Part shown: one piece after another, positions 1 through 64,000 of the stretch | Numbering within the stretch: the first letter of the stretch is position 1 | Layout: the number at the start of each line of letters is the position of its first letter | Source of the DNA: a phage | Direction: 5' to 3' (one strand) | DNA: 64,000 nucleotides | Sequence record: PX880103.1 | Program-made: the position numbers and the translations under genes | Notes under the pieces: generated by a model | What the model saw: only the letters and a program-made list of their open reading frames with translations | Database searches by the model: none | What the model was told of the DNA's origin: nothing

Positions 1-2314
<2,314 letters not shown>

Positions 2315-2342
2315 TATTAAAGCATATTAAAGAGGATTAAAA

Positions 2343-4322
2343 ATGACTTTATTATCTCCGGGCATTGAGCTCAAAGAAACTACGGTTCAAAGCACCGTGG
2401 TTAATAACTCTACTGGTACAGCAGCTTTGGCCGGTAAATTCCAGTGGGGTCCTGCTTTTCAGATTAAACAGGTTACAAATGAAGTAGATTTAGTTAATAC
2501 TTTTGGTCAACCAACCGCTGAAACTGCTGACTATTTTATGTCTGCGATGAATTTCTTGCAGTACGGAAATGACTTACGAGTAGTTCGTGCTGTTGATAGA
2601 GATACCGCTAAAAACTCATCACCAATCGCCGGTAATATTGAATACACAATTTCTACCCCAGGTAGTAACTATGCGGTTGGAGATAAAATCACGGTCAAAT
2701 ATGTTTCAGATGATATTGAAACTGAAGGTAAAATTACTGAAGTAGACGCAGATGGAAAAATTAAGAAAATTAATATTCCTACTGCAAAAATTATCGCTAA
2801 AGCGAAAGAAGTCGGTGAATATCCAACACTAGGTTCTAACTGGACTGCGGAAATTTCTTCATCTTCCTCTGGTTTAGCTGCAGTAATAACTCTTGGAAAA
2901 ATTATTACTGATTCTGGTATTTTATTAGCTGAAATTGAAAATGCTGAAGCTGCTATGACAGCGGTTGACTTTCAAGCAAATCTTAAAAAATATGGAATTC
3001 CAGGAGTAGTAGCGCTTTATCCAGGAGAATTAGGCGATAAAATTGAAATTGAAATCGTATCTAAAGCTGACTATACAAAAGGAGCTTCTGCATTACTCCC
3101 AATTTATCCAGGTGGTGGTACTCGTGCATCTACTGCCAAGGCAGTGTTTGGGTATGGACCGCAAACTGATTCACAGTACGCTATTATAGTTCGTCGCAAT
3201 GATGCTATTGTTCAAAGCATTGTTCTTTCAACTAAGCGTGGTGAAAAAGATATTTACGATAGTAACATCTATATCGATGACTTTTTCGCAAAAGGTGGCT
3301 CAGAATATATTTTTGCAACTGCACAAAACTGGCCAGAAGGCTTCTCTGGAATTTTAACTCTGTCTGGTGGATTATCATCAAATGCTGAAGTATCAGCAGG
3401 AGATTTGATGGAAGCTTGGGACTTCTTTGCTGACCGTGAATCCGTTGATGTTCAACTGTTTATTGCAGGTTCTTGTGCCGGTGAATCTTTAGAAACAGCA
3501 TCTACTGTCCAAAAACACGTCGTTTCAATTGGGGATGCTCGCCAAGATTGCTTAGTATTGTGCTCTCCTCCACGTGAAACTGTAGTTGGAATTCCTGTAA
3601 CTCGTGCAGTAGATAACTTAGTCAATTGGAGAACCGCAGCAGGTTCATACACTGATAATAACTTTAATATCAGTTCAACCTACGCAGCAATTGATGGTAA
3701 CTACAAGTATCAGTATGACAAATATAATGATGTGAATCGTTGGGTTCCATTAGCAGCTGATATTGCTGGTTTATGCGCAAGAACTGATAACGTTTCTCAT
3801 ACTTGGATGTCTCCAGCTGGTTATAATCGTGGCCAGATTCTTAACGTTATTAAACTTGCTATTGAAACTCGCCAAGCTCAGCGCGACCGTTTATATCAAG
3901 AAGCTATTAACCCGGTAACTGGTACAGGTGGTGATGGTTACGTATTGTATGGTGATAAAACAGCTACTTCTGTTCCTTCTCCATTTGATCGTATTAACGT
4001 TCGTCGTCTGTTTAATATGTTGAAAACGAATATCGGACGTAGTTCAAAATATCGTTTGTTCGAATTAAACAACGCGTTTACTCGTTCATCATTCCGCACA
4101 GAAACTGCCCAGTACTTGCAGGGAATTAAAGCTCTCGGTGGAATTTATGAATATCGTGTAGTTTGCGATACAACAAATAACACTCCGTCAGTAATTGATA
4201 GAAATGAGTTTGTTGCAACATTCTACATCCAACCGGCGCGCAGTATAAATTATATTACTTTGAATTTCGTCGCAACTGCTACCGGCGCAGATTTCGATGA
4301 GTTAACTGGTCTTGCAGGTTAA
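2343..4322 (+). CDS. 18: contractile tail sheath protein gp18
   Basis: 659 aa as in T4 gp18; TATAAATA late promoter upstream; synteny. Confidence 0.95.
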   Translation: MTLLSPGIELKETTVQSTVVNNSTGTAALAGKFQWGPAFQIKQVTNEVDLVNTFGQPTAETADYFMSAMNFLQYGNDLRVVRAVDRDTAKNSSPIAGNIEYTISTPGSNYAVGDKITVKYVSDDIETEGKITEVDADGKIKKINIPTAKIIAKAKEVGEYPTLGSNWTAEISSSSSGLAAVITLGKIITDSGILLAEIENAEAAMTAVDFQANLKKYGIPGVVALYPGELGDKIEIEIVSKADYTKGASALLPIYPGGGTRASTAKAVFGYGPQTDSQYAIIVRRNDAIVQSIVLSTKRGEKDIYDSNIYIDDFFAKGGSEYIFATAQNWPEGFSGILTLSGGLSSNAEVSAGDLMEAWDFFADRESVDVQLFIAGSCAGESLETASTVQKHVVSIGDARQDCLVLCSPPRETVVGIPVTRAVDNLVNWRTAAGSYTDNNFNISSTYAAIDGNYKYQYDKYNDVNRWVPLAADIAGLCARTDNVSHTWMSPAGYNRGQILNVIKLAIETRQAQRDRLYQEAINPVTGTGGDGYVLYGDKTATSVPSPFDRINVRRLFNMLKTNIGRSSKYRLFELNNAFTRSSFRTETAQYLQGIKALGGIYEYRVVCDTTNNTPSVIDRNEFVATFYIQPARSINYITLNFVATATGADFDELTGLAG

Positions 4323-4338
4323 TACGGTGCATTCTAAA

Positions 4339-4356
4339 GGCCTGTTTCGGCAGGCC
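4339..4356 (+). terminator. hairpin after gene 18
   Basis: GGCCTG-TTTCGG-CAGGCC stem-loop following the gene 18 stop. Confidence 0.45.
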
Positions 4357-4357
4357 A

Positions 4358-4365
4358 TATAAATA
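4358..4365 (+). promoter_or_regulatory. late promoter (TATAAATA), first of two upstream of gene 19
   Basis: Exact TATAAATA just 3' of the gene 18 terminator hairpin. Confidence 0.55.
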
Positions 4366-4416
4366 CACTATATCCTTAATTCTTTAATTCTATATGCCCT
4401 AGGTTAAACATAGGGA

Positions 4417-4424
4417 TATAAATA
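4417..4424 (+). promoter_or_regulatory. late promoter (TATAAATA) proximal to gene 19
   Basis: Exact TATAAATA 15 nt upstream of the gene 19 ATG. Confidence 0.6.
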
Positions 4425-4438
4425 CTACAGAGGCTAAT

Positions 4439-4930
4439 ATGTTTGTAGATGATGTAACACGAGCGTTTGAATCAGGTGATTTTGCGCGACCTAACTTATT
4501 CCAAGTAGAAATTTCTTATCTTGGACAAAATTTTACGTTCCAATGTAAAGCTACTGCTCTACCAGCTGGTATTGTAGAAAAAATTCCAGTCGGATTTATG
4601 AACCGTAAAATTAACGTAGCAGGCGATCGTACATTCGATGACTGGACTGTTACAGTAATGAACGATGAAGCTCATGATGCTCGCCAGAAGTTCGTTGATT
4701 GGCAAAGCATTGCTGCGGGACAAGGAAACGAAATTACTGGTGGAAAACCTGCAGAGTATAAAAAGAGCGCTATCGTTCGTCAATATGCTCGTGACGCTAA
4801 AACAGTAACAAAAGAAATTGAAATTAAAGGTCTGTGGCCTACTAACGTGGGTGAACTTCAATTAGATTGGGATTCAAACAATGAAATCCAAACATTTGAA
4901 GTAACTCTTGCTCTCGATTATTGGGAATAA
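4439..4930 (+). CDS. 19: tail tube protein gp19
   Basis: 163 aa as in T4 gp19; two TATAAATA boxes upstream; synteny. Confidence 0.93.
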   Translation: MFVDDVTRAFESGDFARPNLFQVEISYLGQNFTFQCKATALPAGIVEKIPVGFMNRKINVAGDRTFDDWTVTVMNDEAHDARQKFVDWQSIAAGQGNEITGGKPAEYKKSAIVRQYARDAKTVTKEIEIKGLWPTNVGELQLDWDSNNEIQTFEVTLALDYWE

Positions 4931-4962
4931 AATGAATGGGGAGAAATCCCCATCCTGCTTAA

Positions 4963-6587
<1,625 letters not shown>

Positions 6588-6588
<1 letters not shown>

Positions 6589-6833
6589 TGGAAGGTTTAA
6601 TTGAAGCTATTAAATCAAACGACCTCGTAGCCGCTCGTAAATTATTTGCTGAAGCCATGGCTGCAAGAACGATTGATTTAATTAAAGAAGAAAAAATCGC
6701 TATCGCTCGTAATTTCTTAATCGAAGGTGAAGAACCTGAAGACGAGGATGAAGATGAAGATGATGACGAAGATAGCGATGATAAAGACGACAAAAAAGAC
6801 AAAGACTCTGACGAAGACGAGGATGATGAATAA
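6588..6833 (+). CDS. 67: prohead core protein gp67 with acidic C-terminal tail
   Basis: 81 aa; TAATG stop/start coupling to gene 20; poly-Asp/Glu C-terminus; synteny. Confidence 0.88.
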
Positions 6834-7258
6834 TGCTTCTGATCCCTGAAACTCATGAATTAGTTCTCGAGAATGTCGAAGCACTTATTCCTGAAGCACA
6901 GGGTCGCTTTGACGAATTGTCTTCTGCTTTAAATAAAGACGATATAAATACAATTGTCGAGAATATGCTTGATGATGAAACTGATTTAGCGGTTGCATTA
7001 GCTTCTATTAATGAAAATATGCCGTTAAATGAATTCATCGTTAAACATGTTTCCGCCCGTGGTGAAATTACTCGCACTAAAGATCGCAAAACCCGCGAAC
7101 GAAATGCATTTCAAACCACTGGGCTGTCTAAAGCAAAACGTAGACAAATTGCTCGTAAAGCTACCAAAACGAAGATTGCCAATCCAGCAGGTCAATCTCG
7201 TGCTCAGCGTAAGCGTAAAAAAGCTCTTAAACGCCGTAAAGCATTAGGATTAAGCTAA
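6833..7258 (+). CDS. 68: prohead core protein gp68
   Basis: 141 aa; TAATG coupling; basic C-terminus; synteny. Confidence 0.88.
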
Positions 7259-7896
7259 TGAATGAACCCCAATTACTAATTGAAACTTGGGGTCAACCTG
7301 GCGAAATTATTGATGGCGTGCCAATGCTTGAATCTCATGATGGAAAAGACCTAGGTTTAAAACCTGGTTTATACATCGAAGGAATATTCATGCAAGCGGA
7401 AGTCGTCAATAGAAATAAACGTCTTTATCCAAAACGCATATTAGAAAAAGCGGTAAAAGACTATATCAATGAGCAAGTTTTAACTAAACAAGCTCTCGGA
7501 GAATTAAATCATCCTCCACGCGCTAATGTTGACCCGATGCAAGCCGCTATCATTATAGAAGATATGTGGTGGAAAGGAAATGACGTATACGGACGAGCTC
7601 GTGTTATTGAAGGTGACCATGGTCCTGGAGATAAATTAGCAGCTAATATTCGTGCCGGATGGATTCCAGGAGTTTCTTCTCGTGGATTAGGTTCATTGAC
7701 TGACACAAATAAAGGTTATCGTATCGTAAACGAAGGATTCAAATTAACTGTAGGTGTTGATGCAGTATGGGGTCCAAGTGCTCCAGATGCATGGGTAACT
7801 CCTAAGGAAATTACCGAATCACAGACGGCGGAAGCCGATACAAGTGCCGATGACGCCTATATGGCTCTCGCAGAGGCCATGAAAAAAGCGTTATAA
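7258..7896 (+). CDS. 21: prohead core protease gp21
   Basis: 212 aa as in T4 gp21; synteny between 68 and 22. Confidence 0.92.
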   Translation: MNEPQLLIETWGQPGEIIDGVPMLESHDGKDLGLKPGLYIEGIFMQAEVVNRNKRLYPKRILEKAVKDYINEQVLTKQALGELNHPPRANVDPMQAAIIIEDMWWKGNDVYGRARVIEGDHGPGDKLAANIRAGWIPGVSSRGLGSLTDTNKGYRIVNEGFKLTVGVDAVWGPSAPDAWVTPKEITESQTAEADTSADDAYMALAEAMKKAL

Positions 7897-7899
7897 ATA
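7892..7899 (+). promoter_or_regulatory. late promoter (TATAAATA) for gene 22
   Basis: Exact TATAAATA overlapping the gene 21 stop, 28 nt upstream of gene 22. Confidence 0.6.
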
Positions 7900-7926
7900 T
7901 TATTATCTAAACAACAGGACTACAAA

Positions 7927-8736
7927 ATGCTTAAAGAACAACTGATTGCTGAAGCGCAAAAAATTGATGCTTCCGTTGCTCTTGATAGTATTTTCGAATC
8001 AGTTAATATTTCTCCGGAAGCAAAAGAAACTTTCGGCACTGTATTCGAAGCTACCGTCAAGCAGCACGCCGTTAAATTAGCTGAATCTCATATCGCTAAA
8101 ATTGCTGAAAAAGCAGAAGAAGAAGTAGAAAAAAATAAAGAAGAAGCCGAAGAAAAAGCTGAGAAGAAAATCGCTGAGCAAGCTTCTAAATTCATCGACC
8201 ATCTTGCGAAAGAATGGCTCGCTGAAAATAAATTAGCAGTTGATAAAGGCATCAAAGCCGAACTGTTTGAATCCATGCTTGGTGGATTAAAAGAGCTCTT
8301 TGTTGAACACAACGTTGTTGTTCCAGAAGAATCAGTTGATGTTGTGGCTGAAATGGAAGAAGAGCTGCAAGAACATAAAGAAGAATCAGCTCGTCTGTTC
8401 GAAGAACTCAATATGCGCGACGCATATATCAATTATGTGCAGCGTGAAGTGGCATTGAGCGAAAGTACTAAAGATCTGACTGAGTCTCAAAAAGAAAAAG
8501 TCTCTGCTCTGGTCGAAGGTATGGATTATTCAGATGAATTCTCAAATAAATTGAGTGCCATCGTAGAAATGGTGAAGAAGTCTAATAAAGATGAAAGCAC
8601 TATTACTGAGGGTATAAATACTCCTGATACTGAAGCAGCCGGACTGAATTTCGTCACTGAAGCTGTAGAAGATAAAACTGCACCTGGTGCAGAAGATATT
8701 GTAAGTGTATATGCGAAAGTCGCATCTCGTTTCTAA
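7927..8736 (+). CDS. 22: prohead core scaffolding protein gp22
   Basis: 269 aa as in T4 gp22; Glu/Lys-rich helical composition; late promoter upstream. Confidence 0.92.
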   Translation: MLKEQLIAEAQKIDASVALDSIFESVNISPEAKETFGTVFEATVKQHAVKLAESHIAKIAEKAEEEVEKNKEEAEEKAEKKIAEQASKFIDHLAKEWLAENKLAVDKGIKAELFESMLGGLKELFVEHNVVVPEESVDVVAEMEEELQEHKEESARLFEELNMRDAYINYVQREVALSESTKDLTESQKEKVSALVEGMDYSDEFSNKLSAIVEMVKKSNKDESTITEGINTPDTEAAGLNFVTEAVEDKTAPGAEDIVSVYAKVASRF

Positions 8737-8754
8737 TTTTAAAGGTTAACACAA

Positions 8755-10320
8755 ATGACTATCAAAACTAAAGCTGAACTTTTGAACAAATGGAAGCCAT
8801 TACTGGAAGGTGAAGGTTTACCGGAAATTGCTAATAGCAAACAAGCGATTATCGCTAAAATCTTTGAAAACCAGGAAAAAGATTTCCAGACAGCTCCAGA
8901 GTACAAAGACGAAAAAATTGCTCAGGCATTCGGTTCTTTCTTAACAGAAGCTGAAATCGGTGGTGACCACGGTTACAACGCTACTAACATCGCTGCTGGT
9001 CAGACTTCTGGCGCAGTAACTCAGATTGGCCCAGCTGTTATGGGTATGGTACGTCGTGCTATTCCTAACCTGATTGCTTTCGATATTTGCGGTGTTCAGC
9101 CGATGAACAGCCCAACTGGTCAGGTATTCGCACTGCGCGCAGTATATGGTAAAGACCCAATCGCTGCCGGCGCTAAAGAAGCATTCCACCCAATGTATGG
9201 TCCAGATGCAATGTTCTCTGGTCAGGGTGCTGCTAAGAAATTCCCAGCTCTGGCTGCTAGCACACAAACCGTTGTAGGTGATATCTATACTCACTTCTTC
9301 CAGGAAACTGGTACTGTGTATCTGCAGGCTTCTGCTGTAGTAACAATCGATGCTGGTGCATCTGACGCAGCTAAATTAGATGCAGAAATTAAGAAACAAA
9401 TGGAAGCTGGTGTACTGGTAGAAATCGCTGAAGGTATGGCTACTTCTATCGCTGAACTCCAGGAAGGTTTCAACGGTTCTACCGATAACCCATGGAATGA
9501 AATGGGCTTCCGTATCGATAAACAAGTTATCGAAGCTAAATCTCGTCAGCTGAAAGCTGCTTACTCTATCGAATTAGCACAAGACCTCCGCGCTGTTCAC
9601 GGTATGGATGCTGATGCTGAACTGTCTGGTATTCTGGCTACCGAAATCATGCTGGAAATCAACCGTGAAGTTGTTGATTGGATTAACTACTCAGCTCAGG
9701 TTGGTAAATCTGGTATGACCCTGACTCCAGGTTCTAAAGCTGGTGTATTTGACTTCCAGGATCCGATTGATATTCGTGGTGCTCGCTGGGCGGGTGAATC
9801 CTTTAAAGCTCTGTTGTTCCAGATTGACAAAGAAGCAGTTGAAATTGCTCGTCAGACCGGTCGTGGTGAAGGTAACTTCATTATCGCTTCCCGTAACGTA
9901 GTTAACGTTCTGGCTTCAGTTGATACCGGCATTTCTTATGCTGCACAGGGTCTGGCTACCGGCTTTAACACTGATACTACCAAGTCAGTATTTGCTGGTG
10001 TTCTGGGTGGTAAATACCGTGTATATATCGACCAGTATGCTAAACAGGATTATTTCACTGTAGGTTATAAAGGTCCGAACGAAATGGATGCTGGTATTTA
10101 CTATGCTCCATATGTAGCTCTGACTCCGCTGCGTGGTTCCGATCCGAAGAACTTCCAACCAGTAATGGGATTCAAAACTCGTTACGGTATCGGTATCAAC
10201 CCATTTGCAGAATCCGCTGCTCAGGCTCCGGCTTCTCGCATCCAGAGCGGTATGCCTTCTATTCTGAATAGCCTTGGTAAAAACGCTTACTTCCGCCGTG
10301 TATATGTTAAAGGTATCTAA
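8755..10320 (+). CDS. 23: major capsid protein gp23 (precursor)
   Basis: 521 aa as in T4 gp23; LTE|A processing-site context at residue 65; strong hairpin terminator downstream. Confidence 0.96.
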   Translation: MTIKTKAELLNKWKPLLEGEGLPEIANSKQAIIAKIFENQEKDFQTAPEYKDEKIAQAFGSFLTEAEIGGDHGYNATNIAAGQTSGAVTQIGPAVMGMVRRAIPNLIAFDICGVQPMNSPTGQVFALRAVYGKDPIAAGAKEAFHPMYGPDAMFSGQGAAKKFPALAASTQTVVGDIYTHFFQETGTVYLQASAVVTIDAGASDAAKLDAEIKKQMEAGVLVEIAEGMATSIAELQEGFNGSTDNPWNEMGFRIDKQVIEAKSRQLKAAYSIELAQDLRAVHGMDADAELSGILATEIMLEINREVVDWINYSAQVGKSGMTLTPGSKAGVFDFQDPIDIRGARWAGESFKALLFQIDKEAVEIARQTGRGEGNFIIASRNVVNVLASVDTGISYAAQGLATGFNTDTTKSVFAGVLGGKYRVYIDQYAKQDYFTVGYKGPNEMDAGIYYAPYVALTPLRGSDPKNFQPVMGFKTRYGIGINPFAESAAQAPASRIQSGMPSILNSLGKNAYFRRVYVKGI

Positions 10321-10333
10321 TCTTTGACGATTT

Positions 10334-10353
10334 AAGGGACCTTCGGGTCCCTT
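10334..10353 (+). terminator. intrinsic terminator after gene 23
   Basis: AAGGGACC-TTCG-GGTCCCTT hairpin followed by a T-rich tract. Confidence 0.7.
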
Positions 10354-10368
10354 TAGTTGTTTTTATGG

Positions 10369-10376
10369 TATAAATA
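10369..10376 (+). promoter_or_regulatory. late promoter (TATAAATA) for gene 24
   Basis: Exact TATAAATA between the gene 23 terminator and gene 24. Confidence 0.6.
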
Positions 10377-10403
10377 AATCATATAAACCAAAAGGAAAGC
10401 GCA

Positions 10404-11687
10404 ATGGCTAAAATCAACGAACTTCTGCGCGAATCAACCACAACGAATAGCAACTCAATCGGTCGCCCAAATCTCGTTGCTTTGACTCGCGCTACCACTA
10501 AATTAATATATTCTGACATTGTAGCAACGCAAAGAACTAATCAACCTGTTGCTGCTTTTTATGGTATCAAATACCTTAACCCAGACAATGAATTTACATT
10601 TAAAACTGGTGCTACTTACGCTGGCGAAGCTGGGTATGTAGACCGAGAACAAATCACAGAATTAACAGAAGAGTCTAAATTAACTCTCAATAAAGGCGAT
10701 TTATTCAAATATAATAATATCGTTTATAAAGTATTAGAAGATACACCATTTGCTGATATTGAAGAAAGCGATTTAGAATTAGCTCTTCAGATTGCAATCG
10801 TTCTTTTAAAGGTTCGTCTATTTTCTGATGCTGCAGTAACAAGCAAATTTGAAAGCTCTGATAGTGAAATTGCGGATGCTAGATTTCAGATTAATAAATG
10901 GCAAACCGCAGTTAAATCTCGTAAACTTAAAACTGGTATCACAGTTGAATTAGCGCAAGATTTAGAAGCAAATGGATTCGATGCTCCTAATTTCTTGGAA
11001 GATTTGCTTGCAACTGAAATGGCAGATGAAATCAATAAAGATATTCTACAGTCTTTGATTACAGTGTCAAAACGCTATAAAGTTACAGGAATTACTGATA
11101 CTGGATTCATTGATTTGAGTTATGCATCTGCACCTGAAGCTGGTCGTTCATTATACCGAATGGTATGTGAAATGGTTTCACATATCCAGAAAGAATCAAC
11201 TTATACAGCAACGTTCTGTGTTGCTTCAGCTCGTGCCGCTGCGATTCTTGCTGCATCAGGTTGGTTAAAACATAAACCAGAAGATGACAAATATCTTTCA
11301 CAAAATGCCTACGGGTTCTTAGCTAATGGTTTACCGCTTTATTGTGATACCAACAGCCCGCTAGATTATGTAATCGTTGGCGTAGTAGAAAATATTGGTG
11401 AAAAAGAAATTGTTGGGTCAATTTTCTATGCTCCGTATACAGAAGGTCTTGACTTAGATGACCCTGAACATGTAGGTGCATTTAAAGTTGTAGTTGATCC
11501 AGAAAGTTTGCAGCCATCTATCGGTTTATTAGTTAGATATGCTTTATCAGCAAATCCTTATACTGTAGCAAAAGATGAAAAAGAAGCAAGAATAATTGAC
11601 GGTGGAGACATGGATAAAATGGCAGGTCGTTCAGATTTGTCTGTTTTATTAGGTGTTAAGCTACCAAAAATTATTATTGATGAATAA
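10404..11687 (+). CDS. 24: capsid vertex protein gp24
   Basis: 427 aa as in T4 gp24; gp23-paralog; late promoter upstream. Confidence 0.93.
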   Translation: MAKINELLRESTTTNSNSIGRPNLVALTRATTKLIYSDIVATQRTNQPVAAFYGIKYLNPDNEFTFKTGATYAGEAGYVDREQITELTEESKLTLNKGDLFKYNNIVYKVLEDTPFADIEESDLELALQIAIVLLKVRLFSDAAVTSKFESSDSEIADARFQINKWQTAVKSRKLKTGITVELAQDLEANGFDAPNFLEDLLATEMADEINKDILQSLITVSKRYKVTGITDTGFIDLSYASAPEAGRSLYRMVCEMVSHIQKESTYTATFCVASARAAAILAASGWLKHKPEDDKYLSQNAYGFLANGLPLYCDTNSPLDYVIVGVVENIGEKEIVGSIFYAPYTEGLDLDDPEHVGAFKVVVDPESLQPSIGLLVRYALSANPYTVAKDEKEARIIDGGDMDKMAGRSDLSVLLGVKLPKIIIDE

Positions 11688-11690
11688 AAC

Positions 11691-11715
11691 AAAGGGACCT
11701 TTCGGTCCCTTTTTA
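11691..11715. terminator. bidirectional terminator between convergent genes 24 and rnlB
   Basis: AAAGGGACC-TTTC-GGTCCCTTTTT, A/T runs on both sides. Confidence 0.7.
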
Positions 11716-11716
11716 T

Positions 11717-12721
11717 TTAACTCACCAGCTCAATCCAAGCTGGACGAAGTACATCTTGTACCATTTTAACTAATTCCTTTTTAATCAAAGAAGGATTATC
11801 TGCTTGAGTTAGAGTAATACCTTCACGAGAAGTTTCTTCCAAAATATCTTGGACAGTTAGCCCCATAACCTTTCCAAAATCCTTTGGACCAATTTCGCCA
11901 ATTTTAGAAATAACGTTATTTACCCGGTTCAGTGTAACGTAACAAGCTAAAATTCCCACCAATTTGTTATCAGCTTCTGATAGTTCAACTTTAGCTTTAA
12001 TAGGTTTATCAGACTTTTTCTTTTCACTAAATTTAGAGTTCTTGCATTTAATCGCTACACGATTGCGATTAGGCAGCCAAGAAGGATAACAAGGTTTCAA
12101 TACATATCCTTCAGCAGTAAATACTTCGCCTTTTGCTTCGGCATTCCAAACGCATTTATTTGCATCAACTAATCCGGCATGGTCTACTGTAAAATTATAA
12201 TCTTGGACGACAGAATCTAAATCATTTGGCAATTTAATAAGCTCTTCAAATTTACCGCGACCTAAAAGTGGAGCCATTTTAAATTTAAATGTATTGCAGA
12301 ATGATTCCATCATATAATCGTCGACATAAGTCACATCACCGCTTTCTGTAGTGACAATAATGTCAAATACATAAAAATCTTTATCGCCATAATCGACATT
12401 CTTCTGAATGCCAGGTCCAGCGAATTCGCCAAAAACTTGATAAGATACAACCGCTGAAGTTTCCATAATATCTTGTACTGCTTTAATGGAATCAGCGTAA
12501 TTCTTTAGAATAATTTCATACCCAAAGAAATCTTCAGCAGGAAGAATAGGACCAGTGCGTTTAGCGCAAGTCACTTTATCACGCTCAATAATCAACGAGA
12601 AATTTGTGCCGTGAATCTTTTCACGAGCTACCCACTCCCCACCAGTCAATCCCAAGCTATAAAGTTTTTCAATAAATTTAGAGTTGTAATGATTTTCAAG
12701 ACTGCTATACTTTTTAAACAT
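11717..12721 (-). CDS. rnlB: RNA ligase 2 (Rnl2)
   Basis: 334 aa as in T4 Rnl2; N-terminal KIHGTN ligase lysine motif; position downstream of hoc. Confidence 0.9.
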
Positions 12722-12730
12722 AATTAATCC

Positions 12731-13009
12731 TCAAAATGTAATTTCTAACCAATCACCATCACGCTGATCACTATTGACTTTAAAGCTGAATCCTTCTTTT
12801 CTCAGCCAATCACCAATTTCTTCAGTAATCAATTTATCACGAGCAATACAATAATAATTAAAATGTGTTTTACCTTGTTCAGCTGCTTTATTAGCAAGTT
12901 CCGAAAAATCTTTAATAAAGCACTCTAGTTTAAACTGTTTACTTTTAAATGCTTTTTCACGCAATTGATTAGCAAAAGATTCATTTTCATAAAGATCATA
13001 CTGTTCCAT
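12731..13009 (-). CDS. hypothetical protein (T4 24.2 position)
   Basis: 92-aa ORF in the conserved slot; function unknown. Confidence 0.6.
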   Translation of the reverse strand: MEQYDLYENESFANQLREKAFKSKQFKLECFIKDFSELANKAAEQGKTHFNYYCIARDKLITEEIGDWLRKEGFSFKVNSDQRDGDWLEITF

Positions 13010-13211
13010 TTTTCACCTTTTTATTGATATGTCTTTTTCTATAGACAACTTTTTCTCGAGTTTCAAATTTATTCTTAGCAGTCATAGCTCGAGCCCATAA
13101 TACAGCCACTTCTTTCGCCTGTAAGTTTAATTCACGAGCAATTTCAATGAATGACTTTCCAGACTCATGAAGAGTAAACACCACAACCTCAGTTCTCATA
13201 ATCAATCTCAT
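12996..13211 (-). CDS. hypothetical small protein with putative helix-turn-helix (T4 24.3 position)
   Basis: 71-aa ORF; SGKSFIEIARELNLQAKEV resembles an HTH. Confidence 0.55.
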   Translation of the reverse strand: MRLIMRTEVVVFTLHESGKSFIEIARELNLQAKEVAVLWARAMTAKNKFETREKVVYRKRHINKKVKNGTV

Positions 13212-13280
13212 GTTATCGAGTTGGTGCCATTATATACATCATTTTCTGATTGTGTTTTGCGTGCTTTCAAAATGAAGAAA

Positions 13281-13294
13281 GGGGCCGAAGCCCC
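13281..13294 (-). terminator. terminator hairpin downstream of hoc
   Basis: GGGGCCGAAGCCCC; minus-strand RNA has a UUCG loop then a U-rich tract. Confidence 0.6.
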
Positions 13295-13300
13295 TTACGA

Positions 13301-15007
13301 TTATGGATAGGTATAGATCATACCAGTTTCTAAAGCAGTTTTGTGAATGATGTATCCATTACGCGATTCTTGGACATCAACTTCTGGATAGTCTTTCATC
13401 ATTTTCTGAAGAGTGTAACGATGCAGGTAGTATTTACTATCTGGATCTTCAGTTTTCCAATCTTTACCTTCTTCAGTCATTTTTTGGATTTCATCCATAA
13501 CCCACCAACCGCACCAGATGTAAGCTGAAGTACGATGTGGAAGAGGATGAACATAAGGTAATTCACCTTCTGGTTCCGGAGCAACTTTATCAGTTACCTG
13601 GACTTGACCTTCTGCTGTAATAGTTTTGCTATCATAGTCAACTGCAGTAACGACGGCAGTCACTTCAATAGTTTGACTTCCAACAGATGAAGTATCAACG
13701 GTATATACATTAGTTGATCCTTCTACTGGAGAAGAATCTTTCTTCCATGAATATTCAATTTGCGCTTCTTCTGGAGCATCAGTGACATTAGCAGTAAATG
13801 TAGCCGAAGCATCTTGTTGAACGTTAATAGAAGGAGGAGTCAATGTAACCTGTGGATTCATTGTCTTCTTATTAACCGTTAATGATACTTCATTAGAAGT
13901 AACTGTTTTTGCGTCATAATCCGTTGCTGTTACTTGGGCTACGCATTTAATTTTTTTAACTCCAACTGCAGTAGGAGTATAGTTAAATGTAGCGGAAGTT
14001 GCTTCACTAATTTGTGAATCATCTACATACCACTGATACGTAGCAGATGCTCCATCAGGTTGAGAAGCTAAAGCGGCGGTAAATTCAACAGCTGTTCCAA
14101 TTACTCCGGCACCAGGATTAGCAGGAGTTACAGCTAGGGTAGTCGTTTGTGTTTTCTTGTTAACAGTCAAAGATACTTCATTCGAAGTAACTTCCTTTTC
14201 ATTGTAATTTTCTGCAGTTACTTGAGCTACGCATTTAATTATTTTTACTCCACTTGTAGTTGGAGTGTAATTGAACGTAGCATTAGTTTCTCCAATAACT
14301 TGAGAACCGTCAACATACCATTTATATGTAGCAGATGCTCCAACGGGTTGAGAAGCTAAGGCAGCAGTAAATTGAACTGGGGTTCCGATTACTCCCGCTG
14401 GAGGACTATCAGGAGTTACTGCCAAAGTAGTTGTCTGCTCCTTTTTATTAACAGTCAGTGATACTTCATTCGAAGTAACGCTTAGTGCATCATAATCTGT
14501 CGCAGTTACTTGAGCCACACACTTAATTCTTTTTACGCCGCTTTCGGCAGGAGTGTAATTGAATGTAGCAGAAGTTGCTTCGCCCACAGGAGAATCATCT
14601 ACATACCATTGATAAGTAGCGTTTGCGCCCGATGGCTGCGAAGCTAAAGCGGCTGTAAATTGAACAGCTGTTCCAATTACTCCAGCGTCAGGGCTATTAG
14701 GAGTTACAGCTAAGGTGGTCGTTTGTGTCTTATTTTGAACTGTGATAGTTGTAGTAGCTTCTGCTGTTTCAGCTTCAGCTTCTGGAACTGTATTTGTTGC
14801 AACTACTTTAATAGTCTTTTGACCGGCAGGCCCCTTTAATACATAATTAAAAGTTGCTTCAGCTCCATCTTGTGGAACATTATCTACGCTCCAAGCATAT
14901 GTAATAGTTCCACCTTCAGTTTGACCACTGGGTGCAGCAGTAAACTGCTTGGTTTCATCAATAACCCCTGTCGGTGTTTTAGGAGTTATATCAACTGTAA
15001 AAGTCAT
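13301..15007 (-). CDS. hoc: Hoc outer capsid decoration protein, expanded to five Ig-like modules
   Basis: 568 aa; N- and C-termini match my recollection of T4 Hoc (376 aa); three ~96-aa near-identical tandem Ig-like repeats plus two diverged ones. Confidence 0.9.
   Translation of the reverse strand: MTFTVDITPKTPTGVIDETKQFTAAPSGQTEGGTITYAWSVDNVPQDGAEATFNYVLKGPAGQKTIKVVATNTVPEAEAETAEATTTITVQNKTQTTTLAVTPNSPDAGVIGTAVQFTAALASQPSGANATYQWYVDDSPVGEATSATFNYTPAESGVKRIKCVAQVTATDYDALSVTSNEVSLTVNKKEQTTTLAVTPDSPPAGVIGTPVQFTAALASQPVGASATYKWYVDGSQVIGETNATFNYTPTTSGVKIIKCVAQVTAENYNEKEVTSNEVSLTVNKKTQTTTLAVTPANPGAGVIGTAVEFTAALASQPDGASATYQWYVDDSQISEATSATFNYTPTAVGVKKIKCVAQVTATDYDAKTVTSNEVSLTVNKKTMNPQVTLTPPSINVQQDASATFTANVTDAPEEAQIEYSWKKDSSPVEGSTNVYTVDTSSVGSQTIEVTAVVTAVDYDSKTITAEGQVQVTDKVAPEPEGELPYVHPLPHRTSAYIWCGWWVMDEIQKMTEEGKDWKTEDPDSKYYLHRYTLQKMMKDYPEVDVQESRNGYIIHKTALETGMIYTYP
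13858..14722. repeat. three diverged tandem ~288-bp repeats encoding Ig-like modules within hoc
   Basis: Protein repeats 2-4 are ~80-90% identical; the DNA copies are clearly related but diverged. Confidence 0.75.
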
Positions 15008-15016
15008 AAGTTATCC

Positions 15017-15697
15017 TTATTTTAATGTTACGAAAGAAGAATTACGTGTTTCACGAATTAGAACTGATCCGTCGCGATTAATGTAATAAATTAAGCTAAA
15101 TAAAGTTTGGTGCGCAGACGCATGTTCAAAACTAGTTGGGTGAGATTTCCAATCTGGAGTTTCAGCAATCCATTGGTAAATCCACCAAGGAACAGTGCAG
15201 AATCCTGGATTTTTTCCAATCAGCTGAAGATTTGGGCTAAAGTTTTCCGGAAGAGTAAATACAGACGGCTTTTCAGATTCAATAATCTCAGCTACAGACT
15301 GCTCGAATTTTTCTTCAACAAAAGAAGTATCTTCAATCAAAACATCGGTATTTTCAGGAATTTTATCCATTTCTACTACTTCAATTTTAATGTCAGATTT
15401 AACCGGAGAATCAATCAGAAGTGCTGCCTCTGGATTGACTTCTTCATCGTCATATTTTAATCCGTCTGCGGCATCAGCAGCATCAATTAAGTCTTTAATA
15501 GATAACCCATCAGTCTCTGGCATAGGTTCACTAGCGAGCTTCTGGAGGGCTTCTTCAATATCATTAACGATATTATCAAAAGATTTATTCTTTTTGACCT
15601 TTATACCAAACTGTTCAGCATATTCAGCTAATTTAGCTTTAGCTTCTTTATTATCATCAAGAGCCTTCAGCTCTGCAATATAATCTTTATCTATCAT
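15017..15697 (-). CDS. inh: Inh, inhibitor of prohead protease
   Basis: 226 aa as in T4 Inh (hoc.1); directly upstream of hoc. Confidence 0.85.
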   Translation of the reverse strand: MIDKDYIAELKALDDNKEAKAKLAEYAEQFGIKVKKNKSFDNIVNDIEEALQKLASEPMPETDGLSIKDLIDAADAADGLKYDDEEVNPEAALLIDSPVKSDIKIEVVEMDKIPENTDVLIEDTSFVEEKFEQSVAEIIESEKPSVFTLPENFSPNLQLIGKNPGFCTVPWWIYQWIAETPDWKSHPTSFEHASAHQTLFSLIYYINRDGSVLIRETRNSSFVTLK

Positions 15698-15710
15698 AAT
15701 ATTTCCTCAG

Positions 15711-15718
15711 TATAAATA
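15711..15718 (+). promoter_or_regulatory. late promoter (TATAAATA) upstream of segE
   Basis: Exact TATAAATA 29 nt upstream of the endonuclease ATG. Confidence 0.5.
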
Positions 15719-15746
15719 TAGATATATTTATTACTCGGAAAATAGT

Positions 15747-16364
15747 ATGTACCACTTTGTATACGAAACAACAAATCTAATAAATGGTAAAAAGTATATA
15801 GGAAAGCACTCTACTGACGACCTGAATGATGGCTACCTTGGTTCCGGTAAGGCAATTCAGCAGGCTATAAAGAAATATGGTGAAAACAATTTCTCTAGAA
15901 AAATACTAAAAGAGTTTAAAACTTCCGAAGAAGCGTACATGTATGAAGAAGAAATTATAACTCCTGAACTAATAAAAAGCAAAAATTATTATAATATGAA
16001 ACCTGGTGGAATTGGTGGAATTGTTATGACTACAGAGGTTATAGCAAAGATGAAAGAATCTTCCGCTAAGAGATTTGAAAACTCACCTGGTACGGTATTA
16101 GGTACAACTTGTTACACTAATGGAACTAAAAATATTTTTATTAAGCCTGGAGAACTTGTTCCAGAAGGATTTGTAAAAGGGATGGTTCATCCTAATAGAA
16201 AGTCCAGAAAAGGATGCAAAGTCAAACCGACTACAACAGGAACTTTTTGGGTCAATAATGGCGCAATAAATAAATTAATACAACCAGACGGTATTATTCC
16301 CGACGGATTTATTAAAGGTCGTCTCATGAAAAGAGATTCTAAAGGCAAATTTAGTAAGGCATAA
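15747..16364 (+). CDS. segE: GIY-YIG homing endonuclease (Seg family)
   Basis: 205 aa; N-terminal GIY-YIG module (YIGKHSTDD...GYLGSGK); free-standing between inh and uvsW, where I recall T4 segE. Confidence 0.75.
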   Translation: MYHFVYETTNLINGKKYIGKHSTDDLNDGYLGSGKAIQQAIKKYGENNFSRKILKEFKTSEEAYMYEEEIITPELIKSKNYYNMKPGGIGGIVMTTEVIAKMKESSAKRFENSPGTVLGTTCYTNGTKNIFIKPGELVPEGFVKGMVHPNRKSRKGCKVKPTTTGTFWVNNGAINKLIQPDGIIPDGFIKGRLMKRDSKGKFSKA

Positions 16365-16366
16365 TT

Positions 16367-17875
16367 ATGGATATTAAAGTACATTTTCACGACTTCAGTC
16401 ATGTACGCATCGATTGTGAAGAGAGCACGTTCCACGAATTAAGAGATTTCTTTTCGTTTGAGGCCGATGGATATAGGTTTAATCCTCGCTTCAGATATGG
16501 CAACTGGGATGGACGAATCCGTCTTTTAGATTATAATCGTCTTCTTCCATTCGGCTTAGTCGGGCAAATTAAAAAGTTCTGTGATAACTTTGGCTATAAA
16601 GCCTGGATTGACCCGCAAATTAACGAAAAAGAAGAATTATCAAGAAAAGATTTTGATGAATGGCTTTCTAAATTAGAAATCTATTCAGGAAATAAAAGAA
16701 TTGAACCACACTGGTATCAAAAAGATGCAGTGTTCGAAGGATTAGTTAATCGTCGTAGAATTCTTAATCTTCCAACATCCGCTGGTAAATCTTTAATTCA
16801 AGCTTTGCTTGCGCGATATTATTTGGAAAATTATGAAGGTAAAATTCTTATCATTGTTCCAACAACTGCTCTGACAACTCAGATGGCTGATGACTTCGTT
16901 GACTATCGTTTATTCAGTCATGCAATGATAAAGAAAATTGGTGGCGGAGCATCAAAAGATGATAAATATAAAAATGATGCACCAGTCGTTGTTGGTACAT
17001 GGCAAACTGTAGTTAAACAACCGAAAGAATGGTTCTCACAGTTTGGAATGATGATGAATGATGAATGCCATCTTGCTACAGGAAAAAGTATTTCATCTAT
17101 CATATCAGGATTAAATAATTGCATGTTTAAATTTGGTTTGTCTGGTTCATTACGTGATGGAAAAGCCAATATCATGCAGTATGTTGGAATGTTTGGTGAA
17201 ATATTTAAGCCAGTAACGACTTCTAAATTAATGGAAGATGGACAAGTAACTGAGCTAAAAATTAATAGTATTTTTCTTCGCTATCCCGATGAGTTCACTA
17301 CTAAATTAAAGGGAAAAACTTACCAAGAAGAAATAAAAATTATTACTGGGCTTAGTAAAAGAAATAAATGGATCGCTAAATTAGCTATTAAGCTTGCGCA
17401 AAAAGATGAAAATGCTTTTGTCATGTTTAAACATGTGTCACATGGTAAAGCTATTTTCGATTTAATTAAAAATGAATACGATAAAGTTTATTACGTATCA
17501 GGGGAAGTTGATACCGAAACCCGCAATATAATGAAAACCTTAGCTGAAAACGGTAAAGGAATAATTATAGTAGCTAGTTATGGTGTATTTTCTACTGGTA
17601 TTTCAGTTAAAAATCTGCATCACGTTGTTTTAGCGCACGGTGTTAAATCAAAAATCATTGTATTACAAACAATCGGTCGTGTATTACGTAAGCATGGTTC
17701 TAAAACAATCGCAACTGTCTGGGACCTCATAGATGATTGCGGCGTTAAGCCAAAATCTGCTAATACGAAAAAGAAATATGTTCATTTGAACTATCTTTTA
17801 AAACACGGCATTGATCGTATTCAGCGCTACGCAGATGAAAAATTTAATTACGTAATGAAAACAGTTAATTTATAA
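16367..17875 (+). CDS. uvsW: UvsW DNA helicase
   Basis: 502 aa; Walker A (PTSAGKS) and DECH box; synteny. Confidence 0.92.
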   Translation: MDIKVHFHDFSHVRIDCEESTFHELRDFFSFEADGYRFNPRFRYGNWDGRIRLLDYNRLLPFGLVGQIKKFCDNFGYKAWIDPQINEKEELSRKDFDEWLSKLEIYSGNKRIEPHWYQKDAVFEGLVNRRRILNLPTSAGKSLIQALLARYYLENYEGKILIIVPTTALTTQMADDFVDYRLFSHAMIKKIGGGASKDDKYKNDAPVVVGTWQTVVKQPKEWFSQFGMMMNDECHLATGKSISSIISGLNNCMFKFGLSGSLRDGKANIMQYVGMFGEIFKPVTTSKLMEDGQVTELKINSIFLRYPDEFTTKLKGKTYQEEIKIITGLSKRNKWIAKLAIKLAQKDENAFVMFKHVSHGKAIFDLIKNEYDKVYYVSGEVDTETRNIMKTLAENGKGIIIVASYGVFSTGISVKNLHHVVLAHGVKSKIIVLQTIGRVLRKHGSKTIATVWDLIDDCGVKPKSANTKKKYVHLNYLLKHGIDRIQRYADEKFNYVMKTVNL

Positions 17876-17888
17876 GGGCTTCGGCCCT

Positions 17889-18131
17889 TTGGAGAAAAAG
17901 ATGTTACTAGAATTTAAACAATTTCTTTATGAAGCTTCTATTGATGAATTTATGGGTAAAATTGCCTCTTGTCAAACATTAGAAGGTTTAGAAGAACTTG
18001 AAGCTTATTATAAGAAAAGAGTCAAAGAAACTGAATTAAAAGATACTGATGACATCTCAGTCAGAGATGCTTTGGCAGGAAAAAGAGCTGAATTAGAAGA
18101 TTCAGACGATGAAGTAGAAGAAAGCTTTTAA
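17889..18131 (+). CDS. uvsW.1: UvsW.1 small helical protein
   Basis: 80-aa ORF just after uvsW, separated by a GGGCTTCGGCCC hairpin, own RBS GGAGAAAAAG. Confidence 0.75.
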   Translation: MEKKMLLEFKQFLYEASIDEFMGKIASCQTLEGLEELEAYYKKRVKETELKDTDDISVRDALAGKRAELEDSDDEVEESF

Positions 18132-18186
18132 ATTAAAAAAGGCCCAACCAAAAAGGAAGGGCCAAAACTATAGACTAAAGGTCACA

Positions 18187-18354
18187 CTATAGCAAAAGTT
18201 GTGTTTCATTTAATTGTTCTTCCGAACTTTCTGAAACTGGTAGTTCTTTAATGTAATTATAGCAAGGCCCAGGATGTACAGGACCTTTGTCTGTTTCAAC
18301 AACCAATGCAGAATCGATTGGAGTTTTACAGACAACACAAATCTTATCTGACAT
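18187..18354 (-). CDS. small hypothetical protein (55 aa), absent from the ORF track
   Basis: ATG preceded by GAGGAG at 6-nt spacing; MSDKICVVCKTPIDSALVVETDKGPVHPGPCYNYIKELPVSESSEEQLNETQLLL; fills the gap downstream of the 74-aa ORF. Confidence 0.55.
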   Translation of the reverse strand: MSDKICVVCKTPIDSALVVETDKGPVHPGPCYNYIKELPVSESSEEQLNETQLLL

Positions 18355-18382
18355 GATTGTCTCCTCTGAATTATATATCTAT

Positions 18383-18607
18383 TTATACAACTCTCATATG
18401 CATATCAATGCCCATATCTTTAGAATAAAAATATTCATCAAGATATCCGGCAAATTTTCCTTTAATATAAAGGACATCTTCACCACACGGGTGGTCGGCC
18501 AGGATACGAATATCCTGACGCTTAAGATTATACTTTTTCATTAAGAATTGAATTTCTGTTTCAAATTCTTCTTCATAATTAAAAGCATCATCAATGCTAT
18601 ATCTCAT
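18383..18607 (-). CDS. hypothetical small protein (uvsY-adjacent ORF)
   Basis: 74-aa ORF directly downstream of uvsY. Confidence 0.6.
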   Translation of the reverse strand: MRYSIDDAFNYEEEFETEIQFLMKKYNLKRQDIRILADHPCGEDVLYIKGKFAGYLDEYFYSKDMGIDMHMRVV

Positions 18608-19020
18608 TATTTTCCAGCCTCAAATGCCCGCATGTCTTGAATATGCTTAATAGCAAATCCACGTGATTTAATAGCATCAAGAGCTCCGCTACAGAAATCT
18701 AATAAAATCCCCCAATACTGTAACGAGGTATCAACCTTTAAAACATCCTTATCAGCTGATAGAACTGTCTTCATTTCTGATTTCTCATAACGATCCATAC
18801 TAAATTCATCACCATCTCCTCGTCCCGAGTAGTAGTCTAATTTAGCTTTAAGAGCAACTTTTTTCTGTGCTTCAATTCTAAGCATTTCCTTTTTAATACT
18901 TGAATGCTTATTAAGCCATTTACTATATAACATCACATTATTAGCTGCTTCATACTGTAATTTAGTCGAATCTATAAACACATCTTTCTTCAATTCTTCT
19001 TGAAGATCTTCTAATCTCAT
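18607..19020 (-). CDS. uvsY: UvsY recombination mediator
   Basis: 137 aa as in T4 UvsY; between gene 25 and uvsW. Confidence 0.9.
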   Translation of the reverse strand: MRLEDLQEELKKDVFIDSTKLQYEAANNVMLYSKWLNKHSSIKKEMLRIEAQKKVALKAKLDYYSGRGDGDEFSMDRYEKSEMKTVLSADKDVLKVDTSLQYWGILLDFCSGALDAIKSRGFAIKHIQDMRAFEAGK

Positions 19021-19086
19021 ATTGTTCTCTATTCAATTGTTATTGGATGGACTTAGATTCATTATACCACGTTTATACGTGAAGCA

Positions 19087-19485
19087 TTATACTCTATTAC
19101 TGGAAGCCAGTTGTAGTTTTATCTGCTCAATATCATCAGGGTTATCAATGACCGAAAAGCGTATTTCTACTATCAGAGTGTAATCATCATAAACTGGTAT
19201 CACATTAACTGCTAATTTATCAATACGTGGCTCATAGTTTCTTACTGCGCTTTCGATATTGCGCTCAACTGTGTCAGCAGTAAGAGGAGTCATATTTTCA
19301 AAAAGCTGGTCTGATAAATCACATCCAAATTCAGGGTCAAACGGTCTTGAACCTTTTCTTGTTGTAATAATTCCCAAAAGACTGTTTTTAATTGACCTTA
19401 ATCCAAGCGATCTGGAAACGTCTTTGTTCCAATCCATTTTCATTTCCGGGTCAATGTCAGAATAAAGCTTATTAATATTTGACAT
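19087..19485 (-). CDS. 25: baseplate wedge protein gp25
   Basis: 132 aa as in T4 gp25; synteny. Confidence 0.9.
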   Translation of the reverse strand: MSNINKLYSDIDPEMKMDWNKDVSRSLGLRSIKNSLLGIITTRKGSRPFDPEFGCDLSDQLFENMTPLTADTVERNIESAVRNYEPRIDKLAVNVIPVYDDYTLIVEIRFSVIDNPDDIEQIKLQLASSNRV

Positions 19486-20111
19486 TATAGTAACTCAAAG
19501 AACTCTTTGAGGCCTCTTATTACGTGAGCATGGGTTTTTCCACACTCTGGACACTTAATTGGAACAGCCAAATAAACAGTAGGCTTTAAAAGCATATCTT
19601 TTATAGCTACAATATCTGACTCTGTGATGATAGAATATAAATCTTCCAGTTCTTTTTCATTTAAGTCTTCAACTGGAATGCTTTCCCCGTTAGCATGAAT
19701 CGTTTCTATACATGATACTATCATGTGGGCTATATTTTTATCATCAAAAATTTTAGGGTATCGGAATTTAATTTTAATGTCACCCAGTGTATACCAGAGG
19801 TCTTCTGGTGCATCTATTTGTGTATGTAATAGATTTATATGGGTTGGTATTTCAGTTCCACAGGTGCACTTCCAGGAGTTTTCGTGATTAACTTCGCCGA
19901 GAGAATGTGCCCATAAATGAATCAACAATAGTTCTGATTCTTGGCGGTTTAAATCTTTTGCATTTGTGCAGTCTTTGATTAGCTTTTTAACAATTACTTC
20001 TACGGAACCATTATTTTTGGCAGTAATAAGTTCTAGATATTCTTTAAGCGTGAATGCGCGACAATTGATTATTTTAGAACCAACTCTCACATCAAATTTG
20101 TATTCATACAT
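19485..20111 (-). CDS. 26: baseplate hub protein gp26
   Basis: 208 aa as in T4 gp26; AAGGAG RBS; divergent from gene 51. Confidence 0.88.
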
Positions 20112-20132
20112 ATTTAGCTCCTTTATTTATCA

Positions 20133-20140
20133 TATTTATA
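20133..20140 (-). promoter_or_regulatory. late promoter (TATAAATA on minus strand) for genes 26/25
   Basis: Plus-strand TATTTATA overlaps the gene 51 box, forming TATTTATAAATA. Confidence 0.55.
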
Positions 20141-20144
20141 AATA
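20137..20144 (+). promoter_or_regulatory. late promoter (TATAAATA) for gene 51
   Basis: Exact TATAAATA 18 nt upstream of the gene 51 ATG. Confidence 0.6.
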
Positions 20145-20161
20145 GAATAAAAGGAGCATCT

Positions 20162-20911
20162 ATGGCAAACATTATTCGTTGTAAATTACCAGATGGTGTT
20201 CATCGTTTTAAACCATTTACGGTAGAAGATTATCGAGATTTTTTGTTAGTTCGAAACGATATAGAACATCGGTCACCACAAGAACAAAAAGAAATAATTA
20301 CTGATTTAATTGATGATTATTTTGGAGACTATCCGAAGACTTGGCAACCATTTATATTTTTGCAGGTATTTGTAGGGTCGATAGGTAAAACTAAAGTACC
20401 GGTTACATTTGTATGTCCAAAATGTAAAAAAGAAAAGACAGTTCCATTTGAAATATATCAAAAAGAATTAAAGGAACCTGTTTTTGATGTAGCTAATGTT
20501 AAAATTAAATTAAAGTTTCCTTCTGAGTTTTATGAAAATAAAGCAAAGATGATTACTGAAAATATTCATTCTGTTCAAGTAGATGAAATATGGTATGATT
20601 GGAAGGAAATTAGTGAATCAAGCCAAATAGAACTTGTTGACGCCATCGAGATAGAAACATTAGAAAAAATTCTCGATGCAATGAATCCTATTAATTTAAC
20701 TCTACATATGTCATGCTGTAATAAGTACATTAAAAAATACACTGATATAGTAGACGTGTTTAAGCTATTAGTTAACCCAGATGAGATATTTACTTTTTAT
20801 CAAATTAATCACACACTCGTAAAAAGTAATTATAGCTTAAATTCAATAATGAAAATGATTCCTGCTGAGCGCGGATTCGTATTAAAACTGATTGAGAAGG
20901 ATAAACAATAA
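20162..20911 (+). CDS. 51: baseplate hub assembly catalyst gp51
   Basis: 249 aa as in T4 gp51; late promoter 20137-20144. Confidence 0.88.
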
Positions 20912-22086
20912 TGAGTATGTTGCAACGCCCCGGATATCCAAATCTCAGCGTTAAATTATTTGATAGCTACGACGCTTGGAGTAATAATAGATTTGTTGAA
21001 TTAGCTGCTACTATTACAACATTAACTATGCGGGATTCTCTTTATGGCCGAAATGAAGGAATGCTACAGTTTTATGATTCTAAAAACATTCATACAAAAA
21101 TGGATGGAAATGAAATAATTCAGATTTCTGTAGCTAATGCAAATGATATTAATAATGTTAAAACACGAATTTATGGATGTAAGCATTTTTCCGTGTCAGT
21201 AGATTCAAAAGGTGATAACATCATTGCTATTGAATTGGGAACTATTCATTCTATAGAAAATCTTAAATTTGGTAGACCATTTTTCCCTGATGCAGGTGAA
21301 TCTATAAAAGAAATGCTTGGTGTCATTTATCAGGATCGCACATTATTAACTCCAGCAATAAATGCTATAAATGCTTATGTTCCTGATATTCCATGGACTA
21401 GCACATTTGAAAACTATTTGTCATATGTAAGAGAAGTTGCTCTAGCTGTAGGAAGCGACAAATTTGTATTTGTATGGCAAGACATCATGGGAGTTAACAT
21501 GATGGACTATGATATGATGATAAATCAAGAACCATATCCAATGATTGTCGGTGAGCCATCTTTAATAGGTCAATTCATTCAAGAATTAAAATATCCATTA
21601 GCATATGATTTTGTTTGGTTGACTAAATCGAATCCTCACAAACGTGACCCAATGAAAAACGCTACTATCTATGCTCATTCATTTTTAGATTCTTCAATAC
21701 CAATGATTACTACAGGAAAGGGTGAAAACTCTATTGTGGTGTCAAGGTCAGGTGCTTATTCTGAAATGACTTATAGGAATGGATATGAAGAAGCTATTCG
21801 TCTTCAAACTATGGCACAATATGACGGTTATGCTAAATGTTCTACTGTCGGTAATTTTAACTTGACTCCTGGTGTTAAAATTATTTTTAATGATAGTAAA
21901 AACCAATTTAAAACAGAATTTTACGTTGATGAAGTTATCCATGAATTATCCAATAATAATTCAGTAACTCATTTATATATGTTCACTAATGCAACGAAAC
22001 TGGAAACAATAGACCCAGTTAAGGTTAAAAATGAATTTAAATCTGATACTACCACTGAAGAAAGTAGTTCTTCCAATAAGCAATAA
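20911..22086 (+). CDS. 27: baseplate hub protein gp27
   Basis: 391 aa as in T4 gp27. Confidence 0.92.
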
Positions 22087-22564
22087 AGAAGTTTCTATTC
22101 CTAAAATGGGTCTTAAACATTATAACATTTTAAAAGATGTTAAAGGTCCTGATGAAAATTTAAAACTTCTTATTGATTCTATTTGTCCAAATTTATCACC
22201 GGCAGAAGTTGATTTCGTTTCTATTCATTTATTGGAATTTAATGGAAAGATTAAATCTCGTAAAGAAATAGATGGCTATACTTATGACATTAATGATGTT
22301 TATGTATGCCAAAGATTAGAATTTCAATACCAAGGAAATACATTTTATTTTAGACCTCCTGGAAAATTTGAACAATTTTTAACGGTGAGCGATATGTTAT
22401 CTAAATGCTTACTTAAGGTCAATGATGAAGTTAAAGAAATTAATTTTCTTGAGATGCCAGCATTCGTTTTAAAATGGGCAAATGATATTTTTACAACTTT
22501 AGCAATTCCTGGCCCTAATGGTCCAATAACTGGAATTGGCAATATTATTGGATTATTTGAATGA
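22031..22564 (+). CDS. 28: baseplate hub distal protein gp28
   Basis: 177 aa as in T4 gp28; overlaps the 3' end of gene 27 in another frame. Confidence 0.85.
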
Positions 22565-24334
22565 AAAAGCCACAAGAAATGCAAACGATGCGTAGAAAAG
22601 TTATTTCAGATAATAAACCAACACAGGAAGCGGCTAAATCCGCTTCTAACACTTTATCTGGACTTAATGATATATCTACGAAATTGGATGATGCTCAAGC
22701 TGCTTCTGAATTAATAGCTCAAACTGTCGAAGAAAAATCGAATGAAATAGTTGGAGCAATTGGTAACGTAGAAAGCGCAGTTAGTGATACTACTGCCGGT
22801 TCTGAGTTAATTGCTGAAACTGTCGAAATTGGCAACAATATTAATAAAGAAATCGGTGAATCACTCGGAAGCAAATTAGATAAATTAACAAGTTTACTAG
22901 AGCAAAAAATTCAGACAGCTGGAATTCAACAGACTGGGACTAGTTTAGCCACAGTTGAAAGCGCTATTCCTGTTAAAGTCGTTGAGGATGATACTGCTGA
23001 ATCTGTGGGTCCTTTATTACCGGCTCCCGAAGCAGTTAATAATGATCCTGACGCTGATTTTTTCCCTACCCCTCAACCAGTTGAGCCAAAGCAAGAATCA
23101 CCAGAAGAAAAACAGAAAAAAGAAGCATTTAACTTAAAATTATCTCAAGCTTTAGATAAATTAACAAAGACGGTTGATTTTGGATTTAAGAAATCCATTT
23201 CAATTAGTGATAAAATATCAAGCATGTTATTTAAGTACACCGTCAGTGCTGCTATTGAAGCTGCTAAAATGACTGCAATGATATTGGCTGTTGTTGTTGG
23301 AATAGACCTTTTGATGGTTCACTTTAAATATTGGTCAGATAAATTTTCGCAGGCATGGGATTTATTTAGTACAGACTTTACTAAATTCTCTAGCGAAACC
23401 GGAACTTGGGGTCCTTTATTACAGAGCATCTTTGATTCTATTGATAAAATTAAACAACTTTGGGAAGCGGGAGATTGGGGTGGATTGACAGTAGCTATTG
23501 TTGAAGGGCTTGGAAAGGTTCTTTATAATTTAGGAGAACTTATTCAGCTTGGAATGGCTAAATTATCAGCAGCAATTCTTCGAGTTATTCCTGGTATGAA
23601 GGATACTGCTGATGAAGTAGAAGGAAGAGCACTAGAAAATTTCCAAAATTCTACTGGAGCATCTCTTAATAAAGAAGACCAGGAAAAAGTTGCGAATTAT
23701 CAAGATAAACGAATGAATGGAGACCTTGGTCCAATAGCAGAAGGACTAGACAAAATTGCGAACTGGAAAACTCGTGCATCTAACTGGATTCGTGGCGTTG
23801 ATAACAAAGAAGCATTAACTACCGATGAAGAACGCGCAGCGGAAGAAGAAAAATTAAAGCAACTTTCACCGGAAGAAAGAAAAAATGCTTTAATGAAGGC
23901 CAATGAAGCTCGTGCCGCGATGATTCGTTTTGAAAAATATGCTGATTCAGCTGATATGAGTTAAACACCCAACGGTTAAATCAGTTGAAGCTGCCTATGA
24001 AGACCTTAAACAGCGGATGGATGACCCGGATTTAAATAATTCACCGGCAGTTAAAAAAGAACTTGCTTCTAGATTTGCTAAAATTGATGCTACTTATCAA
24101 GAGCTTAAGAAAAATCAGCCTAATGCCAAACCTGAAACTTCTGCTAAATCACCAGAAGCGAAACAGGTCCAGGTTATTGAAAAGAACAAAGCACAACAAG
24201 CTCCTGTTCAACAAGCATCTCCTTCAATCAATAATACTAATAATGTTATTAAGAAAAATACTGTCGTTCATAATATGACACCTGTTACGAGCACAACTGC
24301 TCCTGGTGTATTTGGCGCGACTGGAGTTAATTAA
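22561..24334 (+). CDS. 29: gp29 tail-length tape measure / baseplate hub protein, interrupted by an apparent 1-nt frameshift near 23957-23964
   Basis: 467-aa ORF (22561-23964) continues in the +1 frame (open from 23960, ends 24334); removing one nucleotide fuses them into 590 aa, the T4 gp29 length. Confidence 0.85.
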
Positions 24335-24342
24335 GGAATAAT

Positions 24343-25437
24343 ATGGCAATTGTTAAAGAAATAACTGCTGATTTAATTAAAAAGTCCGGTGAGACAATTT
24401 CAGCCGGGCAGAGCACTAAATCAGAAGTAGGAATTAAAACATACACAGCCCAGTTTCCAACTGGGCGTGCTAGTGGTAATGACACTACAGGGGACTTCCA
24501 GGTAACAGATCTATATAAGAATGGATTATTATTTACTGCATACAATATGTCATCTAGGGATTCTGGAAGTCTTAGATCGATGAGATCTAACTACTCTTCT
24601 TCATCTTCGAGTATTTTAAGTACAGCTAGAAACACTATTAGTAGTACAGTATCAAAACTATCAAATGGATTAATATCAAACAATAATTCAGGAACAATAA
24701 GTAAAGCTCCTGTCGCAAACATTCTTTTACCAAGATCTAAATCTGATGTTGATACATCATCACATAGATTTAATGATGTTCAAGAAAGCCTTATCAGTAG
24801 AGGCGGAGGTACTGCTACTGGTGTGCTAAGTAATATTGCTTCAACCGCAGTATTTGGGGCACTGGAAAGTATAACACAAGGTATAATGGCTGATAATAAT
24901 GAACAGATTTATACGACAGCCAGAAGTATGTATGGTGGTGCTGAAAATAGAACTAAAGTGTTTACATGGGATTTGACTCCACGTTCAACAGAAGATTTAA
25001 TGGCTATTATTAATATCTATCAATATTTTAACTATTTTTCTTATGGTGAAACGGGTAAATCTCAATATGCTGCTGAAATAAAGGGGTATTTAGATGATTG
25101 GTATCGTTCTACATTAATTGAACCTTTATCTCCGGAAGACGCAGCTAAAAATAAAACATTATTTGAGAAAATGACATCGAGTTTAACTAACGTTCTAGTA
25201 GTTTCAAACCCGACGGTTTGGATGGTGAAAAACTTTGGCGCAACATCTAAGTTTGATGGAAAAACGGAAATATTTGGTCCATGCCAAATACAGAGCATCA
25301 GATTTGATAAAACACCTAACGGTAACTTTAACGGATTAGCTATTGCTCCAAACCTCCCTAGTACATTTACTCTCGAGATTACTATGAGAGAAATTATCAC
25401 GTTAAACCGTGCTTCTTTATATGCGGGGACTTTTTAA
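24343..25437 (+). CDS. 48: baseplate tail tube cap gp48
   Basis: 364 aa as in T4 gp48. Confidence 0.92.
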   Translation: MAIVKEITADLIKKSGETISAGQSTKSEVGIKTYTAQFPTGRASGNDTTGDFQVTDLYKNGLLFTAYNMSSRDSGSLRSMRSNYSSSSSSILSTARNTISSTVSKLSNGLISNNNSGTISKAPVANILLPRSKSDVDTSSHRFNDVQESLISRGGGTATGVLSNIASTAVFGALESITQGIMADNNEQIYTTARSMYGGAENRTKVFTWDLTPRSTEDLMAIINIYQYFNYFSYGETGKSQYAAEIKGYLDDWYRSTLIEPLSPEDAAKNKTLFEKMTSSLTNVLVVSNPTVWMVKNFGATSKFDGKTEIFGPCQIQSIRFDKTPNGNFNGLAIAPNLPSTFTLEITMREIITLNRASLYAGTF

Positions 25438-26402
25438 TGTATTCTTTAGAGGAATTTAATAATCAAGCAATAAACGCAGATTTCCAACGTAATAATATGT
25501 TTAGCTGCGTTTTTGCGACAACTCCATCAACTAAAAGCTCTTCGTTGATAAGTTCAATTAGCAATTTTTCTTATAATAACTTGGGTCTAAATTCAGATTG
25601 GTTAGGATTGTCTCAAGGCGATATTAATCAGGGAATTACAACGTTAATTACTGCTGGAACACAAAAACTGACAAGAAAATCAGGAGTCAGTAAATATCTA
25701 ATTGGTGCAATGAGTCAACGTACAGTTCAAAGTTTATTAGGCTCATTTACAGTTGGTACATATTTAATTGACTTCTTTAACATGGCATATAACTCATCTG
25801 GATTGATGATATATTCTGTAAAAATGCCAGAGAATAGATTATCTTATGAAACTGACTGGAACTATAATTCTCCTAATATTCGCATAACCGGGAGAGAATT
25901 AGACCCTTTGGTTATTTCATTTAGAATGGATTCAGAGTCGTGTAATTATCGTGCAATGCAAGACTGGGTCAATGCTGTTCAAGACCCAGTAACTGGACTG
26001 CGTGCTTTGCCACAAGATGTCGAGGCAGATATTCAGGTTAATCTTCATGCTCGCAATGGATTACCTCATACCGCAGTGATGTTCACTGGATGTATTCCAG
26101 TGTCAGTGAGTGCTCCTGAGTTATCATATGATGGAGATAACCAAATAACTACATTTGATGTTACTTTTGCGTATAGAGTCATGCAGGCTGGAGCAGTTGA
26201 TAGACAGGCCGCTCTTGAATGGCTTGAATCTGCTACTATAAATGGCATTCAAAGCTCTTCTGGAAATAATGGAGGTGTTACTGAACTATCTGGTTCGCTT
26301 TCACGACTTAGTAGATTAGGGGGAACTGCAGGAAGCATTTCAAATATTAATACTATGACAGGAATTGTCAATTCGCAAAGTAAAATATTAGGAGCAATAT
26401 AA
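25437..26402 (+). CDS. 54: baseplate tail tube initiator gp54
   Basis: 321 aa (T4 gp54 ~320); gp19/gp48-like. Confidence 0.92.
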   Translation: MYSLEEFNNQAINADFQRNNMFSCVFATTPSTKSSSLISSISNFSYNNLGLNSDWLGLSQGDINQGITTLITAGTQKLTRKSGVSKYLIGAMSQRTVQSLLGSFTVGTYLIDFFNMAYNSSGLMIYSVKMPENRLSYETDWNYNSPNIRITGRELDPLVISFRMDSESCNYRAMQDWVNAVQDPVTGLRALPQDVEADIQVNLHARNGLPHTAVMFTGCIPVSVSAPELSYDGDNQITTFDVTFAYRVMQAGAVDRQAALEWLESATINGIQSSSGNNGGVTELSGSLSRLSRLGGTAGSISNINTMTGIVNSQSKILGAI

Positions 26403-26408
26403 CACAAT

Positions 26409-26426
26409 GGGGACCTTTCGGTCCCC
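26409..26426. terminator. bidirectional terminator between gene 54 and the convergent minus-strand operon
   Basis: GGGGACC-TTTC-GGTCCCC followed by ATATTTTTATTT. Confidence 0.65.
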
Positions 26427-26432
26427 ATATTT

Positions 26433-26723
26433 TTATTTACGGAATGAAATGAAAGCAGCAACTGAAGCAACTAAACTGTCTTCAATATAAACTTCAATTT
26501 TTACAGGAGCTTCTGACTCGAATTTACCTGTTACTACACCCTGAAAAATACTTTCAGTCTGTTCTGGCTTTGAAAAATTTTCAGAAGGAAAAATTCCGAA
26601 CTTTTTATCTGTTCCAAAAATTTTAATAAATTCATCGTAAACCGCTTCGTTAAAAGCATTATCAGCAGGAATAACGCCTTCAACTACAAGTTCTTGACCT
26701 AAAAAGCGTAAAGAAGATTTCAT
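26433..26723 (-). CDS. hypothetical protein (alt.-3 position)
   Basis: 96-aa ORF; GTTTAC/TATAAT-type promoter and GAGGAA RBS upstream. Confidence 0.6.
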   Translation of the reverse strand: MKSSLRFLGQELVVEGVIPADNAFNEAVYDEFIKIFGTDKKFGIFPSENFSKPEQTESIFQGVVTGKFESEAPVKIEVYIEDSLVASVAAFISFRK

Positions 26724-26754
26724 TTTGTGTTCCTCATGTTATGTCAGTAAGACT

Positions 26755-26784
26755 ATTATAACACAACATAAGGAACTTGTAAAC
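26755..26784 (-). promoter_or_regulatory. early-type promoter (-35 GTTTAC, 18-nt spacer, -10 TATAAT) for the alt.-3-position ORF
   Basis: Minus strand reads GTTTAC ... TATAAT, then GAGGAA RBS and ATG. Confidence 0.55.
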
Positions 26785-28841
26785 TACATTTTGAACTTTT
26801 TAGACATTCCGTTGATGTTAACCAAAGAAGCTAAGATTTGAGAAACTTCGTTTTCCTCTTCTTTTGATTCTTCTACAAGGAATTGATTAAATCCAGCCAT
26901 TGGACGAACTTCACCAGTTTCCATTAAATGGTCGCCATCATATACTGATTCTTCTAATTGTTCAGAAGGAGGAACGATTGTACCTTCGATTAGATACTTG
27001 TTATAAGCAGTTTCTTTCATAAAGTACGTACTTACTTTATTAATCTTCAGTAAAATTCCACGCGGTAGAATAACTTCAGCTTCTGATGGAAATCCTGATA
27101 AATGACCTGGAACGATAACTTTGATTCGCTCAGCTCCTTTAATTACCATACCCACTCTAGTTTCAGCATCTTCATTAGCGTATGTAGAATGACTACCCAT
27201 ATGCATCAAATCTTCTGCATCAACGGAACCTTCTCCTTCACCAGAAAATACTGCACCGGAATCATCTAGAGCCATATAGTTTTTACCATGCTCGCCGAAG
27301 ATATTTGGTTTAAGTGATGTCGATACGAAGTTCTTGAAATAGAACATTTTGTTTTCAATGTTATGACGCAAAGTTTTAAAGGTAACTTCTTGTCCACGGT
27401 AAAGTGTAGTTCCTGGAGGAAGAACTGATCCTTTGGCAAAGGCAGAATCCAACGTCTCGATGTGCTTAATAGCTCGTTCCATGTATTCTTCACGAGTAGA
27501 ATCTGGTTTACCCAAAAGGAACGAGTTCATTTCAACATATGAATCTGCACAATAATCTTCAATTACATCAGATTCAGCTTGAGTTAATCCTTTTGGAGTT
27601 ACTTCAGTACTTGCGTATTCATATGCCTGGGCAGCAGATTCATTAATCAATTTATAAATGCCATTCATGACGAATTGAATAATAGCTGTCTTTTCATCTG
27701 GCGTGGCTTTAGAACCTTTAACTAAATCATTAATAATTTTCTTAATAACATCAAAGCTATTAGAAATATTAATGTCAGCAAGATCGCTTAAAATTTTATC
27801 AGTTTTATAATCAAAGAATTCTTTATTCTTTAAATATTCTTGAGAACCTTGATATGTTATATCACTCTGCAACTTGATAGATGGATCACGTAAACGCGCA
27901 TGGGCCAATGCGATATGATTTCGGAAGTTTTCTAGTTCATAATCGCTAGATTTAAAACGAGAAGCACTCCTCATACCACCAATAGCTCCTTTGCTGAAGT
28001 TTGAACCAATCTGGATAACGCCAGAGTTCATTGGACCTTCTGCTTTATATACCGGAACTTTAGATTCAAACTCTTGATATTTCTTGGCAGCGAAGCTATC
28101 ACCCTGAAGTGAAGCATCGACAGTAGAATATTGAGCTTGTGCTGCTAATCGACGACTAATTTTAGTTTTCTGAATAACAGCTTGATCAGTGCGCTTATCA
28201 TTTTCTAAAGCAATAGAAGCAGCAACAGCGACAGCTTTAGGAACAGCATCACCTGTTTTAACATCTACATAAACATCACCGACCTTTGATTCAACTTTTG
28301 TGAATAACTCAGTTGAAATAGGAGGTACACCTGGAATGTCTTCTAAATTGGCATTTTTACGGTAAACCATAATATATGCATATTTCTTATCATAATCCCA
28401 GATTTCCTTTAAAAGAACATATCGACCTGCTCCTTTAGTACGTACTAAACGGTCAGCAATAACTTGCATTTGACGAGCTGCGCCATTTGTTTTACTTTTT
28501 AGCACACGGAACAAACACGCGTCAATTTTATACTGCTTCATTGTTTGAAGAGCAGTATCAAAAACAGCATTAATGACGCCAATTGGATTTCCACCCAAGT
28601 TTTTAAGCTTAACTAGTGATAATTTCTCGTTGACACCTATCATTACGATATGCATCATTTTATCGCCTGGCTTAACGTTTTTATTTGTATCACCACCAGA
28701 GGTGTATGTACAAAATCTAAATCCAGGAAGCACGCTTTCTTCACCGGCTTGAATAGCAAAAATTTGAGGTATTTTATGCTTAGGATTTAAGTTAACAACC
28801 GGCGCCGAAGCGCCGTCAAATAATTCTGTAATAAGTTCCAT
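26784..28841 (-). CDS. Alt-like ADP-ribosyltransferase, paralog A
   Basis: 685 aa; N-terminal MELITELFD; ART triad context YRGQ, FVSTSL, EAEVILPRG. Confidence 0.85.
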   Translation of the reverse strand: MELITELFDGASAPVVNLNPKHKIPQIFAIQAGEESVLPGFRFCTYTSGGDTNKNVKPGDKMMHIVMIGVNEKLSLVKLKNLGGNPIGVINAVFDTALQTMKQYKIDACLFRVLKSKTNGAARQMQVIADRLVRTKGAGRYVLLKEIWDYDKKYAYIMVYRKNANLEDIPGVPPISTELFTKVESKVGDVYVDVKTGDAVPKAVAVAASIALENDKRTDQAVIQKTKISRRLAAQAQYSTVDASLQGDSFAAKKYQEFESKVPVYKAEGPMNSGVIQIGSNFSKGAIGGMRSASRFKSSDYELENFRNHIALAHARLRDPSIKLQSDITYQGSQEYLKNKEFFDYKTDKILSDLADINISNSFDVIKKIINDLVKGSKATPDEKTAIIQFVMNGIYKLINESAAQAYEYASTEVTPKGLTQAESDVIEDYCADSYVEMNSFLLGKPDSTREEYMERAIKHIETLDSAFAKGSVLPPGTTLYRGQEVTFKTLRHNIENKMFYFKNFVSTSLKPNIFGEHGKNYMALDDSGAVFSGEGEGSVDAEDLMHMGSHSTYANEDAETRVGMVIKGAERIKVIVPGHLSGFPSEAEVILPRGILLKINKVSTYFMKETAYNKYLIEGTIVPPSEQLEESVYDGDHLMETGEVRPMAGFNQFLVEESKEEENEVSQILASLVNINGMSKKFKM

Positions 28842-28844
28842 GAT

Positions 28845-30941
28845 TTATCCTTGAACGAACTTGTAAGGCATGTTTGTAATATCTATGCAAGACGCAATAA
28901 TTCCAAGAGATGATTCTACTTTCTGTTTAACATTTGATGAAACAAATGATGCAAAGTCAACTCTGTCTTCTATTTCAATATCACCTGTCGTTGTAACTAC
29001 TTCGCCGGTTTCCATTAGACGGTCACCGTCATAAATTACCGATTCGGTGAGTTCTTCCGTGGTCATAACTTCAGCTTGAATGAGTTTTGTATTATTAGAC
29101 GTGGTTCCGTCATTATTAGAAGCATCAGTTATTTTATTAACTTTGACCATCAATCCGCGCGGTAGAATAACTTCAGCTTCTGTTGCTATTCCGAGACTTC
29201 CTGGATATACAACATTAACTTTATGAGCTCCATCAATTGCCCATCCTATTTGAACTTTAACGTATTCAGGATTTTCTTTATACGCTCTTATTTCGTTTGG
29301 ATTAATAGTTATTCCTTCTTCATTTTTATCAACTGTTAATTCATTGCGAGCTTCTGGTTCTAAAAGACCAATACCAGCATGTGTAATTCCAAAACGTCCA
29401 AAAATGATAGGAGTTAAAGAAGTAGATACAAAATTTCTGAAATAGAACACTTTATTTTTAACTAGTGCTTCGTATATAGGAGCAGTCATACTTTGAGCAC
29501 GATAAACTGTAATGCCTTCCGGTATGCGGTCACCATTTTCAAAAGCTGAATCTAAATTATTTATAGCAGATTCAATTTCTTTTTCACTCATTACATCATA
29601 TCGTTCTGGATTGTAACGACCTAAAAGAAGATTATTAATGTCTGTATATCCTGAGCCACAATATTCTCTAATGCCGCGCTTTTGTGATGGAGTATATTTA
29701 GAACCATCACGAGCAATAGTAATATCAATCATTGGACCAGCACCAATTCCAGAAAAACTATAAATCATTCGTTTGAGGAATTTAGTTTTTGCTGCATTCC
29801 AGGCATTTTTAGTTATTTCTTCCCAGACTTCATCTGACTGACCTTTACGAGTTTTATTATGTTTATCAAGCCAATTATCTTTATATTCTTCAAAGAATTG
29901 ATTAACAGCTGCTGCGTATTTCTCTAAACATTTTATTGAAGTAGTTGGTTCATTTTTAATCGCATTAAGAATTACATCTTTAATTTTTTCAGAAACTTCA
30001 TTAACCTCACTTTTTGAAAAGAATTTATAATCATAGTGAAGTTCATCTGCAGTTCCTTCGGCAATAATTTTTGCTGCCTTAGTTTTAGAAGCTAATGAAT
30101 TAATTCCAAGCTTCATTTCTTCTGCTTCGGGAATTAAAGGAGCAGTAGCAGGTTTATTGAAATTAGCTGCGGTAGATTCATACTTCTGGAATAATTCACT
30201 TTCAAATCTAGAAGATTCCAATGACTGACTTTGTGCAATTGCTCTACGGGAAATTTTAACTTTAACGATTACAGCTTGGTCAGAACGTTTATCATTTTCT
30301 TGTGCAATAGATGCTGCAATTGCCTCATTTTTAGTTACTTGAGCTCCGGTATCTTTATTGATATAAACATCACCGACCTTCGATTCAACTTTAGTAAAGA
30401 GCTCGGTACTAATTTCCGGAACTCCTGGAATGTCTTCTAGTGATACATTTTTGCGATGTATAAGAATATATGCATACTTTTTATCGTAATCCCAGAGTTC
30501 CTTAAGAAGGACGTATCTACCACCTGAACGACTACGGATAAGTCTATCAGCAATAACTTGAATTTGTCGAGCTTGGCCAGCAGTTTTAGACTTAAGAATA
30601 CGGAGCATACAGGCATCAATTTTATACTGACGCATCGTTTGCATTGCAACAGTAAAAACTGAATTGATATAATTAATTGGGCTTGGACCAAGACCTTTTA
30701 ATTTAGCAATTGAACCTTTAGCAGTTAATGTAAAAGGAACAATATGCATCATTTTATCGCCCATTTTTAAATCGCGATTAGTATCACCTCCAGATGTATA
30801 GGTACATAAACGAAAGCCTGGTTGTTCAATTGCATCATCAACGTGAACTGAAAAAATTTGCGGTATTTTCTTCTTTGGATTTAAGTTTGTAATCGGAAGA
30901 GTAGTATCTTCGTCAAATAATTCTGTAATGAGTTCCATCAT
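28845..30941 (-). CDS. alt: Alt-like ADP-ribosyltransferase, paralog B (probable Alt ortholog)
   Basis: 698 aa; N-terminal MMELITELFD; YRAQ, FVSTSL, EAEVILPRG; late promoter upstream; adjacent to gene 30. Confidence 0.85.
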   Translation of the reverse strand: MMELITELFDEDTTLPITNLNPKKKIPQIFSVHVDDAIEQPGFRLCTYTSGGDTNRDLKMGDKMMHIVPFTLTAKGSIAKLKGLGPSPINYINSVFTVAMQTMRQYKIDACMLRILKSKTAGQARQIQVIADRLIRSRSGGRYVLLKELWDYDKKYAYILIHRKNVSLEDIPGVPEISTELFTKVESKVGDVYINKDTGAQVTKNEAIAASIAQENDKRSDQAVIVKVKISRRAIAQSQSLESSRFESELFQKYESTAANFNKPATAPLIPEAEEMKLGINSLASKTKAAKIIAEGTADELHYDYKFFSKSEVNEVSEKIKDVILNAIKNEPTTSIKCLEKYAAAVNQFFEEYKDNWLDKHNKTRKGQSDEVWEEITKNAWNAAKTKFLKRMIYSFSGIGAGPMIDITIARDGSKYTPSQKRGIREYCGSGYTDINNLLLGRYNPERYDVMSEKEIESAINNLDSAFENGDRIPEGITVYRAQSMTAPIYEALVKNKVFYFRNFVSTSLTPIIFGRFGITHAGIGLLEPEARNELTVDKNEEGITINPNEIRAYKENPEYVKVQIGWAIDGAHKVNVVYPGSLGIATEAEVILPRGLMVKVNKITDASNNDGTTSNNTKLIQAEVMTTEELTESVIYDGDRLMETGEVVTTTGDIEIEDRVDFASFVSSNVKQKVESSLGIIASCIDITNMPYKFVQG

Positions 30942-30961
30942 ATCCTCTCTAGTGTTTATTC

Positions 30962-30969
30962 TATTTATA
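30962..30969 (-). promoter_or_regulatory. late promoter (TATAAATA on minus strand) for the alt paralog pair
   Basis: Plus-strand TATTTATA about 20 nt upstream of the alt-B start. Confidence 0.55.
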
Positions 30970-30974
30970 AAATT

Positions 30975-30993
30975 AAAGGCCCGAAGGCCTTTA
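30975..30993 (-). terminator. hairpin at the 3' end of the 62-aa ORF, upstream of the alt late promoter
   Basis: AAAGGCC-CGAA-GGCCTTT (UUCG loop on the minus-strand RNA). Confidence 0.5.
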
Positions 30994-31179
30994 ATAATCT
31001 ATTGGTAAGAGAGTACGATATATTTCAAACTTTGGACCTTTTTCATAAGCATCAAAAGTTTCTGTGAATTTATTATAAGCATATGCATCTATAAATTCAA
31101 GCATGATTTGTGATACAGAAGTAGAAACATCTCCACCTTCTTTTTGAGCCACGACAATTGTTTCTAAGTAAGCTTTCAT
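30991..31179 (-). CDS. hypothetical small protein
   Basis: 62-aa ORF between gene 30 and alt; hairpin terminator at its 3' end. Confidence 0.5.
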   Translation of the reverse strand: MKAYLETIVVAQKEGGDVSTSVSQIMLEFIDAYAYNKFTETFDAYEKGPKFEIYRTLLPIDY

Positions 31180-32639
31180 AGACCAGTTACCTCATGAAAA
31201 TCACCAAATACATCCTCGAATGTATTAGCTTTAGTTTTATCTTCACGCAAACGAATCGCAATTGGAAGAAATAATTTAACGTAATCAGTGCGGCCATCAG
31301 ATTTTAACCAACCGTTGCATTCGCACTCTAGAATTTTTCCAATATAATAATTTTGGTTTTCCATAATGCGAGTACGGTCAAGTTCATGTGATTTTACGCC
31401 GGCTTTATCTTTTAAGCCTGAACCAGCATTTACTTTAATTTTTCCACACTCTGACTCAAGAATAAATCCACCTGCTTTAGTAGGGTCTTTACGGTGAGGA
31501 TAAATTCCTACAATTTTTAAATCAACATCAATTACTTCTTTAAATTTATAGAGATTTTTTGAACGAGCATTTTCCCATAATCCATCGATATTTTTGAGAA
31601 TAATACCTTCAAGACCTTGGTCAATATACTTTTTATAAATTACCTTAGCTTCATCTAGGTTATTTACTACCTGGTTTTCAATTAAAATTACTTTATCATA
31701 GCCTGATGTCATTTGTTCTAGTTTAGAAAAACGTACATCATATTTTAAACGAAATGCTGGAAGACCGTATATTTCTACCAACGGGACATAATCCCAGACC
31801 TGAAACTTCATGCATTGAGCTTCTTTTTCAGAAATGGTTCCCTTTAAAGATTTATTGGCGATGCCATTAGATGCAGTACGTGATTCAGCTACTTCTGCGA
31901 AGTCTTTAACTTTACTGTTTTCAGGATGAGCATCAAAAAGAAAATCTAGGCCTTCTGGCTCCTTTTTAACTTGCTCATGGTATACCAATTCGCCATCAAT
32001 TAACACACCTTCTGGATGAATCTGGCGAGCTTCAGCAGTCATTTTGATTAATTCTTCCTTAAGAAGATCTAATCCTAGATATTCATTACCAGCTCGTGAT
32101 AAAAGACGAACATCATCTAATTCATCACCTCTGACTTCAGCAAAGCACCGAGCCCCATCAGCTTTTAACTGGGCAAAGGCTGGAAATTTGATATTCTTAT
32201 TAATGCCTTTTTCATCATAAGAACTTGCAAGCATTTGAGGTTGTTCAGGAATTAAACCTGGCCAAACTTTGTTTGCAATAGATACTGAAGCACCACATTC
32301 AAGGTCTCGCATCATCACTCGACGCAAAACTTCAACATCATCTTTTTTACCATCGGTGATGTATCCAGTTAATTCCTCAATTGCCGCATTTCCAGTCAAT
32401 TTCCGAGTAGCTAACGTGAATTCAATGAAGTCAAGCATATCGGTAAGAGTCAACATTCCAAAACTCTGGGTAGCAATACCAGGTTTAGGCCATTTCTTGA
32501 TATAATACTGCAACCCACGAGAATAAGTCAGACGATATACTCGTTTAAGCAATTCATTATCTTTATTCTTTTCAAGAATTGCTTGCTTCTGCTTAGTTGA
32601 ACCAATAGATGCTATTTCGTTCAGAATTTTAAGAATCAT
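31176..32639 (-). CDS. 30: ATP-dependent DNA ligase gp30
   Basis: 487 aa as in T4 DNA ligase; adenylation-site lysine in AQLKADGARCF. Confidence 0.95.
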   Translation of the reverse strand: MILKILNEIASIGSTKQKQAILEKNKDNELLKRVYRLTYSRGLQYYIKKWPKPGIATQSFGMLTLTDMLDFIEFTLATRKLTGNAAIEELTGYITDGKKDDVEVLRRVMMRDLECGASVSIANKVWPGLIPEQPQMLASSYDEKGINKNIKFPAFAQLKADGARCFAEVRGDELDDVRLLSRAGNEYLGLDLLKEELIKMTAEARQIHPEGVLIDGELVYHEQVKKEPEGLDFLFDAHPENSKVKDFAEVAESRTASNGIANKSLKGTISEKEAQCMKFQVWDYVPLVEIYGLPAFRLKYDVRFSKLEQMTSGYDKVILIENQVVNNLDEAKVIYKKYIDQGLEGIILKNIDGLWENARSKNLYKFKEVIDVDLKIVGIYPHRKDPTKAGGFILESECGKIKVNAGSGLKDKAGVKSHELDRTRIMENQNYYIGKILECECNGWLKSDGRTDYVKLFLPIAIRLREDKTKANTFEDVFGDFHEVTGL

Positions 32640-32905
32640 TGTTCATCCTTTAGAGTTTGGTTTACAGCTCTATTATAAATCAATTCATCATTAAGCTCAG
32701 TCAAAGACCTATGGTACGTGGTTCTAACTTTATTTCCTTGCATCCAATGCTTGACGTAAATGAAACCTTGCTCTACACATTTTTTAAAAATTCGTTCGTC
32801 TTTTTGAGCTCGGAATTCTGGATTGCATCTAAAAAATTGATTTACGTGACCATAATCACGTGTAGTATTACCTTCATTTTCATAAATAGTGTGAACGACA
32901 AACAT
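32636..32905 (-). CDS. hypothetical protein (30.1 position)
   Basis: 89-aa ORF, translationally coupled. Confidence 0.6.
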   Translation of the reverse strand: MFVVHTIYENEGNTTRDYGHVNQFFRCNPEFRAQKDERIFKKCVEQGFIYVKHWMQGNKVRTTYHRSLTELNDELIYNRAVNQTLKDEQ

Positions 32906-33768
32906 TAGAATGCTCCTTGGAAAATATTATCACCACTAGTAATTCTATTAAAATACCCTGCGTCGCCAGGCTTAATATAACTCCACGTATGGAATGGATT
33001 CATATGATATAGATGTGTATAATATGGATTATATGGATGTGTATAATATGGATGATATGGATTTAATCCAGGAGTTCTCCATGTAGTATTTTGGCGAAAA
33101 GAATCGTTTTTAACCATCTTCTCAATTACATCTTTTATAGCTTTTTCACTATCAAAACTTTCTTTATTTTCCTTCGGCGAAAAAAGCTTATTTTCTACAT
33201 CATTCCATGTATAAACTCGCTGAGCAGTTTTTGGAATATTGTCACGCTCTCCTCGAGCCATCCAATAAACTGGAACATTTAATATTTCACTCGCATGATC
33301 GCAGTGGTGAGCGAGATCGTCAATATAACAAATTACGTTATATTTCTCTTTTGCCTTTTTGAACAACTCTTCTTTTGAAGAATCATGACCACACATCATT
33401 ACTTCTGAGAAGGCACCAGGAAAAAGAGCATTCAAATTAAATTGACGATTCAACAGAGCGTCAATAGAATCACCCAATGCTGTAACAGCTACAAAATTAT
33501 AATCTTCTTTTAATTTGTTAATTACACACAGGGCATCTTTATATGGAGACAAGTAACGAATAAAATCCGAACGATTGTATTTTTCAATTAACTTGACGCC
33601 AAGTTCTTCATCACAGTTAAAGAGTTTACCAGGAGAAATAAATTTCTCATCCTGGATCATTTTTAAAATATGTTCTAACGGAAGATTATATTTCTGAGCA
33701 AAATAAGGAAGGCCTGATTGCCAGCTTAAACATACTCCATCAATATCAGTTAAAATAGTAGGCTTCAT
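32905..33768 (-). CDS. HAD-superfamily hydrolase-like protein with Tyr/His/Pro-rich repeat tail (30.2 position)
   Basis: 287 aa; N-terminal ILTDIDGV (HAD motif I); C-terminal NPYHPYYTHPYNPYYTHLY encoded by a 2-copy direct DNA repeat. Confidence 0.7.
   Translation of the reverse strand: MKPTILTDIDGVCLSWQSGLPYFAQKYNLPLEHILKMIQDEKFISPGKLFNCDEELGVKLIEKYNRSDFIRYLSPYKDALCVINKLKEDYNFVAVTALGDSIDALLNRQFNLNALFPGAFSEVMMCGHDSSKEELFKKAKEKYNVICYIDDLAHHCDHASEILNVPVYWMARGERDNIPKTAQRVYTWNDVENKLFSPKENKESFDSEKAIKDVIEKMVKNDSFRQNTTWRTPGLNPYHPYYTHPYNPYYTHLYHMNPFHTWSYIKPGDAGYFNRITSGDNIFQGAF
32979..33024. repeat. two-copy tandem direct repeat (~24 bp) inside the 3' end of the HAD-like gene
   Basis: GATGTGTATAATATGGATTATA TG GATGTGTATAATATGGATGATA; encodes the Y/H/P-rich C-terminal tail. 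Confidence 0.7.
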
Positions 33769-34229
33769 AAAGAGTCTCTTAATAGGTTTAACACATCAAT
33801 AAATTCAGCTTCGGTTAGTATTGTATCATCTTTTGTTAGACCACTAGCCATGCTGTGCTTCAAAACTTTTCCTTTCGAGGCTTGTAATGCATCACGAAAG
33901 CCCCTGTTTTGGAACGCTGCTTCAAAATATGCATTTGTGTATAATTCTTTCCACGCCGGGGAGTATCTTGAAAACGGAACTCCAAGCCAGAACAACGTGC
34001 CACGATCCTGAGCTCTAGCATAAGACCTTCCAGCTTGTTGGGCGGCAAGCCCGGATAACCCAAATATACGACGTTGCTGTTCAACATTTTTCACCTTACA
34101 CCCTTGGAGGAATCCTTCGAGACCTCCAAATTGAATGCCATCCATAACGAAAGGCCATTGGGCGAAATTACTTAATGCACATGATGGCCATTTAAAATTG
34201 CTTCTTATCTCTAGCTCAGACATTTTCAA
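33765..34229 (-). CDS. NADAR/YbiA-family protein (30.3 position)
   Basis: 154 aa; SCALSNFAQWPFVMDG...F..G.KV resembles the E. coli YbiA core DFSNFAAWP..DG..W...EH.FQAQKF. Confidence 0.65.
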   Translation of the reverse strand: MKMSELEIRSNFKWPSCALSNFAQWPFVMDGIQFGGLEGFLQGCKVKNVEQQRRIFGLSGLAAQQAGRSYARAQDRGTLFWLGVPFSRYSPAWKELYTNAYFEAAFQNRGFRDALQASKGKVLKHSMASGLTKDDTILTEAEFIDVLNLLRDSL

Positions 34230-34422
34230 TACTTATAATTTCAACATCAGCCCAATGACCATAGCAAGGAAGACGAAATTCAACTGGCCAGTTAGGGTCC
34301 TTTTCTAATATAATAGACTGAACTTGTGGCTCTTCATATTCATCGGTATACGGACCTTTATACGTTACTTTATATGTGACCTTAATGTACTTAATTCCAA
34401 AAATCTTATTAATTATATTCAT
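34216..34422 (-). CDS. hypothetical small protein (30.x)
   Basis: 68-aa ORF in a coupled chain. Confidence 0.5.
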   Translation of the reverse strand: MNIINKIFGIKYIKVTYKVTYKGPYTDEYEEPQVQSIILEKDPNWPVEFRLPCYGHWADVEIISIENV

Positions 34423-34616
34423 ACTAATTCCTTTAATCCGTAAATAGGAGATAATTCATCGCCCATACGAAGGTCTTCATTTCCATCTACCCAGGAAACA
34501 ATATAAGCCTCTTTTATTTGAATACCACTCCATTTAAATGGAGGTAGAACCTTAGAAATTAATCCAGGTATACCAACTCCCTTTAATTCAACAGTTTGAC
34601 CTAAAAAGAATTTCAT
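34419..34616 (-). CDS. hypothetical small protein (30.x)
   Basis: 65-aa ORF in a coupled chain. Confidence 0.5.
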   Translation of the reverse strand: MKFFLGQTVELKGVGIPGLISKVLPPFKWSGIQIKEAYIVSWVDGNEDLRMGDELSPIYGLKELV

Positions 34617-34903
34617 TAGAACCTCATCTGAAAGCCATGCGATTTAACATTACCGCCGCCAATATCAGAAATATTAATTTCACGCGCAATTGAAGGGTCA
34701 ATGTCAATTTCACGATTGAGTTTAGTGATAGCTAAAGTATCGCGCCCATTTACAGTACGGAACTCTAAAGGACATACTACATTAACGTAGTTTTTAATCG
34801 ATTCGCTGGTAGGTTGCAAATGAGCAGGAAGGTCTTTAGGCGCCTTAGAGAAAACCACTTCACAGAAATTTTTGCGGGTATCAAAATAAGTAGTCATAAA
34901 CAT
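34616..34903 (-). CDS. hypothetical protein (30.x)
   Basis: 95-aa ORF; hairpin 34919-34934 upstream. Confidence 0.55.
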   Translation of the reverse strand: MFMTTYFDTRKNFCEVVFSKAPKDLPAHLQPTSESIKNYVNVVCPLEFRTVNGRDTLAITKLNREIDIDPSIAREINISDIGGGNVKSHGFQMRF

Positions 34904-34944
34904 AGTATTTTCCTCAGTAAGGGGCCGAAGCCCCTCATTTTATT

Positions 34945-35310
34945 TTAAATATCAAATTCGTTAAGAACTACATCAAAGATTGCTTCAAGATGCTCAGGTT
35001 TAACTCTGTTACTCAGAATATGACGAATCCAAGTTTTAACCAGAAGCTTGCGATTAACGCCATTCCAGCAAGGATGAGTCCCTAAATCACGTTGACGAAA
35101 ATCATCATCCAAAGCGATTTTGAAGTTGGAACCTTTCATTGTGATTGAAACCGTGATGCCATTTTCAAATCGCATATAAACGTAGTTAGGAGTCATATAC
35201 TGTTCAATTTCGCATACTGATCCATTTTGATGTTTCCAAAGGCAAATAGTATCAATAGAACCTGCAATACCATTAGAAACATATTTACGTTCAAAGTTGA
35301 TGTAGTTCAT
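34945..35310 (-). CDS. hypothetical protein (30.x)
   Basis: 121-aa ORF; early-type promoter in 35311-35378. Confidence 0.55.
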   Translation of the reverse strand: MNYINFERKYVSNGIAGSIDTICLWKHQNGSVCEIEQYMTPNYVYMRFENGITVSITMKGSNFKIALDDDFRQRDLGTHPCWNGVNRKLLVKTWIRHILSNRVKPEHLEAIFDVVLNEFDI

Positions 35311-35378
35311 TTTTATTCTCCGAGATGTTTAATTGCGGTACAGGTATATAATATCATATCCTGTACCAAAGTAAACAA

Positions 35379-35711
35379 TTATTTTACTACTTTCCAGTGC
35401 TGCATGTCAAGTTTACCAACTTTTTTCATCTTCTCAATTAAGCGTTCTGCGCGTTGGCGAGCTGTAACATAATGCCATTCACCTAATTCATTTTGTTCAA
35501 TTTTTCCAACGATTACTGTATTCAATTCATAAATCCAACCAGTAAAGAAATTATGAACTTGAATTGTAAAGGTGAAATCTGTTCCCATACCTTCTGTTGT
35601 TTCTACTTCAATAATATCACCTTCAACTGCCATTAAGAACCACATAGTTTCATCATATTTACCGTTGAAGCATTTAGTTTTAACTGCAGCGTTCAGATTA
35701 ATTGTTTTCAT
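35379..35711 (-). CDS. hypothetical protein (30.x)
   Basis: 110-aa ORF; early-type promoter 35734-35768. Confidence 0.55.
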   Translation of the reverse strand: MKTINLNAAVKTKCFNGKYDETMWFLMAVEGDIIEVETTEGMGTDFTFTIQVHNFFTGWIYELNTVIVGKIEQNELGEWHYVTARQRAERLIEKMKKVGKLDMQHWKVVK

Positions 35712-35733
35712 TTTATTCTCCTTTGTTTGTGTA

Positions 35734-35768
35734 AGATAATACTATCACAAAGGAACTATACTGTAAAC
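35734..35768 (-). promoter_or_regulatory. early-type promoter candidate (GTTTAC -35)
   Basis: GTTTACAG on minus strand with an AT-rich -10 about 17 nt downstream. Confidence 0.4.
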
Positions 35769-35797
35769 AACTTTGTGCAATCTTTGGAAAATAAAAA

Positions 35798-35817
35798 AGG
35801 ACTCCCGAAGGAGTCCT
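35798..35817 (-). terminator. terminator hairpin downstream of the 30.9-position ORF
   Basis: AGGACTCC-CGAA-GGAGTCCT; minus-strand RNA followed by UUUUUUAUUUU. Confidence 0.6.
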
Positions 35818-35821
35818 CAAC

Positions 35822-35998
35822 TTATGCTTTCTGCTTACCAAAACGAGAAGCATCATCTCGAAGAACCGCACGTGCTCGGCGCATGATCTTCTCAACAGTT
35901 TGATTGATACGAGAGTTCGACCCACGCTTGTAACCAGCGCGTTTAGAATCACCAACTTTCTTTTCAACTGCTTTCTTTGCTTTAGCTTGTTTTGCCAT
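35822..35998 (-). CDS. small basic protein (30.9 position)
   Basis: Track ORF 35822-36040; internal ATG at 35998 gives 58 aa MAKQAKAKKAVEKK...; terminator hairpin just downstream. Confidence 0.5.
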   Translation of the reverse strand: MAKQAKAKKAVEKKVGDSKRAGYKRGSNSRINQTVEKIMRRARAVLRDDASRFGKQKA

Positions 35999-36396
35999 TA
36001 TAAATTCTCTTTTAAATGAAAATGCAGGACTTATTGGCATTGCCTGCGCAAGCCCTCAAGGGGAACATAGGTTTTTGGATATTTAACGACCAGGATAACC
36101 ATAAACCCGTCATCATACCTTATAGCTCTTATCTGTTGCACACCGTTAGCTTAAAGGTTCCGGGTTCGATTTCTCGAGGATAAGATATATACTGATGGAT
36201 ATATAGGCCTTGAGGCGTACTCCCGATTGGCCATCACCTCGGGGTAGCATGCACTTGCCGCTATAAGAATAACATTCAAGAGGTACACCGTAAAACTGCC
36301 GGGGTCTTAAAACTATAATGATTCGCAAATCATTAATCAGACAGTTCGACGGCTCCTCGTTTTAACTTCACACTAAGGCAGTGACTCTCCAATAAA

Positions 36397-36645
36397 TTAC
36401 TTCAGTGTTACCACAAAGTGACGAACTGCTTTTCGTGCAGCAGAAGCCAGAGGCTTAGCATATTTAAGTTCATCTTTTTCCTGAAGCTCAGCAGCTAGTG
36501 CAGTTTGAGCAGGATTCAGATGTTTGAAATAACGCAGGATTTCAAGAGCTTCGGCTTCAACATCAATAGATGCGCCATAGTTTTCGTGACCATTATTCCA
36601 TGCGTTTCGTTGCAGTTCAAGAGCGTGTTGTAATTGTTTAATCAT
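36397..36645 (-). CDS. rIII: rIII lysis-inhibition accessory protein
   Basis: 82 aa as in T4 rIII; immediately downstream of gene 31. Confidence 0.85.
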   Translation of the reverse strand: MIKQLQHALELQRNAWNNGHENYGASIDVEAEALEILRYFKHLNPAQTALAAELQEKDELKYAKPLASAARKAVRHFVVTLK

Positions 36646-36784
36646 TTAAAAATTCTCATTAGAGATTAAAACTCAGTAGTCACGTTCTTCTGAATTTCAC
36701 TTCCTTTCGGCAAGTCTCTCAGTTGTAGACTACCACATAGAATTGTTCGGTTAACTTATTATTCCGACACCCAATTCATATTAT

Positions 36785-36792
36785 TATTTATA
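36785..36792 (-). promoter_or_regulatory. candidate late promoter (minus strand) upstream of rIII
   Basis: Plus-strand TATTTATA just 3' of the gene 31 stop. Confidence 0.4.
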
Positions 36793-37128
36793 TCACTTAT
36801 AAAGACACGGAATAGCTTTATAGTGACAGGTAACGAATTTTTGTTTAATTTCTTTTGGCTGCTTAAGACCCAGAGCTACAAAAGGATGCGGAACATTTCG
36901 AATTTGACCAACTGGAAGAGAAGTCAAATCGCCAACTTCGCAGAAACCTTTAGGAACATCAGGACCGACAGAGTGAACTACACACAGTTCAGGAACTTCA
37001 CCTTGGACACGTTTACCAATAATAAGTCCTGATTCTGTAACTTCTTCATCACCGGCTTGTGCAGGTTCAGAAACTAAAATAACATATTCACCGACAGCAC
37101 TAATTGGTAGCTGTTGTACTTCAGACAT
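36793..37128 (-). CDS. 31: gp31 co-chaperonin (GroES analogue)
   Basis: 111 aa as in T4 gp31; synteny. Confidence 0.9.
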
Positions 37129-37184
37129 CGTTTTTCCTTTTTGTTAACAGATGAATTAATAATAACAAATAATTCTTAAAGCAT

Positions 37185-37493
37185 TTATTTACCAATAAAT
37201 TGGAGTAAATGCTCAACTTTCATACCATTAACGGAAATCAATTTGTCAATAGAAAAACCTCGCCATGCACCAAGCTCAACATCAAATACTGGAATCATGT
37301 CAGTAGATTCTTTCCGAGTAGATTCAGTCAATTTGCCAGTTTGCATGGTTGGCATAAAGTCTGCATCACGAGTACCTTTCATAGTACGAATAGTACCATC
37401 AGACTTTTCAAAAACTACGTTTGAAACACCCATGGACAATTTAGTTTTCAAAATTTCACGAATTGCTACTTTCTGCTCAGTTGTCAGTTTCAT
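37185..37493 (-). CDS. hypothetical protein (31.1 position)
   Basis: 102-aa ORF. Confidence 0.6.
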   Translation of the reverse strand: MKLTTEQKVAIREILKTKLSMGVSNVVFEKSDGTIRTMKGTRDADFMPTMQTGKLTESTRKESTDMIPVFDVELGAWRGFSIDKLISVNGMKVEHLLQFIGK

Positions 37494-37730
37494 TTATTTA
37501 CCTATTACAGTTTTAATATGAGTTGTTCCACGTTCTTTAAGGGTGGAAAGTAATTTTTGGCATTTTTCTAAATCAGATTTCCAACTATATGGTTTATCAA
37601 TACAAACCCAATTTGTCTTATAATACTGTTTCCATTTAGAGAAAAAATATTTCTTATACTCTACAGCAAATGAGATGTTCTCGTTAGAATAAGAACTAAT
37701 TGCTGTGAGCTTTACTAAACGAAATTTCAT
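37494..37730 (-). CDS. hypothetical protein (31.2 position)
   Basis: 78-aa ORF. Confidence 0.55.
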   Translation of the reverse strand: MKFRLVKLTAISSYSNENISFAVEYKKYFFSKWKQYYKTNWVCIDKPYSWKSDLEKCQKLLSTLKERGTTHIKTVIGK

Positions 37731-38311
37731 TATTCACCACAGAATTCGTTGATATTTTCCCAGTTTAACTTATTCAAGTTTTTCTTAGGAACATTAAACA
37801 CTTCAATACCTGCATTTCGCAGAATATCATCCCAGCCAGGTTTATTTTTATCGTATGTTTCGCAATAAACCAGCTTTTTAATACCAGATTGAGCTATCGC
37901 TTTTGCGCAATCTGGACAGGGAGAAAGTGTTACATACATAGTAGCACCTTCAATAGAAGAACCATTTCGTGCAGCAAACAAAATTGCATTTAGTTCAGCA
38001 TGAATTTCATTTTTAGATGACCATTCCGAGTGAGCACTACGATGTTCTTTCGCCAAAACAAAACGATCAGTTGAACCAAATGATACGCATTCAGGCTTAT
38101 GACCTTGAATGATAGTATGTTTAGGCTTATTCAACAACCAACCTTGCTCAGCAGCATAATCACAACAGTTCACACCCCCTGCGGGTGAACCGTTATATCC
38201 AGTAGAAATAATACGTCCATTCTTTTCAATTACTGCTCCTACCTTCCAGGAGCAACATTTTGATTCCTGCGATACTAAATATGCAATTTGAAGTACTGTA
38301 CTCGCTTTCAT
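37730..38311 (-). CDS. cd: dCMP deaminase
   Basis: 193 aa as in T4 Cd; zinc-binding HAE...PCPDC cytidine/dCMP deaminase motifs. Confidence 0.92.
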   Translation of the reverse strand: MKASTVLQIAYLVSQESKCCSWKVGAVIEKNGRIISTGYNGSPAGGVNCCDYAAEQGWLLNKPKHTIIQGHKPECVSFGSTDRFVLAKEHRSAHSEWSSKNEIHAELNAILFAARNGSSIEGATMYVTLSPCPDCAKAIAQSGIKKLVYCETYDKNKPGWDDILRNAGIEVFNVPKKNLNKLNWENINEFCGE

Positions 38312-38646
38312 TTCATAATCACCAGATAAGCAGATTTAGCAGTTTCAACACGATAAATTTCGTGACGAAGTTTAGTTATACTTTTAATAACAGAACTAAT
38401 TATATTCTGCCCATCTTTAAAGCGGTTTTTCTTATCAATAAAAACCGCGCCAGTCATCTTTTTGTGAAGCTCAACTGGATACTTCGTCACAATAATTGCA
38501 TCATACACAGAAGGATGAATACTATTCACCAGAATATCATTCATTAAAGTTATTCTAATGAACTGTGCTGTTTCAGAATCAAGCGCTCTATGATCGCCAG
38601 TATCATTTTCAAGACAATTATCAATTATATCAGTTAAATTCATCAT
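38308..38646 (-). CDS. hypothetical protein (cd.x)
   Basis: 112-aa ORF coupled to cd. Confidence 0.55.
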   Translation of the reverse strand: MMNLTDIIDNCLENDTGDHRALDSETAQFIRITLMNDILVNSIHPSVYDAIIVTKYPVELHKKMTGAVFIDKKNRFKDGQNIISSVIKSITKLRHEIYRVETAKSAYLVIMK

Positions 38647-38882
38647 AGTACGCCATACACCCTTTGTGCTTCAACTAATCCATCAAAATCCAGTTTAAGA
38701 TGCGATATTTGATCGCCATCGCCTGGATTCACAATTACTAATACTGAACGAGGAGTTTCGGTAATAACACGAACCGATGTTTCAGGAAATCGTTCAGAAA
38801 CCTTATTTACTAATTCCTGTGCAAATAGTTTAACTTTTTCTTGAAATTCTTTAACAGTAATCGGTTTTTCACTTAGCAGCAT
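38643..38882 (-). CDS. hypothetical protein (cd.x)
   Basis: 79-aa ORF; early-type promoter inside an inverted repeat upstream. Confidence 0.55.
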   Translation of the reverse strand: MLLSEKPITVKEFQEKVKLFAQELVNKVSERFPETSVRVITETPRSVLVIVNPGDGDQISHLKLDFDGLVEAQRVYGVL

Positions 38883-38943
38883 TTTGTTTTCCTCATTTGT
38901 TTGGTAGAGCTATAATATCACAACTCTACCGTAAAGTAAACTA

Positions 38944-39219
38944 TTAAATTGCTTTGAATTCTGCTGTCTGCGATTCAAAACGAATATCGCCTTTGATGAC
39001 TAGCTCAGCATCAAGACCGAATACAACAATGATATGCGCGGAACCTGGATACAACGTAATGGCAATAGAATCCACCTGGTCTGGAAGCAAAGTGTTCAAT
39101 ACATGAGTCACTTGAGCATGGATTCGAAGCTCAGCTGCGTTATCAAGTTTTTCAAACATATTATTAGCAATAATTTGGCTAAACACTACTTCTACGATTT
39201 TAGAATAAGTCGGAAACAT
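38944..39219 (-). CDS. hypothetical protein (cd.x)
   Basis: 91-aa ORF. Confidence 0.55.
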   Translation of the reverse strand: MFPTYSKIVEVVFSQIIANNMFEKLDNAAELRIHAQVTHVLNTLLPDQVDSIAITLYPGSAHIIVVFGLDAELVIKGDIRFESQTAEFKAI

Positions 39220-39283
39220 ATTTACCTCACATAATTTTCTTCAAGCCAATTAATAATATCCCAAGTTTCATGGTGCAAAGCCA

Positions 39284-40484
<1,201 letters not shown>

Positions 40485-40488
<4 letters not shown>

Positions 40489-40715
40489 TTATTTTTCTCA
40501 ACTAATGATTGAATATAATCATGTAGGTCTTTAGATGCTTTGCCCCACTTATTTTGGTATTCATTTTTAAGATTAGCACGTGATTGAGCTAATAAAACAT
40601 CATTAGTTGGAGGTAAAGATTCTAATCGCTGAATCTGGCGTCCATAAATCATTGCAGCCATCTCGGATTCATAAATCAATCCTTTGAGATGTTCAAATTG
40701 ATGCCATGAAATCAT
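40485..40715 (-). CDS. hypothetical protein
   Basis: 76-aa ORF. Confidence 0.5.
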
Positions 40716-41011
40716 TTACATTTATCCTCTTTTAACTCTTGACGATAATAGCATATCATAGTTTTCTGGTCGTGTACATATCGTTTTACATCATTAAGCC
40801 AAATACGAAATTCCTGGGAATCTTCAAATGGCATACCGACCCAAGCTTTACCATCAATAACTTTAACTTGCCAAGATAGTTTAGCTTCATCATATGACTT
40901 TATTTGCACAGGCCAATTAGGATGAACTGTTTCTTTCTTTACTTCTAGAGGCTTTGTCGAACAACCAACTAGAAGACCAATAGATAATATTACTGCTGAT
41001 AGTTTAATCAT
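40712..41011 (-). CDS. putative o-spanin (outer-membrane lipoprotein, Rz1 equivalent)
   Basis: 99 aa; signal peptide with lipobox LVGC; immediately follows the i-spanin candidate. Confidence 0.65.
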   Translation of the reverse strand: MIKLSAVILSIGLLVGCSTKPLEVKKETVHPNWPVQIKSYDEAKLSWQVKVIDGKAWVGMPFEDSQEFRIWLNDVKRYVHDQKTMICYYRQELKEDKCK

Positions 41012-41361
41012 TTAGAAAGGTCCTGGATGTCTTCTGCGAACTTGTTGAAGGAGTTGTTGATTTGTTTTTCAACCAATCCTGGCTTATGAGCCACCACATC
41101 CGCCTTCTTTGCGTCTTTGCGCAGTTTTTCATTTTCACGCTCAATAGCAGCAATTGCCTCACGATTTTTATTATTCATCGCATCAATATAATTATACTGA
41201 ATTCGTAAATTATTTAATGCTAAAGCGTTTTCATTGGCTGTTTTTGTAATTTCAGTAACTGATGTTTCTAATCTTTCTACCTTATGTTTTAAAATAATAG
41301 ATGTTCCGCCAAATGCTATTACGAGTAATAGCAAACCTGCTGTTGTATTACTTAATTGCAT
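41008..41361 (-). CDS. putative i-spanin (Rz equivalent)
   Basis: 117 aa; N-terminal transmembrane helix then predicted coiled coil; paired with the lipoprotein ORF. Confidence 0.65.
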   Translation of the reverse strand: MQLSNTTAGLLLLVIAFGGTSIILKHKVERLETSVTEITKTANENALALNNLRIQYNYIDAMNNKNREAIAAIERENEKLRKDAKKADVVAHKPGLVEKQINNSFNKFAEDIQDLSK

Positions 41362-41858
41362 AAAGTTTTAATAACCTCTACAATATCGTCTTGAGAAAGA
41401 CCGTTAATTAAAATATGATGTTCAGCTGGAGATTTAGAAATTTTAAAGCATGCCTCAACATCTTCTGCCATATCCGATGCACTACGATTTGGATTACTAA
41501 TTCCAAGACGATGCTTTCCAGTCAAAGGATTAACGATGATATAGCATTTACAGCTATTGATATGAACATTAGGTTGAGTCTGATTAATGAACACTTCACA
41601 ATCATACTTAGCGAGTTGATTTTCTAAAAAGACTTTCATCTCTTCAACCGCATCAGGAAGCATATCACGGGCTTGCTCAAGACGACGATTTCGATATTCT
41701 TTAATGGTCGTTTTCCGCTTGACTTGCTTAGCTAAATCTTTCTTAAGATCGGTGATATATCCAACTCGACGATTTCCTTTAAATACAGAAATCCCATCTG
41801 TGGTATCACCATATGCTTCAACGACCATTTCAGTAGTAATAAGTTGTAAATCCATCAT
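41352..41858 (-). CDS. alc: Alc, inhibitor of host transcription
   Basis: 168 aa (T4 Alc 167); conserved position between rnlA and pseT region. Confidence 0.8.
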   Translation of the reverse strand: MMDLQLITTEMVVEAYGDTTDGISVFKGNRRVGYITDLKKDLAKQVKRKTTIKEYRNRRLEQARDMLPDAVEEMKVFLENQLAKYDCEVFINQTQPNVHINSCKCYIIVNPLTGKHRLGISNPNRSASDMAEDVEACFKISKSPAEHHILINGLSQDDIVEVIKTLCN

Positions 41859-41886
41859 AAAGTCCTCATGTTATGTCAGTAAGACT

Positions 41887-41916
41887 ACTATAACATAACA
41901 CGAGGGACTTGTAAAC
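41887..41916 (-). promoter_or_regulatory. early-type promoter (-35 GTTTAC, -10 TATAGT) for alc
   Basis: About 90% identical over 54 nt to the promoter-leader at 26731-26784. Confidence 0.55.
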
Positions 41917-41919
41917 AGC

Positions 41920-43507
<1,588 letters not shown>

Positions 43508-43533
43508 AATAAATGGGCCTTGCGGCCCACTCC

Positions 43534-44712
43534 TTAAAAGTATTTTTTAAAACTCATCATAACTTTATCATCAACGTCATTATCAATCTGTGCTACAAGA
43601 TAAGATGACAGTTCTACTTCTTGCGGCGCGGATTGAACATTATCAGAATTAAGATATTCACGAATCCAAGGATATGGATGTTTAACCGGAGCATCGGTAA
43701 TTGGGCATGGAAGACCACACTGTTTCATACGAGATACAGTTAAGTAATCAATAAAGCTCCACATGCTATTTGTATTTAATCCAGGAACATCGCCATCTTT
43801 AAATAAATGAACTGCCCAATCTTTTTCTTGGCGGTTAACTTCCATGAAAATATCAACTGCTTCTTGTTCACACTCTTGAGCAATTTTAACCCATTCATCG
43901 CCATCAGTGCCAAGTTGAAGTTGACGAATAATATATTGAGTGCCTTTAAGGTGAAGCTGCTCATCACGTGCAATGAACTTCATAATCTTGGCATTACCTT
44001 CCATGATTTCCATATTCTTATGGAAGTTAAAAGTGCATGCGAAAGATACATAAAAACGAATAGCTTCTAAGGCATTAATAACGTGCAAACAGAGGTAAAG
44101 AGATTTCATTAAAGCACGTTTAGCTTCGACTTCATGTTTAATAGCTCGGTTTAAACGAAAGTCGGCATCAGGAGATTCTTTAGCTAGTTCTACAAATTCT
44201 TTAGCATTTTCCCATTCACGGGTTTTAATCAGAACATCATCATAATAGCGACCGATAGATTCAGCACGTTTCATAATAGCTTCATCTAATACAATCTCAT
44301 CAAATACCTTCGATGGATCAGTATAAAGATTTCGCATGATATGTGTATATGAACGACTGTGAATAGTTTCACTAAAAGTCCATGTAGCAACCCATGTATC
44401 AAGGCTTGGGTCTGAAATTAATGACATAAGTACAGCAGACGGCGCACGACCCTGAATGCTATCCAAAAGTGATTGATACTTCAAATTGTTAGTAAAAATA
44501 TTTTGCTGATACTGAGGAAGCTTATTAAACTGCGCAGCATCCATCATTAAGTTTACTTCTTCAGGCCGCCAGAAAAATGACAATTGCTTTTCGGTCAAAT
44601 CTTCAAAAACTTTATGGCGTTGAATATCATAACGCGCAATACCAAGACCTGAACCAAAAAACATGGGTTCTTTTAAAACATCAACTGGATTTGTATTAAA
44701 AACTGTGCTCAT
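43534..44712 (-). CDS. nrdB: ribonucleotide reductase small subunit, uninterrupted (no intron)
   Basis: 392-aa continuous ORF with di-iron/tyrosyl-radical R2 features. Confidence 0.92.
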   Translation of the reverse strand: MSTVFNTNPVDVLKEPMFFGSGLGIARYDIQRHKVFEDLTEKQLSFFWRPEEVNLMMDAAQFNKLPQYQQNIFTNNLKYQSLLDSIQGRAPSAVLMSLISDPSLDTWVATWTFSETIHSRSYTHIMRNLYTDPSKVFDEIVLDEAIMKRAESIGRYYDDVLIKTREWENAKEFVELAKESPDADFRLNRAIKHEVEAKRALMKSLYLCLHVINALEAIRFYVSFACTFNFHKNMEIMEGNAKIMKFIARDEQLHLKGTQYIIRQLQLGTDGDEWVKIAQECEQEAVDIFMEVNRQEKDWAVHLFKDGDVPGLNTNSMWSFIDYLTVSRMKQCGLPCPITDAPVKHPYPWIREYLNSDNVQSAPQEVELSSYLVAQIDNDVDDKVMMSFKKYF

Positions 44713-44763
44713 AAATTTTCCGCTTAGTTAATAGTTGGTGACTCGTCCATGAGTCAAATTATA

Positions 44764-47028
44764 TCATAATTTACAGGATGAACAATCTTCAGCTTTTGGA
44801 GTTTCTATTTCATAATCATCAGTACCAGAACCATCGCGGGTATTATGGTAATAGAAATTTTTTCCGCCAAAATACCAGAAATACAAAAGGTCATCAATCA
44901 TTATTGACATTGGAACCTTTCCTTTTGGAAAAATCTGCGGGTCATAGTATGTATTTGCTGAAGCTGATTGACATACCCATTTCAGCATAATAGCTACCTG
45001 CGTAAGATAAGGTTTATTACCTTTCTTAGCTAATTTCCACGTATAATCATAAAGGTCTATGTTATGCTCAATATTGGGCACGACTTGATTAAAGGAACCC
45101 TCTTTTGATTCTTTAACAGAGACTGGTCCACGTGGAGGCTCGATACCATTTGTACTGTTAGAAACTTGGGAAGATGACTCACACGGCATAAGTGCTGATA
45201 ATGTGCTATTACGGATGCCAAAAAGCTTAAGGTCTTCCCGCAGCGACGACCAGTCACAAACGTATTTTGGAGCTGCAATTTGGTCAATCTTTTTATTGTA
45301 CCAGTCGATAGGTAATTCGCCTCGAGACCAACGAGTGTCTGAATAATATTCGCAAGGTCCTTTTTCTTTGGCGAGCTTAATGGATGCTTTAATGAGTCCA
45401 TACTGTAATCTCTCAAATAGTTCATGTGTTAAATCGTTAGCATCTTCATAAGAAGCAAAGTTACTTGCCAGCCAAGCTGCATAGTTAGTAACACCTACAC
45501 CGAGGTTACGACGCTTTTTAGCTTTTTCTGCTTCAGGAACTGGATATCCTTGGTAATCCAAAAGATTATCAAGAGCACGAACTTGAACTTCTGCCAATTC
45601 ATTAATTTTATCTTGGTCTTGCCAATCGAAGTTATCCAACACAAATGCAGATAACGTGCACAAGCCAATTTCAGCATCAGGACTATTCACATCATTTGTT
45701 GGAATAGCAATTTCACAGCACAAGTTACTCTGACGGATAGGTGCCTTTTCACGAATAAACGGAGTATAGTTATTCGTATTATCAATGAACTGTACATAAA
45801 TCCTTGCTGTTCCTGAACGTTCAGTCATGAGCAATTCAAATAGTTCACGGGCTTTAATACGCTTTTTACGAATATTAGGGTCTTTTTCTGCTGCTTCGTA
45901 TAATTCACGGAAACGGTCTTGGTCTTTAAAATAAGAATAATAAAGCTCGCCACCCATTTCATGCGGACTGAATAAAGTAATGTAATCGTTCTTTCCAAAA
46001 CGTTCCATCATTAGGTCATTCAGTTGAACGCCATAATCCATATGACGAATACGGTTTTCTTCTACGCCTTTGTTATTTTTCAAAACGAGAAGATTTTCAA
46101 CTTCCAAATGCCAAATAGGATAATAAGCAGTAGCAGCGCCGCCACGAATTCCACCCTGTGAACATGATTTAACTGCAGTCTGAAAATGTTTCCAAAAAGG
46201 AATAACACCAGTATGGCGTACTTCACCCGTGCCAATCTTAGAACCTTCGGCACGAATCATACCAACGTTAATACCAATTCCAGCGCGTTTAGAGATATAT
46301 TCAACAATTGAAGCAGAAGCCTTATTGATAGACTTCAATGAATCTCCTGCCTCAATAACAACACATGAACTAAACTGTCGAGTCGGAGTACGACAACCAG
46401 CCATAATAGGAGTTGGCAGTGAAATTTGTCGAGTAGATACCGCTTCATAAAAACGGATAACATGTTTTAATCTATCAACAGGTTCATCTTGATGCAATGC
46501 CATTCCAATAGCCATAAATGCAAACTGTGGAGTTTCATAAATTTGACCTGTGGTTTTATCTTTAACTAGATATTTTTCTTTTAATTGCATCGCCCCGGAA
46601 TAAGTAAATTCCATATCCCGCTCGTGCTTAATTTTTGATTCTAAAAATGTAATTTCTTCTGCTGAATATTTTGACAATAATTCAGGGTCATATTTACCTT
46701 CATTTACACAGTAAGAAATATGGTCAATAAATGAACGTGGTTCATACTGCCCGTAAACATGCTTACGAAGAGCAAACATTAAACAGCGTGCAGCTACATA
46801 TTGATAATCAGGTTCTTCAACCGAAATAGAATTCGCAGCGGCCTTAATGACAATAGTCTGAATATCGTCAGTTGTCATTCCATCACGGAGATAAGATTTA
46901 ATATTTTCATATAATTCATAAGGATCTACTGATGTTCCTTCAGCTGCCCAAGATAAAACTTTAATAATTTTTTGTGGGTCAAAGCTCTGAGAAACACCAC
47001 TACTTTTGATAACATTAATTAATTGCAT
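44764..47028 (-). CDS. nrdA: ribonucleotide reductase large subunit
   Basis: 754 aa as in T4 NrdA; class Ia RNR. Confidence 0.95.
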   Translation of the reverse strand: MQLINVIKSSGVSQSFDPQKIIKVLSWAAEGTSVDPYELYENIKSYLRDGMTTDDIQTIVIKAAANSISVEEPDYQYVAARCLMFALRKHVYGQYEPRSFIDHISYCVNEGKYDPELLSKYSAEEITFLESKIKHERDMEFTYSGAMQLKEKYLVKDKTTGQIYETPQFAFMAIGMALHQDEPVDRLKHVIRFYEAVSTRQISLPTPIMAGCRTPTRQFSSCVVIEAGDSLKSINKASASIVEYISKRAGIGINVGMIRAEGSKIGTGEVRHTGVIPFWKHFQTAVKSCSQGGIRGGAATAYYPIWHLEVENLLVLKNNKGVEENRIRHMDYGVQLNDLMMERFGKNDYITLFSPHEMGGELYYSYFKDQDRFRELYEAAEKDPNIRKKRIKARELFELLMTERSGTARIYVQFIDNTNNYTPFIREKAPIRQSNLCCEIAIPTNDVNSPDAEIGLCTLSAFVLDNFDWQDQDKINELAEVQVRALDNLLDYQGYPVPEAEKAKKRRNLGVGVTNYAAWLASNFASYEDANDLTHELFERLQYGLIKASIKLAKEKGPCEYYSDTRWSRGELPIDWYNKKIDQIAAPKYVCDWSSLREDLKLFGIRNSTLSALMPCESSSQVSNSTNGIEPPRGPVSVKESKEGSFNQVVPNIEHNIDLYDYTWKLAKKGNKPYLTQVAIMLKWVCQSASANTYYDPQIFPKGKVPMSIMIDDLLYFWYFGGKNFYYHNTRDGSGTDDYEIETPKAEDCSSCKL

Positions 47029-47345
47029 AAGTCCTCAACTTGAAAATCGTCTTTAAACAATCGGTTAACTATATGAGCTATTATATCACCATGACACGGC
47101 TTTGGTTTACATGTGCATCCTAGCCTCATTCCACGTAAAGGCTCTAAATGTGCTTTAGTTATTTCTCCGGATTTAATTCGACGTATAAAATCTTTTTTGA
47201 ATAATTCAATGGCAGCCTCCCGGCTGCCAGCATCTTTACCGACGTAATTTCCCCAAAATGTACCGCGGTGAATATTAACATCAAAGTCGGATTTGTATTT
47301 ATTCACTACCCGGCATAGACGGCCCGGTTGGTAATAATTCTTCAT
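47019..47345 (-). CDS. hypothetical protein with Cys/His cluster
   Basis: 108-aa ORF overlapping nrdA start; [12 protein letters not shown] cluster. Confidence 0.55.
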
Positions 47346-47562
47346 ATTGTTTTTCCGTTAAAACAGTAATATCGTAGTAACAGTCAGAAGAAGTTTTAAC
47401 TGTGGAAATTTTATTATCAAAATACTCACGAGTCATTTTATGAGTATAATATTTTTTACCATAAATGATAATAGGCTGTTCTGGTCCTGGAACTTCTAAC
47501 TCGCTTGGGTTAGGAAGTGTAAAAAGAACGGCACCAGAAGTATCTTTAAATCGTAAAATCAT
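47299..47562 (-). CDS. hypothetical protein
   Basis: 87-aa ORF between td and nrdA. Confidence 0.5.
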
Positions 47563-48419
47563 ATTGCCATTTTCCCTTTAATTGCTGGATGCGATTCATA
47601 ATTTTCAAGGATAAAATCTTTCGGTTTCATGTATTCAGTTAACCAGTAAAGCTGTGTTTCGGTGTCACAATTTCCAAACTCTATAGGCCAATCAATTTTA
47701 AGTTCACACAGTTCTTTAGGCTCACGACGTAAAATTTCTTTACATTGCTCAGTATGATTCATATAGATGTGAGTATTACCACCAGAAAATATCAAATCTC
47801 CTGGGATAAGATTACACATCTTAGCCACAATATGCGTCAAGGCAGCATACGAGGCAATGTTGAATGGCAAGCCTAAGAAAACATCTACACTTCTTTGGTA
47901 CCATTGTAAATCAAGATAACCATTACGCACATTAAACTGATAGAACATATGACAGGGCGGTAATGCCATTTGATTGATTTCAGCTGGATTCCATGCTGAA
48001 ACGATTTGACGTCGATCAGTTGGTAATTTTTTAATACGATCAATAGTTTCAACTAATTGATCCACACCACCGAAATCACGCCATTGTTTACCGTATATAG
48101 GACCAAGTTCACCACTATGATATCCTAGGTCTTTAGCCTGGTTTTCATAGTTATCGTCCCAAATAGTTTTACCTTGAATAAGACTACCATGAGTGCGAAG
48201 ACGTAAATCATTAACATTGGTAGAACCGGAAATAAACCATAGAAGCTCAGCAATGCATGCATTCCAAGCGAGCTTCTTAGTTGTTACTGCAGGAAAACCT
48301 TTAGTTAAATCCCAGCGTAATTTAGTACCGAACAAAGCAATTGTTCCTGTGCCTGTTCGGTCATCGGTTTCATAACCATTTTCAAAAATGTCTTTAATTA
48401 AATCTTGGTATTGTTTCAT
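47559..48419 (-). CDS. td: thymidylate synthase, uninterrupted (no intron)
   Basis: 286-aa continuous ORF as spliced T4 Td; active-site context PCH. Confidence 0.95.
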
Positions 48420-48464
48420 TTAGTACCTTATATAAATTATAATACATTTTATGAAGCTAAATAA

Positions 48465-48812
48465 TCAATACGGTTTAGCATCAAATTTTCTCTCAATTTC
48501 AGGTGTGAAATATAATTCTTTACCACGTTTGGAAAAGCGACCAATAATATGATAATTATTCTCATCAAACGTGATATTACCAATATCCATAGCTTTCAAC
48601 CAAATATCGATATTTCTATCAAGCTTTATGTCAAAATTCCAATACAGAGAACTATTACCGAAAATACTACAAGCGGATTCAGTGAAACAACTGCTATAAA
48701 TCTTGTCTTTAGGAACTACTAATTGATAGACACCTTTAATAAACTGAGGACCCTGCCATTTTGGCTGTTTCACGTCTTTTTCTAATAGAATAGGGTAATA
48801 ATTAAAATTCAT
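48465..48812 (-). CDS. hypothetical protein between frd and td
   Basis: 115-aa ORF with no recognisable motif, in a junction where T4 frd and td overlap. Confidence 0.55.
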   Translation of the reverse strand: MNFNYYPILLEKDVKQPKWQGPQFIKGVYQLVVPKDKIYSSCFTESACSIFGNSSLYWNFDIKLDRNIDIWLKAMDIGNITFDENNYHIIGRFSKRGKELYFTPEIERKFDAKPY

Positions 48813-48831
48813 ATTTCCGCCACGCGTTATT

Positions 48832-49658
<827 letters not shown>

Positions 49659-49668
49659 ATTATTTTCC

Positions 49669-49911
49669 TTAAACAGACTTTTTCACAATTTTCCAATCAG
49701 CTTTAAACTGGTCGACGTCAGAATGGTAAATCCAGAATCCTGCGCTTTCTCCGTCTTCATAAAGAGGACATCCATCGCATTCATCTTCCCATCCCATATC
49801 ACGTAAAAGGTGTTCAGCTTTTTCAACAAGTTCAGAATCTTTACCGATGATATTAAAATACCATTTACCTCTAACTTCTGAATCTTTAATGCTCTGACGC
49901 TGTAATCTCAT
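49669..49911 (-). CDS. hypothetical protein (frd.x)
   Basis: 80-aa ORF; early-type promoter upstream. Confidence 0.55.
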   Translation of the reverse strand: MRLQRQSIKDSEVRGKWYFNIIGKDSELVEKAEHLLRDMGWEDECDGCPLYEDGESAGFWIYHSDVDQFKADWKIVKKSV

Positions 49912-49934
49912 TTTATTCTCCTCAAGTTGATAAG

Positions 49935-49967
49935 GCTATAGTATCATTACCATAGCCTGTTGTAAAC
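49935..49967 (-). promoter_or_regulatory. early-type promoter candidate (GTTTAC -35)
   Basis: GTTTACAACAGGCTATGGTAATGATACTATAGCC on minus strand, upstream of the 80-aa ORF. Confidence 0.4.
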
Positions 49968-49969
49968 AT

Positions 49970-50197
49970 TTATTTTTGGATTAATCCCATATAAAATTTA
50001 GCATCTTCAGGATACATGCCATCACAATACTCATTGGTCATAAAACTAATAAGGTCTTCAAGAGGACCTTGAACTTCAATTTGAATACTAAAGAATTGGG
50101 TATCTTTAATGTAAGCCATACTCAAAGAAGGATAACGATTGCGGATAACTTCGTAAGTGTATTCAAAATCAACAATATCAATATTAACCTTAGCCAT
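49970..50197 (-). CDS. hypothetical small protein, paralog 1 ([13 protein letters not shown]...)
   Basis: Start moved to ATG 50197 with GAGGAAAA RBS (75 aa); the track's longer version would swallow its own promoter. Confidence 0.55.
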
Positions 50198-50224
50198 TTT
50201 ATTTTCCTCATGTAGTTGATAGGG

Positions 50225-50256
50225 CAATAGTATCACACTACTACCCTTCTGTAAAC
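50225..50256 (-). promoter_or_regulatory. early-type promoter candidate for small paralog 1
   Basis: GTTTAC -35 and TACTAT-like -10 upstream of ATG 50197. Confidence 0.4.
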
Positions 50257-50615
50257 TACTTTTTGAAAGTTTTTCGCAAAAGTTCAATGATTTCGTCTAC
50301 ATTGTTTTCATCTACAATGCAGTGAATTTTTGTTACGCCAGAAACTAGGTATTCGTCTTCTTCAGAAGTCGGTTCTTTATATTCACGAAAACAATGAAAT
50401 TCGTCTTCACAGACGTTAAAGTAAAAATGCTTTCCATTTGCGCATTCAATGTGTTTTATTACTCTAAATCCATCAACAAAGAAAGCTTCTTTAACTTCAA
50501 ACCATCCGCCATTTTCTTGAATAATTTTAACTATTGCTGAATTAGAACGTGGACGATAATTAATAAATGTATCAATAAGTCTTGGAACAAGTTCATACTT
50601 TTTACCGATATACAT
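50256..50615 (-). CDS. hypothetical protein
   Basis: 119-aa ORF between the two paralogs. Confidence 0.5.
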
Positions 50616-50662
50616 TTTCTTTTCCTCATTTTAATAGGGGCTTGATAGCCCCTTGATAATTA

Positions 50663-50887
50663 CTATTCAATAAATCCTGTGTAAAATTCTACATCTTCAG
50701 CATCCATACCGTCGCAGTATTCATTAACCATAAACTGTTTAAGACGATTTAAAGGACCTTCAATAACAACTGAAACATTACAATTAGGATCATTTAGTGC
50801 GCTTATGATACTAAGTTCAGGATAACGATTACGAATAATTTCTTCAATATATTCAAAATCAACAACATCAATATCAATTTTAGCCAT
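50663..50887 (-). CDS. hypothetical small protein, paralog 2 ([13 protein letters not shown]...)
   Basis: Start at ATG 50887 with GAGGAAAA RBS (74 aa); about 50% identical to the 49970-50197 product. Confidence 0.55.
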
Positions 50888-50926
50888 ATTATTTTCCTCT
50901 TTAATTATCAGCAGTATTGCCGATAG

Positions 50927-50960
50927 TTGTATAGTACCATAAAGCTTTATGCTTGTAAAC
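50927..50960 (-). promoter_or_regulatory. early-type promoter candidate for small paralog 2
   Basis: GTTTACAAGC ... TACTATAC on minus strand upstream of ATG 50887. Confidence 0.4.
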
Positions 50961-50989
50961 AACTTTGTGAAAAATTTTTAAAATAAAAA

Positions 50990-51008
50990 GGGGACCTCTA
51001 GGGTCCCC
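50990..51008 (-). terminator. intrinsic terminator downstream of gene 32
   Basis: GGGGACC-TCTA-GGGTCCCC then a long U-rich run on the minus-strand RNA. Confidence 0.7.
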
Positions 51009-51030
51009 AATTAATTAGTAATATAATCTG

Positions 51031-51939
51031 TTAAAGGTCATTCAAAAGGTCATCCAGGTCCGTGTCATCAGCACTAGATGAACTACCAGAGCTTGAGCTC
51101 ATAAAATCATCTTCAGTTTTTGTATTGAAGTCATCAACATTGAATGCATCCAAATCATCAGCAACTTTATCAGCTTTCTTAGCGGCAGTCGCTGCGGCAC
51201 CACCCATAGCAGCAGTTCCCATAACTTGACTGAACTTAGTGCTCAATTCTTCAAACGATTTGAATTTATCTTTAGAAGTCATTTCAGAAAGGTCAACCAT
51301 TTGTTCGAACAGTTCTTTCTGGAAAGATTCATCATCAATGTTTGGAATCGCAGATTGATTCAGGAATTTAGATTCGTCGTAGTTACTAAAACCAGAAACT
51401 TGTTTAACTTTCAGTACAAAGTTAGCACCTTCCCACGGACAAGTTACATCAACTGGAGTTTCACCCATTTCAACATCAACTGCAATCATTGCATTGATTT
51501 TATCCCAGATTTTCTTACCGAAACGGTATTTAAATACTTTACCTTCATTTTCTGGAGCAGCTGGGTCTTTTACTACAAGAATATTAGCCCAATAAGAAGT
51601 TTTACGTTTAACAAGGCTGTACTCTTTATTGTCAGTGTTGTACAGATCATTTTTACTGATGTATTGACATACTGGGCAAGAATCGTAATCACCGTGGGTA
51701 GATGAACAGTTTTCAATATACCATTTACCATTTTTCTTGAAACCGTGATTTACAAGAATTGCGAATGGTGCTTGTTCATCATTTTTAGACGGAAGAAAAC
51801 GAATTACTGCTTGACCATTACCCGCATTGTCGAGTTTCAGTTTCCACTCGCCTTTATCTTCAGAAGAAAAACCACCTTTGTTTCCAGCCAGTTTAGCCAT
51901 TTGTGCAGCGAGTTCAGCAGTAGATTTACGTTTAAACAT
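51031..51939 (-). CDS. 32: gp32 single-stranded DNA-binding protein
   Basis: 302 aa (T4 gp32 301); N-terminus [23 protein letters not shown]; acidic Ser-rich C-terminus; strong terminator downstream. Confidence 0.96.
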
Positions 51940-52038
51940 TTTTATTTCCTTTTTAATTTAATTAACAGTTGGTGCTATGACGATGTATGACCTCATAGCT
52001 GGTCAGTGAGGTAATTATAATCTATTTATAATAAGCAA

Positions 52039-52692
52039 TTAATACTTACAAGATTTCACAGTTTCAATGAAAACATTTTTAGCTTTCTGTGAATCAATAT
52101 TTAAAATTTTTCTATAAGCCTTTAACTTTATAGAATAATTATTCCAGACTAAATTATCAGTCTGTTCATCATGTTTATCAATTATATTTAAAAATGAATC
52201 AAGCAAGATAAACGTCTCAAACGAAATTATGTTCGATTGCAGAAGTTTAAAAATATAACTTGACTGAACTTTTGGATTATACTCAAAGATTTCTTTAAAA
52301 GCAGAAACTTCAACTTTTTTACTAAAATAATAAATGTTGCGAATATCTTCTTCAAACTTAAACTTAATTTGCTTTAAGCGTCCGATATATTCACGATAAA
52401 ACACAAGTGCATCAGCGTCAGAGATGTCACCAATCCAAGCATCTTGGTTAGCAACCAAATTGCTTATAAAGATTAAAGCAAGTTCCTTTAATTTATATTT
52501 TTCTGATAACTTCTGGAAAAAATACTTATCCCTTCGCTTTTGATAAGCGGCATCAGACACCCGCATGCACCAATTATACTTAATTACATCATACTTTCCA
52601 TTCATATGTTGTTTTATCATTAAGTATAATTTATAAACTGATTTACCATCAATGTATCTTTCACCACCAGCAGGCATGCGGAGTTTAATCAT
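52039..52692 (-). CDS. 59: gp59 helicase loader
   Basis: 217 aa as in T4 gp59; synteny. Confidence 0.9.
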   Translation of the reverse strand: MIKLRMPAGGERYIDGKSVYKLYLMIKQHMNGKYDVIKYNWCMRVSDAAYQKRRDKYFFQKLSEKYKLKELALIFISNLVANQDAWIGDISDADALVFYREYIGRLKQIKFKFEEDIRNIYYFSKKVEVSAFKEIFEYNPKVQSSYIFKLLQSNIISFETFILLDSFLNIIDKHDEQTDNLVWNNYSIKLKAYRKILNIDSQKAKNVFIETVKSCKY

Positions 52693-53027
52693 AGCAGAAA
52701 ATCTAATGTATTAGTTTTTTCACAACGAACAACAGAAGGACGTAAAAGATTTTCGTCAATAGCTTCTGACTGAATTTTTTCAATTATACCCGAAGGAATA
52801 AATTTAGCAAATTGAGTTTCAGGAATAGAGTTTTCTTCCAAGAATGCTGTCGTAGCTTCAAGATAACTCATTCCAAACTCTTCTACCATTTTTTCAATAA
52901 TAAATCCATTTTCTTGACGATCAAGAAGCTTTGCTATTTCATCCTTTTCTTTCTTAATTGAAAGTTCTTTTTCTGAAAGACCGGTCTCATCGACCGGACG
53001 AATATCATTTAGAGAAAACTGTGTCAT
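52689..53027 (-). CDS. 33: gp33 late transcription co-activator
   Basis: Internal start MTQFSL gives 112 aa as in T4 gp33. Confidence 0.85.
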   Translation of the reverse strand: MTQFSLNDIRPVDETGLSEKELSIKKEKDEIAKLLDRQENGFIIEKMVEEFGMSYLEATTAFLEENSIPETQFAKFIPSGIIEKIQSEAIDENLLRPSVVRCEKTNTLDFLL

Positions 53028-53274
53028 AAAGTTCAACTACCTCTTCAGTTTCAGCTTCAAACACATCACGATTATCTTTATGATACAAAGCTAATAGACG
53101 ATTAAACATCTTACCATCAACGCCAAGTTCATCTTTAGCACGAATTCGAATATCTTTAATCAGTTCATTATAACCGGAAATTTTCAGTTTATGATCAGAT
53201 GCTTCTTTAATAAATTTAGCCAAATCTTCGCCATGGATAGCTTCATCAAATTCAACCATTTCTTTTTTAGCCAT
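53005..53274 (-). CDS. dsbA: DsbA dsDNA-binding late transcription enhancer
   Basis: 89 aa as in T4 DsbA; synteny. Confidence 0.85.
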   Translation of the reverse strand: MAKKEMVEFDEAIHGEDLAKFIKEASDHKLKISGYNELIKDIRIRAKDELGVDGKMFNRLLALYHKDNRDVFEAETEEVVELYDTVFSK

Positions 53275-53282
53275 TATTCACC

Positions 53283-54200
53283 TCAAAATTCATTAATGCT
53301 ATTAGTTAATTTAGAAAGACCCGCTTTTACAAAATATGAATAAATTTTGCCACGCGGTGGTAATTTATATGAATTATAGTAATTCACAATGTTTGAAGCA
53401 ATATTATCAGGAATATAATCAAAATCAATTAGAACTAAATTTTCTTTATAACGATTATATTCAGATTCTGTGAGAAGCACCTTAGCTTGCTCACGGTCAT
53501 TAGCAATAGCTTCAACGATTGAAGTTTTCATTGAAGGAGTTCGTTCACCTTCAACTCTGGTAAACCAAAAGTCAGATCGTACTTTAACTGAAGCAACGTT
53601 ATCCTTTTTGTCGCCTTTAAGGATTTTAGTCATACAGTCAATTTCAGCAGAACCGCTTTTAATTTTAACCCATTTCTTGTGCATCGGTGACCATTGCTTA
53701 ACATTTGGATATTTGTGAAGTTGAGTAAAGTCACCATCCGACGAAATGATTAAAATCTTGTGTCCTTCTAAAGAGAACTTTTTAACAAGAACAGCAATAT
53801 GGTCATCTGCTTCATACTTATCAATATCCATAACAATGTATGGCATATAAGCTTTCAATTCATCTATAACTTTATGGCTGGATTCAAAATAACCTTCCCA
53901 GTCCCAAGTAGATTCTTCTCGTGCTTTTCCACGGTTTTTCTTATAATAATAAGCAAAATCACGACGCCAATATCCAGATTTCGCGTTATCAATACACAAC
54001 ACGATTTTAGTGTATCCAAGAGTTTTTGCTTTTTTGACATTAAACTTAATTGAGTTCAATATCAAATGACGAACCATTGATAAATTAATTTTTTCTTTAT
54101 CTGGGAAGTTTACCAAAGCAGTTGAAAGCGCAATTTGACTAAAGTCAATAAAGCAAATTCCTTCTTTGTAATCTTCATCCAGCATCATTTCTAAATCCAT
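53283..54200 (-). CDS. rnh: RNase H (5'-3' exonuclease/flap endonuclease)
   Basis: Internal start MDLEMML gives 305 aa as T4 RNase H; start coordinate may be off by 1 nt. Confidence 0.88.
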   Translation of the reverse strand: MDLEMMLDEDYKEGICFIDFSQIALSTALVNFPDKEKINLSMVRHLILNSIKFNVKKAKTLGYTKIVLCIDNAKSGYWRRDFAYYYKKNRGKAREESTWDWEGYFESSHKVIDELKAYMPYIVMDIDKYEADDHIAVLVKKFSLEGHKILIISSDGDFTQLHKYPNVKQWSPMHKKWVKIKSGSAEIDCMTKILKGDKKDNVASVKVRSDFWFTRVEGERTPSMKTSIVEAIANDREQAKVLLTESEYNRYKENLVLIDFDYIPDNIASNIVNYYNSYKLPPRGKIYSYFVKAGLSKLTNSINEF

Positions 54201-54262
54201 ATGAACCTCGTTCAATTAGTGAGATTTCTATTATATACCATCCAAATCTTAAAGTAAACAAG

Positions 54263-54270
54263 TATAAATA
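54263..54270 (+). promoter_or_regulatory. late promoter (TATAAATA) for gene 34
   Basis: Exact TATAAATA about 35 nt upstream of the gene 34 ATG. Confidence 0.6.
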
Positions 54271-54304
54271 CTTATTATTGAAAACACAATAGGAGCCCGG
54301 GAGA

Positions 54305-57300
54305 ATGGCCGAGATTAAAAGAAAGTTCAGAGCAGAAGATGGTCTGGACGCAGGTGGTGATAAAATAATCAACGTAGCTTTAGCTGATCGTACCGTAGGA
54401 ACTGACGGTGTTAACGTTGATTACTTAATTCAAGAAAACACAGTTCAACAATATGATCCAACTCGTGGATATTTAAAAGATTTTGTAATCATTTATGATA
54501 ACCGTCTTTGGGCTGCTATAAATGATATTCCAAAACCAGCAGGAGCTTTTAATAGCGGACGCTGGAGAGCATTACGTACCGATGCTAACTGGATTACGGT
54601 TTCATCTGGTTCATATCAATTGAAATCCGGTGAAGCAATTTCGGTTAATACTGCAGCTGGAAATGACATCACGTTTACTTTACCGTCTTCTCCAATTGAT
54701 GGTGATACTATCGTTCTCCAAGATATTGGAGGAAAACCTGGAGTTAACCAAGTTTTAATTGTAGCTTCAGTGCAAAGTATTGTAAACTTTAGAGGTGAAC
54801 AAGTACGTTCAGTACTAATGACTCATCCAAAGTCACAGCTAGTTTTATTTTTTAGTAATCGTCTGTGGCAAATGTATGTTGCTGATTATAGTAGAGAAGC
54901 TATAGTTGTAACACCAGCGAATACCTATCAAGCACAATCCAACGATTTTATCGTACGTAGATTTACTTCCGCTGCACCAATTAATGTTAAACTTCCAAGA
55001 TTTGCTAATCATGGCGATATTATTAATTTCGTCGATTTAGATAAACTAAATCCGCTTTATCATACAATTGTTACTACATACGATGAAACGACTTCAGTAC
55101 AAGAAGTTGGAACTCATTCCATTGAAGGCCGTACAACAATTGACGGTTTCTTGATGTTTGATGATAATGAGAAATTGTGGAGATTGTTTGACGGGGATAG
55201 TAAAGCGCGTTTACGCATTATAACGACTAATTCTAATATTCGTCCAAATGAAGAAGTTATGGTATTTGGTGCGAATAACGGAACAGCTCAGACAATTGAA
55301 CTTCAGCTTCCAACTAATATTTCTGTTGGTGATACTGTTAAAATTTCCATGAATTACATGAGAAAAGGACAAACAGTTAAAATCAAAGCTGCCGGTGAAG
55401 ATAAAATTGCTTCTTCAGTTCAATTGCTGCAATTCCCAAAACGCTCAGAATATCCGCCTGAAGCTGAATGGGTTACAGTCCAAGAATTAGTTTTTAATGG
55501 TGAAACTAATTATGTTCCAGTTTTACAACTTGCTTATATAGAAGATTCTGACGGAAAATACTGGGTTGTACAGCAAAACGTTCCAACTGTAGAAAGAGTT
55601 GATTCTTTAAATGATTCTACCAGAGCAAGATTAGGCGTGATTGCTTTAGCTACACAAGCCCAAGCTAATGTCGATTTAGAAAATTCTCCACAAAAAGAAT
55701 TAGCAATTACTCCAGAAACGTTAGCTAATCGTACTGCTACAGAAACTCGCAGAGGTATTGCAAGAATAGCAACTACTGCTCAAGTGAATCAGAACACCAC
55801 ATTCTCTTTTGCTGATGATATTATCATCACTCCTAAAAAGCTGAATGAAAGAACTGCTACAGAAACTCGTAGAGGTGTCGCAGAAATTGCTACGCAACAG
55901 GAAACTAATGCAGGTACTGATGATACTACAATCATCACTCCTAAAAAGCTTCAAGCTCGTCAGGGTTCTGAATCATTATCTGGTATTGTAACTTTTGTAT
56001 CTACTGCAGGTGCTACTCCAGCTTCTAGCCGTGAATTAAATGGTACGAATGTTTATAATAAAAACACTAATAATTTAGTTGTTTCACCTAAAGCTTTAGA
56101 TCAGTATAAAGCTACTCCAACACAGCAAGGTGCAGTAATTTTAGCAGTTGAAAGTGAAGTAATTGCTGGACAAAGTCAGGAAGGATGGGCAAATGCTGTT
56201 GTAACGCCAGAAACGTTACATAAAAAGACATCAACTGATGGAAGAATTGGTTTAATTGAAATTGCTACGCAAAGTGAAGTTAATACAGGAACTGATTATA
56301 CTCGTGCAGTCACTCCTAAAACTTTAAATGGCCGTAAAGCAACTGAAAGTTTAAGTGGTATAGCTGAAATTGCTACGCAAGTTGAATTCGACGCAGGCGT
56401 CGACGATACTCGTATCTCTACACCATTAAAAATTAAAACTAGATTTAATAGTACTAATCGTACTTCTGTTGTTGCTCTATCTGGATTAGTTGAATCAGGA
56501 ACTCTCTGGGACCATTATACCCTCAATATTCTTGAAGCAAATGAGACACAACGTGGTACACTTCGTGTAGCCACGCAAGTTGAAGCTGCTGCAGGAACAT
56601 TAGATAATGTTTTAATAACTCCTAAAAAGCTTTTAGGTACTAAATCTACCGAATCGCAAGAAGGTGTTATTAAAGTTGCAACTCAGTCTGAAACTGTGAC
56701 TGGAACGTCAGCAAATACTGCTGTATCTCCAAAAAATTTAAAATGGATTGTGCAGAGTGAACCTACTTGGGCAGCTACTACTGCGATAAGAGGTTTTGTT
56801 AAAACTTCATCTGGTTCAATTACATTCGTTGGTAATGATACAGTCGGTTCTACCCAAGATTTAGAACTGTATGAGAAAAATAGCTATGCGGTATCACCAT
56901 ATGAATTAAACCGTGTATTATCAAATTATCTGCCGTTAAAAGCAAAGGCTGTAGATAGTAATTTATTGGATGGTTTAGATTCATCTCAGTTCATTCGTAG
57001 GGATATTGCACAGACGGTTAATGGTTCACTAACCTTAACCCAACAAACGAATCTGAGTGCCCCTCTTGTATCATCTAGTACTGCTACGTTTGGTGGTTCA
57101 GTTTCGGCAAATAGTACATTAACTATTTCTAATACTGGAACGGCAACTCGTTTGATTTTTGAGAAAGGACCTCAAACTGGAACTAACCCAGCACAGACGA
57201 TGACTATCAGAGTTTGGGGAAATCAGTTTGGCGGCGGTTCAGATACAACACGTTCTACTGTATTTGAAGTTGGTGATGAAACATCTAATCACTTTTATTC

Positions 57301-58174
57301 TCAACGTAATAAAGCTGGTAATATTACGTTTAGCATTAATGGTACTGTGATGCCAATAAATGTTAACGCTTCAGGCACGTTGAATGCGAATGGCGTTGCA
57401 ACATTCGGTCGTTCAGTTACAGCCAATGGTGAATTCATTAGCAAGTCTGCAAATGCTTTCAGAGCAATTAGTGGTGATTATGGATTCTTTATCAGGAATG
57501 ATGGCGGTAGCACATATTTTATGCTTACTGCATCTGGTGATCAGACTGGCGGATTTAATGGATTACGTCCTTTGGCTATTAATAATGCATCTGGCCAAGT
57601 AACGATTGGTGAAAGCTTAATCATTGCCAAAGGTGCTACTATAAATTCAGGCGGTTTGACTGTTAACTCGAGAATTCGTTCTCAGGGTACTAAAACATCT
57701 GATTTATATACCCGTGCGCCAACATCTGATACTGTAGGATTCTGGTCAATCGATATTAACGATTCAGCCACTTATAACCAGTTCCCGGGTTATTTTAAAA
57801 TGGTTGAAAAAACTAATGAAGTGACTGGGCTTCCATACTTAGAACGTGGCGAAGAAGTTAAATCTCCTGGTACATTGACTCAGTTTGGTAATACACTTGA
57901 TTCGCTTTACCAAGATTGGATTACTTATCCAACGACTCCAGAAGCACGTACCACTCGCTGGACACGTACATGGCAGAAAACCAAAAACTCTTGGTCAAGT
58001 TTTGTTCAGGTATTTGATGGAGGTAACCCTCCTCAACCATCTGATATCGGTGCTTTACCATCTGATAATGCTATAATGGGGAATCTTACTATTCGTGATT
58101 TCTTGCGAATTGGTAATGTTCGCATTGTTCCTGACCCAGTGAATAAATCTGTTAAATTTGAATGGGTTGAATAA
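54305..58174 (+). CDS. 34: long tail fibre proximal subunit gp34
   Basis: 1289 aa as in T4 gp34; internal ~40-aa repeats; late promoter upstream. Confidence 0.95.
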   Translation: MAEIKRKFRAEDGLDAGGDKIINVALADRTVGTDGVNVDYLIQENTVQQYDPTRGYLKDFVIIYDNRLWAAINDIPKPAGAFNSGRWRALRTDANWITVSSGSYQLKSGEAISVNTAAGNDITFTLPSSPIDGDTIVLQDIGGKPGVNQVLIVASVQSIVNFRGEQVRSVLMTHPKSQLVLFFSNRLWQMYVADYSREAIVVTPANTYQAQSNDFIVRRFTSAAPINVKLPRFANHGDIINFVDLDKLNPLYHTIVTTYDETTSVQEVGTHSIEGRTTIDGFLMFDDNEKLWRLFDGDSKARLRIITTNSNIRPNEEVMVFGANNGTAQTIELQLPTNISVGDTVKISMNYMRKGQTVKIKAAGEDKIASSVQLLQFPKRSEYPPEAEWVTVQELVFNGETNYVPVLQLAYIEDSDGKYWVVQQNVPTVERVDSLNDSTRARLGVIALATQAQANVDLENSPQKELAITPETLANRTATETRRGIARIATTAQVNQNTTFSFADDIIITPKKLNERTATETRRGVAEIATQQETNAGTDDTTIITPKKLQARQGSESLSGIVTFVSTAGATPASSRELNGTNVYNKNTNNLVVSPKALDQYKATPTQQGAVILAVESEVIAGQSQEGWANAVVTPETLHKKTSTDGRIGLIEIATQSEVNTGTDYTRAVTPKTLNGRKATESLSGIAEIATQVEFDAGVDDTRISTPLKIKTRFNSTNRTSVVALSGLVESGTLWDHYTLNILEANETQRGTLRVATQVEAAAGTLDNVLITPKKLLGTKSTESQEGVIKVATQSETVTGTSANTAVSPKNLKWIVQSEPTWAATTAIRGFVKTSSGSITFVGNDTVGSTQDLELYEKNSYAVSPYELNRVLSNYLPLKAKAVDSNLLDGLDSSQFIRRDIAQTVNGSLTLTQQTNLSAPLVSSSTATFGGSVSANSTLTISNTGTATRLIFEKGPQTGTNPAQTMTIRVWGNQFGGGSDTTRSTVFEVGDETSNHFYSQRNKAGNITFSINGTVMPINVNASGTLNANGVATFGRSVTANGEFISKSANAFRAISGDYGFFIRNDGGSTYFMLTASGDQTGGFNGLRPLAINNASGQVTIGESLIIAKGATINSGGLTVNSRIRSQGTKTSDLYTRAPTSDTVGFWSIDINDSATYNQFPGYFKMVEKTNEVTGLPYLERGEEVKSPGTLTQFGNTLDSLYQDWITYPTTPEARTTRWTRTWQKTKNSWSSFVQVFDGGNPPQPSDIGALPSDNAIMGNLTIRDFLRIGNVRIVPDPVNKSVKFEWVE

Positions 58175-58182
58175 GAGGTATT

Positions 58183-59301
58183 ATGGAAAAATTTATGGCA
58201 GAGTTTGGACAAGGATATGTCCAAACGCCATTTTTATCGGAAAGTAATTCAGTAAGATATAAAATAAGTATAGCGGGTTCTTGCCCGCTTTCTACTGCAA
58301 AAGGACCATACGTTAAATTTCAGGATAATCCTGTCGGAAGTCAAACATTTAGCGCAGGACTTCATTTAAGAGTTTTTGATCCTTCCACCGGAGCATTAGT
58401 TGACAGTAAGTCATATGCTTTTTCGACTTCAAATGATACTACATCAGCTGCTTTTGTTAGTTTCATGAATTCTTTGACGAATAATAGACTTGTTGCTATA
58501 TTAACTAACGGAAAGGTTAATTTTCCTCCTGAAGTAGTATCTTGGCTAAGAGCTGCAGGAACGGCTGCTTTTCCATCTGATTCTATATTGTCAAGATTCG
58601 ACGTATCATATGCTGCTTTTTACACTTCTTCTAAAAGAGCTATTGCATTAGAGCATGTTAAACTAAGTAATAGAAAAAGCACAGATGATTATCAAACTAT
58701 TTTAGACGTTGTATTTGACAGTTTAGAAGATGTTGGAGCTACCGGGTTTCCAAGAAGAACGTATGAAAACGTTAAGCAATTTATGTCAGCTGTCGGTGGA
58801 ACTAATAACGAAATTGCACGTTTTCCAACTTCAGCTGCTATAAGCAAACTCTCTGATTATAATTTAGTTCCTGGTGATGTTCTTTATCTTAAAGCACAGT
58901 TATATGCTGATGCTGATTTACTTGCACTTGGAACTACAAATATATCCATCCGTTTTTATAATGCGTCGAATGGATATATTTCCTCGACACAAGCTGAGTT
59001 TACTGGACAAGCCGGGTCTTGGGAATTAAAAGAAGATTATGTAGTTGTTCCAGAAAACGCGGTGGGATTTACGATATACGCACAAAGAACTGCACAAGCT
59101 GGTCAAGGCGGAATGAGGAATTTAAGTTTTTCTGAAGTGTCAAGAAATGGTAGTATTTCGAAACCCGCTGAATTTGGCGTCAACGGTATTCGAGTTAATT
59201 ATGTCTGTGAATCCGCTTCACCTCCGGATATAATGGTACTTCCTACACAAGCATCGTCTAAAACTGGTAAAGTGTTTGGGCAAGAATTTAGAGAAGTATA
59301 A
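58183..59301 (+). CDS. 35: long tail fibre hinge protein gp35
   Basis: 372 aa as in T4 gp35. Confidence 0.92.
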   Translation: MEKFMAEFGQGYVQTPFLSESNSVRYKISIAGSCPLSTAKGPYVKFQDNPVGSQTFSAGLHLRVFDPSTGALVDSKSYAFSTSNDTTSAAFVSFMNSLTNNRLVAILTNGKVNFPPEVVSWLRAAGTAAFPSDSILSRFDVSYAAFYTSSKRAIALEHVKLSNRKSTDDYQTILDVVFDSLEDVGATGFPRRTYENVKQFMSAVGGTNNEIARFPTSAAISKLSDYNLVPGDVLYLKAQLYADADLLALGTTNISIRFYNASNGYISSTQAEFTGQAGSWELKEDYVVVPENAVGFTIYAQRTAQAGQGGMRNLSFSEVSRNGSISKPAEFGVNGIRVNYVCESASPPDIMVLPTQASSKTGKVFGQEFREV

Positions 59302-59306
59302 ATTGA

Positions 59307-59324
59307 GGGAGCCTTCGGGTTCCC
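59307..59324 (+). terminator. terminator hairpin after gene 35
   Basis: GGGAGCC-TTCG-GGTTCCC followed by TTTTTC. Confidence 0.6.
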
Positions 59325-59332
59325 TTTTTCTT

Positions 59333-59340
59333 TATAAATA
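59333..59340 (+). promoter_or_regulatory. late promoter (TATAAATA) for gene 36
   Basis: Exact TATAAATA after the gene 35 terminator, 24 nt upstream of gene 36. Confidence 0.6.
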
Positions 59341-59363
59341 CTATTAAAATAAAGGGGCATACA

Positions 59364-60029
59364 ATGGCTGATTTAAAAGTAGGTTCAACAACTGGAGGCT
59401 CTGTCATTTGGCATCAAGGAAATTTTCCATTGAATCCGGCCGGTGACGATGTACTCTATAAATCATATAAAATATATTCAGAATATAATAAACCGCAAGC
59501 AGCTGATAACGATTTCGTTTCTAAAGCTAATGGCGGTACTTATGCATCAAAAGTAACATTTAACGGCGGCGTCCAAGTCCCGTATGCTGCAAACATCATG
59601 AGCCCATGTGGTATTTATGGAGGTAACGGTGATGCAGCTACTTTTGATACAGCAAATATTGATATTGTTTCGTGGTATGGTATAGGATTTAAATCATCGT
59701 ACGGTTCAGTAGGCCGAACTGTTGTAATTAATACACGTAATGGTGATATTAATACAAAAGGTGTTGTGTCGGCAGTTGGCCAAGTAAGAAGTAATGCAGC
59801 TGCTCCTGTAGCAGTGAATGACCTTACTAGAAAGGACTACGTTGATGGAGCAATAAATACTGTTACAGCAAATGCAAACTCCAGGGTGCTACGGTCAGGT
59901 GATACCATGACAGGTAACTTAACAGCGCCAAACTTTTTCTCACAGAATCCTGCGTCTCAACCTTCACATGTTCCACGATTTGACCAAATCGTAATTAAGG
60001 ATTCTGTTCAAGATTTCGGCTATTATTAA
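59364..60029 (+). CDS. 36: long tail fibre distal connector gp36
   Basis: 221 aa as in T4 gp36; late promoter upstream. Confidence 0.92.
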   Translation: MADLKVGSTTGGSVIWHQGNFPLNPAGDDVLYKSYKIYSEYNKPQAADNDFVSKANGGTYASKVTFNGGVQVPYAANIMSPCGIYGGNGDAATFDTANIDIVSWYGIGFKSSYGSVGRTVVINTRNGDINTKGVVSAVGQVRSNAAAPVAVNDLTRKDYVDGAINTVTANANSRVLRSGDTMTGNLTAPNFFSQNPASQPSHVPRFDQIVIKDSVQDFGYY

Positions 60030-60037
60030 GAGGACTT

Positions 60038-63000
60038 ATGGCTACTTTAAAACAAATACAATTTAAAAGAAGCAAAACAGCAGGTGCACGTCCTGCTGCT
60101 TCAGTATTAGCCGAAGGTGAATTGGCTATAAACTTAAAAGATAGAACACTTTTTACTAAAAATGATACAGGTCAAATTATCGACCTTGGCTTCGCTAAAG
60201 GTGGACAAGTCGATGGTGATGTGACTATTAATGGTAAATTAACATTAAATGGTGCGTATGTTCAGACGCTGGCTGGTATTAATACCACGGGTGGTATTAA
60301 TGCTGGAGCCGCTATAAGTGCAACAACTTATTATGCTCGGTCTGGTTCTTATTATGCTCGTGCTCCAGATGCCGATACGAATACACATGTTTGGTTTGAA
60401 AATAGCAATGGTATAGAACGTGGCGTGATTTGGGCTATTCCGAACACTTCAGACCTTGGCCAGGTCAAAATTCGGGCGAAAACCACAGGTGGTGTTTTCG
60501 CCGGCGAGTACAGTTTCCGCTCTGATGGCCGATTTGATGTTCCTGTAGCAGTTAAAATCGGCGGAGCAGCGATGCTAACCAAAGACGGCAACATTACATC
60601 AGGTTCATTGTTTGGTGGTAACCTTAACAACTATTTGACTTCTATTAAAAATGACATTGTTGCTGGTGATAATAAGAAAGTAAGTAAAACCGGTGACACT
60701 ATGTCCGGTAACTTGACTATTAACGCTAACTTAAAAGTCGAAAACTCTAATGGAACGTATGTTGATTTAGGTTCAGAGAACTCTAGTAACTATAGCAGAT
60801 TAACTCTTGCTCGTAAAGTTGGAGATGGCGCTGGTGTAGCAATGCTTAAAGTTACTCCTGAAGGAAACGTGCAATTTGGTTATCAACCTACAGTTGCTAC
60901 TCCATCTCCTACCAAGTATATTCTAATTAAACCTAACGGTCTTGAAGTAGAAGGTGATTTAGTTTTTAAGCAAACTTATCGTGGTATTGAAGAAGCATTT
61001 GATATTACTGATCAGACTATTGACCTTAATAGCCTTATTATTAGAGGATCAGATTTAGGTACTCGTAAGCTGTATAAATGCAGATCATCTGGCGGTGGTT
61101 CTAATATATTGAACAAACCTACATCTGACGGCAACTTTACTCTTGAAGTTCTGTCTTTACGCAAGGTTTCTGATAGCGATTGGTCATGTAAGCAGACCTT
61201 TACTACAAAGAACAATAATGTTGTAGGCGTATATGTTCGCTACGGACAAGGCGGCTCATGGACCGCATGGCAAGAAGTTGTATCTGGTGTTCAGCCAATT
61301 AAATTAGGTGGTACTGGAGCAACTTCTGTAGCTGCTGCCCGTAATAACCTTGGTGTTGGTGAAGGCCAAACTGTAACATTCGGTAATTTAGTTACCAATG
61401 ATTTAACTGCAAACAAACAAGTTAAAATCGGCGGAGTCGGAATAGCTGATGCATTAAGAATTTGGAATGCCGAATACGGTGCTATTTTCCGTCGTTCAGA
61501 AACAGCATTACATATTATCCCGACTCCTAAAGATGCTGGTGAAAATGGTGGAATAAGTAATCTCCGCCCATTAAGTATTGCTCTTAATAATGGTATGGTA
61601 CAAATGCGCCATTCTGTTACGTTAGGCGATGACGGCAGAGGTGGCAATATGATTACCGTAGACAATGATAATAAACTTGTTGCTGTTACTAGTCATAGCC
61701 GCATTTCTCCTAATTACCGTATGCAGTTAGGTCAGGCTGCGTACATTGATGCAGAATGTACTGATGCTGTTCGCCCGGCTGGAGCTGGTTCTTTTGCTTC
61801 ACAGAATAATGAAAACGTCCGTGCTCCGTTCTATATGAATATTGATAGAGCTGATACTGGTACATATGTTCCGATTTTGAAACAACGTTATGTTCAAGGT
61901 AACGGCTGCTATTCATTAGGGACTTTAATTAATAATGGTAATTTCCGAGTTCATTACCATGGAGGCGGAGATAACGGTTCTACAGGTCCACAGACTGCTG
62001 ATTTTGGATGGGAATTTATTAAAAACGGTGATTTTATTTCACCTCGCGATTTAATAGCAGGTAAAGTCAGATTTGATAGAACTGGTAATATTACTGGAGG
62101 TTCAGGAAACTTTGCCAATTTAAATACCACGTTAAACCGTAAAGTTAATGTTGGCGGTTGGGCTGGTAGTTCTGATGGTGGATGGTACAAATTTGCTACG
62201 GTAACAATTCCTCAAGGTACTGGCACAGTAACTTTTAAAATTTCCGGTGGAGCTGGTTTTAATTTTAAAAGCTATAACCAAGCTTCTATTGCTGAGATAG
62301 TTCTTCGCACAGGTAATAATCCTAAAGGCATAAACGCTGTACTATGGAACAGGTCAGACCTGAGTTTTAATCAGATAGCTACTATGAATACATCTGGTGA
62401 TACTTATGATGTATACGTGTTCTGTGACGGTTATACAAATGCATTAGTGGTTGAATATTCTTGTAGTGAAAACTCTTCGGTAACCGTAGTCGGTCTTAAC
62501 GGAGGCATTCAGCCAGTTGTTGATGCATTGCCTGAGGGACATGTTGTAGGTAAAACAGTTCGTCTGTTAAATAATATTGGCGGAACTTTCGCAGCTGGCG
62601 AATCTGACGTTGTTACTCGTGGTGAATACGTTGCTGATAATCAAAAAGGCATGCGTATTAAATCTAACGGTAATAATATCGGTTCTAATGCTGCTATACT
62701 TCGAAATGACGGCGGAAGTTTTTATATTTTAGCTACAGATAAAAATACAGCAGAAAAAGCCGATGCGGCTAATGGTGATTGGAACTCATTGCGTCCTTTT
62801 ACAATAAGCATGACTACCGGTGAAGTATCAATGAATAACGGCATAACTGTTCGTAACTATGCCACATTCTATAATGATATTGTTCTCAAAGATAATGGTT
62901 ATATTCACTTTAATAAGTCTGGCGCTAATCCAAGAAGCATGAGTATATTCCATGCCGGAGATGCCACACGTGGTAACCGTATTGAAATTGCTGATGATTC

Positions 63001-63580
63001 AAGTTATTTGGTTTATTTCCAACGTTTACCGGGCGGCGCTAACCAGTGTACATTTAACTCTGCTGCTCTTTCGGGTATAACACAGACTAACTCTTTTGGT
63101 GTCAATACATCAAACGCACTTGGTGGAAATAGTATAACGTTTGGTGATAATGACACCGGTATTAAGCAAAATGGCGATGGATTATTAGACATATATGCGA
63201 ACAGCGCGCAAGTGTTCCGTTTCCAAAATGGTGATTTGTACTCATACAAAAATATAAATGCTCCAAACGTTTATATTCGTTCTGATATTCGTTTAAAATC
63301 CAACTTCAAACCTATCGAAAATGCACTTGATAAAGTTGAAAAACTTAACGGTGTCATTTACGATAAAGCTGAATACATCGGTGGAGAGGCAATTGAAACT
63401 GAAGCGGGTATTGTGGCTCAAACGTTACAAGACGTTTTACCAGAAGCTGTCCGTGAAACAGAAGACAGCAAGGGTAATAAAATACTCACTGTTTCTTCTC
63501 AAGCCCAGATTGCTCTTCTGGTTGAAGCTGTGAAAACACTTTCTTCTCGCGTAAAAGAACTCGAATCTAAACTTATGTAA
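60038..63580 (+). CDS. 37: long tail fibre distal subunit gp37 with C-terminal intramolecular chaperone-like domain
   Basis: 1180 aa; last ~99 aa (SDIRLKSNFKPIENALDKVEKLNGVIYDK...) resemble the self-cleaving chaperone of tailspikes/endosialidases. Confidence 0.88.
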   Translation: MATLKQIQFKRSKTAGARPAASVLAEGELAINLKDRTLFTKNDTGQIIDLGFAKGGQVDGDVTINGKLTLNGAYVQTLAGINTTGGINAGAAISATTYYARSGSYYARAPDADTNTHVWFENSNGIERGVIWAIPNTSDLGQVKIRAKTTGGVFAGEYSFRSDGRFDVPVAVKIGGAAMLTKDGNITSGSLFGGNLNNYLTSIKNDIVAGDNKKVSKTGDTMSGNLTINANLKVENSNGTYVDLGSENSSNYSRLTLARKVGDGAGVAMLKVTPEGNVQFGYQPTVATPSPTKYILIKPNGLEVEGDLVFKQTYRGIEEAFDITDQTIDLNSLIIRGSDLGTRKLYKCRSSGGGSNILNKPTSDGNFTLEVLSLRKVSDSDWSCKQTFTTKNNNVVGVYVRYGQGGSWTAWQEVVSGVQPIKLGGTGATSVAAARNNLGVGEGQTVTFGNLVTNDLTANKQVKIGGVGIADALRIWNAEYGAIFRRSETALHIIPTPKDAGENGGISNLRPLSIALNNGMVQMRHSVTLGDDGRGGNMITVDNDNKLVAVTSHSRISPNYRMQLGQAAYIDAECTDAVRPAGAGSFASQNNENVRAPFYMNIDRADTGTYVPILKQRYVQGNGCYSLGTLINNGNFRVHYHGGGDNGSTGPQTADFGWEFIKNGDFISPRDLIAGKVRFDRTGNITGGSGNFANLNTTLNRKVNVGGWAGSSDGGWYKFATVTIPQGTGTVTFKISGGAGFNFKSYNQASIAEIVLRTGNNPKGINAVLWNRSDLSFNQIATMNTSGDTYDVYVFCDGYTNALVVEYSCSENSSVTVVGLNGGIQPVVDALPEGHVVGKTVRLLNNIGGTFAAGESDVVTRGEYVADNQKGMRIKSNGNNIGSNAAILRNDGGSFYILATDKNTAEKADAANGDWNSLRPFTISMTTGEVSMNNGITVRNYATFYNDIVLKDNGYIHFNKSGANPRSMSIFHAGDATRGNRIEIADDSSYLVYFQRLPGGANQCTFNSAALSGITQTNSFGVNTSNALGGNSITFGDNDTGIKQNGDGLLDIYANSAQVFRFQNGDLYSYKNINAPNVYIRSDIRLKSNFKPIENALDKVEKLNGVIYDKAEYIGGEAIETEAGIVAQTLQDVLPEAVRETEDSKGNKILTVSSQAQIALLVEAVKTLSSRVKELESKLM

Positions 63581-63581
63581 A

Positions 63582-63599
63582 AGAGGGCTTCGGCCCTCT
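63582..63599 (+). terminator. hairpin between genes 37 and 38
   Basis: AGAGGGC-TTCG-GCCCTCT after the gene 37 stop; could be a terminator/attenuator or an RNA stability element. Confidence 0.45.
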
Positions 63600-63610
63600 A
63601 AGGATTTTTA

Positions 63611-64000
63611 ATGGCAATTGTAGGTGTTCCTGGCTGGATTGGTGAATCTGCCGTGAATGAAACTGGACAACGTTGGATGGATGCTGCGATGAGAGCAGTT
63701 CGTGTTTCAGTTCCTGGTTGGATGAGCTCAATGGCTGGACAATCTAAAGAAATTATTCACACGCTTGGAGCAGACCATAACTTCAATGGTCAATGGTTCC
63801 GAGATAGGTGTTTTGAGGCAGGTAGTACACCTATAGTGTTTAATATTACAGGTGATTTAGTATCATATTCTAAAGATGTTCCTTTATTTTTCATGTATGG
63901 AGATACACCGAATGAATATGTTCAGTTGAATATACACGGCGTAACGATGTATGGACGTGGCGGTAATGGCGGTAGCAATAGTCCTGGCTCAGCTGGAGGT
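63611..64000 (+). CDS. 38: gp38 receptor-recognising adhesin (5' part, runs off the window)
   Basis: [15 protein letters not shown]... conserved gp38 N-terminus, then Gly-rich [16 protein letters not shown] typical of T2-type adhesins. Confidence 0.85.

Follow-up and report, generated by a model that had tools for sequence, protein, structure and literature searches.

Hoc, which decorates the mature head as single monomers placed centrally on the gp23* hexamers, 155 to a capsid, serves as the T4 display vaccine platform and is the prototype for phage mucus adherence. In T4 itself the protein (376 aa; PDB 5vf3/8t1x), for which an AlphaFold and cryo-EM model is available, is a linear fibre of ~180 Å with four domains (PMC10385173). 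The number of Ig-like domains strung together in its homologues varies, from one in Enterobacter phage PG7 to 10 in Serratia phage Muldoon (1174 aa; PMC10385173), and a two-Ig variant without domain 3 (D3) has been characterised in PNJ-9 (PMC11853027). Like the Hoc described here, these proteins combine a conserved capsid-binding domain with a variable Ig string; however, they are distant homologues with other domains, whereas the variation considered below concerns the copy number of one domain in phages that are 97-98% identical elsewhere. Neither an explicit account of a 376/472/568-aa polymorphism or of a Tequatrovirus domain-2 duplication, nor a test of its consequences, was found in the literature searched (including PMC10385173, PMC11853027, PMC13390416, PMC10580926 and PMC9958956).

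In this study, we analyzed a 64,000-nucleotide stretch of phage DNA (sequence record PX880103.1; hereafter the window), whose source is, judged from its sequence, a Tequatrovirus (T4-like phage). The protein of interest matched T4 Hoc (phmmer, E=3.1e-259) and PHROG 1149 'Hoc-like head decoration' (E=1.9e-150). A Pfam PKD match lay above the gathering threshold (53.2 vs 23.5 bits) and was accompanied by other Ig-family matches, with Ig_3/I-set found at aa 385-467. Comparison of the window ORFs with the annotated loci of T4, PST, A6-6, ECML-123-2, teqskov and RB7 gave the gene order inh - hoc - 24.3 - 24.2 - rnlB on one strand, which agrees with the T4, PST, RB7, teqskov and A6-6 loci. The name hoc, which a first-pass annotation had assigned from the bare sequence, is thus confirmed by the T4 Hoc and PHROG 1149 matches and by the inh / 24.3 / rnlB neighbourhood. 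The flanks of the gene (13.3 kb upstream and 20 kb downstream) were 97-98% identical to RB3/RB5-type phages and others, whereas hoc itself appeared as a local hot spot of divergence, with ≤95% identity to any record and mostly 86-89%. The features of the locus are listed in Table 1.

Table 1. Features of the hoc locus and of its docking partner in the window (positions are those of the window).
Feature	Position	Strand	Remarks
gp23, major capsid protein (Hoc docking partner)	8755..10320	+	almost identical to T4 gp23, 521 aa
Intrinsic-terminator-like hairpin AAGGGGCTTCGGCCCCTT plus T-run	13269..13296	-	strong; 5 nt past hoc stop
hoc CDS	13301..15007	-	568 aa + stop; ORF list, T4 Hoc PDB match, PHROG 1149
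C-terminal capsid-binding domain	13304..13576	-	aa 478-568; 97% identical to T4 Hoc 286-376
Ig-like domain 3 (T4 numbering), fifth module	13577..13864	-	aa 382-477; 86% identical to T4 D3
Domain-2 unit 3	13865..14152	-	aa 286-381; 98% nt identity to Pu-Krd-SF4 unit 2
Domain-2 unit 2	14153..14440	-	aa 190-285; probably chimeric, putative out-of-register recombination junction at ~14336-14341
Domain-2 unit 1	14441..14728	-	aa 94-189; 97% nt identity to teqskov unit 1
Ig-like domain 1 (D1)	14729..15007	-	aa 1-93; forms the distal fibre tip; 90% identity to D1 of T4 Hoc
Shine-Dalgarno AAGGA	15014..15018	-	6 nt upstream of hoc ATG; overlaps inh stop codon; read from sequence
inh	15017..15697	-	
uvsW-like helicase	16367..17875	+	

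According to the ORF list, the hoc frame starts with ATG and contains zero internal stops. T4 Hoc (PDB 5vf3_Z, 376 aa) aligned to its product twice, with T4 residues 1-189 corresponding to aa 1-189 and T4 residues 93-376 to aa 285-568. Thus, the 192 aa by which the window protein exceeds its T4 counterpart represent two further copies of T4 domain 2, which gives three such modules where T4 has one. Tandem Repeats Finder reported a period of 288 nt in 3.0 copies at 13862-14728 (75% matches, score 972), and each domain-2 unit is 96 aa long, exactly in frame, and spans xQTTTLAVTP to SLTVNKK. The length of 568 aa against 376 aa in T4, the coordinates, the motifs and the three repeats of ~96 aa (TTTLAVTP...SLTVNKK) that the first-pass annotation had given were all correct by the ORF list and the T4 alignment. 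It was also right in describing the DNA copies as diverged, but wrong in calling the repeats near-identical: pairwise identity among the three units was 77-84% for protein and 73-79% for DNA. The differences fell mostly at third codon positions, and the longest exact words common to any two copies were 15-21 nt. With Nei-Gojobori dS of 0.90-1.21 and dN/dS of 0.12-0.15, every domain-2 copy is kept under purifying selection. A pseudogene or a decaying repeat was ruled out by these dN/dS values and by the lack of stops.

To place this layout among T4-like phages, Hoc lengths were surveyed in the 120 best-scoring protein clusters (90% identity). More than two thirds of them (82) had 376 aa, 29 had 472 aa and seven had 568 aa, with single clusters of 468 and 570 aa. 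At the DNA level, 60 of the 657 matching phage records (593 full-length overall) were sampled at even steps, of which 52 contained full-length hoc. The gene was 1131 bp long with one domain-2 unit in 35 of these 52 records (~67%), ~1419 bp with two units in 15 (~29%) and 1707 bp with three units in 2 (~4%). The comparison of lengths across T4-like genomes that had been suggested along with the first-pass annotation therefore yields three classes, of 376, 472 and 568 aa, with one, two and three domain-2 units, respectively; no Hoc longer than 570 aa was present among close relatives in the matches listed. The two-unit class (teqskov, Pu-Krd-SF4, PST, PhiZZ30, wV7 and others) belongs to the same family and uses the same 288-nt unit, one unit fewer. 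The three-unit layout was found in eight 568/570-aa clusters among the best 120, including Escherichia phages UGKSEcP1 and UGKSEcP2, and at the DNA level in A6-6 (PQ510734; 95.2% identity over the full 1707 nt) and ECML-123-2 (OL631480). These three-copy relatives, together with the metagenomic proteins P0001-P0006, have five Ig modules like the window protein and share 89-96% protein identity with it, but none is identical to it, and unit types and order differ; for example, P0002, P0003 and P0005 carry another unit-3 type. The exact window sequence was absent from the databases searched (best protein match 96%). The five-Ig allele class is already in GenBank and in metagenomes under generic names, and this gene is a further member of it. 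The finding is correct but ordinary, and a specialist would be little surprised by it.

D1, the three domain-2 units and D3 could all be aligned with one another, with an invariant core of T9, P10, F24, T25, A26, Y39, W41, D44, G64, I68, A72 and T75; D1 and unit 2 shared 37% identity. AlphaFold2 predicted five all-beta modules over aa 1-470 of the full chain (pLDDT ~77-93 in 10-residue blocks), and modelled the C-terminal domain poorly (pLDDT 43-65; shallow alignment). When unit 2 was modelled alone, pLDDT reached 91.2 and pTM 0.82, and Foldseek matched this model to CD22, the phi29 capsid BIG domain, PKD and FN3-like modules. When the whole chain was compared with the PDB by Foldseek, the only matches were to generic multi-Ig/MG-domain strings (complement C3, DSCAM), for which the global rmsd is meaningless. 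The shared core residues, the all-beta prediction and the Ig-like model of a single unit support the view that the N-terminal part of Hoc is a string of five Ig-like modules, as the first-pass annotation had claimed. It had named repeats that do not fold in this way as the result that would speak against it; in the structure check they were predicted to be all-beta and Ig-like.

The gp23-contact residues of T4 Hoc and the docking loop of gp23 are conserved in the window. All 16 gp23-contact or conserved residues listed for T4 Hoc (Y293, H295, H299, R300, Y304, W306, W309, W310, D313, Q354, E355-S356-R357-N358-G359 and Y360; Fokine et al. 2023, PMC10385173) were present at +192, and residues 326-344 of the window gp23, which form the Hoc docking region, were identical to those of T4 gp23. 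We strongly infer that Hoc docks at gp23* hexamer centres as in T4. Since the C-terminal domain was modelled poorly here, this docking assignment rests on the 97% identity of the last 91 aa to the solved T4 domain.

If each Ig module adds ~4.5 nm and the modules lie in a line, the fibre would reach ~27 nm, compared with ~18 nm in T4. Each fibre would expose the domain-2 surface three times, and a capsid would display 775 Ig-like modules (155 x 5), compared with 465 in T4. The window Hoc has a computed mass of 60.8 kDa, a pI of 4.53 and a net charge of -27 (40.4 kDa, 4.74 and -14, respectively, for T4 Hoc). The S-L-T residues of the NEVSLT strand have been reported as essential for MUC2 binding by domain 2 of PNJ-9 Hoc (PMC11853027), and this strand occurs in all three window units (aa 180, 276 and 372); however, SLT lies within the last beta strand, so that the PNJ-9 mutants may act through domain unfolding, and the motif should be taken as a lead only. 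Among 123 distinct units, variable positions clustered in predicted loops (11-14, 33, 45-54, 61-63 and 77-83), the mean entropy being 0.58 bits for loops against 0.26 for strands, which is a weak difference (Mann-Whitney p=0.04). Compared with the window protein, Hoc sequences from the databases averaged ~98% identity in the C-terminal domain, 94-95% in D3 and 82-88% in D1, while domain-2 units were 77-92% identical both between and within copy classes. Conservation of Hoc declines from the capsid outward. These patterns of variation would fit an exposed ligand- or antibody-facing fibre, but they do not tell whether adhesion is tuned, antigens are diversified or copy number drifts neutrally. 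A longer and more multivalent fibre with altered reach, glycan or cell-surface avidity and antigenicity is plausible; the first-pass annotation had likewise suggested that a longer fibre could change adherence to mucus or cell surfaces and immunogenicity. Natural alleles with three, four and five Ig modules in near-identical phages provide a ready-made series for tests of fibre length and valency, which could address mucus retention, bacterial encounter rates and antibody neutralisation. It is also evident from these alleles that the capsid tolerates additional Ig modules.

What is new beyond the first-pass annotation is the probable origin of the array, as read from a register-shifted mosaic. 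Domain-2 units can be sorted into a small number of types, which recur in one-, two- and three-copy proteins and differ in loop patches such as TDYDALS, TDYDAKT and ENYNEKE. At the DNA level the window units were 94-98% identical to units of two-copy alleles, and the 5' third of unit 2 resembled unit 2 of teqskov, after which it was 98-100% identical to unit 1 of Pu-Krd-SF4 (SF4). We modelled the whole 1707-nt gene with two breakpoints and these two extant two-copy alleles. The resulting three-segment mosaic, whose "parents" are the closest sampled relatives only and not proven ancestors, reproduced hoc with 46 mismatches (97.3% identity), whereas A6-6, the best-matching three-copy relative, fitted worse (82 mismatches). 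CDS nt 1-234 followed SF4 in register (3 mismatches), nt 235-666 followed teqskov in register (12 mismatches), and nt 667-1707 followed SF4 again, shifted by exactly one 288-nt unit (31 mismatches). The window gene can be described as an SF4-like allele to which a teqskov-like unit appears to have been joined out of register. The register shift lies at CDS nt 666-671 (window 14336-14341). It directly follows a stretch of ~70 nt in which hardly any base differs between teqskov unit 2 and SF4 unit 1, which supplies the homology required for an unequal crossover. A mosaic with a shift of exactly one unit indicates unequal homologous recombination, and the three-unit array most likely arose by out-of-register recombination between two-copy alleles.

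Such an event would begin with long-diverged lineages of domain-2 units that already circulated in one- and two-copy alleles. A mixed infection would bring two two-copy alleles together, and an unequal crossover shifted by exactly one 288-nt unit would then add a unit while frame and domain boundaries were preserved. As the array would join pre-existing unit lineages, the divergence of neighbouring units would reflect the age of the lineages rather than gradual change after a duplication in place. The direction of the event is ambiguous, as two-copy alleles could equally derive from a three-copy allele by reciprocal deletion, and the most parsimonious view is that three- and two-copy alleles interconvert by out-of-register recombination between co-infecting phages. 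One specific candidate, in which SF4 is the window allele minus unit 1, does not fit, since the 5' part of SF4 unit 1 resembles window unit 2 more than it does window unit 1. In all, it seems highly probable that the window contains a functional Tequatrovirus hoc with T4-like docking, five Ig modules and an array derived from out-of-register recombination, and the register-shifted mosaic offers a concrete, testable route for a change in module number.

Assemblies are notoriously prone to errors at tandem repeats, and the lack of an exact database match might also raise the suspicion that a repeat was expanded or mis-joined and that the real gene encodes 376 or 472 aa. However, the copies differ at 21-27% of their bases and share no exact word >21 nt, so that reads can be placed unambiguously; the frame is intact with purifying selection on each copy, and the three-unit layout recurs in at least nine other independent assemblies. 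An artefact is so improbable that it can practically be neglected, and the dS and dN/dS values and this recurrence uphold the earlier view of the gene as an established allele. Another alternative is that ancient tandem duplications took place within one lineage and that the copies diverged slowly in place, without unequal recombination between alleles. The dS of ~1 between copies does imply old unit lineages, the units of the window and A6-6 are positional orthologues (95-98%), and mean identities retain some positional signal, unit 1 of three-copy proteins resembling unit 1 of two-copy proteins and unit 2 resembling unit 2. On the other hand, duplication in place does not account well for the match of window units to two-copy units at a different register, nor for the register-shifted mosaic as the best fit to the gene. 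Unit order also varies among three-copy alleles, the window's unit-3 type being found in position 2 in UGKSEcP1/2 and ECML-123-2; P0002 matches D1 and unit 2 of the window protein without a difference and unit 1 with a single residue changed, yet has a different unit 3; and the flanking D3 and C-terminal part of the window protein are closest to one-copy proteins. Thus, we consider purely in-place duplication very unlikely and favor recombination between two-copy alleles.

Several readings can be given of what the number of units means for the phage. Copy number could be selectively neutral, with one, two and three units as interchangeable by-products of the very high recombination rate of T4-like phages: genomes that are otherwise 97-98% identical differ in which of the three classes they carry, copy class is unlinked to the flanking domain alleles, record metadata revealed no obvious host association, and Hoc is dispensable in the laboratory (PMC9958956). 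Against this, the extra units are under purifying selection despite a cost of 288 bp each in a headful-packaged genome, variation is concentrated in loops, and single Hoc substitutions alter mucus adherence according to PMC11853027, which cites Chin et al. 2022 for it. Purifying selection on the fold would nevertheless be compatible with a neutral number of units, and we regard neutrality as possible, if somewhat doubtful. It appears quite unlikely that antigenic variation or immune evasion is the main driver, with shuffled and multiplied domain-2 cassettes diversifying the most immunogenic capsid surface. The outward drop in conservation and the patchy, cassette-like variation of domain 2 would accord with it, but additional copies of a similar epitope offer no obvious escape from antibodies, and diversifying ligand specificity predicts the same pattern. 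A more general and rather speculative reading, which we would hold only tentatively, treats the domain-2 array as an adaptive cassette system, in which old loop-variable lineages would be reshuffled and their number reset to 1, 2 or 3 by register-shifted recombination in mixed infections; no description of such a system was found in the literature searched. If this were true, fibre reach, glycan avidity and antigenicity would be tuned to the mucosal niche, and synonymous divergence (dS ~1, shared words ≤21 nt) would be favored as a means of stabilising the array against deletion. In bacterial surface adhesins with tandem Ig-like/Rib/Big modules, homologous recombination changes the number of in-frame modules, on which the reach of the fibre depends. 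The Hoc array, read in this adaptive way, would be a viral counterpart of this variation in repeat number. The likeness is an analogy, since Hoc is viral, monomeric and docked non-covalently on the capsid, with no sign here of rapid phase-like switching.

Regarding expression, no T4 late promoter consensus (TATAAATA) was found on the minus strand from hoc up to 18380, and a scan for sigma-70-type promoters gave matches below the shuffled expectation. Transcription of hoc presumably depends on read-through from further upstream.

Several database records of hoc deserve comment. In Yersinia phage PST (KF208315, locus 1501-2920), hoc spans 1420 nt and has one base extra, which breaks the frame, whether by a mistake in sequencing or as a genuine frameshift; the deposited CDS is a truncated 930-nt annotation that begins inside the gene. 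ECML-123-2 contains an intact 1707-nt three-unit hoc ORF (locus 1501-3207) without CDS annotation. The longest hoc span found was that of Shigella phage KNP5 (KX452698, 109965-112036), where the match extends over 2072 nt in four pieces within a 193.6-kb record and could represent an allele with four or more units, an insertion or a misassembly. In T2-type records (phage T2, SV76) the hoc region is annotated as three separate CDS fragments. The T2 capsid is said to be without Hoc, with which this fragmented annotation would fit.

Finally, a GIY-YIG Seg-type homing-endonuclease ORF of 205 aa (15747-16364, plus strand) is located between inh and the uvsW-like helicase gene. An ORF of this type is also present at the T4 and PST loci and missing from the three-copy A6-6 and ECML-123-2, in which the helicase directly adjoins inh. 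Lying ~0.7 kb from hoc, this mobile endonuclease could promote local gene conversion.

Follow-up and report, generated by a model that had tools for sequence, protein, structure and literature searches.

The window analysed here, a stretch of 64,000 nucleotides from phage sequence record PX880103.1, contains an open reading frame (ORF) at 15747..16364 on the plus strand that begins with ATG and encodes 205 amino acids plus a stop codon. To its left lies inh (hoc.1), the prohead protease inhibitor gene, encoding 226 amino acids at 15017..15697 on the minus strand, with position 15698 as the first intergenic base beyond it. To its right, the uvsW helicase gene (16367..17875, plus strand, 502 amino acids) starts 2 nt past the stop codon. 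The right neighbour was identified as UvsW by Pfam (UvsW_N, E 8e-44; ResIII; DEAD; Helicase_C), and inh occupies the same relative position in the T4T annotation. The gene order hoc, inh, segE, uvsW, uvsW.1 is annotated at equivalent positions in T4T and likewise in the T4 reference, and the 205-amino-acid ORF is referred to below as segE. The 49-nt region between inh and segE consists of a part common to genomes with and without segE (15698..15734) and a segE-specific 12-nt leader, TCGGAAAATAGT (15735..15746), which carries a weak GGA Shine-Dalgarno sequence and forms the left edge of the mobile block. An AAGG sequence at 16356..16359, within the last segE codons and 7 nt before the uvsW ATG, is the putative Shine-Dalgarno sequence of uvsW. 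The 5' block of uvsW inherited together with segE covers 16367..16502, with a core at 16367-16456 and variable ends up to 16502.

When the 2-kb segment 15000-17000 was used as query, 656 phage records were matched, almost all of them Tequatrovirus and relatives. The closest match was Shigella phage ESh16 (98.9%), and T4 matched at 97.8%; the host phage is a Tequatrovirus that stands close to ESh16 and is not T4 itself. A T4-type hoc-inh-segE-uvsW locus at 98.5% was also found in MG010123.1, a 32-kb record named 'Staphylococcus phage SAJK-IND', which is probably mislabelled or contaminated.

Further features were observed on both sides of the locus. The hoc gene (13301-15007, minus strand) encodes 568 amino acids compared to 376 in T4, and hoc of ESh16 is equally long. 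Its product is a PKD/Ig-repeat protein by Pfam and contains extra near-identical PKD/Ig-like repeats in the window, the motif TTTLAVTP..AGVIGT.V.FTAALASQP.GA.ATY.WYVD being present three times. On the other side, uvsW.1 begins 13 nt past uvsW in the window (17875-17889) with no endonuclease gene in between. In PYPS2T and HY03 (3873-4001), a second homing endonuclease gene of 693 nt, beginning 4 nt before the end of uvsW, lies between uvsW and uvsW.1, so that uvsW has an independent endonuclease insertion site on each side. In the T4 reference NC_000866.4 (3178-4941), uvsW and uvsW.1 are annotated as one fused coding sequence of 1764 nt with sequence discrepancies flagged; uvsW (502 amino acids) and uvsW.1 are separate ORFs in the window, in T4T and in other genomes.

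Identity and predicted structure of SegE

The segE product of the window was found to be identical to T4T SegE at 202 of 205 residues (99%) in a gap-free alignment, the substitutions being K52T, E97D and T120K. T4 SegE (NP_049795 / ADJ39903) likewise has 205 amino acids, the same flanking genes and spacing, and an upstream late-promoter box, and is distinguished from the protein of the window by the same three substitutions. The Pfam model PF19835 (SegE_GIY-YIG) was matched at 36.6 bits, the cut-off being 25, and the general GIY-YIG model PF01541 scored 20.2 bits, slightly under its cut-off of 22.6. A match to PHROG 314, 'homing endonuclease', was obtained at E 2e-43.

An AlphaFold model of SegE (pLDDT 84.6) confirmed the predicted GIY-YIG alpha/beta fold, a three-stranded sheet with flanking helices, and a fold search with this model returned I-TevI as the nearest structural relative. 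No meaningful match was found when PDB chains were searched with the single SegE sequence or with a 56-sequence profile, and no sequence match between I-TevI and SegE was detectable at the HMM level; the link between the two proteins therefore comes from fold comparison only. These results bear out the initial annotation, which had described a 205-amino-acid ORF with a GIY-YIG N-terminal module on the strand opposite to inh and had named T4 SegE as the occupant of this site; the strands of the two genes, the alignment and the synteny with T4T and T4 all agree with it.

In the AlphaFold model, residues 1 to approximately 91 form the GIY-YIG nuclease domain and residues 96-112 a linker helix. 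'FVY' with Y6 and 'YIG' with Y17-G19 were invariant in 56 homologs; a catalytic-type glutamate, E67, was present in 54 of the 56, and N83 in all of them. Judged from residue order and spacing, Y6, Y17, E67 and N83 of SegE would correspond to Y6, Y17, E75 and N90 of I-TevI. GIY-YIG nucleases have a conserved catalytic arginine, R27 in I-TevI and R39 in UvrC. In contrast to I-TevI, the SegE subfamily lacks an invariant arginine that could correspond to R27: none was seen in the N-terminal domain when the 56 sequences were aligned. Invariant there are D28, Y30, G32, S33, G34 and K43, and in the model residues 24-34 form a loop with the conserved pattern D28-x-Y30-x-G-S-G. This loop and K43, in place of an invariant arginine, probably explain why Pfam has a model of its own for the SegE type.

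The C-terminal half of the model contains beta-hairpins at 121-132 and 167-178. Each falls on one copy of a duplicated motif (CYTNGTKNIFIKPGELVPEGFVKG and FWVNNGAINKLIQPDGIIPDGFIKGR), and the beta-hairpin motif as a whole spans 121-144 and 167-192; G165, W168, G172, G191 and R192 were invariant or nearly so in the homolog alignment. When the last 110 amino acids were scanned against Pfam at E values up to 10, nothing was matched, so that the presumed DNA-binding region of SegE is one without a named domain. By analogy with other GIY-YIG homing enzymes, the C-terminal repeats are presumed to bind DNA. Unlike I-TevI, SegE has in this region two beta-hairpin repeats and no zinc finger or helix-turn-helix recognisable by Pfam.

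Distribution of segE and boundaries of the mobile block

A record was scored as carrying segE when it covered at least 80% of the 2-kb query, and 159 of the 656 locus-matching records did so. The uninterrupted inh-uvsW junction was sought with a 138-nt probe spanning this junction in phage wV7, and 527 records covered at least 80% of it, most of them at 99% identity or more. These include T2, RB51, ime09, HP3, Mosigvirus, and Enterobacter and Kosakonia phages; genomes with segE match only the first 55 nt of the probe. The counts of 159 and 527 records indicate that segE is carried by roughly a quarter of sequenced relatives. With the query 15698-16366, 169 records contained the complete gene and approximately 350 matched only 15698-15734, the latter at 100% identity. 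In MK327937.1 (vB_EcoM_G10400, 1322-1443), 177 extra nt are present between inh and segE. A second insertion was ruled out as their source, since Nextera/Illumina adapter sequence (CTGTCTCTTATACACATCT...ATCTCGTATGCCGTCTTCTGCTTG), poly-A and duplicated flank identify them as an artefact of assembly in the deposited sequence.

Flanking sequences were compared between nine genomes with segE (the window, T4T, fPS-2, G10400, ESh16, PYPS2T, Kha5h, HY03 and slur07) and six Tequatrovirus genomes without it (wV7, CJY920, T2, HP3, RB51 and Pu-Krd-SF3). The segE ORF was intact with 205 amino acids in all nine, at 97.4-99.2% nucleotide identity, with at most three amino-acid changes and mostly synonymous variation. 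On the left, the window and T4T are identical to wV7 and to the Mosigvirus SA35RD up to 15734 (...TATAAATATAGATATATTTATTAC). There follows a 12-nt leader that differs between the two types of genome, and then segE; homology with the empty-site genomes resumes at ATTAAAGTACATTTT, codons 3-7 of uvsW. Among the 15 genomes no fixed difference between the two classes was found in inh or the intergenic region before 15735, all left-side fixed differences fell at 15735-15746, and polymorphisms of the left flank were shuffled freely between the classes.

On the right, 27 fixed differences separated the nine genomes from the six at 16366-16456. They comprised 24 substitutions and a one-codon indel, a deletion in the genomes with segE, were nearly all synonymous, and lay at the start of uvsW and within the first approximately 90 nt of the gene. 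Linkage to segE was broken at varying points between 16459 and 16502. Kha5h, which carries segE, becomes empty-like at 16462-16471; CJY920 and Pu-Krd-SF3, which lack it, become segE-like from approximately 16471 and 16494, respectively; and wV7, T2 and RB51, which also lack it, switch beyond 16502. When uvsW of the window was compared with that of wV7, identity was 72-80% over the first 120 nt, rose to 90% in the 60 nt that follow, and reached 98-100% in most of the remainder. Of the first 46 codons 26 differed, 21 of them synonymously, and of the remaining 442 codons another 26 differed, all synonymously. Database-wide, identity to the uvsW 5' block was bimodal: 158 records reached at least 95%, 778 stayed below 90%, and the range of 90-95% was empty; the 158 records with a block of the segE type are approximately as many as the records with segE.

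This footprint, read from the alignments, is the pattern expected of homing with co-conversion. The diverged uvsW 5' block is probably a version of the homing site that would resist cleavage, together with a co-conversion tract. Mosigvirus, Gelderlandvirus and MHG19 were considered as donors of the block and rejected, as they were no closer to it than to the empty-site allele; no database record at 90-95% identity was found that could represent a donor.

Homologs of SegE were found at the same inh/uvsW site and in the same orientation in Salmonella phage CGG4-1 (Gelderlandvirus; 2499-3128), with approximately 65% amino acid identity, and in Yersinia phage MHG19 (2538-3188), with 40%. Both genes have TATAAATA upstream and abut or overlap the start of uvsW, as segE of the window abuts it; the ORF of MHG19 overlaps by 10 nt. 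The two homologs have diverged as much as their flanking genes, which points to a long stay in the niche or to repeated invasions rather than to a recent transfer from segE of Tequatrovirus. The presence of diverged homologs at one site in other genera indicates that the inh/uvsW junction has long served this endonuclease lineage as a niche.

Late promoters and alternative readings of the locus

The shared intergenic part contains an exact T4-type late promoter box, TATAAATA, at 15711-15718 on the plus strand. The box and the segE ATG are separated by 28 nt, the ATG beginning at the 29th base, in agreement with the initial annotation, which had placed an exact box 29 nt upstream. In the whole window TATAAATA occurs 19 times compared to 8.5 +/- 2.8 in shuffled sequences, and none of 100 shuffles reached 19; the motif is thus enriched, as a T4-type genome would be expected to show. 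On the minus strand, AATAAATA (15732-15725) matches the late consensus at 7 of 8 positions, 27 nt before the inh ATG, and is a probable divergent late promoter for inh. The two boxes stand back to back in what looks like a divergent pair within the intergenic region; a late promoter upstream of inh is mentioned in PMC2988022.

No exact TATAAATA was found inside segE, only boxes with one mismatch at 15866, 16127 and 16265, and its interior contained no sigma-70-like site on the plus strand and no MotA-box/GCTT motif. Between segE and uvsW there was no terminator-like site, exact late box or MotA-type promoter. Most simply, segE and uvsW would share one bicistronic late message. PMC2988022 states that segE itself contains a promoter for the gene downstream of it.

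The initial annotation had also regarded the late promoter as segE's own, and segE could accordingly be a self-contained cassette with the TATAAATA box as part of the mobile element. The distance of 28 nt from box to ATG agrees with such a reading, as do the distant homologs in CGG4-1 and MHG19, which likewise stand behind TATAAATA, and segE is grouped under 'endonuclease-specific' promoters in the upstream non-coding region (PMC2988022). A promoter brought in by the element would be expected only where the endonuclease gene is present, but the box was found in genomes without it. The 37 nt at 15698-15734 that include it are identical in the approximately 350 segE-less records, where they lie directly upstream of uvsW. 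In empty-site genomes including wV7, whose uvsW ATG lies 50 nt after inh, and SA35RD, the box stands approximately 30 nt upstream of uvsW, and the depositors of SA35RD, in which it lies 29 nt before uvsW, annotated it as a late promoter of the T4 type. In addition, the first fixed difference on the left, at 15735, is downstream of the box, and late-promoter expression of UvsW is established (PMC3016281). The presence of the box in empty-site genomes effectively refutes the cassette reading, which is very unlikely. These findings show that the box is the resident uvsW late promoter, used by segE, and that segE was inserted downstream of it and upstream of uvsW without bringing a promoter along.

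Two further readings concern mobility. Patchy distribution alone cannot tell gain from loss, and segE might be a domesticated or decaying remnant, immobile and repeatedly deleted. This is hardly credible, however, for an ORF that is intact in nine of nine genomes with mostly synonymous variation; loss of segE by mere deletion would leave the 27 fixed differences at the 5' end of uvsW in place, the breakpoints next to the insert vary between genomes, and the T4 protein with 99% identity is described as homing at almost 100% in PMC2330249. It is still less plausible that the ORF is an intron-encoded endonuclease, although three records (MK327937, MK327944 and MK327946) label it 'group I intron endonuclease' and its nearest structural relative, I-TevI, is intron-encoded. 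The ORF lies between complete inh and uvsW ORFs, with uvsW contiguous and no intron or intein embedding, and T4 SegE is classed as free-standing (PMC2988022). An Rfam scan of 14800-18400 at E values up to 1 returned no group I or group II intron or other significant RNA family, the sole return being a sub-threshold chance match to U7; the intron-encoded reading can practically be discarded. The mobile insertion proposed in the initial annotation is supported by the 527 conserved junctions from which segE is absent, compared to 159 records with the gene, and by the uvsW haplotype linked to segE.

Proposed homing of segE and its meaning for T4-like phages

Taken together, the ORF is almost certainly segE, a T4-type free-standing GIY-YIG homing endonuclease gene acting by homing with co-conversion. 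It is an already known gene at its known site and an ordinary feature there. Endonuclease activity, target location and near-100% homing are attributed to the protein of the window by analogy with the 99%-identical T4 SegE described in the literature. Edgell, Gibb and Belfort (2010; PMC2988022, Table 1) listed segE as free-standing, active, of the GIY-YIG family, inserted between inh and uvsW, and with uvsW as target gene. Brok-Volchanskaya et al. (PMC2330249) placed the SegE cleavage site in RB30 and RB52, both without segE, and reported that in mixed infections of T4 and RB30 the SegE-driven homing of segE was almost 100% efficient, depended on segE integrity and DNA homology, and co-converted the flanks. 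Site-specific double-strand cleavage of the empty allele by T4 SegE and preferential inheritance in mixed infection, against RB30 and RB52, are attributed to Kadyrov et al. (1997) in PMC2988022 and PMC2330249. These sources accord with the statement in the initial annotation that T4 SegE cuts the uvsW region of relatives lacking the gene, and the footprint described above agrees with the published crosses of T4 and RB30.

In the mechanism proposed here, transcription from TATAAATA at 15711 would produce a segE-uvsW message late in infection. SegE, with its N-terminal GIY-YIG nuclease domain and presumed C-terminal DNA-binding region, would recognise the uninterrupted inh-uvsW junction of a co-infecting segE-less relative and introduce a double-strand break around the start of uvsW. 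Repair of the break by the phage recombination machinery, with the segE-carrying genome as template and inh and uvsW as left and right homology arms, would copy segE and a variable length of flank into the recipient, that is, homing with co-conversion. The segE-carrying genome itself would be protected by the splitting of the site by the insert and by the changes in the first approximately 90 nt of uvsW, with 24 fixed substitutions and a one-codon deletion.

I-TevI, in contrast to the free-standing SegE, is encoded in an intron, that of T4 td (PDB 1LN0, 1MK0), and represses transcription at its own late promoter. By analogy, the retained segment 15698-15734, the unchanged left half of the former homing site, might serve as an operator at which SegE would repress its own late transcription and that of uvsW. 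Wedged between the uvsW promoter and uvsW, segE would also supply the uvsW ribosome-binding site and start codon, so that UvsW would depend on read-through from segE and the element would be hard to lose. We regard this extended proposal as rather unlikely. SegA, SegB, SegC, SegF and SegG belong to the same class as SegE and have different insertion sites and targets. The Seg endonucleases cut the allele of a relative near the insertion site and spread by recombinational repair with co-conversion of the flanks (PMC2988022, PMC2330249). In contrast to segC, segF and segG, which are promoter-less cassettes inside existing operons (PMC2988022), segE lies between a resident promoter and the gene that this promoter drives.

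The segE gene is a textbook T4 free-standing homing endonuclease gene whose site, target and homing were published in the 1990s, and the relevance of the present findings is small beyond correct annotation. Three points are added here. A database-scale count shows that roughly a quarter of sequenced T4-like coliphages carry segE, the block travelling with it is delimited from 15735 to approximately 16456-16502, and the late promoter in front of segE turns out to be the pre-existing one of uvsW, outside the mobile element. In comparisons of T-even genomes, the sharp jump in divergence within the first approximately 100 nt of uvsW is to be read as a footprint of homing and not as unusual selection on the helicase.

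Follow-up and report, generated by a model that had tools for sequence, protein, structure and literature searches.

The 64,000-nt stretch of phage DNA analysed here (the window throughout) carries gene 29, which in T4-like phages encodes the tail tape-measure and baseplate-hub protein, in two reading frames. The question this locus raises is whether the phage itself has a broken gene or whether the break arose while the record was made. We consider a local sequencing, assembly, polishing or editing artefact the most likely answer, with a probability of roughly two in three. The phage itself would then encode a normal, uninterrupted gp29 of 590 aa, and the lesion would have arisen during the making of the record. 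The window is a segment of a Tequatrovirus (T4/T2-like) genome, and the 24-kb stretch around the site is ~96–97% identical to many such phages; the 1774-nt gene 29 query has 97.5% DNA identity to T2 and 95.7% to T4. Gene 29 and its neighbours lie in the window as follows:

22031..22564, plus strand: gene 28, intact, the neighbour on the upstream side (baseplate hub distal subunit; 99.4% identity, full length).
22561..23964, plus strand: 5′ part of gene 29, a 467-aa ORF corresponding to gp29 residues 1–467, with a premature TAA at 23962–23964.
23963..24334, plus strand, +1 frame: 3′ part of gene 29, with the codons for gp29 residues 468–590 and the normal stop.
24017..24334, plus strand: the sole ATG/GTG/TTG-initiated ORF in the shifted frame, 105 aa, from the ORF list.
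24343..25437, plus strand: gene 48, intact, the neighbour on the downstream side (baseplate tail-tube cap; 98.4% identity, full length).

The original prediction had assigned this locus to gene 29 and placed a surplus T near the end of the longer ORF; alignment to T2 and T4, tblastn and the Pfam profile PF25671 bear out both the identity and the position. By tblastn against T4T gp29, the 5′ part aligned over residues 1–467 in frame 1 at 98.5% identity, and the 3′ part over residues 468–590 in frame 2 at 95.1% identity. The PF25671 (T4_Tape_measure) profile is divided in the same way, with positions 1–467 of 590 matched by the 5′ part (1084 bits) and positions 468–590 by the 3′ part (254.7 bits), against a match cutoff of 27 bits. 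Jointly, the two parts cover positions 1–590 with none missing, as a member of this family should. Translation confirmed both frames as they had been described: the 467-aa ORF ends in ADSADMS followed by TAA, and the +1 frame, whose last upstream stop is the TGA at 23957–23959, has no further stop between 23960 and the TAA that ends at 24334. Removal of any one base from 23957–23962 gives a translated product of 590 aa, which, as foreseen, is the length of T4T gp29 and also that of gp29 in 11 other genomes. The gene order 51-27-28-29-48-54 matches that of T4T and T2, and the junctions are likewise those of T4 and T2, with a 4-nt overlap between gene 28 and the gene 29 start and 8 nt between the gene 29 stop and gene 48. 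Sequence and synteny place the gene in the T4 gp29 tape-measure family, yet it would not specify one continuous polypeptide: in place of a single uninterrupted ORF of ~590 codons, the window has an ORF that stops after codon 467, and the C-terminal loop (residues 571–590) is encoded only in the +1 frame, separate from residues 1–467.

At the nucleotide level, the break consists of two features:

23961..23962, plus strand: TT dinucleotide with one T extra, the frameshifting base; GAGTTAAA in the window, GAGTAAA in relatives.
23966..23969, plus strand: two private substitutions, G>C at 23966 and T>C at 23969 (G and T in relatives), 5 and 8 nt downstream of the extra T.

The window reads GATATGAGTTAAACACCCAACGG at 23953–23975. 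Alignment to T2, and to T4 gene 29 as had been proposed for a check, shows that the gene is split by one extra T at 23961/23962, with GAGTTAAACACCCAACGG in the window against GAG-TAAAGACTCAACGG in T2 and T4. The allele in the record, with its extra T, is GAGTTAAACACCC; the form expected in the phage DNA, were the lesion an artefact, is GAGTAAAGACTC. In a gene 29 alignment of 12 genomes (the window, T2, T4T, the contig L004 and 8 further Tequatrovirus genomes), the extra T makes the sole gap column among 1774. The locus had been described as a single-nucleotide frameshift, and one extra T does split the gene, but it is not isolated. The two private substitutions that accompany it, an observation new to this analysis, bring the lesion to three changes within 9 nt (+T, G>C, T>C). 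Both substituted sites are invariant in the aligned panel apart from the window and are first-codon positions in the shifted frame, where the changes are non-synonymous and give D470H and S471P in the repaired protein. The 10 other SNPs in gene 29 that are private to the window within this panel all fall at third-codon positions. Because three private changes crowd into 9 nt while the surrounding 130 nt, queried in repaired form, are otherwise identical to T2, the cluster looks like a single local event, unlike the ordinary divergence of this genome.

Beyond the lesion, the 3′ part retains the marks of a coding sequence. Its remaining differences from T2, at 24043 and 24106, are at third-codon positions of the shifted frame, and the 123 downstream codons are free of decay: they contain no stop, keep the normal stop position and are 95% identical to T4. 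Since the downstream frame is undecayed, the frameshift has no evolutionary age.

We found the break in no other genome. Gene 29 matched 501 phage (Tequatrovirus) records, of which ~99 rows were listed, the sampled full-length ones at 91.6–97.5% identity. The gene spans 1773 nt in 40 of the 40 best rows and in 58 of 59 evenly sampled full-length rows, as against 1774 nt in the window. OL964745.1 (Escherichia phage T4, 108460–110229), in which gene 29 has 1770 nt, is the only length variant among the ~99 listed rows, the difference being 3 nt, so that the gene stays in frame. Homologs split at the same point had been named as the finding that would speak against the original prediction; none turned up among the ~99 rows listed from the 501 records, all of these rows being in frame, nor among the aligned genomes, 11 of 11 having an unbroken gene 29 of 590 codons. 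A candidate for a second broken gene 29, KJ477684.1 (T4 strain 'wild', 301–2073), was rejected: its sequence is intact and identical to T4T, and its missing gene 29 CDS (locus tag 194 is skipped) is an annotation omission. PQ561408.1, which appeared as a record of at least 99% identity, was likewise set aside as a close relative, the match being a 60-nt end match to a 7.4-kb record.

Searches for the particular haplotype gave the same picture. A 130-nt query with the extra T removed was matched perfectly by none of 385 phage records; the nearest, T2 at 98.5%, departs from it at the two substituted sites and nowhere else. Neither with the extra T nor without it did the haplotype have an exact match in IMG/VR viral contigs, 185,579 species-representative genomes or JGI metagenome contigs. 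Four exact proteins, namely the 467-aa and 105-aa products, the repaired gp29 of 590 aa and the neighbouring gp48, are absent from a collection of 15 billion proteins, and so exact-protein matching turned up no independent assembly of this phage. A search with the exact gp54 brought up three contigs. The comparison with these rests on L004, a different strain (97% identity) whose 590-aa gene 29 is intact, the other two (L005 and L006) reaching little or none of the gene. A homolog search with the 124-aa C-terminal fragment, aimed at naturally split homologs, returned 2 distant matches from 6 candidates; it did not retrieve close relatives of gp29 and so carries no information on such splits.

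What the truncation would do to the protein can be judged from gp29 architecture. Recent structures place the C-terminus of gp29 at the bottom of the tail, where the final 20 residues bind to the gp27 hub trimer; the resulting complex is probably the one from which tail assembly starts, and the N-terminus is in contact with the end of the DNA (PMC12929629). The protein has a helical-bundle domain at residues 273–518 and a C-terminal loop at 571–590 (bioRxiv 10.64898/2026.03.06.709160), and its copy number per tail is given as 3 in one source and 6 in the latter. The claim that gp29 is essential is upheld by gene 29 amber mutants, whose growth is restricted to a suppressor host. Read against this architecture, the stop after residue 467 would cut the helical bundle within 273–518 and remove the gp27 anchor. 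Because the bundle is cut, the gp27-binding loop is lost and the gene is essential, we expect the 467-aa product to be non-functional.

It is this expectation that turns us toward an artefact. As gene 29 is essential and the truncation is predicted to be lethal, such an allele is unlikely to have become the majority sequence of a propagated isolate, and a plaque-purified, propagated phage should not carry it as such. From the essentiality of the gene, together with the atypical pattern of changes, we infer that an artefact is about twice as probable as all else combined, and that the split gene 29 is most likely no real biological feature and no new biology, but a mistake in the record or a defect of recent origin. 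Several observations pull the other way. When the proteins of T4T (~85) were compared with the window by tblastn, gene 29 was the only gene split between frames, so that the window is otherwise clean over 64 kb. The change from T to TT involves no long homopolymer and is not a classic error context for 454, Ion Torrent or Nanopore sequencing. Such artefacts are also uncommon at gene 29, with 0 of the ~99 other listed rows out of frame.

The rest of the window bears on how readily an error can be assumed. The other non-triplet indels relative to T4T and L004 fall into two groups: those paired within ~10 nt of each other in divergent stretches, and those that are unpaired and lie, by inspection of their coordinates, outside conserved genes. 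One of the unpaired indels is at the site where T4 carries the frameshifted remnants alt.-1 and alt.-2. A second damaged gene was suspected in denA, which looked slightly short and was found to be intact. Because gene 29 is the sole frame-split gene in 64 kb, a high general error rate cannot be invoked; the record is not generally indel-ridden, and an error here is a rare event, yet one residual error per tens of kilobases is unremarkable.

The window has several further features. The window begins at the exact ATG of gene 16 (small terminase, 1–492); since position 1 is this ATG, the source record has probably been rotated to start at terS, and the original contig junction, if any, would now lie inside the record. 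At the alt locus, where T4 has one full alt gene and the two frameshifted remnants, the window encodes two full-length tandem Alt-like ADP-ribosyltransferase paralogs of 685 and 698 aa (26784–28841 and 28845–30941, minus strand), a two-gene layout shared with the contig L004. The homolog of the head-decoration protein Hoc (13301–15007, minus strand; PHROG 1149, Hoc-like) is 568 aa long, its T4 counterpart 376 aa. Since T4 Hoc can be aligned with it in three overlapping registers, it probably carries extra Ig-like repeats. Each of nrdB and td (43534–44712 and 47559–48419) consists of one ORF, of 392 and 286 aa respectively, and both appear intron-less. Of the T4 homing-endonuclease genes, segE is present, and segD, segG, mobE and I-TevI have no counterpart in the window. 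In T4, td and frd overlap directly; here an extra 115-aa ORF (48465–48812, minus strand; PHROG 1928, function unknown) separates them. Two separate ORFs, each ~68% identical to T4 frd.3 (49970–50197 and 50663–50887, minus strand), may represent a duplication flanking the frd.2 homolog. Near the end of the window, the distal long-tail-fibre protein gp37 (60038–63580, plus strand) has 1180 aa and matches T4 gp37 at 61–73% over two segments only; a T4-type gp38 was not found in the window, which ends soon after gene 37.

Among the alternatives to an artefact, the one that survives best is a recent loss-of-function allele, in which the complex mutation (the extra T and the two substitutions) is truly present in the DNA and yields a non-functional 467-aa gp29. 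We hold this possible though unlikely, at appreciably lower odds than an artefact. High-multiplicity propagation, for instance, could have let a defective or leaky variant rise in the stock, complemented by co-infecting wild-type genomes, or the consensus could have captured a variant present in a sub-population; our estimate covers both routes together. The absence of other frame-split genes in the window suggests accurate sequencing, the context is not a long homopolymer, and the lack of decay in the downstream frame agrees equally well with a very recent event and with an artefact. Clustered multi-nucleotide mutations also occur in nature. What weighs against such an allele is that gp29 is essential and that its C-terminus is the hub anchor, so that a lethal allele should not become the majority genotype. 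Nor did we find a source for the changes: when up to 2 mismatches were allowed, the three-change patch had no second match in the window, in L004 or in ~70 kb of T4T. With neither the window nor ~80 kb of related sequence offering a template, a template-switch mutation from a nearby or ectopic copy was rejected. No part of the haplotype occurs in any other phage or contig searched. Were the allele real, it would amount to a null mutation in an essential gene that is already well studied, and its significance would go no further.

Programmed recoding, by which a +1 shift at AGU-UAA-A, or a hop, would yield full-length gp29, we regard as very improbable. In prfB-type +1 frameshifting, as at the take-off site of T4 gene 60, the point of the shift is generally followed at once by a stop codon in the A site, and the AGU-UAA arrangement here resembles both; with 3 to 6 copies of gp29 per tail, even low efficiency might suffice. 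The details of the site do not support this. By pairing rules, re-pairing of the P-site codon from AGU to GUU would be poor, and we found no Shine-Dalgarno-like motif anywhere in 23930–24025 and no slippery heptamer at the gene 29 break. The only single-base runs at the break are TT and AAA; the nearest homopolymers of at least 5 nt are AAAAA at 23933 and AAAAAA at 23880, and for this reason transcriptional slippage is out. No hop restores the frame, since the downstream candidates for a landing codon, AGT at 23983 and AGC at 23989, are both in frame 0 and lead to stops. A 10-bp inverted repeat (23946–23955 / 23980–23989; TTCAGCTGAT / ATCAGTTGAA) brackets the lesion and might be taken for a stimulatory structure. 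It is, however, identical in the unbroken genes of T2 and T4, and the local fold is no better than that of shuffled sequences (z = -0.45). Real recoding sites are conserved among relatives, whereas the gene 29 split is unique among ~500 genomes, a conserved split being absent elsewhere from the 501 matching records and from three contig collections.

Least probable of all is a two-piece tape measure, assembled non-covalently from an N-terminal protein of 467 aa and a C-terminal one of 105 aa with its own start (ATG at 24017): both ORFs are intact and jointly cover 572 of 590 profile positions, but no Shine-Dalgarno-like sequence precedes this ATG and the stretch 5′ of it is identical to T2, so that nothing has evolved for independent initiation, residues 468–485 would be lost, the break lies inside the helical-bundle domain at 273–518 (bioRxiv 10.64898/2026.03.06.709160), no relative examined is split, and the ruler must run physically continuous from the hub to the tube tip (PMC12929629).

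Even taken jointly, recoding and a working split are left with a very small share of the probability. Comparably slim is the chance that the extra T is real and the phage viable with it, through a low-efficiency, non-canonical +1 shift at AGU-UAA or through a two-piece ruler, in which case D470H and S471P would be linked adaptive changes. Only for a phage shown to be viable with precisely this sequence, an unlikely case, would the lesion gain importance for recoding or for the biology of tail assembly. The order in which the original prediction had ranked its explanations, an error or a mutant first and recoding last, thus holds: recoding signals were not found, and the split is unique. If the lesion is an artefact, as we favour, the record should be corrected or gene 29 flagged in it; left uncorrected, it may lead automated annotation to spread a truncated "467-aa tape measure" and an orphan 105-aa ORF.

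A comparison with known systems places the locus more closely. With the +1 frameshift of prfB (RF2), it shares a stop directly after the codon that would need to shift (here AGU UAA A). The P-site differs, being the slippery CUU U in prfB and AGU U here, and the upstream Shine-Dalgarno stimulator and the conservation in relatives have no counterpart at this site. The bypass of T4 gene 60 comes from the same phage group, also has a take-off-like codon followed by a stop, and finds a likeness here in the hairpin that can be drawn around the site. Unlike in gene 60, there is no matching landing codon that restores the frame and no coding gap, the two parts abutting exactly, and the hairpin is no better than shuffled sequence and is also found in the unbroken T2 and T4 genes. 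Judged on these sequence features, the locus has only a trivial one in common with prfB and gene 60, a stop codon at the break, and lacks every defining feature of either mechanism that was checked. A third comparison is with frameshifts in deposited phage genomes that have been blamed on sequencing or assembly error. The present case departs from these in having no long homopolymer, two substitutions alongside the indel and no other such defect in 64 kb; it shares with them an unpaired 1-nt indel confined to a single record, an essential gene of invariant length and a downstream frame that has not decayed.

Follow-up and report, generated by a model that had tools for sequence, protein, structure and literature searches.

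Tandem alt and alt.-2 genes encoding Alt-like ADP-ribosyltransferases at the T2/T6-type alt locus of a Tequatrovirus phage

Two adjacent alt genes and their surroundings

The window analyzed here is a whole stretch of 64,000 nucleotides of phage DNA (sequence record PX880103.1), in which two large genes, alt and alt.-2, are flanked by gene 30/alt.1 on one side and alt.-3/gene 54 on the other and are carried on the opposite strand from the baseplate genes. A preliminary description of this DNA had reported two tandem open reading frames of 685 and 698 aa, and both were recovered on the minus strand, at exactly the stated coordinates, in the ORF list. The locus comprises the following features:

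31176-32639: DNA ligase gp30, adjoining alt.1
30991..31179, minus strand: alt.1, upstream neighbor, 62 aa, Pfam Phage_blade; in synteny with T4 and T2
30975-30992: GC hairpin after alt.1, preceding TATAAATA
30962..30969, minus strand: putative promoter with the T4 late consensus TATAAATA, 21 nt ahead of the first alt ATG
28845..30941, minus strand: alt ORF at its longest, 698 aa from the first ATG
28845..30938, minus strand: alt, upstream paralog, 697 aa from the second ATG; T2/T6-type allele of T4 alt
28842..28855, minus strand: alt/alt.-2 junction with the alt stop TAA (28845-28847), a 3-nt spacer and an AAGGA Shine-Dalgarno sequence
26784..28841, minus strand: full-length alt.-2, downstream paralog and second Alt-like ADP-ribosyltransferase, 685 aa
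26755-26783: alt.-3's own promoter, sigma-70/T4-early type
26433..26723, minus strand: alt.-3, downstream neighbor, 96 aa, DUF5498; in synteny with T4 and T2
26407-26428: bidirectional hairpin terminator common to alt.-3 and gene 54

The gene order ligase - alt.1 - alt - alt.-2 - alt.-3 - 54 matches that of T2, RB51 and JS98. Both ORFs had been said to begin with MELITELFD, which is true of the 685-aa ORF but not of the 698-aa ORF, which opens with MMELITELFD. Since the T4 and T2 annotations use the second ATG, the alt protein is probably 697 aa long and starts with MELITELFD.

The region upstream of alt presents the same order of hairpin, TATAAATA and Shine-Dalgarno sequence as that of T4 alt, and TATAAATA is likely to act as the promoter for alt. 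At the other end of the gene, 3 nt separate the alt stop from the alt.-2 start, and the AAGGA Shine-Dalgarno sequence, which coincides in part with the final codons of alt, precedes the alt.-2 ATG by 8 nt. A scan between alt and alt.-2 found no promoter or terminator consensus, and no late-promoter consensus is present directly before alt.-2. The two genes are 3 nt apart and no terminator intervenes, from which we infer that alt and alt.-2 are co-transcribed. A single late transcript starting at the TATAAATA promoter would cover both; alt.-2 would be translated from its own Shine-Dalgarno sequence, starting 3 nt past the alt stop, and its translation may be coupled to that of alt.

Shared and divergent domains of the two paralogs

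Judged by its sequence, each paralog is an Alt-family arginine-type mono-ADP-ribosyltransferase (ART). Pfam PF03496 ADPrib_exo_Tox was matched by the 685-aa protein (4e-20, 72.4 bits) and by the 698-aa ORF (2e-37, 128.8 bits), with a cutoff of 23.4 bits. Similarly, phrog_802 aligned over the full length of both proteins at profile positions 2-674, covering aa 1-685 of alt.-2 (1e-256) and aa 1-696 of alt (4e-271). Homologs of both proteins carry PF26846 Tevenvirinae_ADPRT in addition to PF03496, the PF26846 assignment being taken from the precomputed annotation of close homologs. The R / S-T-S / E-x-E motifs are intact in both ORFs, as first described (YR482GQ, FVS507TS509L and E587AE589VILPRG in the 685-aa protein; YR481AQ, FVS506TS508L and E588AE590VILPRG in the 698-aa ORF). 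Alignment showed that neither copy lacks catalytic residues, with R, S, S, E and E invariant across a 21-sequence family alignment. In T4 Alt, mutation of the second Glu of E-x-E abolishes activity (PMC11404850).

An ART fold was found for both paralogs, and that of alt.-2 is predicted with good confidence, the AF2 models being of moderate confidence overall and the alignments shallow (21 sequences). The R and E-x-E of the paralogs align with those of CDTa and iota toxin, and Foldseek with the alt AF2 model matched Vis, CDTa, iota Ia, VIP2 and C3. Members of this clade have the ART fold, R, S-T-S and E-x-E in common with the Alt paralogs, but they are bacterial secreted toxins without the N-terminal phage-head domain. 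The segment from S-T-S to E-x-E is also longer in the Alt family, with 78-80 residues here as opposed to about 40 in iota Ia. T4 ModA and ModB, of the same ART clade as Alt, are set apart by description as small, early enzymes made after infection and not packaged, with neither the N-terminal head domain nor propeptides. The domains of the two paralogs were delimited as follows (alt in 697-aa numbering):

29697..30224, minus strand: alt middle region, aa 239-414, predicted all-helical; allele-specific
29058..29696, minus strand: alt ART domain, aa 415-627, with R480, S505-T-S507 and E587-A-E589
28152..28841, minus strand: alt.-2 N-terminal domain, aa 1-230, predicted alpha/beta (AF2 secondary structure)
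27597..28139, minus strand: alt.-2 middle region, aa 235-415, predicted all-helical (AF2 helices, pLDDT 73-92); paralog-specific
26967..27596, minus strand: alt.-2 ART domain, aa 416-625, with R482, S507-T-S509 and E587-A-E589

Over their full length the 685-aa and 698-aa proteins are 41% identical (BLASTP, E 2e-162), and pairwise and profile alignment placed the similarity in the N-terminal and ART domains and none in the middle. The pair had been described as sharing an N-terminal leader followed by divergent bodies. The divergence holds, but the leader turned out to be a whole domain of about 235 aa that is 68% identical between alt and alt.-2 (profile-profile E 3.5e-95, hhalign). The ART domains are just 36% identical (hhalign E 2e-44) and strongly divergent in the segment from S-T-S to E-x-E, with 2/31 identities in one window. 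The middle regions, previously regarded as essentially unrelated at roughly residues 230-430, proved to be so at about aa 235-415, where identity in windows is 10-20% and profile-profile comparison detected no similarity (hhalign probability 1%, E 0.05).

Distribution of the pair and its remnant in T4

A second intact paralog is not new, contrary to what the preliminary description implied. Over 4.8 kb, the region shares 97-98% identity with T2, T6 and RB32, and coverage is at least 80% in 295 records. The 685-aa protein is found at an identity of at least 95% in about 400 phage records, its 90% cluster holds 772 member sequences, and its middle region occurs at 90% identity or above in 402 phage records, one copy per record. 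For the alt protein, 293 phage records, those of T2, T6 and RB51 among them, contain a version with >95% identity. Overall, two genes at this locus are the usual condition in Tequatrovirus, and about three quarters of sequenced Tequatrovirus records harbor a second Alt-like enzyme that is intact and strongly conserved.

In T2, T6, RB32 and RB51 (NC_054931 KMC23_gp210/gp211; FJ839693 RB51ORF199/198) the genes stand in the same order with the same 3-nt spacer, and RefSeq/GenBank annotates them as two Alt-like ARTs or as alt and alt.-2. Their products are 98-99% (alt.-2) and 97-99% (alt) identical to those described here, with alt.-2 at 99.4% identity to its T2 counterpart and at 98.1% to RB51 'alt.-2', and the pairs differ from the present one by a few percent, mostly synonymous. 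Dhakavirus JS98 carries a pair at the same position (YP_001595323, YP_001595322) whose bodies are orthologous copy for copy to the present ones but just 45-60% identical. The tandem arrangement is already known, being annotated in all five phages and remarked on in print. Nolan et al. 2006 described alt duplications, one of them full-length in phage 44RR (PMC1524935), and a 2026 paper notes the paralogs and speculates on functional divergence or expanded targets (PMC13600099). Sequences of alt from T2 and T6 have been in the databases since the 1990s (X69893, X69894), and PMC11404850 cites Koch & Ruger, Virology 1994, for their publication. We put the probability at roughly 85% that this is the standard T2/T6-type Tequatrovirus alt locus, with tandem alt and full-length alt.-2 encoding Alt-family ARTs of ~690 aa. 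A recent duplication peculiar to the present phage might be read from the contrast with reference T4 only. It is refuted by the occurrence of the pair at the equivalent position in T2, T6, RB32 and RB51 as well as in hundreds of further records, and by the orthologous pair in JS98, and the duplications reported by Nolan et al. likewise leave it practically no probability. As a genome feature the tandem pair is ordinary, and its value lies in the reminder that T4 is atypical at the alt locus.

T4 had been said to carry a single alt followed by the small ORFs alt.-1, alt.-2 and alt.-3, and its annotation confirms this; two full-length alt paralogs are not present there. T4 Alt (gpAlt, NP_049811), a head-packaged and injected NAD+:arginine ART, occupies the same locus as the present pair and has the same architecture of about 690 aa. 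The alt described here has the same promoter and Shine-Dalgarno context and is 72% identical to T4 Alt overall, rising to 100% in aa 1-240 and to about 90-94% in the final 60-100 aa. It represents a different allele, with about 33% identity in the middle module and 66% in the ART domain, and its stretch 29703-30131 has no blastn match in T4 alt. Between the 685-aa paralog and T4 Alt, overall identity is 46%, and the middle modules show no detectable resemblance.

The small T4 ORFs alt.-1 and alt.-2 (NP_049810, NP_049809; phrog_23015, phrog_15247) are a remnant of full-length alt.-2. They match its N-terminus, aa 1-56 (2e-40) and aa 62-117 (3e-38) of the 685-aa protein respectively, and their DNA is nearly identical to the corresponding part of the full-length gene. 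Two deletions disrupted the T4 gene: the loss of 1 nt from an A-run, which shifts the frame, and the loss of 1,699 bp between two CTAAAAAGT repeats. In the present phage these repeats lie at:

28494..28502, minus strand: upstream copy of the 9-bp direct repeat CTAAAAAGT, alt.-2 codons 114-116; T4 deletion end point
26795..26803, minus strand: downstream copy of CTAAAAAGT, alt.-2 codon 680 onward; the other T4 deletion end point

T4 lacks the 1,699 bp between the starts of the two repeats, and the T4-type junction is found in 91/500 records. It is this deletion that makes T4 exceptional at the alt locus, and the T4 arrangement is the derived state. The reverse history, with the T4 arrangement ancestral and the full-length copy rebuilt, is very unlikely because of the shared 9-bp junction and the frameshift.

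The body of alt.-2 is 45/59/59% identical (middle/ART/C-terminal tail) to the downstream JS98 copy as opposed to 17/35/41% to the other, and the alt body shows the converse preference, being closest to that other copy. The N-terminal domains are more alike within a genome (65-68%) than to their positional orthologs in JS98 (43-46%). The duplication is older than the split of Tequatrovirus and Dhakavirus, and T4 lost most of alt.-2 through the CTAAAAAGT-repeat deletion and the frameshift, leaving the ORFs alt.-1 and alt.-2.

Among the records, the alt locus shows recombinational instability in the form of deletions and hybrid genes, including natural single hybrids in which the N-terminus of alt is fused to the body of alt.-2.

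Purifying selection on both genes is strong, with dN/dS of 0.018-0.047 for alt.-2 (versus T2 and RB51) and 0.076-0.087 for alt. These values bear on the idea that the downstream copy is decaying or non-enzymatic, either a structural core component or an incipient pseudogene, as in T4. Its loss in T4 and about 90 related records and the instability of the locus are in keeping with such a decay. Nevertheless, alt.-2 is intact in the roughly 400 records noted above, its dN/dS (0.02-0.05) lies below that of alt, it retains all catalytic residues and both cleavage motifs, and its ART fold is predicted with good confidence, all of which makes a decaying or non-enzymatic copy highly improbable.

Packaging signals and possible targets

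The preliminary description had also proposed processing by the prohead protease at an I-x-E site. Such a site, ITE-6, is indeed present in both ORFs, together with a conserved C-terminal LxE motif; the two motifs are aligned in both paralogs, and E6 and E631 are invariant in the 21-sequence alignment. The segments concerned are:

28824-28841, minus strand: alt.-2 propeptide MELITE, aa 1-6; ITE-6 is the mapped T4 Alt cleavage site
26787..26948, minus strand: alt.-2 C-terminal tail, aa 632-685, after L629-E-E631; predicted propeptide
28848-29042, minus strand: predicted alt C-terminal propeptide, after LTE-632

The C-terminal tail of alt.-2 is disordered in the AF2 model (pLDDT <50 for 629-675), as is that of alt. 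T4 Alt, which has the ITE-6 and LTE/LxE cleavage motifs and the R/STS/ExE site in common with both paralogs, is cleaved at ITE-6 and LTE-619 as mapped by mass spectrometry, the latter cut removing 63 residues (PMC5694885). It is present in the virion at about 40 copies and is ejected with the DNA (PMC9958956, PMC9026906). By analogy with T4 Alt, both proteins would enter the prohead core via their shared N-terminal part, the MELITE propeptide and the 230-aa alpha/beta domain. The conserved motifs suggest that gp21 removes six N-terminal residues after ITE and about 54-65 C-terminal residues after LEE-631 or LTE-632, and the mature enzymes, about 625 aa each, would be ejected together with the DNA. 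Once in the host, they would ADP-ribosylate arginines of host proteins with NAD+ via the R / S-T-S / E-x-E site. The searchable literature holds no experiment on the virion presence, cleavage, ejection, enzyme activity or targets of the alt.-2 product.

The two predicted enzymes differ completely in the ~180-aa helical module ahead of the ART domain. Further differences lie in the long insert that separates S-T-S from E-x-E and three residues before E-x-E, where Phe in one and Ile in the other align with a Tyr of CDTa in what is taken as the ARTT loop. These differences, which concern non-catalytic parts, suggest that the two enzymes probably recognize partly different substrates, and two different injected ARTs with different targets are a reasonable inference.

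Alternatively, the two may be functionally redundant, both being packaged and both mainly modifying RNA polymerase alpha Arg265, with the second copy serving dose or robustness and the middle modules playing no role in targeting. Arg265 is a ModA target (PMC5512222, PMC2988021) and is also modified by T4 Alt (PMC2988021). The paralogs have the same catalytic cores, an arginine-type E-x-E and the same packaging and processing signals, T4 manages with a single copy, and the hybrid genes are likewise single. On the other hand, the two bodies have stayed distinct from a time before Tequatrovirus and Dhakavirus separated, with strong purifying selection acting on each, and pure redundancy rarely preserves two copies so different, with ART domains at 36% identity and middle modules devoid of detectable similarity. 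T4 Alt has moreover been reported to modify many proteins (PMC2988021). Overall, redundancy appears rather unlikely.

A division of targets would go furthest if the alt.-2 product were a fourth Tequatrovirus ART, packaged and injected, which acts on other host targets, possibly defence or translation factors, via its own helical module and ART insert. We regard this as plausible, at slightly less than even odds. If true, the textbook picture of a takeover by 'three ARTs' would be incomplete for most T-even phages, laboratory T4 having lost the fourth. The contribution of alt.-2 may be small or host-specific, since T4 grows well without it and T4 alt is itself non-essential (PMC9026906).

Tandem alt genes and the T4 arrangement

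The preliminary description placed two long open reading frames at 26784-30941, and both were found exactly there:

26784-28841, minus strand: 685-aa ORF (alt.-2)
28845-30941, minus strand: 698-aa ORF (alt)

The upstream ORF opens with ATG-ATG, and since the second ATG is the annotated start in T4 and T2, the alt protein is probably 697 aa long. With this start both proteins begin with MELITELFD, like T4 Alt; the shared opening described earlier thus holds, and the length of 698 aa probably does not. On the minus strand, DNA ligase gp30 is followed in order by alt.1, alt (697 aa), alt.-2 (685 aa) and alt.-3; the locus is the T-even alt locus. At the junction of the two genes, the alt stop codon, a 3-nt spacer and the alt.-2 ATG follow in direct succession, with an AAGGA Shine-Dalgarno sequence for alt.-2 overlapping the final alt codons. 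A bidirectional hairpin separates the end of alt.-3 from the plus-strand genes 54 and 48, and an Rfam scan of 26000-31500 returned no RNA elements.

As described earlier, T4 carries a single alt (682 aa) followed by small ORFs, namely alt.-1 (61 aa), alt.-2 (67 aa) and alt.-3. Together, T4 alt.-1 and alt.-2 are almost identical to residues 1-117 of the 685-aa protein, and the T4 RefSeq note describes them as a duplicated first part of alt. DNA alignment revealed two lesions in T4. The first, loss of 1 nt from an A-run, splits alt.-1 from alt.-2. The second is a junction lying exactly at the 9-bp CTAAAAAGT, which is present twice in the intact gene as a direct repeat (28494-28502 and 26795-26803); T4 thus lacks the 1,699 bp between the repeats. 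Its alt.-2 ORF runs on into the alt.-3 early promoter and ends inside it. The two deletions account base by base for the T4 remnant (3040-3451 of the T4 comparison locus). A query across the T4 junction was covered contiguously in 91/500 records, making the T4 arrangement a minority state. On these alignments, T4 is the derived state.

The second intact paralog had implicitly been treated as something unusual, which is not borne out: the T2 RefSeq record contains the same two long genes, each named 'Alt-like RNA polymerase ADP-ribosyltransferase', and in RB51 and RB32 the second long gene is labelled alt.-2. Across 4.8 kb, the region shares 97-98% identity with T2, T6, RB32 and many more records, and at least 80% of it is covered in 295 records. 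By tblastn, the 685-aa protein was found at 95% identity or more in 397 records, and the middle module specific to alt.-2 at 90% or more in 402, always in one copy per record. Overall, the tandem pair is the usual, already annotated T-even state and T4 is the exception. Separate entries for the alt genes of T2 and T6 (X69893, X69894) date back decades and correspond to Koch & Ruger 1994, cited in PMC11404850. Our literature search for experimental work on alt.-2 or any second Alt found none, and returned only Nolan 2006, the one relevant open-access paper containing 'alt.-2', where alt duplications were noted (PMC1524935), and a 2026 note on the genome of phage 6phi13, which reports the same paralogs (43.3% identity) with the same speculation on expanded targets (PMC13600099).

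Domain architecture and catalytic motifs

The alt and alt.-2 proteins align end to end (41% identity, E 2e-162). Both pass the Pfam PF03496 threshold and align along their entire length with phrog_802 ('Alt-like RNA polymerase ADP-ribosyltransferase'); no NCBIfam model matched the Alt-like proteins and a PDB search found no solved Alt structure. The ADP-ribosyltransferase (ART) motifs quoted previously, R / S-T-S / E-x-E, are present in both proteins, and a family alignment of 21 members shows no variation at the catalytic R, S, S, E and E. AF2 models of the two paralogs (pLDDT 74 and 72) follow one common plan:

N-terminus of both: short helix
about aa 12-225: alpha/beta domain
about aa 250-415: all-helical middle module
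about aa 420-625: ART domain
C-terminus of both: disordered tail

The similarity earlier ascribed to a common N-terminal leader is real, yet it spans a whole domain of ~235 aa (68% identity) rather than a mere leader. Comparing small family alignments with hhalign, we obtained E 3.5e-95 for the N-terminal domains and E 2e-44 for the ART domains, and no remote homology for the middle modules (probability 1%). Given this lack of detectable profile-profile similarity, the characterization of the middle regions as essentially unrelated is upheld at the sequence level. On the other hand, both modules match identical positions of the mixed phrog_802 profile, are predicted to be helical and are similar in length, so that a very distant common origin with extreme divergence is possible. 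The two ART domains also differ strongly in the insert that separates S-T-S from E-x-E. Three positions before E-x-E, at what we take to be part of the substrate-recognising ARTT loop, the 685-aa protein has Phe and the 697-aa protein Ile, and CDTa carries Tyr.

Packaging, expression and proposed function

In T4, Alt belongs to the prohead core (~40 copies) and is ejected along with the DNA (PMC9958956, PMC9026906). According to mass spectrometry, gp21 cuts it after ITE-6 and LTE-619, with loss of 63 C-terminal residues (PMC5694885). Both window proteins retain ITE-6, and each has an aligned L-x-E directly before a conserved SV(I)YDGD (LEE-631 in the 685-aa protein, LTE-632/633 in alt), after which the tail is disordered in both AF2 models.

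A hairpin followed by the late-promoter consensus TATAAATA precedes alt, with the consensus 21 nt upstream of the first ATG; T4 has exactly this arrangement. No comparable late promoter directly precedes alt.-2, from which we infer that the two genes are co-transcribed. A second exact TATAAATA occurs inside alt (29558-29565, minus strand), ~717 nt ahead of where alt.-2 starts. It could be a chance match, as about 8.5 are expected per window, or a candidate internal late promoter for alt.-2. In addition, alt.-2 and alt.-3 are 60 nt apart, and this gap holds a near-consensus sigma-70/T4-early-type promoter (26755-26783, minus strand; TTTACA, 17 nt, TG-n-TATAAT; 11/12), so alt.-3 is probably an early gene that immediately follows two late ones.

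The evidence best supports a reading in which both paralogs are packaged, injected arginine-type mono-ADP-ribosyltransferases with partly different substrates. Both would be made late, targeted to the core, trimmed by gp21 and injected, and their differing helical modules and ART inserts would confer partly different substrate ranges. For the alt.-2 product, we infer packaging, cleavage, activity and targets. The earlier interpretation of the pair as two different injected enzymes is reasonable.

Age, selection and allelic diversity

Dhakavirus JS98 carries a tandem pair in the same place. The body of the 685-aa protein (middle/ART/C-terminal tail) is 45/59/59% identical to the downstream JS98 copy vs 17/35/41% to the upstream one, and the 697-aa body is closest to the upstream copy. 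This copy-for-copy pairing indicates that the duplication predates the Tequatrovirus/Dhakavirus split. In contrast, the N-terminal domains (window 28152-28841 and 30243-30938; JS98 locus 1410-2120 and 3498-4210) resemble their tandem partner (68% identity in the window, 65% in JS98) more closely than their positional ortholog in the other genus (43-46%), a pattern that suggests gene conversion within the pair or, alternatively, co-evolution with the head core. Strong purifying selection acts on both genes (dN/dS among the window, T2 and RB51: 0.018-0.047 for alt.-2, 0.076-0.087 for alt) and is demonstrated for the paralogs alongside motifs, fold, synteny and conservation.

Relative to T4 alt, the window alt (28845-30938) is a mosaic. 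Protein identity is 100% over the first 240 codons, about 33% in the middle module, 66% in the ART domain and about 90-94% over the last 60-100 codons; 29703-30131 has no blastn match in T4. Tequatrovirus has at least two alt alleles in circulation: the window type (95% identity or more) occurs in 293 records and the T4 type (60-80%) in 211. YUEEL01 is one example in which a T4-type alt accompanies an intact alt.-2.

A natural hybrid, the homolog P0006, joins an alt-type N-terminal domain (99%) to an alt.-2 body (99-100%). Its gene (5001-7061 of the locus from metagenome contig SRR19633722_48321) is the sole copy between alt.1 and the alt.-3 promoter, a layout as expected from a putative unequal crossover between tandem copies. 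Three further homologs (P0003-P0005) have intermediate N-terminal domains. Few proteins carry the Alt N-terminal domain: among 1.84 billion, they form 74 clusters at 50% identity, and the domain is always N-terminal. In a few carriers of 347-1142 aa (P0182, P0184, P0187, P0188) no ART domain was detectable after it, and the domain could be a head-delivery module for other cargoes. Finally, the gene 30.2 homolog (32905-33768, minus strand) encodes 287 aa vs 278 aa in T4 (CDS 837 nt) and ends C-terminally in a Pro/Tyr/His-rich repetitive stretch, NPYHPYYTHPYNPYYTHLYHMNPFH.

What the first reader, a model, noticed from the sequence alone, without database searches (positions are those of the whole stretch)
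32905..33768. HAD-like hydrolase with a Tyr/His/Pro-rich repeat tail encoded by a tandem DNA repeat
The N-terminus carries HAD motif I (ILTDIDGV), suggesting a phosphatase or nucleotidase. The C-terminus is a low-complexity NPYHPYYTHPYNPYYTH tail encoded by a two-copy ~24-bp direct repeat (32979-33024), which is prone to slippage and copy-number change. Such tails can mediate metal binding or phase separation.
Basis: seen in the sequence. Interest (0 to 1): 0.4.

Follow-up and report, generated by a model that had tools for sequence, protein, structure and literature searches.

The report
T4 gene 30.2 phosphatase, slippery tail
This is the T4-type phage gene 30.2: a well-conserved HAD-family phosphatase, most like 5'(3')-deoxyribonucleotidases, with a disordered Tyr/His/Pro-rich tail whose length changes between related phages by in-frame repeat slippage; it is a real but ordinary feature whose substrate is untested.

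Summary
The ORF (32905-33768, minus strand, 287 aa) is real. It is the orthologue of phage T4 gene 30.2, flanked by 30.3, 30.1 and DNA ligase.

**Tandem repeat.** The repeat exists, but at 33004-33062 (24-bp period, 2.5 copies, 91% match), not at 32979-33024 as reported.

**Tail.** Residues 196-287 are a short helix followed by a predicted disordered aromatic/Pro/His-rich segment.
- Among 14 Tequatrovirus alleles the protein is 274-287 aa.
- Every length difference lies in the tail and is in frame.
- The differences are built from 9-bp N/H-P-Y units and the 24-bp unit.
- dN/dS is 0.29 in the tail against 0.03 in the domain.

Nothing here supports metal binding or phase separation. Some public records already annotate the gene as a putative phosphatase. 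Interest is low to moderate.

The parts
32905..33768 (-). Gene 30.2 orthologue, 287 aa. Its start ATG overlaps the stop of 30.3 (ATGA), and its stop overlaps the ATG of 30.1 (TAATG).
   Evidence: PHROG_420 at E 4e-89. 98.6% nucleotide identity to Escherichia phage AV121. Neighbours are PF08010 Phage_30_3 and PF11243 DUF3045.
33184..33768 (-). HAD-fold catalytic domain with helical C1-type cap, aa 1-195.
33733..33747 (-). HAD motif I, D8-I-D10-G-V12: the nucleophile Asp and the Asp+2 general acid/base.
   Evidence: D8 and D10 are invariant in A1 (66 sequences) and in A2 (73 distant sequences).
33481..33483 (-). HAD motif II, T96, at the end of strand VAVTA.
   Evidence: Nearly invariant (at least 90%) in A1. 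Strand E91-96 in the model.
33373..33375 (-). HAD motif III, K132.
   Evidence: Invariant in A1. At least 90% conserved in A2.
33316..33321 (-). HAD motif IV, D150-D151 (YIDDL), the Mg2+ ligands.
   Evidence: Both invariant in A1. D151 invariant in A2.
33109..33150 (-). Linker helix of the tail, aa 207-220 (EKAIKDVIEKMVKN).
   Evidence: Helix H207-220 in the model; pLDDT averages 89 over aa 211-220 and 63 over aa 201-210. Helix plus tail architecture recurs across genera.
32977..33096 (-). Aromatic/Pro/His-rich low-complexity segment, aa 225-264, predicted disordered.
   Evidence: pLDDT below 50 from about aa 242. dN/dS 0.24. All length polymorphism among relatives except one 12-bp deletion, one 3-bp and one 6-bp event maps here.
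33004..33062 (-). Tandem DNA repeat, period 24 bp, 2.5 copies; full units at 33037-33060 and 33013-33036. It is nested in 9-bp (A/C)ATCCATAT units that encode N/H-P-Y.
   Evidence: (TRF score 104). F25 lacks exactly one 24-bp unit.
32938..32967 (-). Degenerate form (GDAGYFNRIT, aa 268-277) of the C-terminal motif. The motif reads GGIEYLYNRPT in T4-type alleles and G(T)GIEYLxxQPT in Klebsiella and Enterobacter T4-like phages.
32913..32918 (-). AAGGAG Shine-Dalgarno of gene 30.1, lying inside the last codons of 30.2 (Q-G-A), 7 nt before the 30.1 ATG.
   Evidence: Read directly from the sequence. The final 30 nt before the stop are nearly invariant in 14 alleles.

Best explanation
This is the orthologue of bacteriophage T4 gene 30.2. 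It lies in the ligase-proximal operon 30.3-30.2-30.1-30 and is translationally coupled to both neighbours.

Residues 1-195 form a Mg2+-dependent HAD-superfamily phosphomonoesterase. By analogy with the family, Asp8 would form the aspartyl-phosphate intermediate and Asp10 would act as acid/base. Thr96 and Lys132 would hold the phosphate, and Asp150/Asp151 would hold Mg2+. A four-helix cap inserted straight after motif I would select the substrate. The family is a divergent branch of the NT5C 5'(3')-deoxyribonucleotidase lineage, so the most likely substrate class is a (deoxy)nucleoside monophosphate or a similar small phospho-nucleoside.

Residues 196-287 are an appendage, not a domain. They comprise one amphipathic helix, a disordered Trp/Tyr/His/Pro-rich spacer and a short terminal motif. 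The spacer DNA is made of 9-bp and 24-bp direct repeats. These expand and contract by replication slippage or unequal recombination, and only in-frame products survive. The window carries a long allele with a duplicated 24-bp unit.

Shown here: gene identity, fold, motif conservation, repeat polymorphism, and purifying selection on both parts. Inferred: catalysis, substrate class, disorder, and any role for the tail. The tail is most plausibly a flexible tether carrying a short linear interaction motif.
For: Identity and synteny:
- PHROG_420 at E 4e-89.
- Neighbours are Phage_30_3 and DUF3045, plus ligase and alt.
- 621 phage records match at 80-99% nucleotide identity. Some label the gene 30.2 or 'URF X, 32.4 kDa protein in Gp30-rIII intergenic region'.

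Fold:
- pLDDT is about 97 over aa 1-195.
- Foldseek PDB hits are all HAD enzymes. TM-score to target is 0.71 for deoxyribonucleotidase-like 3bwv and 0.65-0.68 for human and mouse cdN/mdN.
- Viral structural neighbours are often annotated as 5' nucleotidases.

Motifs: D8, D10, K132, D150 and D151 are invariant and T96 is at least 90% conserved in 66 homologues. D8, D10 and D151 are still invariant at 21-46% identity.

NT5C link:
- The family profile finds 1321 cluster representatives.
- 21 of 73 distant members hit PF06941.
- P0166, P0176 and P0236 exceed its gathering score over the full model.
- The best PDB sequence hit of the profile is mouse cdN, aligning DxDGVxxxW-x-SGL with DGVLADFESGL.

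Tail:
- pLDDT is below 50 in this protein and in a Klebsiella-phage orthologue.
- There are nine length classes (274-287 aa) among 14 alleles, and all indels are multiples of 3.
- dN/dS is 0.29 in the tail against 0.03 in the domain.
Against: - The window protein itself hits no Pfam or NCBIfam model, even at E 1-10. The profile-to-cdN sequence match is only E 0.068.
- A general dNMP phosphatase looks counter-productive for a T4-type phage, which recycles host dNMPs (my own knowledge of T4 nucleotide metabolism). The real substrate may be something more specific.
- No paper on gp30.2 was found.
- Low pLDDT is not proof of disorder.
- About a third of family representatives, and most distant ones, lack any tail. 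The tail is therefore dispensable for the core activity.
Confidence: 0.75

Rival explanations
1. The tail is a functional tether. The Trp/Tyr/His/Pro spacer presents a short linear motif, G(T)GIEYLxxQPT, to a partner protein. That partner could be a replication or dNTP-synthesis complex component, a host protein, or the product of neighbouring gene 30.1. Repeat slippage would then tune spacer length, and the window allele (GDAGYFNRIT) would have changed or lost that contact.
For: - The motif is conserved from T4-type Tequatrovirus to Klebsiella, Enterobacter and Citrobacter T4-like phages, while the rest of the tail is barely alignable. 17 of 100 cluster representatives carry it.
- The tail is under purifying selection, with dN/dS 0.29 and every indel in frame.
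- AlphaFold does not dock the motif on its own HAD domain, in either this protein or P0037. This is compatible with binding in trans.
- The same 11-12-residue string occurs in two unrelated small-protein families from phage-like contigs.
- One metagenomic protein fuses the HAD domain to DUF3045, the 30.1 domain, in place of the tail.
Against: - No partner is identified.
- The matches outside 30.2 have E-values of 1-8 and were found by exact-word seeding.
- A strict back-translated pattern finds only 7 T4-like contigs in IMG/VR.
- Many Tequatrovirus alleles, including this window, have a diverged motif, and many orthologues have no tail at all.
- Conservation of the last codons is explained at least in part by the 30.1 ribosome-binding site.
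- The fusion is a single short contig.
Confidence: 0.2
2. The tail is essentially neutral. It is a low-complexity extension generated and remodelled by slippage. It would be kept in frame only because translation must reach the end of the ORF for coupling to 30.1, whose Shine-Dalgarno and start codon overlap the 30.2 terminus. It would have no metal-binding, condensate or interaction role.
For: - The AAGGAG of 30.1 lies in the last codons of 30.2, and the stop and start overlap as TAATG.
- Tail sequences differ wholly between genera, and roughly 36 of 100 representatives lack a tail.
- The tail's dN/dS is ten times that of the domain.
- The tail is predicted disordered.
Against: - dN/dS of 0.24-0.42 still shows amino-acid-level constraint.
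- The helix / W-x-x-P-G / aromatic-Pro / terminal-motif architecture recurs across genera.
- Translational coupling could be kept with a much shorter ORF, as in the tail-less orthologues.
Confidence: 0.3
3. One reading: the His/Tyr/Pro repeat is a metal-binding or phase-separating module whose copy number is functionally tuned.
For: - The segment is rich in His, Tyr and Pro.
- It is predicted disordered.
- It varies in copy number.
Against: - No tool result bears on metal binding or condensation.
- T4-type alleles keep only NPYNPYHPYQTHPFQTW, and KIT06 keeps even less.
- More distant orthologues replace His/Tyr by Trp/Pro, so no His spacing pattern is conserved.
- There is no Pfam hit.
Confidence: 0.05
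4. The HAD domain is not a nucleotidase. It would be a phosphatase for another substrate, such as a sugar phosphate, a nucleic-acid 3'-phosphate end as in T4 Pnkp, or a defence-related signalling nucleotide. It could also be a non-phosphatase HAD enzyme.
For: - There is a weak PHROG_415 polynucleotide-kinase match at E 1e-3.
- The gene sits next to DNA ligase.
Against: - The Asp+2 residue (D10) is typical of phosphatases rather than dehalogenases (established HAD enzymology).
- Pfam hits among distant family members are led by NT5C, with 21 against 12 for HAD_2 and 1 for HAD_PNKP.
- Pnkp's phosphatase domain lacks a C1 cap, whereas this protein has a four-helix cap.
Confidence: 0.25

Closest known systems
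Bacteriophage T4 ORF 30.2 ('URF X', uncharacterized 32.4 kDa protein in the gp30-rIII region; PHROG_420)
   Same: Orthologue. It has the same position between 30.3 and 30.1/DNA ligase and the same HAD domain: tblastn gives 88% amino-acid identity over the whole protein to a T4-derived record, and nearly all the differences lie in the tail. The tail architecture and C-terminal ...SGDNIFQGAF are also shared.
   Different: The window allele is 287 aa against 278 aa. It carries a duplicated 24-bp unit (PYYTH(P)YN), RQ instead of PW before NTTW, and GDAGYFNRIT in place of GGIEYLYNRPT.
NT5C family (Pfam PF06941): cytosolic and mitochondrial 5'(3')-deoxyribonucleotidases cdN/mdN and bacterial deoxyribonucleotidase-like proteins (PDB 2jao, 4yih, 4mum, 3bwv)
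   Different: The window protein itself does not hit PF06941. Sequence identity to solved members is 14-21%. It has a 90-residue disordered tail that solved NT5C enzymes lack. Activity is untested.
Bacteriophage T5 Dmp (deoxynucleoside-5'-monophosphatase)
   Same: A phage-encoded early enzyme with a DxDGT motif I that dephosphorylates dNMPs. It is a functional precedent for a phage nucleotidase (annotation in NC_005859).
   Different: There is no detectable relationship beyond motif I: hhalign probability is 1.3%, and Dmp has no Pfam hit. T5 discards host nucleotides whereas T4-type phages reuse them (my own knowledge).
T4 polynucleotide kinase/3'-phosphatase (Pnkp, pseT), phosphatase domain
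   Different: No kinase domain. 30.2 has a C1 cap that Pnkp lacks. The similarity is at superfamily level only.

Membership tests
HAD superfamily (phosphatase type) | Motif I DxDx(T/V) at the end of strand 1 | tested here: met
   D8-I-D10-G-V12. D8 and D10 are invariant in 66 and in 73 homologues.
HAD superfamily (phosphatase type) | Motif II Ser/Thr at the end of strand 2 | tested here: met
   T96 in VAVTALG, at least 90% conserved with Ser in some members. Strand E91-96 in the model.
HAD superfamily (phosphatase type) | Motif III conserved Lys | tested here: met
   K132 is invariant in A1 and at least 90% conserved in A2.
HAD superfamily (phosphatase type) | Motif IV acidic pair (DD) binding Mg2+ | tested here: met
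   D150-D151 (YIDDL) are invariant in A1, and D151 is invariant in A2.
HAD superfamily (phosphatase type) | Rossmann-like alpha/beta core with a cap module | tested here: met
HAD superfamily (phosphatase type) | Mg2+-dependent phosphoryl transfer through an aspartyl-phosphate intermediate | not testable with these tools
   Needs an enzyme assay with D8N and D10N controls.
NT5C / 5'(3')-deoxyribonucleotidase (PF06941) | Scores above the Pfam gathering threshold for PF06941 | tested here: not met
   No Pfam hit for the window protein even at E<=1. However, family members P0166, P0176 and P0236 pass with 32.8, 33.8 and 25.7 bits against the 24.8 cut-off. They match the 30.2 profile at E 4e-26 to 1e-19. 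The link is therefore transitive only.
NT5C / 5'(3')-deoxyribonucleotidase (PF06941) | Fold closest to solved cdN/mdN-type enzymes | tested here: inconclusive
NT5C / 5'(3')-deoxyribonucleotidase (PF06941) | Base-stacking aromatic residue shortly after motif I (Phe in cdN/mdN, from memory of the mdN structures) | tested here: inconclusive
   W16 is invariant and aligns with the Phe of DGVLADFESGL in mouse cdN, but that alignment has E 0.068.
NT5C / 5'(3')-deoxyribonucleotidase (PF06941) | Hydrolysis of 5'- or 3'-(deoxy)nucleoside monophosphates | not testable with these tools
   Needs substrate profiling.
T4 gp30.2 family (PHROG_420) | Profile match and conserved position between 30.3 and 30.1/ligase | tested here: met
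   PHROG_420 at E 4e-89 over aa 1-276. Neighbours are PF08010 and PF11243. The same order is seen in AV121, F25, DalCa, AR1 and others.
T4 Pnkp-type 3'-phosphatase | Fused polynucleotide kinase domain and cap-less HAD phosphatase | tested here: not met
   No kinase domain and a four-helix cap is present. Only a weak partial PHROG_415 match at E 1e-3.
T5 Dmp-type dNMP phosphatase | Detectable homology to T5 Dmp | tested here: not met
   hhalign probability 1.3%, with 36 columns aligned around motif I only.

The most novel reading that the evidence does not exclude
The disordered tail of gp30.2 is a length-tunable tether. It would end in a portable short linear motif, G(T)GIEYLxxQPT, that unrelated small phage proteins also use. 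The motif would recruit an NT5C-type nucleotidase to a specific phage or host complex. Tequatrovirus populations would carry two allele classes, motif-bearing and motif-diverged like this window, together with slippage-driven spacer lengths. On this reading, where or when the enzyme acts would differ between alleles.
Probability: 0.12. Interest if true: 0.5.

Novelty: new member of a known kind. Interest (0 to 1): 0.22.

Why it matters
Gene 30.2 is conserved across the T4-like phages: 1440 phage records carry a relative, reaching Aeromonas, Acinetobacter and Vibrio phages. Its catalytic residues are invariant, yet no paper on it was found in the library searched.

Placing it as an NT5C-like phosphatase gives a concrete assay to run: a nucleotide monophosphate panel with D8N and D10N controls. 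It also raises a modest biological question. A phage that recycles host dNMPs seems an odd place for a nucleotidase.

The tail is a clean natural example of in-frame repeat slippage in a phage protein. It is a convenient strain-typing polymorphism. Nothing suggests it is more than that.

Tried and rejected
- **Direct family scans.** Pfam and NCBIfam gave nothing for the window protein. A single-sequence search of PDB sequences gave only a chance hit.
- **Literature.** Four searches (30.2/30.3/30.1 numbers, 'gp30.2', T4 + rIII + ligase, UniProt-style names) found no relevant paper. The only candidate matched a DOI string. The T4 genome review is not held.
- **T5 Dmp as a relative.** Rejected: hhalign probability 1.3%.
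- **Tail as an independent, widespread module.**
  - A tail-profile search returned only fragments of 30.2 plus four small proteins sharing the terminal motif, at non-significant E-values.
  - A back-translated motif scan of IMG/VR found only 7 T4-like contigs.
- **Intramolecular docking of the motif.** A second AlphaFold run on Klebsiella-phage orthologue P0037, restricted to tail-bearing sequences, still gave pLDDT 40-50 for the tail.
- **RNA-level explanation of the repeat.** No Rfam hit, and the fold z-score was 0.22.
- **Promoter or terminator signal.** The counts found did not exceed the shuffled expectation.
- **Counting the two-copy allele by BLAST of the repeat alone.** This failed because of low-complexity masking. 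From, about 82 of 500 matching records are at least 90% identical over the tail, which is only a rough proxy for the long allele.
- **C-terminal extension of Yersinia-phage orthologue P0067 as a DUF3045 fusion.** No similarity found.

Full report
**1. What is there**

The minus strand of 32905-33768 holds a 287-codon ORF. Its ATG overlaps the stop of the upstream ORF (ATGA). Its stop overlaps the ATG of the downstream ORF (TAATG). An AAGGAG Shine-Dalgarno for the downstream gene lies inside its last codons at 32913-32918.

The upstream ORF is Pfam Phage_30_3 (E 3e-69) and the downstream one is DUF3045 (E 3e-64). Next come a 487-aa DNA ligase and a 698-aa Alt-like protein, and a 111-aa gp31-like ORF lies upstream. 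These three identifications are my reading of the translations and of the T4 gene order, not family searches run here. This is the T4 gene order 31 ... 30.3-30.2-30.1-30-alt, so the ORF is the orthologue of T4 gene 30.2.

- It matches PHROG_420 ('unknown function') at E 4e-89.
- It is 98.6% identical at the DNA level to Escherichia phage AV121.
- 621 phage records match at 80-99% nucleotide identity.
- Public records call it 30.2, 'putative 32.4 kDa protein ... URF X', 'putative phosphatase', 'HAD-like hydrolase domain-containing protein' or '5' nucleotidase'.

**2. The observation**

The N-terminal ILTDIDGV and the tail string NPYHPYYTHPYNPYYTH (aa 236-252) are both present.

Tandem Repeats Finder reports a 24-bp period with 2.5 copies, 91% match and score 104, at 33004-33062. 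The two full units (33037-33060 and 33013-33036) differ at one base. Only one other array in the whole window reaches score 60, so the repeat is not background noise.

**3. The N-terminal domain**

AlphaFold2, run with a 66-sequence alignment, gives pLDDT of about 97 for residues 1-195.

| Search | Result |
|---|---|
| Foldseek vs PDB | 108 hits at E<=1e-3; the 50 listed are HAD enzymes or engineered proteins built on HAD scaffolds |
| Foldseek, TM-score to target | 0.71 for deoxyribonucleotidase-like 3bwv; 0.65-0.68 for mammalian cdN/mdN |

The four HAD motifs are all present and conserved:

| Motif | Residues | Conservation |
|---|---|---|
| I | D8, D10 | invariant in 66 homologues; invariant in 73 relatives at 21-46% identity |
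| II | T96 | at least 90% |
| III | K132 | invariant |
| IV | D150, D151 | invariant; D151 also invariant in the distant set |

**4. Which HAD family**

The protein itself hits nothing in Pfam or NCBIfam.

- A full HMMER scan with the family profile finds 1321 50%-identity cluster representatives at E<=1e-3. Most are 190-225 aa, that is, domain only.
- Of 73 distant members scanned, 21 hit PF06941 (NT5C), 12 hit HAD_2 and 10 hit Hydrolase.
- Three members (P0166, P0176, P0236) exceed the NT5C gathering score over the full model. They match the 30.2 profile at E 4e-26 to 1e-19.
- The profile's best PDB sequence hit is mouse cdN (E 0.068). The alignment puts DxDGVxxxW-Q-SGL on DGVLADF-E-SGL.

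I conclude that gp30.2 belongs to a divergent branch of the NT5C lineage. Homology is supported transitively. Direct membership of PF06941 was tested and not met. The fold comparison cannot separate NT5C from other C1-cap HAD enzymes.

T5 Dmp, the classic phage dNMP phosphatase, is not detectably related beyond motif I.

**5. The tail**

Residues 196-287 comprise a helix (207-220; pLDDT averages 89 over aa 211-220) followed by a segment with pLDDT below 50.

I fetched 13 Tequatrovirus orthologues and aligned proteins and DNA.

- ORF lengths are 274, 276, 278, 279, 280, 281, 284, 286 and 287 aa.
- The HAD domain is collinear in all of them. Every length difference lies in the tail and is a multiple of 3 nt.
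- The indels are:
  - gains and losses of (A/C)ATCCATAT units (N/H-P-Y);
  - the 24-bp unit, with two copies in the window, AV121 and Pu-Krd-SF2, and exactly one fewer in F25;
  - a 6-bp TAGTGG (Ser-Gly) duplication;
  - a 6-bp AATCCA-type insertion;
  - a 12-bp deletion in the helix (a48).
- With at least eight distinct events all in frame, chance preservation of the frame is about (1/3)^8.
- Nei-Gojobori dN/dS is 0.03 for the domain and 0.29 for the tail. By segment it is 0.28 for the helix, 0.24 for the low-complexity part and 0.42 for the C-terminus.

The tail is therefore translated and constrained, but far less so than the enzyme.

**6. Tail beyond Tequatrovirus**

Of 100 cluster representatives, about 36 have no tail. 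The rest carry 40-130-residue extensions of several types, all rich in Trp/Tyr/Phe/His/Pro (20-30% of residues).

Seventeen end in a strikingly conserved G(T)GIEYLxxQPT, preceded by W-x-x-P-G-like elements. T4-type alleles have GGIEYLYNRPT. The window allele, like T2 and DalCa, has GDAGYFNRIT.

- AlphaFold does not place this motif on the HAD domain, either here or in the Klebsiella-phage orthologue P0037.
- A tail-only profile search found, besides 30.2 fragments, two unrelated small-protein families with the same motif (P0246, P0247 and P0249; and P0248). One sits in a phage-like 22-kb contig. Their E-values are 1-8.
- A strict DNA pattern found only seven T4-like contigs in IMG/VR.

I treat a trans-acting linear motif as a hypothesis, not a finding.

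Part of the invariance of the last residues (...QGAF) is explained by the embedded ribosome-binding site of 30.1.

**7. Other layers checked**

- There is no Rfam match.
- The repeat RNA folds no better than shuffles, z = 0.22.
- Promoter- and terminator-like sites are not enriched.

**8. Mechanism, committed**

The most likely reading is an early or middle phage enzyme that hydrolyses a nucleoside-monophosphate-like phosphomonoester by the standard HAD two-step mechanism. It would carry a flexible C-terminal appendage whose length drifts by slippage.

| Claim | Confidence |
|---|---|
| It is a catalytically competent HAD phosphatase | about 0.85 |
| The substrate is a (deoxy)nucleotide | about 0.5 |
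| The tail is functionally important beyond being tolerated | about 0.3 |

Metal binding and phase separation are unsupported.

**9. Novelty and score**

The gene is a long-catalogued T4 ORF. Its HAD nature is already noted in some database annotations. The window copy is an ordinary allele.

This analysis adds:
- the NT5C link through intermediate sequences;
- the demonstration that all four motifs are invariant;
- a description of the in-frame slippage hotspot and of the two C-terminal allele classes.

Interest is low to moderate (0.22).

Noticed in passing
window 13301-15007 (-), repeat 13862-14728: A 568-aa Hoc-like ORF contains a 288-bp x 3.0 tandem repeat (75% match), giving several near-identical Ig-like modules. 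This is more than I recall for the 376-aa T4 Hoc, so it looks like a domain-number variant of the capsid decoration protein.
   Followed up: partly
P0246, P0247, P0249 (L015:5763-6188) and P0248 (L016:643-888): The motif GTGIEYLxxQP(T/A/C) conserved at the end of 30.2 tails also occurs in two unrelated small-protein families. One is a Cys-rich 96-141-aa family in a phage-like 22-kb contig, and the other is an 81-aa protein carrying it at its C-terminus. E-values are 1-8, so this is suggestive only.
   Followed up: partly
L026:234-1142 (protein P0013): A metagenomic ORF fuses the 30.2 HAD domain to a DUF3045 domain (the 30.1 family; E 8e-15) in place of the tail. This could hint at a functional link between 30.2 and 30.1, or it could be an assembly or frameshift artefact on a 1.4-kb contig.
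   Followed up: partly
L001 (OL964745.1, 'Mutant Escherichia phage T4 clone T4_7t1'): In this record 30.2 is split into three annotated ORFs by two 2-nt deletions relative to T4_ev151, with 96% identity overall. Either 30.2 is dispensable in that laboratory lineage or the record has sequencing errors.
   Followed up: partly
window 32903-32918 and 33765-33768: Genes 30.3, 30.2 and 30.1 are chained by overlapping stop and start codons (ATGA, TAATG). The AAGGAG ribosome-binding site of 30.1 is encoded by the Q-G-A codons of 30.2, which constrains the C-terminal residues at the DNA level.
   Followed up: yes
window 32938-32967 versus L004, L007, L010-L014: Tequatrovirus carries two allele classes of the 30.2 C-terminus, GGIEYLYNRPT and GDAGYFNR(I/L)T(SG). 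They combine with different repeat-region variants: F25 has the window-like LNPYHPYYTHPYH start but the T4-type end. This indicates recombination within the tail.
   Followed up: partly

Follow-up and report, generated by a model that had tools for sequence, protein, structure and literature searches.

A near-T4 allele of adfN (gene 30.3) in a Tequatrovirus genome, predicted to encode a NADAR-fold counter-defence enzyme against DarTG1

We analysed a stretch of 64,000 nucleotides of phage DNA (record PX880103.1; the window in the following) and, with a probability of about 93%, assign its minus-strand gene at 33765-34223 as a Tequatrovirus allele of adfN (T4 gene 30.3), encoding a 152-aa, core-only N-glycosidase of the NADAR fold that counters DarTG1. 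The identity of the gene, the fold of its product, the relevant residues, the intactness of the allele and its genomic context are established here. The anti-DarTG1 function of such a NADAR protein is already known, and the window gene is an intact, near-T4 allele. The annotation adfN is thus warranted for this gene; most of the listed related records label their match ‘hypothetical protein’.

The first-pass annotation had described a 154-aa product at 33765-34229. The open reading frame is real and lies on the minus strand, which the first-pass annotation had not specified, and the ORF list gives it 154 codons if it is counted from a TTG, whereas the length that we assign is shorter by two codons. 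Around the start, the frame of gene 30.4, which lies upstream, gives ...AGT ATT GAA AAT GTC TGA, and that of adfN gives ATG TCT GAG. Because the TTG falls inside the 30.4 codons ATT-GAA, a length of 152 aa is preferable. The T4 orthologue is annotated from the same ATG (459 nt, 152 aa) and overlaps the stop codon of 30.4 by 8 nt, while full-length database homologues are about 150-152 aa long and mostly begin at ATG. The product is therefore most likely the 152-aa protein and not a 154-aa one; the codons TTG and AAA probably lie outside the translated sequence, the TTG being an extension made by the ORF finder within 30.4. As to the T4 protein, the methods of one study (PMC11125620) list its construct as ‘residues 1-208’ against the 152 aa that the T4 gene encodes, which is probably a typographical error or a count that includes a tag. 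The coordinates of the gene, of its functional elements and of the neighbouring genes are collected in Table 1.

Table 1. Location of adfN, its predicted functional elements and related genes in the window (residues in 152-aa numbering)
Feature	Coordinates	Strand	Details
adfN (T4 gene 30.3) CDS	33765..34223	-	ATG start at 34223; 152 aa + stop; 459 nt in the T4 annotation; PF08010, E=3e-69
Extra codons TTG AAA behind the 154-aa length	34224..34229	-	sequence reads ...AGTATTGAAAATGTCTGAG; TTG inside the 30.4 codons ATT-GAA
N-terminal NADAR core motif, residues 17-43 (LSNFAQWPFVMDGIQFGGLEGFLQGCK)	34095..34175	-	aligns with YbiA in profile-versus-PDB searches
Catalytic Glu36, codon GAA	34116..34118	-	invariant in alignments A1-A3 and A5
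Lys43, codon AAG, ADP-ribose-contacting residue	34095..34097	-	at least 90% conserved
His123, codon CAC, last beta-strand, signature of the phage gp30.3 subgroup	33855..33857	-	at least 90% conserved; strand 120-123 in the model
C-terminal alpha-helix, residues 138-152	33768..33812	-	helix 138-151 in the model; identical to T4
Gene 30.2, predicted HAD-fold NT5C-like phosphatase	32905..33768	-	287 aa; ATGA overlap with adfN
Gene 30.4	34216..34422	-	68 aa; 8-nt overlap of its stop with the adfN start (ATGTCTGA)
Alt-type ADP-ribosyltransferase paralogues	26784-28841 and 28845-30941	-	685 and 698 aa; both PF03496; 41% identical end to end

The window belongs to a Tequatrovirus (T4-like) genome, in which the 2-kb stretch around adfN is 96-98% identical to many other genomes of this genus. 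Gene order follows T4 completely, with two alt copies, alt.1, 30 (ligase), 30.1, 30.2, 30.3, 30.4 through 30.9, rIII, 31 and cd, so the 30.x cluster setting described in the initial reading holds. The gene lies within a tightly packed same-strand run from 30.7 to 30, and its stop codon overlaps the start of 30.2 (ATGA). A scan of 31000-38500 for promoters and terminators gave match counts that did not exceed those of shuffled controls. With respect to alt, T4 carries one copy together with alt.-1 and alt.-2, the degraded remains of a duplicate, and the window phage keeps an intact second copy.

In the Pfam search, the window protein matched PF08010 (Phage_30_3) alone, with E=3e-69 and 231.5 bits against a gathering cut-off of 36, and PF08719 (NADAR) was not matched. 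The corresponding PHROGs family is phrog_652, which has no annotated function, and homologues of gp30.3 occur in 1,511 phage records; together with the PF08010 score, this places the ORF and its motif far beyond chance. A single-sequence phmmer search of the PDB returned nothing relevant. With a family profile of nine sequences, the top match was Escherichia coli YbiA, at a borderline E=0.06, and a profile of 59 diverse members, drawn from 1,454 family clusters, reached YbiA at E=9.8e-4 in an alignment that spans exactly the catalytic motif. Cross-matches to PF08719 below threshold were found in 10/59 and 12/74 relatives (best E 1.2e-6), and the missing direct match reflects a split between Pfam families that does not contradict homology. 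A Pfam search for NADAR had been proposed earlier as a check on the gene; it returned PF08010 and not PF08719, and a plain search of this kind, if read literally as a refutation test, would have misled, so that remote-homology and structural methods were needed.

The structural comparison was decisive. The AlphaFold2 model of AdfN (pLDDT 89.2, pTM 0.86) has the alpha+beta fold of YbiA, in which small beta-hairpins flank a core of about five helices. Foldseek matched it to YbiA (2b3w, E=1e-4), the NADAR protein of G. lovleyi (8bat) and that of P. nicotianae (8bau), all at a probability of at least 0.99, while the remaining matches had probabilities of at most 0.06, leaving the three solved NADAR structures as the only credible ones. 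As modelled, AdfN is a member of the NADAR superfamily, in the separately curated phage gp30.3 subgroup. The proposal of a NADAR/YbiA-like protein is thus borne out by structure comparison, by family profile and by conserved catalytic residues alike.

Outside the T4-like phages, gp30.3-type NADAR domains also occur as tandem repeats with two to three copies per protein, and as fusions to BspA-type LRR (three cases), ASCH (three) and NT5C (two) domains, with single cases of a GDSL lipase and an alpha/beta hydrolase (relatives with unusual architectures: P0023, P0024, P0096, P0103, P0122, P0050, P0083).

The YbiA/NADAR core motif noticed in the sequence is present at residues 17-43, where LSNFAQWPFVMDGIQFGGLEGFLQGCK aligns with FSNFAAWPIKVDGKTWPTSEHYFQAQK of E. 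coli YbiA, including the SEHYFQAQK part of the latter. Among the 59 diverse members, no variation occurs at N19 or E36, and L17, S18, L39, Q40 and K43 are conserved in at least 90%. The literature assigns to the last-strand position a Glu in YbiA, an Asp in the DarT1-associated NADARs (DarG1) and a His in the phage gp30.3 NADARs; the window protein has His123 there in place of Glu or Asp, and it retains the full-length C-terminal helix (residues 138-152) that also characterises the phage subgroup. A loss of catalytic residues had been named as an outcome that would speak against the assignment, and E36, K43 and H123 are all intact. The protein is 97.4% identical to T4 gp30.3, from which it differs by K11R, F104I, R107K and M125I alone. 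All four substitutions are conservative and lie away from the catalytic residues, and several relatives further away (P0003, P0008, P0009) likewise have Met125. Judged from the alignments, no functional change is expected from them.

These positions have been probed in T4 AdfN (PMC11825919), where E36A abolishes activity in vitro and weakens function in vivo and K43A is impaired as well, with both variants keeping partial rescue in vivo. In the same study, phage RB69 was found to be sensitive to DarTG1 and to carry an adfN frameshift that removes the last 15 residues, largely the C-terminal helix, and truncation of T4 AdfN at the RB69 position reduced its activity. Since the window allele is intact, unlike that of RB69, the phage is predicted to be resistant to DarTG1.

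A second ORF of 75 aa (33860-34087, minus strand, Pfam DUF2883, E=4e-48) lies wholly within adfN in a different frame; it is the counterpart of 30.3', which is annotated in T4 as an ‘internal translation in a different reading frame’. Truncated close relatives of adfN (86-120 aa) are numerous in the databases (P0007, P0012, P0013, P0015, P0016, P0021), and two of them combine PF08010 and DUF2883 in one polypeptide, a frameshift having carried the reading over into the frame of 30.3'. Among T-even phages, natural alleles that have lost their function, as in RB69, may be common.

The function of the T4 orthologue has been described in several studies. Schuller et al. (2023) reported that NADARs reverse guanine ADP-ribosylation and pointed out a phage subgroup. 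In vitro, T4 gp30.3 was found in a 2024 study to hydrolyse G-ADPr and not T-ADPr (PMC11125620), and according to a 2026 study it does not remove cytidine-ADPr. Johannesman et al. (2025; PMC11825919), who renamed gene 30.3 adfN, freed DarT1-modified DNA of ADPr with the purified T4 enzyme. They also found that deletion of adfN makes T2 and T4 sensitive to DarTG1 and that ectopic adfN rescues RB69, making the gene necessary and sufficient for growth of T2, T4 and RB69 on DarTG1 hosts; a two-hybrid assay gave no interaction between AdfN and DarT1. The HIDEN-SEQ transposon screen agrees with these results, with T4 30.3/adfN being dispensable on E. coli K-12 and lost on DarTG1 hosts, where it ranks first among the conditionally essential T4 genes (log2FC -7.25, adjusted p about 0). 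Reversal of DarT-type guanine ADP-ribosylation as counter-defence, which the first-pass annotation had put forward as plausible, has thus been demonstrated in the literature for the 97%-identical T4 orthologue. The enzymology and phenotype are taken from T4, and by analogy the window allele would behave in the same way.

On a DarTG1 host, DarT1 would ADP-ribosylate guanines of the phage DNA at N2 and so block replication, and AdfN would hydrolyse the guanine-ADP-ribose bond and restore unmodified DNA. It would act without binding the toxin and would be an analogue of the antitoxin DarG1, encoded by the phage as an orphan. Catalysis would proceed via Glu36 and Lys43, with His123 presumably replacing the Glu of YbiA or the Asp of DarG1, and full activity would need the C-terminal helix. 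Translation of adfN is probably coupled to that of 30.4.

T4 AdfN does not neutralise DarT1 in uninfected E. coli (PMC11825919; PMC11125620), and it rescues non-T-even phages weakly, being fully effective only in T-even infections (PMC11825919). The simple picture of a free-standing glycohydrolase is therefore incomplete, and an additional T-even factor or context is needed; the restriction to T-even infections was taken by Johannesman et al. to imply such a factor (PMC11825919). The published screen bears on both immediate neighbours of adfN, and provides two small leads on the T-even helper through the depletion of 30.4 on DarTG1 hosts and the exclusion of 30.2.

According to the HIDEN-SEQ Extended Data Table 6 (sheet S6), exactly two T4 genes are significant on DarTG1, namely adfN and 30.4. 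The depletion of 30.4 (log2FC -1.79, adjusted p 0.014) is not discussed in the text of the preprint. In the window, the overlap of the 30.4 stop with the adfN start suggests translational coupling, and no Shine-Dalgarno-like sequence is visible upstream of the adfN ATG. As 30.3 homologues in other phages likewise overlap whichever gene is upstream, the depletion is most simply and most probably explained by polarity or by a loss of translational coupling, with adfN as the gene affected. Gene 30.4 is also confined to T-even-type phages (696 records versus 1,511 for 30.3). As a candidate for the T-even-specific helper, or potentiator, of AdfN(T4), gp30.4 ranks below polarity and is an unlikely one.

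The product of gene 30.2 gave no match in the Pfam search. The alignment of its family contains the four HAD motifs, in which D8-x-D10, K132 and D150-D151 are invariant and T96 is near-invariant; all four are intact in the window protein, and the only PDB match of the family profile was the 5'(3')-deoxyribonucleotidase 2jao. Its model is confident over residues 1-200, with a disordered Pro/Tyr/His-rich C-terminal tail (about 225-287); the protein is longer than that of T4 (287 versus 278 aa), the tail length being different. Foldseek matched the model to 115 PDB chains at E<=1e-3; the 50 listed are all HAD-fold enzymes or engineered proteins on a HAD scaffold, and among the matches listed, the best target-normalised TM-scores were obtained with deoxyribonucleotidases. 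From motifs and model, gp30.2 is probably an active, divergent NT5C-like phosphatase.

A role of gp30.2 as the required AdfN helper would fit with the ATGA overlap of 30.2 and adfN, with the metagenomic relatives P0033 and P0040, in which the gp30.3 domain is fused to NT5C, and with KP27 and phiAS5, where 30.2 is kept within about 0.5 kb of 30.3. In the Vibrio phage vB_ValM_R11Z (L005, KVP40-like; 2507-3458), moreover, a canonical gene for an NT5C 5'(3')-deoxyribonucleotidase (Pfam E=3e-12) shares 23 nt with the 30.3 homologue, and the pair is located beside the exonuclease genes 47 and 46 and not beside the ligase gene. However, NT5C fusions account for 2/74 long relatives and are no commoner than LRR or ASCH fusions, the HAD domain of the fusions shows no more than a marginal relationship to the family of gp30.2 (hhalign probabilities of 43% and 0.5%), and in the phages examined the adjacency of 30.2 and 30.3 is absent outside Straboviridae. 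The idea is ruled out by HIDEN-SEQ: insertions in 30.2 were not depleted on DarTG1 (log2FC -0.12, p=0.61), so a requirement of AdfN for gp30.2 is effectively excluded and T4 30.2 is dispensable on DarTG1 hosts. Pairing of NADAR and nucleotidase nonetheless recurs, both in the fusions and in the overlap in vB_ValM_R11Z.

The same pairing bears on the nucleotide-salvage role that had been offered as an alternative to counter-defence. AdfN would then be an N-glycosidase of the YbiA type with a housekeeping or salvage function, and its substrates would be ribosylaminopyrimidine intermediates of the riboflavin pathway or nucleotides, in line with YbiA being its closest PDB match both by Foldseek and by sequence, with the NT5C-like nucleotidase predicted next to it, and with the two NADAR-NT5C fusions and the canonical Vibrio phage gene. 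We consider this role very unlikely, and found no support for it as an alternative. The last-strand Glu that defines YbiA is replaced in AdfN by His, the signature of the phage subgroup; in the published phylogeny the gp30.3 NADARs are closest to the DarG1 antitoxins and not to YbiA (PMC11825919); T4 can do without the gene on plain E. coli K-12, and a strong requirement for it arises only with DarTG1; and the fusions to NT5C are found in just the two of 74 long relatives.

A contextual prediction for phage NADARs made before 2023 (see Iyer et al.) holds that their main targets are soluble immune signals derived from ADP-ribose, or RNA-linked ADPr, and not DNA. NADARs including that of T4 do strip G-ADPr from RNA in vitro (2026 study), and fusions to ASCH, an RNA-binding domain, were found in 3/74 relatives. 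Against it stand the direct evidence for removal of ADPr from DNA and the DarTG1-specific phenotype (PMC11825919; HIDEN-SEQ), and no phenotype has been reported against other systems. As the main function of AdfN it is just as improbable as the salvage role; hydrolysis directed at such signals or RNA could be an additional rather than an alternative activity.

The Alt enzyme of T4 modifies protein arginine residues, whereas the characterised chemistry of NADARs concerns N-glycosidic base-ADPr. The two Alt transferases noted about 3 kb away are both present with PF03496 domains, the nearer one ending 2.8 kb from adfN, and the suggestion that AdfN balances or reverses ADP-ribosylation by these enzymes draws on their location in the same minus-strand block and on the early co-expression of T4-like NADARs with ARTs noted by Iyer et al.; it has a negligible probability, given the mismatch in chemistry, the ligase gene, 30.1 and 30.2 that intervene, the lack of a phenotype of the adfN deletion when DarTG1 is absent (PMC11825919; HIDEN-SEQ), and the other contexts of 30.3 in more distant phages, with no ART annotated in the flanks of about 2.5 kb examined. 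A functional tie between adfN and the Alt genes thus has nothing beyond proximity in its favour.

Reversal by AdfN of DarT1-type guanine ADP-ribosylation on phage DNA therefore remains our preferred reading, and the window gene confirms known biology, in which an orphan, antitoxin-like NADAR of T-even phages erases this modification. The closest known system is AdfN(T4) itself, T4 gp30.3 of PF08010, with which the window gene shares the length of 152 aa, the neighbours and overlaps, E36, K43 and H123, and the intact C-terminal helix, the two proteins differing by the four conservative substitutions. The DarG1 antitoxins (BC4488-type NADARs, such as those of G. lovleyi, 8bat, and E. coli C7) are encoded adjacent to a DarT1 gene, whereas adfN in the window is an orphan: its neighbours are 30.4, which belongs to no Pfam family, and the HAD-like 30.2, and the ARTs 3 kb off are of the Alt type (PF03496) and not DarT. 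DarG1 also has an N-terminal extension (8bat is 219 aa long) in contrast to the 152-aa, core-only AdfN, and carries Asp as its last-strand catalytic residue where AdfN has His123; in uninfected cells T4 AdfN cannot stand in for it (PMC11825919; PMC11125620).

E. coli YbiA (2b3w; COG3236/DUF1768), an N-glycosidase of riboflavin intermediates, is the best match to AdfN in sequence and in Foldseek, and shares with it the motif SNFA.WP..DG....E.F.Q..K and the hydrolysis of G-ADPr in vitro (PMC11125620). However, the two proteins are about 17-21% identical, and the last-strand Glu conserved in the YbiA family (E125-equivalent) is His123 in AdfN. Unlike adfN, ybiA is no counter-defence gene; it has a housekeeping role and belongs to an operon under LexA control. 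AdfN(Bas32) and AdfN(Bas60), from T5-like phages and Vequintavirinae, resemble AdfN(T4) in being orphan, guanine-ADPr-specific NADARs directed against DarTG1, although they come from other clades of NADARs and reached their phages through independent acquisitions; both are active in unrelated phages as well as in uninfected cells, in contrast to the T4-type protein, which is fully active in T-even infections only (PMC11825919).
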